Position numbers and translations under genes: made by a program. A DNA stretch of 10,234 bases from Prasinococcaceae sp. CCMP 1430 (taxonomy: Eukaryota > Plantae > Prasinodermophyta). This document shows positions 1 to 10,234 of the stretch, piece after piece. The stretch lies in assembly GCA_013416795.1 (NCBI GenBank), contig RQSC01000020.1, forward strand, positions 80,494 to 90,727, written 5' to 3'. Under the pieces are notes generated by a model. The model did no database searches and was not told where the DNA came from. It worked only from the letters and a program-made list of their open reading frames with translations. Numbering within the stretch: position 1 is the stretch's first letter; every line of letters begins with the position of its first letter.

Positions 1-450
1 GCGCGCCGCGCGCGCGCCCCGCGGAGCGCGCGTCCCGAAATCGCCCGCCGCGAATTCCCCCGCGGAGCGCGTTTCGCCGCGCGCAGTTCCGCCGAATCGC
101 ACCCCTCCGGCACCTCATCTTCGAGATCAGTATCATATCACCCACGGGCGATCTCTTTATTCGTGGTCGAAGCGGTCGCGCGCGGCGCGCGCGCGCGGCC
201 CGCGGGCCGAACCGCACTCGCGTCGACTCACACGTTTCGCGGGCGCGTTTCCGTCCCCGTCCGCCGACCGGAACCGCGGCGCCGCGCGGCCGAATTCGCG
301 CGGCTCCGGCCCCGGGTTTTCCTCCTCCCCCCCCCGCGCGCGCGCGTTTTCCCGGCGCGCGGCGCGATTGATCGGCGCGTTGACAGTTGCCGCGCGCACC
401 GGCGCCAATGCCCATCAAAACGAATGCGAATGCGAGGGCGTACCGGTCGA

Positions 451-474
451 CGCGCGCGCGCGCGCGCGCGCGCG
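451..474. repeat. (CG)12 dinucleotide tract
   Basis: Perfect cgcg... run 451-474 read directly. Bases 467-476 (cgcgcgcgtg) and 481-490 (cacgcgcgcg) also form a perfect 10-bp inverted repeat with a 4-nt loop. Confidence 0.95.
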
Positions 475-660
475 TGCGGGCACGCGCGCGTCGCGCGAAC
501 GCCCATCAAAACGAAGGCGAACGCGGCGACCGCGGTTGCGTACCGGCAGCCGGTCAACCGCGCCCGCGTTGACTTCCGGCGGTCCGAGGGCGCGGCCCCG
601 CGCACGCGCTCAGCGACCGCGCGCGCGCCGGCGCCAAACCGAAGCCCGGAATCGGAACCG

Positions 661-732
661 GAGGCAGGGGGAGGGAGGCAGGGAGGGAGGGAGGCAGAGA
701 GGGAGGGAGGGAGGCAGGGAGGCGGAGAGGCA
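661..732 (+). repeat. Purine-rich GGGA/GGCA composite tandem repeat
   Basis: gaggcagggggagggaggcagggagggagggaggcagagagggagggagggaggcagggaggcggagaggca: almost only G/A, with recurring gggagggagggaggca units. Confidence 0.9.
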
Positions 733-884
733 GCGCCGCTCCGCACGGCCTGACCACAGCCAGTCTGCCCGTCCAACAGTCCGCGCGTCCGCTCCACAGC
801 CACCCGGCCTTGAGTGCCAGTGCCCTGCTCCTCCGCGTTTCGATCGATGCTGCCCTGGGCCCGCACCCGCCCGGGGGGTCGGAA

Positions 885-904
885 CGCGCGCGCGCGCGCG
901 CGCG
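885..904. repeat. (CG)10 dinucleotide tract
   Basis: Perfect CG run read directly. Confidence 0.95.
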
Positions 905-1020
905 GGTCCGGGTCCGCCGCGGGGCTCGGAACGCGAGAAGAGCTCGGAAAAGCGCCCGGCGGGGCCCGACGTGAATTGCGTACGCGCACACGTTGCGTAC
1001 ACGCACACAACCGTGTGCAT

Positions 1021-1034
1021 ACACACACACACAC
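1021..1034. repeat. (AC)7 microsatellite with degenerate CA/TG-rich flank from about 980
   Basis: acacacacacacac, preceded by tacacgcacacaaccgtgtgcat. Confidence 0.9.
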
Positions 1035-1052
1035 GGCGTTGGTCGTGCGGCC

Positions 1053-1064
1053 ATAAAATAATAT
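1053..1064 (+). promoter_or_regulatory. TATA-like AT-only island (ATAAAATAATAT)
   Basis: 12 consecutive A/T bases in ~70% GC sequence, followed about 25 nt later by a pyrimidine-rich patch (tctccccctttcgctcgctcg). Function is inferred only. Confidence 0.3.
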
Positions 1065-2704
1065 GCCCATCACCACCCATCCACAGATCTCCCCCTTTCG
1101 CTCGCTCGTCCGCGGATCCCACACGTTTTCACCCGCCGCGTCAGCGCCGCCTCGGATCGTGGCTCGGCCTGCCTGGGCCGCACACAACGTTTGCAGCGCG
1201 CGCGCGTGGCGCACGCCGACGGATCCCACGCGGGGCAGAAGCGTTGACCCCCGCCCGGCCCCACGACGCCGCCTGCCCCTCGGCGGATTCCATGACGGCG
1301 CGTTTGACCTCTGCAGGCCCGAGGTCGGGCGGGTGGACCGCACGGCGAGAATTCGGGGCCGGGCGGCGCCAGCCGCCGGGAGGCTTCGGCAATTGCCTCC
1401 GTGGATCGGACCGAAGGGGCCATCTGTCCAACTGGGGCGCGACGGGCGGACGCGTCCACGTGTGCGATGGGACCAAGGGCGATCCTCGGAGGGAGTTGCT
1501 CACGAACCCCAATCCGGGCGCGAATCTGCCACGTGTGCGACAGCCGGACCGAAAGTTCCACTCATCGGACGCGGCCACGCGGCGGCCGTTACGGCCCGGG
1601 GGCAGGCGGTTAGCACGCGGCTGCGAGGCCCGCGGGGGCACGCGGCGCACCTCAGAACGCCACGAAGGCAGGCCCGCGTGTCGCCGCGCCACAGAAAACT
1701 CGCCCCTTGACAGTTATCTGAGCCGCGGAGGGGCATCAACATACCATGATCAACGACACTCAACGTGTTGAATGTGAACGACACTGAATGTGACCTCGCA
1801 TATGCCACATGGCGCGTGCGCGTGGTGCTCGTGCACACCGCGCGGCGGTAGAGCATGGTCGCCCGTGGGTATGTACATCATGCTTCTGACCTCGCGCAAG
1901 TCCTGGCCTCTGCCGGGCTCCGCGTGAAGGCTCCGCCCACGACGTCGCGCTCACGATCAAAAGCCTTCGCGAACCCACACGCGTCCACCTGTCCGCCCCG
2001 GGGCATGCACGCGTTCGACGGCCCGCGGCATTTCTTTTCGTGCCGCCGTCACCTTTGGCAGTGGGCCTCCGGTCAGCCCGCCAGCCCTGCGCGGCGTGGA
2101 CCCGCTGGCCGCACGAACGCGTAGGTTTGGTGTGGTAGGTGCCCGCAGGGCGCTGGACCAACGCGCTCGCCCCAATCACCTGATGAGTGTGCCGCGCCCT
2201 GCGGCTGCCGGCGACGCGCTTCAACCTGCTGACTGCGTGAGCTGCGCGTGCCATGGGGCACCCTCCGAGTGTCAAGAGCCCGATTTTTTTGTTCGCGGGC
2301 TCTGGCGGCGCGCGCTCACGTCGCGCAGACGAGATATTGCCCGGCGCGCGCGCGCCGCGAATTCGGCATCTCCGCGGCGCGTGGGCCAGGGGTCAGCATC
2401 GCCGGCCGTCGGAGCGCCGACTTCGAGACGCGCCACGTGCTGGGCGCGTACAGCCTGTACCGCGCACGCCGTGGGGTCGTCGTTGTGCTCACGCGATGGC
2501 GCGCCACCAACCCGAGATGTGTCATGCCGCCCATGGAAAGCCATCCGTCCATGAGGACGCGCGGACTCGGCCGGGCGCCGACTGAGGCTGGTGCTGGTAC
2601 AGAGATGCGTGTCGTTTTACGTTGCATTGGGTTTGATTGTACAGCAGAGGCGGCGCGCGGCCCCCGCGAGCGCCGCAGAGACGCTCGCTCGCACAGCCGG
2701 GGGC

Positions 2705-3565
2705 TCATGCGCAGTCCGCCTTGAGCTTGTCCGCCTTGAGCTTGTCCGCCTTGATGAGCTTGCGCGCGAGGTGGTAGCCGCTGCTGAGGAACAGCGCGAC
2801 GTTGACGGCCGCGAGGTTGTAGTTGAGCGGCTTGACGAGCAGCGAGTAGCGCGTGAAGAGCAGGCCGGTCATGGTCAGCGCCGAGTACTGCGCGAGGCTG
2901 ATCTTGTCGGTCGGTCGGTCCAACTCGAGCATGCTCGCGCCCGAGATGAACCACTTGCTCATGGGCGCCCAGAAGTGCACCGTGAACGGCCCAGCGTCCG
3001 CGACAGCGAAAGCGCTCACGGCGCCGAGCCCCGCGCCGGCGACGGCGGACCGCAGCGCCGGCCCGGCGGCGATGAGCGCACCGCCGGCGACCGCCGCGGC
3101 GGCTGCCTTCCGTGCCATCGCCACCACCTCGTCCGATCGCCCCGCGTCCCACTTGGCCTGCACCGCGCGCCTCCCCTGGTTGAGCTGCGCGACCACGTTG
3201 GTCGCGTGGCATGCGCCCAGCGCGAAGTTTTGCGGCCGCACGACCCACGCCCAGCGCGCGAACAGCGACGAGTACACGGTCAGCACGCCGGTCATGGGGA
3301 GAGAGATCAGCTCGGGCCCCGAGTTGGACGCGTCGTAGATCGCCGACCCGGTCATGCCCCAGGCAGCGACGCCCGCGACTGCCCCCCACACCTCCGCCGA
3401 GGTCCACCAGCTCTCGTCCTTCGCGCCCGCGTCAACGGCGGCGGCGGCGGAGCCGCGGGACCGCGCCTGTGCCGCCGCGTGCCGCACGAGCGACGGCGCC
3501 GCGACGGAGGAGGTCGCGGCCGCTCGCGTCGTCGCCGTCGCTGCCACGCCGCGCTGCGTCCTCAT
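2705..3565 (-). CDS. MPC: Mitochondrial pyruvate carrier, tandem MPC1-like + MPC2-like fusion protein (286 aa)
   Basis: ATG at 3565, TGA at 2705-2707. aa 53-133 match the MPC1 pattern (WG...GPELIS..MT..L..YS.LF.R.A..V.PQN..L.ACHATN..AQL.QG.R). aa 191-270 match the MPC2 pattern (AGP.TVHFWAP..KW...RP.DK.S..Q...L..TG....RYS....P.N..L.AVN). GC3-rich codons and no sign of introns. Confidence 0.93.
   Translation of the reverse strand: MRTQRGVAATATTRAAATSSVAAPSLVRHAAAQARSRGSAAAAVDAGAKDESWWTSAEVWGAVAGVAAWGMTGSAIYDASNSGPELISLPMTGVLTVYSSLFARWAWVVRPQNFALGACHATNVVAQLNQGRRAVQAKWDAGRSDEVVAMARKAAAAAVAGGALIAAGPALRSAVAGAGLGAVSAFAVADAGPFTVHFWAPMSKWFISGASMLELDRPTDKISLAQYSALTMTGLLFTRYSLLVKPLNYNLAAVNVALFLSSGYHLARKLIKADKLKADKLKADCA
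2714..2753 (-). repeat. 15-bp coding tandem repeat (about 2.7 copies) encoding KADKL-KADKL-KAD at the MPC C-terminus
   Basis: gtccgccttgagctt at 2714-2728 and 2729-2743, partial copy gtccgccttg at 2744-2753. Confidence 0.95.
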
Positions 3566-4134
3566 CGCCAGAGTTCGTCGAGCTCACGTAACGCGACCTC
3601 GTGCTCGCGCTCGCCCCACACGCCCCGCGCCGCACCACCCACGCCGCATGCCCCGTGTGCCACCACACACACCCCTGCCGCCCCCCACGCTCGAGCAGCG
3701 CTGCGGGCGTGGGGCAGAGCAGCGCGCTGCAGCAGCAGCCGCAGCAGCAGAGCCCCGCGCACCGAACGCGAACGGATAAAGAGACAACCCTGATGATATC
3801 ATAACCCCAAACCCCCAACCCCAACCCACGGTCGCATACCCCCCTCCCACCCCCGGATCCGCGGCTGGCACGCCGGGCGGAGGGGTCCCGTCCGCGCGCG
3901 GCGCGCCCGGCGGCGTTTTGTGTGGGGCTCGGATAGGGGGTTGAAGCGCGCAGGGGCGCGTCGCGGGGTCGTCGATCGGCGTCGCGGTTTGCGCGTGGAA
4001 TTCGAACGCGAATGCGAGTTTCGCGCGCGCGCGGGGCCGAGGTGGGGGTCCCCAGAGAGAGAGGGTGCGGGGTGGGTTGGTGGGGTTGGACGCCACACCG
4101 ACGCGCGGCGGCGGCGGTGGAGCACCTGGGTGCG
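3566..4134. promoter_or_regulatory. Divergent (bidirectional) promoter and 5'UTR region shared by the MPC and karyopherin genes
   Basis: About 570 bp between head-to-head start codons (3565 minus, 4135 plus). C-rich on the left and G-rich on the right. Transcription start sites are not determinable. Confidence 0.65.
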
Positions 4135-7100
4135 ATGGCGGTGGAGCACCTGGTTGCGCGGCCCCCGATTTTGAGCGCGGTGCCGCTCGCGCCCGCCGAG
4201 CTCGCGGCGGCGCTCGACGCGTCGCAGCGCGCCGGCGACGTCAAGGCGTAGGCGTGCCCCGCGCACGAGAAGCCCGCGGTGCGCGCGGCGCTGCTGCGCG
4301 CGCTCTGCTGCGCGCCCGACGAGAGGGTGCTGCGCCTGCTCGCCGACGCCTTCCGCGAGCTCGCGCAGGCGGACTTCGCGCGCCACACGAAGGCCGCGGC
4401 GGCCGCCACGCACGCCCCCGAGTGGAGCTCGCTCGTCGCCGACCTGCAGCAGGCGCTCGCGTCGTCCAACCTGATGCCGGGCGCCGACGGCGCGCCGCAG
4501 AGCGCGTCGCCGGTGCGCACCTACAATGTGCTCGTCGCGGTGAATACGCTGCTCAAGCCGTACCAGTACTTCCTCGATGCGACCAAGGTGCGCGAGGCGG
4601 CGCCCCAGTCGATGGAGGCCGTCGTTGCGGCGCTCTTCGCGCCGCTGCTCGACATCTTCAAGTCGGTCGCCGCGCAGTACACGGGCGGCGCGGCGGCCGC
4701 GGGCCCCACGCTGCACGTGCTGCTCAAGGCGCTGCACCACAGCGTCCGGGCGTACATGCCGAACGCGCTCAGGCCGCGCGTTGCCGAGTGGGCCGACGTG
4801 GCCAGCGGCGTGCTCGCCTCGGTGCCGGCGGCGATAGGCGCGGGCGTCGAGGACTGCCGGACGCACAAGCGCGCCGTGCAGATCTGCCTCGCGCTGGTCA
4901 CGCGCCACCAGAACGTGCTGGACGCGGCGCGCATGCAGGCGATGGCCGAGGCCGGCTTCGAAGCCGCCAAGACCGTCGTGGGCGCCGCCGCCGCCGAGGA
5001 GCTCCCCGGGCGGTGGGAGATCACCGGCTCCTACTGCTTCGACCTCATGTCGCGCCTGCTGGAGACCACGGGCGGCTGGAACCTGCTGAGCTCGCACCTG
5101 GGCAGCATCGTGAGCACCGCGGCCATTCCCGCGCTCGCGATGCGCTTGCAGGACGCAGAGCTGTGGCACGAAGACGGCGAGGAGTTCGTGCGGCGCTGCC
5201 TGCCGTGCGACTCGGACGCGAGCTCGGGCCTCACGGAGGACCACTTCACGCTGCGCCTGGCGGCCCTCAACCTGATGGGCCTGATCGCCAAGGCCAAGGG
5301 CCCCCCGCCCGGGGCCAAGACGCGCTCGATGTCCAAGCGCAAGAAGGGCAAGCGGTCGGCGACGGCGCCCACAGGCGCGTCCATCATCACGCCGCTGCTC
5401 GAGGGCGTCGACCTCGCCACCGCGGCGCCCTTCGAGGCCACCTCCCCCACGCCGGGCGCGTCGCAGCAGTGCGCCGCGCTGCTCGCGTGGGGCTCCCTCA
5501 AGGAGTACCTCAGCGACCTGGCAAACCTCAGTGACGAGGGGCAGGCGGAGTCGGAGAAGCTGGCGCTCAACATCCTCGTCAAGCGCGCGGCGCCGGCGAT
5601 GGCCCTCGCGGATCCCTTCGTGGCGGCCCACGGCGCGTGGCTGGCGGGCGAGATGGCCGGCCTGCTGCCCGAGGGCAAGTCGGACCGCGCGTACGAGGGG
5701 CTCACCGTGCTGCTGGCGAGCAAGGACATCACGGTGGGCGAGGGTGACCTCGAAGAGGAGATGTCGCTCTCGCCACTGCGCTCGGCGGCGGCCAACAGCC
5801 TGTCGGCACTGCTGGAGGGAGGCACGGCGCCACCGCAGTGGGCGGGCCTCGTGGACGCCATGATGGGGCTGGCGCGCTCGGAGGAGGAGGAGGAGTCGTG
5901 CCGCGCTCTGGCGCTGGTCGAGGCCGCCGCCACGTCCTGCGCATCGGACGTGGTCGCCTACGCCGGCCCGCTTGCGGCCGCGCTCGGTGCCGTCACCAAG
6001 GGATGGCTCGCGCGCTACGCCGAGGACAACCCGAGTGCCGTCACCGAGCCGTGGCCGACTCCCGTCGAGAGCGGCTTCTCAGCGCTGGCTGCGCTGGCGG
6101 ACGCGTACGACGAGGCCGTGGAAGAGGTCGAGGAAGAAACGGATGCGCGTGCTGCGATCGAGGCGGGCCGCGCGACGCTGTCTGCGCCCCTCGCCGAGCT
6201 GCTGCAGGCCTTCTGGCTGAACCCCTGGTTCCAGGGTCCCGAGGGCATCAAGCCGCCGCCCTCGTGCGTGCGCGAGGGCTGCGTTCTAGTCGGGTGCATC
6301 CTCAAGAGCGCGCGCAGGGCCGGCGGCGCGGGCGCGGCGGCGGTGGCGCAATGGCGCGTGGAAGAGCTCGTGGCCGTGCTTGCGGCCTCACTCGCCGACT
6401 TCGAGCCGTGGGCTGAGGAGTGCGTGCAGGACGTGCTCGTGGCGCTCGATCAGATCCTCGAGATGCAGGAGGAGGCGCCCATGGGCTCCTTCGCCCGCGG
6501 AGCTGCACCTCACCTATGCGCGCTGCTGTCGGAGGGCGTTAAGCACGCGCCGGCGGAGGGCGCGGTTCAGCTCGCGCGCCGCGCCCACCAACTCATCTCG
6601 CGCCTGGTGGTCGCGGTCGGGCCACAAGGCACCGAGGCGGTCGTGTGCAGCCTCGCGGCCGCCGCCGGCGAGCGGCTGGACGCAATCGGGGCGAGCAACT
6701 TCGCGCGCCCGCTTGCGGTGCTGCTCGCTGCTTGCATCGCGCGTTCACCCGTGGCGGCTGCCTTCGCCGCGGCCGCGGCGGGCTGTCCGATGGACACCTT
6801 CGCTTTCGTCGTGTCGGACAGCATCGAGGAGGGGCACGTCGATGAGACGGACGAGGCGAGGATACTCGCGCTGGGCTGCGCGCGCGTCGCCACGCAGAGC
6901 GCAAGCAGCGCGGGTGCGAGCCAGTCTCTGGGCGCGCTCGTGACCGCCGCAGTTGCTGCCACTGCCCTCGCTGGGGAGCTCGCGCACGCCGAGGCCACGG
7001 GTGCTGAAGAGGAGGAAGAGATGGACGACGAGGACGAGGATGACGACGACTATGACGACGACGAGGAGGAGGAGGAGGAGGAGGAGACAGAGGAAGAGTT

Positions 7101-7356
7101 CCTCGAGCGATACGCGCAGGCCGCGAAGGACCTCGCCGAGGAGGCCGAGGGCGCGCACGACACGTGGGACGGCGAGGAAGAGGAGGGCTGCGCCGACCAG
7201 GGTGAATTGGCGCAGGCTGACGTCAGCGCTGAAGTCGGCCAGGGGGTCCTCGCCGCCATCAGGGCGGGCGTGCCGGCAAACAAAGCGCTCAAGGAGAAGG
7301 TCGCCGAAGCCGGCCAACGCTTCCCATCGTTGGCAGCGCTCTCGTCGCAGCTGTGA
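4135..7356 (+). CDS. Importin-beta family karyopherin (HEAT/ARM repeats, importin-7/8-related, PLANTKAP-like). In-frame TAG at 4249-4251, so the true 5' structure is uncertain
   Basis: Uninterrupted frame 4252-7356 ending TGA (the track's 4279 start is a GTG). Motifs match my recollection of Arabidopsis At3g17340/PLANTKAP: W..LV.DL..A...S.L, KP(Y/F)QYFL, LV.RH, GW.LLS.H, W.ED..EF.R..LP, AA.NL...A..KGPP...KRKKG, PLR.AAA..L..LLE, PP.W, and an acidic tail ending EETEEEFLERYA. The same frame continues upstream of the TAG to ATG 4135 with coding-like codons. Confidence 0.88.
7006..7098 (+). repeat. Coding acidic low-complexity tract (EEEEEMDDEDEDDDDYDDDEEEEEEEETEEE), including (GAG)8 at 7063-7086
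   Basis: Read directly. Acidic C-terminal segments are typical of importin-7/8-type karyopherins. Confidence 0.9.
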
Positions 7357-7464
7357 GCAGCGGCCGACAGAGGAAAGCTTCATTCGCGCCGCCCGGCCGC
7401 ACTGCTGCGCTGCTCGCCGCCGTTGCGCGTGACGACGACTGTAGTGCTAGTGACTCGAATAAGT

Positions 7465-7469
7465 TTACA
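7465..7469 (-). promoter_or_regulatory. Candidate TGTAA polyadenylation signal for the Tcp11-family gene
   Basis: ttaca on the plus strand is TGTAA on the minus strand, about 280 nt past the stop at 7749. UGUAA is the established near-upstream poly(A) element of chlorophyte algae. Confidence 0.45.
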
Positions 7470-7748
7470 ATACGTTAGTCGGCTGCTCGTGAGGCTGCCC
7501 AGTCGTGAGTCTCGGTACAAACTGAAGTACAAGCGAAGAAGTGTGTCGCGAGCGTTCCTCTACGAGCGGAGGGGTGTCTCGCCCAGAGGCTAAGGTAGCT
7601 ACATGGTACCTGTACAAGAAAATCCATCGGACGATGTGGTCGCACCTACTGCTCCACGGGCCCAGCAATCGTGGGAGCACGAAGGAGTACAATGAGAGCC
7701 GCACGAAGAGTGCTCAGACGATCCGCGCAGGCAGGGCTGACAAGCTGA

Positions 7749-10232
7749 TCACATCTCGCCCTCGCTCTCGGATCCCTCGCTCGCGGCTATGTCCTCCGCC
7801 GCGAGAAGCGAGGCGTACGTGCGCCCGTGCACGGCGAGCTGCACGCGCGCGATGCTCTCGAGCTGGGCCGCAGCAACGCCCACCTCCTCTGCCAGGACCG
7901 CACCCTCGGCCGTCGACGCACCAACAGACGCCAGGGCACAGCAGGCCGCCTCCATGCCGGCCACAGGGCCCAGCGCAAGCACGGCGCGCGCGGCGGCTCG
8001 CACCGCATCGACGCACCGCTTGGCGATGGCGCCGCCGGCGAGGTGATGCGACAGGAGCCGCGCTATCATGCCGGTGGATGTCCCGGACTCGTTCTCGTCC
8101 ACCGCGAGCGCAAGCTCACGGGCGACATCCTCGAGCACCACGCCGCTGTCGGCACCGGCGGCGGGCCCACGCAGCAACGCCATCGCGCGAGAGGCTGCAG
8201 CTCCCATTGCCTCCGCCGGCAGCGCGGGCTTGCGCAAAGCGGCGCGCGCCTGCTTCGCAGCGAGCAGAGCTGCCGCAAGGCACACGCACCGCCGCAACGC
8301 CTCCGCCGACTGGAGCATGCGCAGCGCCTCGTACTCGAGTGTCTCTGGAATGAGCGCGTGCTGCTCCTCGCAGAGCTCCACGGGTTTGTCGAGAGCGCTG
8401 ACGAGCTCCTCCGCCGCGTCGCTTCCACTGCCATCCTTCCCCTCTCGCGGGCGGAGCGCGGTGAGCATGCCCATGGCCATCTCCACGAGCCCGATGCGTA
8501 GCGGGCCCGCGGCGCACTCCCACCAGGTGTCATGGGCCGCCTCGGCGGGGCGCGAGTGCGCCGCGCCCGCGCTGCGCGCGCTCAGCCGCCGCAGCTGGCC
8601 GTAGGACATCGCCCGCCCGCTCTGAATGTGCTGTGGCACCGCAGCGCGCGCAGCTGCGGCGGCCTGCAGGCTGGCGCGCGCCTCGGTGGCGGCTGCGCGA
8701 GAGGAGCGTATCCACGCGAGCGACGTTGGCAGCGCCTGTGCGGGCGACCTGTGCGCGGCGTCCGACGCCGCGGACGAGGCGCGGCGGCGCAAGGAGGCGG
8801 CGCGCGATGCGGGCGAATATGCCATGCGCGAGGACGGAGGCGGCGACTCAGGGTCTGTGCCTTCCGCGTCGTCGGCGTCGTCGGCTTCCTGCGCAAGGCT
8901 GTGCTCTTCGGCGAAGTGCGAGCGCACGTATGAGGCGCCGGCGCCGGGGCCCAGCGCGGCTGCCAGCGCTCCAAGGCCGGCGTTGGCGGCGTCCACGGCG
9001 ATGGCGCACGCTGCGCGGTGCAGCACCTCGAAGAGCGAGGCAACTGCGTCGGCCGCGTCGGTGCACCCACTCACCTGGCAGAGGGCGGCTTCGATCTCCG
9101 CCTCGCGGACGGGCGCGCCCAGCCCGATGATCGTGGCGCTCGCGCGGTCCGCGTAGGGCGTCAGCAGCGCGACCACGTCGGTAGCTCGCTTGATGCCGTC
9201 AGGGCTGCCGTCGGTGCCGGTGTCATTGATCGTATCGACGGAGTCTGGGAGGAGCTCGGCGGCGGCCTTGAGGCCCGCGGCGCACGCCTCGCCTGCGCGG
9301 CCTGCGTTGCCCACCGCCTCAACGGTGGCCTCGCGCACATCCTCGGCGAGCGCGCGCACGTGCTCCGCGGCGCTCGTCGGCGAGGGAGCGCCGCGAAGCG
9401 CCGCGGCGATGGTGGCACGTGTGGCGCGCCGCGCGGTGGCCAGCACGCGCGCGCCGCGCCCGCCCAGGAGCGCATTGGTGCCGCTCTCCTCGGTGTTTTC
9501 CTCCGACTCGCGCAGGATCACAGGCGACGGCAGGCGGAAGTCCGAGTCGTGCAGCAGCTCGTAGATCATGCGCGCACGCGGCACGTGCCCCAGCCCGGGC
9601 ACGTTGATGCCGCTGTCGCGCCCGCCGCCGTCGGCTCTCCCTGCGGCGGCGCGGGCGCCGCCCTCGGCGCGCTCGCGCGCGACGGTGGCCTCGGCGGCGC
9701 GCGTGGCCTCCCCGACGGCCGCGTCGAAGCGCGCGGCGCCGGCGGCCCCGCCAACGTTGAGCGCCTTGGAGCGCAGCATCGCCACGTCAGCGCGCGCGCC
9801 GTCGGCGAGCGCGCGCAGGTCGGAGGCCTCGTGCATGTCGGCCGTGGAACGCCCGTTGAGCTTGAGCGTCGCGCTGGCCGAGATGGTGCACGCGGCGCGC
9901 GTGAGGTCCGCCTCGAGCGCCGCCGCGTCGGCGCGCTTCCACGCGTCGAACGCGGCGAGGAAGGCTGCCCAGTGCGCCTCAAAGGCCGCCGCCGCGCGCG
10001 CGCCGGGGATGAGGTCGCGCAGCGCTGCCACCAGTCCTGCCGCGGCGGCCGCCAGCGCCTCGCGCGCCTCGGCGTTGGCCTCGCCGCCCATCACCGCCTC
10101 GGGCGCGCCTACGATCATGTACGCCGACAGCAGCACGCGCGTCGGGTGCCACTCGGGCTGCGGGCGCAGCGCCGCTGACAGCCCGCCGCGGCGCGGCGCG
10201 GCCGAGGAGCTCCCGGCTGCGCCGTGCTGCGC
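7749..10232 (-). CDS. T-complex protein 11 (Tcp11/SOK1 family) protein, 5'-partial (runs off the window end)
   Basis: The frame stays open from the window edge (AQHGAAG...PEWHPTRVLLSAYMIVGAPEAV). Hallmarks I recall from plant Tcp11 proteins: (Y/H)P.RV.L.AYMI.G.P.AV, W..(F/Y)L..F..WK..DA..LE.DL.RAAC, YELLHD..F, IPETL, and C-terminal VHG..Y. The track's 10136 start is an internal GTG. Stop TGA at 7749-7751. Confidence 0.87.
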   Translation of the reverse strand, partial: AQHGAAGSSSAAPRRGGLSAALRPQPEWHPTRVLLSAYMIVGAPEAVMGGEANAEAREALAAAAAGLVAALRDLIPGARAAAAFEAHWAAFLAAFDAWKRADAAALEADLTRAACTISASATLKLNGRSTADMHEASDLRALADGARADVAMLRSKALNVGGAAGAARFDAAVGEATRAAEATVARERAEGGARAAAGRADGGGRDSGINVPGLGHVPRARMIYELLHDSDFRLPSPVILRESEENTEESGTNALLGGRGARVLATARRATRATIAAALRGAPSPTSAAEHVRALAEDVREATVEAVGNAGRAGEACAAGLKAAAELLPDSVDTINDTGTDGSPDGIKRATDVVALLTPYADRASATIIGLGAPVREAEIEAALCQVSGCTDAADAVASLFEVLHRAACAIAVDAANAGLGALAAALGPGAGASYVRSHFAEEHSLAQEADDADDAEGTDPESPPPSSRMAYSPASRAASLRRRASSAASDAAHRSPAQALPTSLAWIRSSRAAATEARASLQAAAAARAAVPQHIQSGRAMSYGQLRRLSARSAGAAHSRPAEAAHDTWWECAAGPLRIGLVEMAMGMLTALRPREGKDGSGSDAAEELVSALDKPVELCEEQHALIPETLEYEALRMLQSAEALRRCVCLAAALLAAKQARAALRKPALPAEAMGAAASRAMALLRGPAAGADSGVVLEDVARELALAVDENESGTSTGMIARLLSHHLAGGAIAKRCVDAVRAAARAVLALGPVAGMEAACCALASVGASTAEGAVLAEEVGVAAAQLESIARVQLAVHGRTYASLLAAEDIAASEGSESEGEM

Positions 10233-10234
10233 GC

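Follow-up and report, generated by a model that had tools for sequence, protein, structure and literature searches.

A fused mitochondrial pyruvate carrier gene from a marine green alga, with a linker predicted to form a seventh membrane helix

Results

A single open reading frame contains an MPC1-type and an MPC2-type unit

The window analyzed here is the whole stretch of 10,234 nucleotides from contig RQSC01000020.1 of Prasinococcaceae sp. CCMP 1430, with a G+C content of approximately 72%. A complete intronless open reading frame (ORF) of 286 amino acids with an ATG start codon is located on the minus strand at positions 2705..3565, and all features of this gene given below lie on the same strand. 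An in-frame TGA is found 21 nt upstream of the ATG and the GC3 value of the ORF is 93%. The source of the gene is a marine green alga, and the overlapping ORFs in other frames of the window are the usual by-product of the high G+C content. Elsewhere in the window, a 795-aa ORF (7749-10136, minus strand) contains a Tcp11 (T-complex protein 11) domain (PF05794, E 2.9e-12), and a Pfam scan of the 1025-aa ORF at 4279-7356 (plus strand) as one ORF gave zero matches at E<=0.001.

The sequence-only reading of this locus had proposed one ORF with an MPC1-like unit followed by an MPC2-like unit and had predicted two matches to the Pfam family PF03650 (MPC). Both claims were borne out: PF03650 was found in two stretches of the 286-aa ORF with 151.7 bits against a cut-off of 27, and a PDB sequence search aligned aa 52-138 (3152..3412) with residues 20-102 of human MPC1 and aa 190-269 (2759..2998) with residues 35-114 of human MPC2. 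When the halves were searched separately, the N-terminal half scored 60.5 bits to MPC1 and 14.6 bits to MPC2, and the C-terminal half scored 61.9 bits to MPC2 and 24.9 bits to MPC1. These margins of approximately 35-45 bits establish the order MPC1 then MPC2. The nucleotide coordinates proposed earlier for both units and for the core of the linker between them (aa 154-171, nt 3053-3106) were arithmetically right.

Residues equivalent to human MPC1 His84, MPC2 Lys49 and MPC2 Asn100 had been reported as retained, and the PDB-search alignment identifies them as H120, K204 and N255. Their roles in the substrate and proton site were described for human MPC1 H84 (MPC1L H86), MPC2 K49 and MPC2 N100 (PMC12007569, PMC10909473). 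In the same alignment, F66 and N77 of human MPC1 correspond to F102 and N113, and R62 and Y85 of human MPC2 correspond to R217 and Y240. Two human MPC2 residues are replaced, W82 by F237 and G56 by Ser; human MPC2 carrying W82F is still functional (PMC12280002). H120, K204 and N255 are invariant in an alignment of 76 family members, as are the other aligned key positions F102, N113, R217, F237 and Y240.

The linker is covered by RNA-library contigs

The RNA evidence consists of assembled metatranscriptome contigs, which can contain DNA. Marine metatranscriptome contigs map to 2609-3124, 2951-3354 and 3193-3479 with approximately 99% identity and leave no gap in the linker. A probable RNA run that carries the name of the source species contributes contigs at 2772-2937 and 3174-3389. 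The flanking regions 1900-2600 and 3620-4100 were matched by no metatranscriptome contigs except for a 21-nt chance match. Splicing of the linker or two separate transcripts had been named as a possible objection to the fusion. However, contigs from two runs cross the linker without a break, so that it is present and unspliced in the RNA-library contigs. On the basis of these assembled contigs, the fused MPC gene is real and expressed.

The region 2609..2704, which lies under the contig ending at 2609, is a probable 3' UTR. The C-terminal tail of the protein is encoded by a 15-nt tandem repeat that specifies KADKL approximately 2.6 times (2714..2752). In one marine metatranscriptome contig, exactly one KADKL unit (15 nt at 2714) is missing, so that the repeat length differs between strains. 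The tail consensus of the fused MPC family is GRKIKADYI, without a KADKL repeat.

The linker is hydrophobic, conserved and fixed in length

The linker begins with a charged region (aa 134-153), followed by an uncharged core of approximately 18 residues (aa 154-171, 3053..3106), a Gln or Arg at position 172 and a second conserved hydrophobic segment (aa 173-189, 2999..3049). The uncharged stretch AAAAAVAGGALIAAGPAL lies where the hydrophobicity of the protein peaks: a Kyte-Doolittle scan placed the maximum of the entire chain at aa 154-190. The core is rich in Ala and Gly and ends in a nearly invariant G168-P169. The second segment has the consensus SAL..ANLG.VS..AAA, occupies the place of the amphipathic and linker helices of stand-alone MPC2 and is immediately followed by an invariant AGPFT.HFWAP motif at the start of the MPC2 unit.

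The hydrophobicity of the uncharged stretch, noted earlier from the single sequence, was thus confirmed and extends to a family with conserved length and pattern. R133 and G192 are the same number of residues apart in 119 of 121 sequences (the query and its 120 best homologues), and G168, P169, A178, L180, G181, S184 and A187 are each at least 90% conserved in the fused MPC family. Averaged over the family, the Kyte-Doolittle hydropathy reaches 1.04 in the linker core (aa 153-172) and 1.24 in aa 173-189, compared to 0.41-1.20 for the six helices that are homologous to experimentally resolved human transmembrane (TM) helices. The summed Hessa-type insertion energy of the core is positive, but the true TM helices of this protein fare no better. 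Fixed length, conserved pattern and hydropathy together indicate that the linker is strongly constrained and at least as membrane-like as the known TM helices of this protein.

Structural models support a SWEET-like 3+1+3 architecture

An AlphaFold2 run on the 76-sequence family alignment yielded a model with a pLDDT of 79.7 and a pTM of 0.69. Helices were predicted at aa 57-81, 89-109 and 111-140 in the MPC1-type unit, at aa 144-177 and, as a short helix, 182-187 in the linker, and at aa 196-213, 224-243 and 249-285 in the MPC2-type unit, whose first helix has a lower confidence (pLDDT 63-72). The linker helix aa 144-177 (3035..3136) was modelled with a pLDDT of 83-93 and is the proposed seventh, TM4-like membrane helix.

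The sequence-only reading had suggested that such a helix places both halves the same way round, and a model compared with MPC and SWEET structures was to be informative. The models agree with both expectations. With Foldseek, the halves of the model matched chains of human MPC2 and MPC1, and the full-length model matched SWEETs. Each half fits the human MPC1 and MPC2 chains with target-normalized TM-scores of 0.74-0.80 and rmsd values of 2.4-3.5 A (Foldseek, VIA-align). For the whole model, VIA-align superimposed residues 54-285 on AtSWEET13 (207 residues aligned, rmsd 4.0) with a Z score of 14.8, only slightly higher than the stated noise level of approximately 13 for helical bundles, followed by OsSWEET2b (14.2), cystinosin (12) and the KDEL receptor (approximately 10). 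Rows 1-15 of this search are all 7-TM three-helix-bundle proteins, and the half-matches to MPC and SemiSWEET rank lower. An independently made ESM Atlas model of a haptophyte-dominated fused MPC cluster gave a TM-score of 0.63 over 223 residues.

An argument from parity points in the same direction. Human MPC1 and MPC2 share one topology, in which the N-terminus and the C-terminus face opposite sides of the membrane, and the two protomers are parallel (PMC12280002, PMC12007569). Two such units can therefore be parallel within a single chain only if this chain crosses the membrane an odd number of additional times. The AlphaFold2 helix, the SWEET-like alignments and parity support, at the level of models, the view that the linker is a membrane-spanning seventh helix in a 3+1+3 architecture. 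Its position suggests to us that the amphipathic N-terminal helix of MPC2 was converted into the linker helix. Although the fusion itself was noted in the open-access literature searched, none of the papers found there recognizes a membrane helix in the linker. The evidence for a conserved seventh helix with a SWEET-like architecture is what the present analysis adds to the known fusion.

The N-terminal extension resembles a mitochondrial presequence

The N-terminal extension (aa 1-51, 3413..3565) is rich in Ala, Ser, Thr and Arg, has a low pLDDT and resembles an organelle presequence, with no acidic residue ahead of D45. In diatom homologues, the N-terminal extension is Arg-rich, measures 34-98 aa and lacks a signal peptide. 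The best reading of the extension is that of a putative mitochondrial presequence, judging from its composition. Import into complex plastids of diatoms needs a signal peptide. Plastid targeting is unlikely, as the diatom homologues have neither a signal peptide nor an ASAFAP-type motif, but it may still apply to the green alga. In contrast to these presequence-like N-termini, the subunits of yeast MPC lack a cleavable presequence and are imported by way of TIM22 (PMC6945462), which suggests that a change of the import route possibly accompanied the fusion.

The orientation of MPC in the membrane is disputed, as the N-termini were placed in the intermembrane space in one study (PMC12007569) and in the matrix in another (PMC12280002) and in earlier yeast work. 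A positive-inside count over the fused family found more Lys and Arg in the C-terminal-side loops (11.0 versus 3.8), but also much more Asp and Glu (12.5 versus 3.2). A family that combines a presequence-like N-terminus with seven helices would offer a new handle on this dispute.

Fused MPC proteins are found in many marine algae

A word search detected 535 significant proteins of similar length, and the best 120 of these 535 share 53-69% identity with the query. Among these 120 are proteins of diatoms (Cyclotella, Thalassiosira, Detonula, Trieres, Epithemia, Cylindrotheca), Pelagophyceae CCMP2097, and the green algae Pycnococcus provasolii and Pseudoscourfieldia marina; clusters of the Atlas contribute haptophyte members. 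The sequence-only reading had rightly named tandem MPC proteins of other algae and stramenopiles: they are published and have hundreds of full-length relatives. Fused MPC was reported in diatoms, e.g. Cyclotella cryptica g13004.t1 (Traller et al. 2016, PMC5124317), a 'single fused MPC' was described in Aureococcus, Perkinsus and Symbiodinium (2025 preprint, bioRxiv 10.1101/2025.01.06.631440), and fused MPCs had to be split for the trees of Santana-Molina et al. 2025 (PMC11976288). The fusion is therefore already published, and the gene is a fairly divergent addition to a known family of single-chain MPCs. Both states occur within green algae, as MPC1 and MPC2 are separate 13-kDa proteins in Polytomella (PMC9637915) and fused in Pycnococcus.

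The nearest relative is a protein of 257 aa with 69% identity (P0001/P0121), encoded by gene L001:3141-3914 on marine metagenome contigs (L001-L003, TARA Oceans and others). These contigs are gene-dense and, like the window, unusually G+C-rich (71%), and the source of this TARA protein is probably an uncultured relative of the alga studied here. The fused MPC gene of this relative and the Pycnococcus homologue are also single uninterrupted ORFs. The neighbors of the TARA gene encode OB-fold Ssb-like and patatin proteins, and no synteny around the fused MPC gene is shared with the TARA relative or with Pycnococcus, which have different neighbors.

In a quick maximum-likelihood tree, which is unrooted and sparsely labelled, the query groups with the high-GC TARA protein (SH-aLRT 96), next with Pycnococcus (SH-aLRT 92), and lies outside the diatom clade (95). 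This position would fit vertical descent in a green-algal group, as far as can be read from an unrooted, sparsely labelled tree. A full-length fused MPC of 274 aa with 59% identity (P0029) is also listed under a choanoflagellate transcriptome (EukProt EP00040, Diaphanoeca grandis); it represents either algal or stramenopile contamination or a fused MPC outside the photosynthetic lineages.

Discussion

We consider it most probable, with a probability of roughly three in four, that the gene product is a naturally occurring single-chain mitochondrial pyruvate carrier with seven helices and two parallel bundles. The combination of one ORF, MPC1- then MPC2-type units, retained key residues, a fixed hydrophobic linker, RNA contiguity and family membership leads to this reading. 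From this we infer that the fused protein is located in mitochondria, transports pyruvate and is self-sufficient. The chain would start with the N-terminal targeting extension and the MPC1-type three-helix bundle, followed by the seventh helix (aa ~144-177), a short conserved surface segment and the MPC2-type three-helix bundle. The seventh helix would return the chain across the inner membrane and thereby make the bundles parallel, as in the human MPC1/MPC2 heterodimer. H120 and K204 would form one central site for pyruvate and protons that operates by alternating access. The resulting 3+1+3 arrangement would be that of SWEETs, PQ-loop transporters and KDEL receptors, but would have arisen inside the MPC family.

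One challenge to a single-chain carrier is that two neighboring genes were joined, or an intron or frameshift in the linker was missed, by the assembly or gene model. One contig does contain a weak joint from 2992 to 3151 that skips 158 nt. However, its short side measures 21 nt, it has 6 mismatches in 57 nt, its border is non-canonical and its length is not a multiple of three; the best explanation for such a joint is that the contig is chimeric or foreign. Unbroken contigs come from two runs, and the same linker is free of indels in over 100 homologues, among them MMETSP transcriptome ORFs that are marked complete. On these grounds, an assembly or splicing artefact is effectively refuted. 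An improbable but more serious alternative accepts the fusion and lets the linker cross the membrane other than once. The segments 154-171 and 173-189 could then form a hairpin, a surface element or a re-entrant element, and the units of one chain, unable to pair in parallel, would pair antiparallel or between chains in domain-swapped dimers. The separation of two hydrophobic segments by the conserved G168-P169 and Q/R172 could be read in this way, as could the short, Ala/Gly-rich core with its positive insertion energy, in which the true TM helices do no better. This arrangement is difficult to reconcile with the single continuous and confident AlphaFold2 helix in a SWEET-like bundle, with which the independent Atlas model of a haptophyte relative concurs. 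Moreover, known MPC dimers are parallel, and with an even number of crossings the one arrangement known to function would be lost.

Slightly less probable still is a seven-helix fused carrier with another job, namely export of pyruvate from mitochondria in which the lower half of glycolysis resides, transport of another small monocarboxylate, or a site in the plastid envelope. Pyruvate export was raised for diatoms, whose mitochondria can make pyruvate (Traller et al. 2016, PMC5124317), and the N-terminal extension of the green alga is indistinguishable by eye from a chloroplast transit peptide. Against these possibilities stand the invariance in the family of the residues that bind pyruvate and protons in human MPC and the Arg-rich, presequence-like N-termini of the diatom homologues without a signal peptide. 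As an alternating-access carrier is reversible, export would in any case require only a change of direction, by the same mechanism.

Beyond the single-chain carrier itself, a tentative scenario that we regard as possible but doubtful is that all fused MPCs form one ancient seven-helix lineage. The amphipathic helix of MPC2 may have become an inversion helix, repeating independently the step from SemiSWEET to SWEET. The lineage may then have spread by endosymbiotic or lateral transfer across prasinophyte-grade green algae, ochrophytes, haptophytes, dinoflagellates and perkinsids, and the presequence-like N-terminus may reflect a switch of import route. [quoted passage not shown]

A natural chain in which MPC1 and MPC2 are covalently joined provides independent confirmation of the 1:1 parallel pair as the working unit. 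With its fixed stoichiometry, the fused protein is a larger and possibly more stable target for biochemistry and structure determination than the fragile 26-kDa heterodimer. The seventh helix, if true, would be the third independent transition from 3+3 to 3+1+3 in the superfamily, beside those of SWEET and of PQ-loop/cystinosin proteins. For algal physiology, the gene marks the entry, or possibly the exit, of pyruvate at mitochondria of lineages which dominate marine primary production.

Comparison with known systems

The closest known systems are the fused MPCs of other algae, such as Cyclotella cryptica g13004.t1, the proteins of Aureococcus, Perkinsus and Symbiodinium, and Pycnococcus provasolii GHP06069.1. 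They share with the query the order of the units, the length of the linker and the linker motif K-A...GP...ANLG..S..AAADAGPFTVHFWAP. The known members have a size of 257-330 aa, and the identities given above for the best 120 of 535 proteins extend over approximately 80-95% of the protein. As even the nearest relative is only 69% identical, the query represents a distinct lineage, and the C-terminal KADKL repeat is its own.

Human and yeast MPC1/MPC2 (SLC54; PDB 8YW6, 9GIV, 9MNW, 9O9S) contain the same two types of unit. The query keeps the equivalents of human H84, K49, N100, F66 and Y85, and its halves are predicted to be three-helix bundles as well. It differs in being one polypeptide instead of two, in the Phe at the position of W82 and in the Ser at the position of G56. 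Compared to yeast MPC, which has no cleavable presequence, the fused family carries presequence-like extensions of 34-98 aa.

SWEETs (AtSWEET13, 5XPD; OsSWEET2b, 5CTG) consist of two parallel three-helix bundles and an inversion helix, as is predicted for the query, whose model matches them over the whole chain (199-207 residues) with Z scores of 14.8-14.1, slightly above the noise level of helical bundles. Cystinosin and other PQ-loop proteins and the KDEL receptor likewise have the 3+1+3 arrangement of the query model. The query is only 8-14% identical to SWEETs, cystinosin and the KDEL receptor, and substrate and membrane differ. No match to the SWEET profile PF03083 (MtN3_slv) was obtained in the query, as Pfam at E<=1 returns PF03650 alone. 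The query thus appears, as modelled, to be SWEET-like in architecture without belonging to the SWEET family, and its seventh helix would have arisen independently within MPC.
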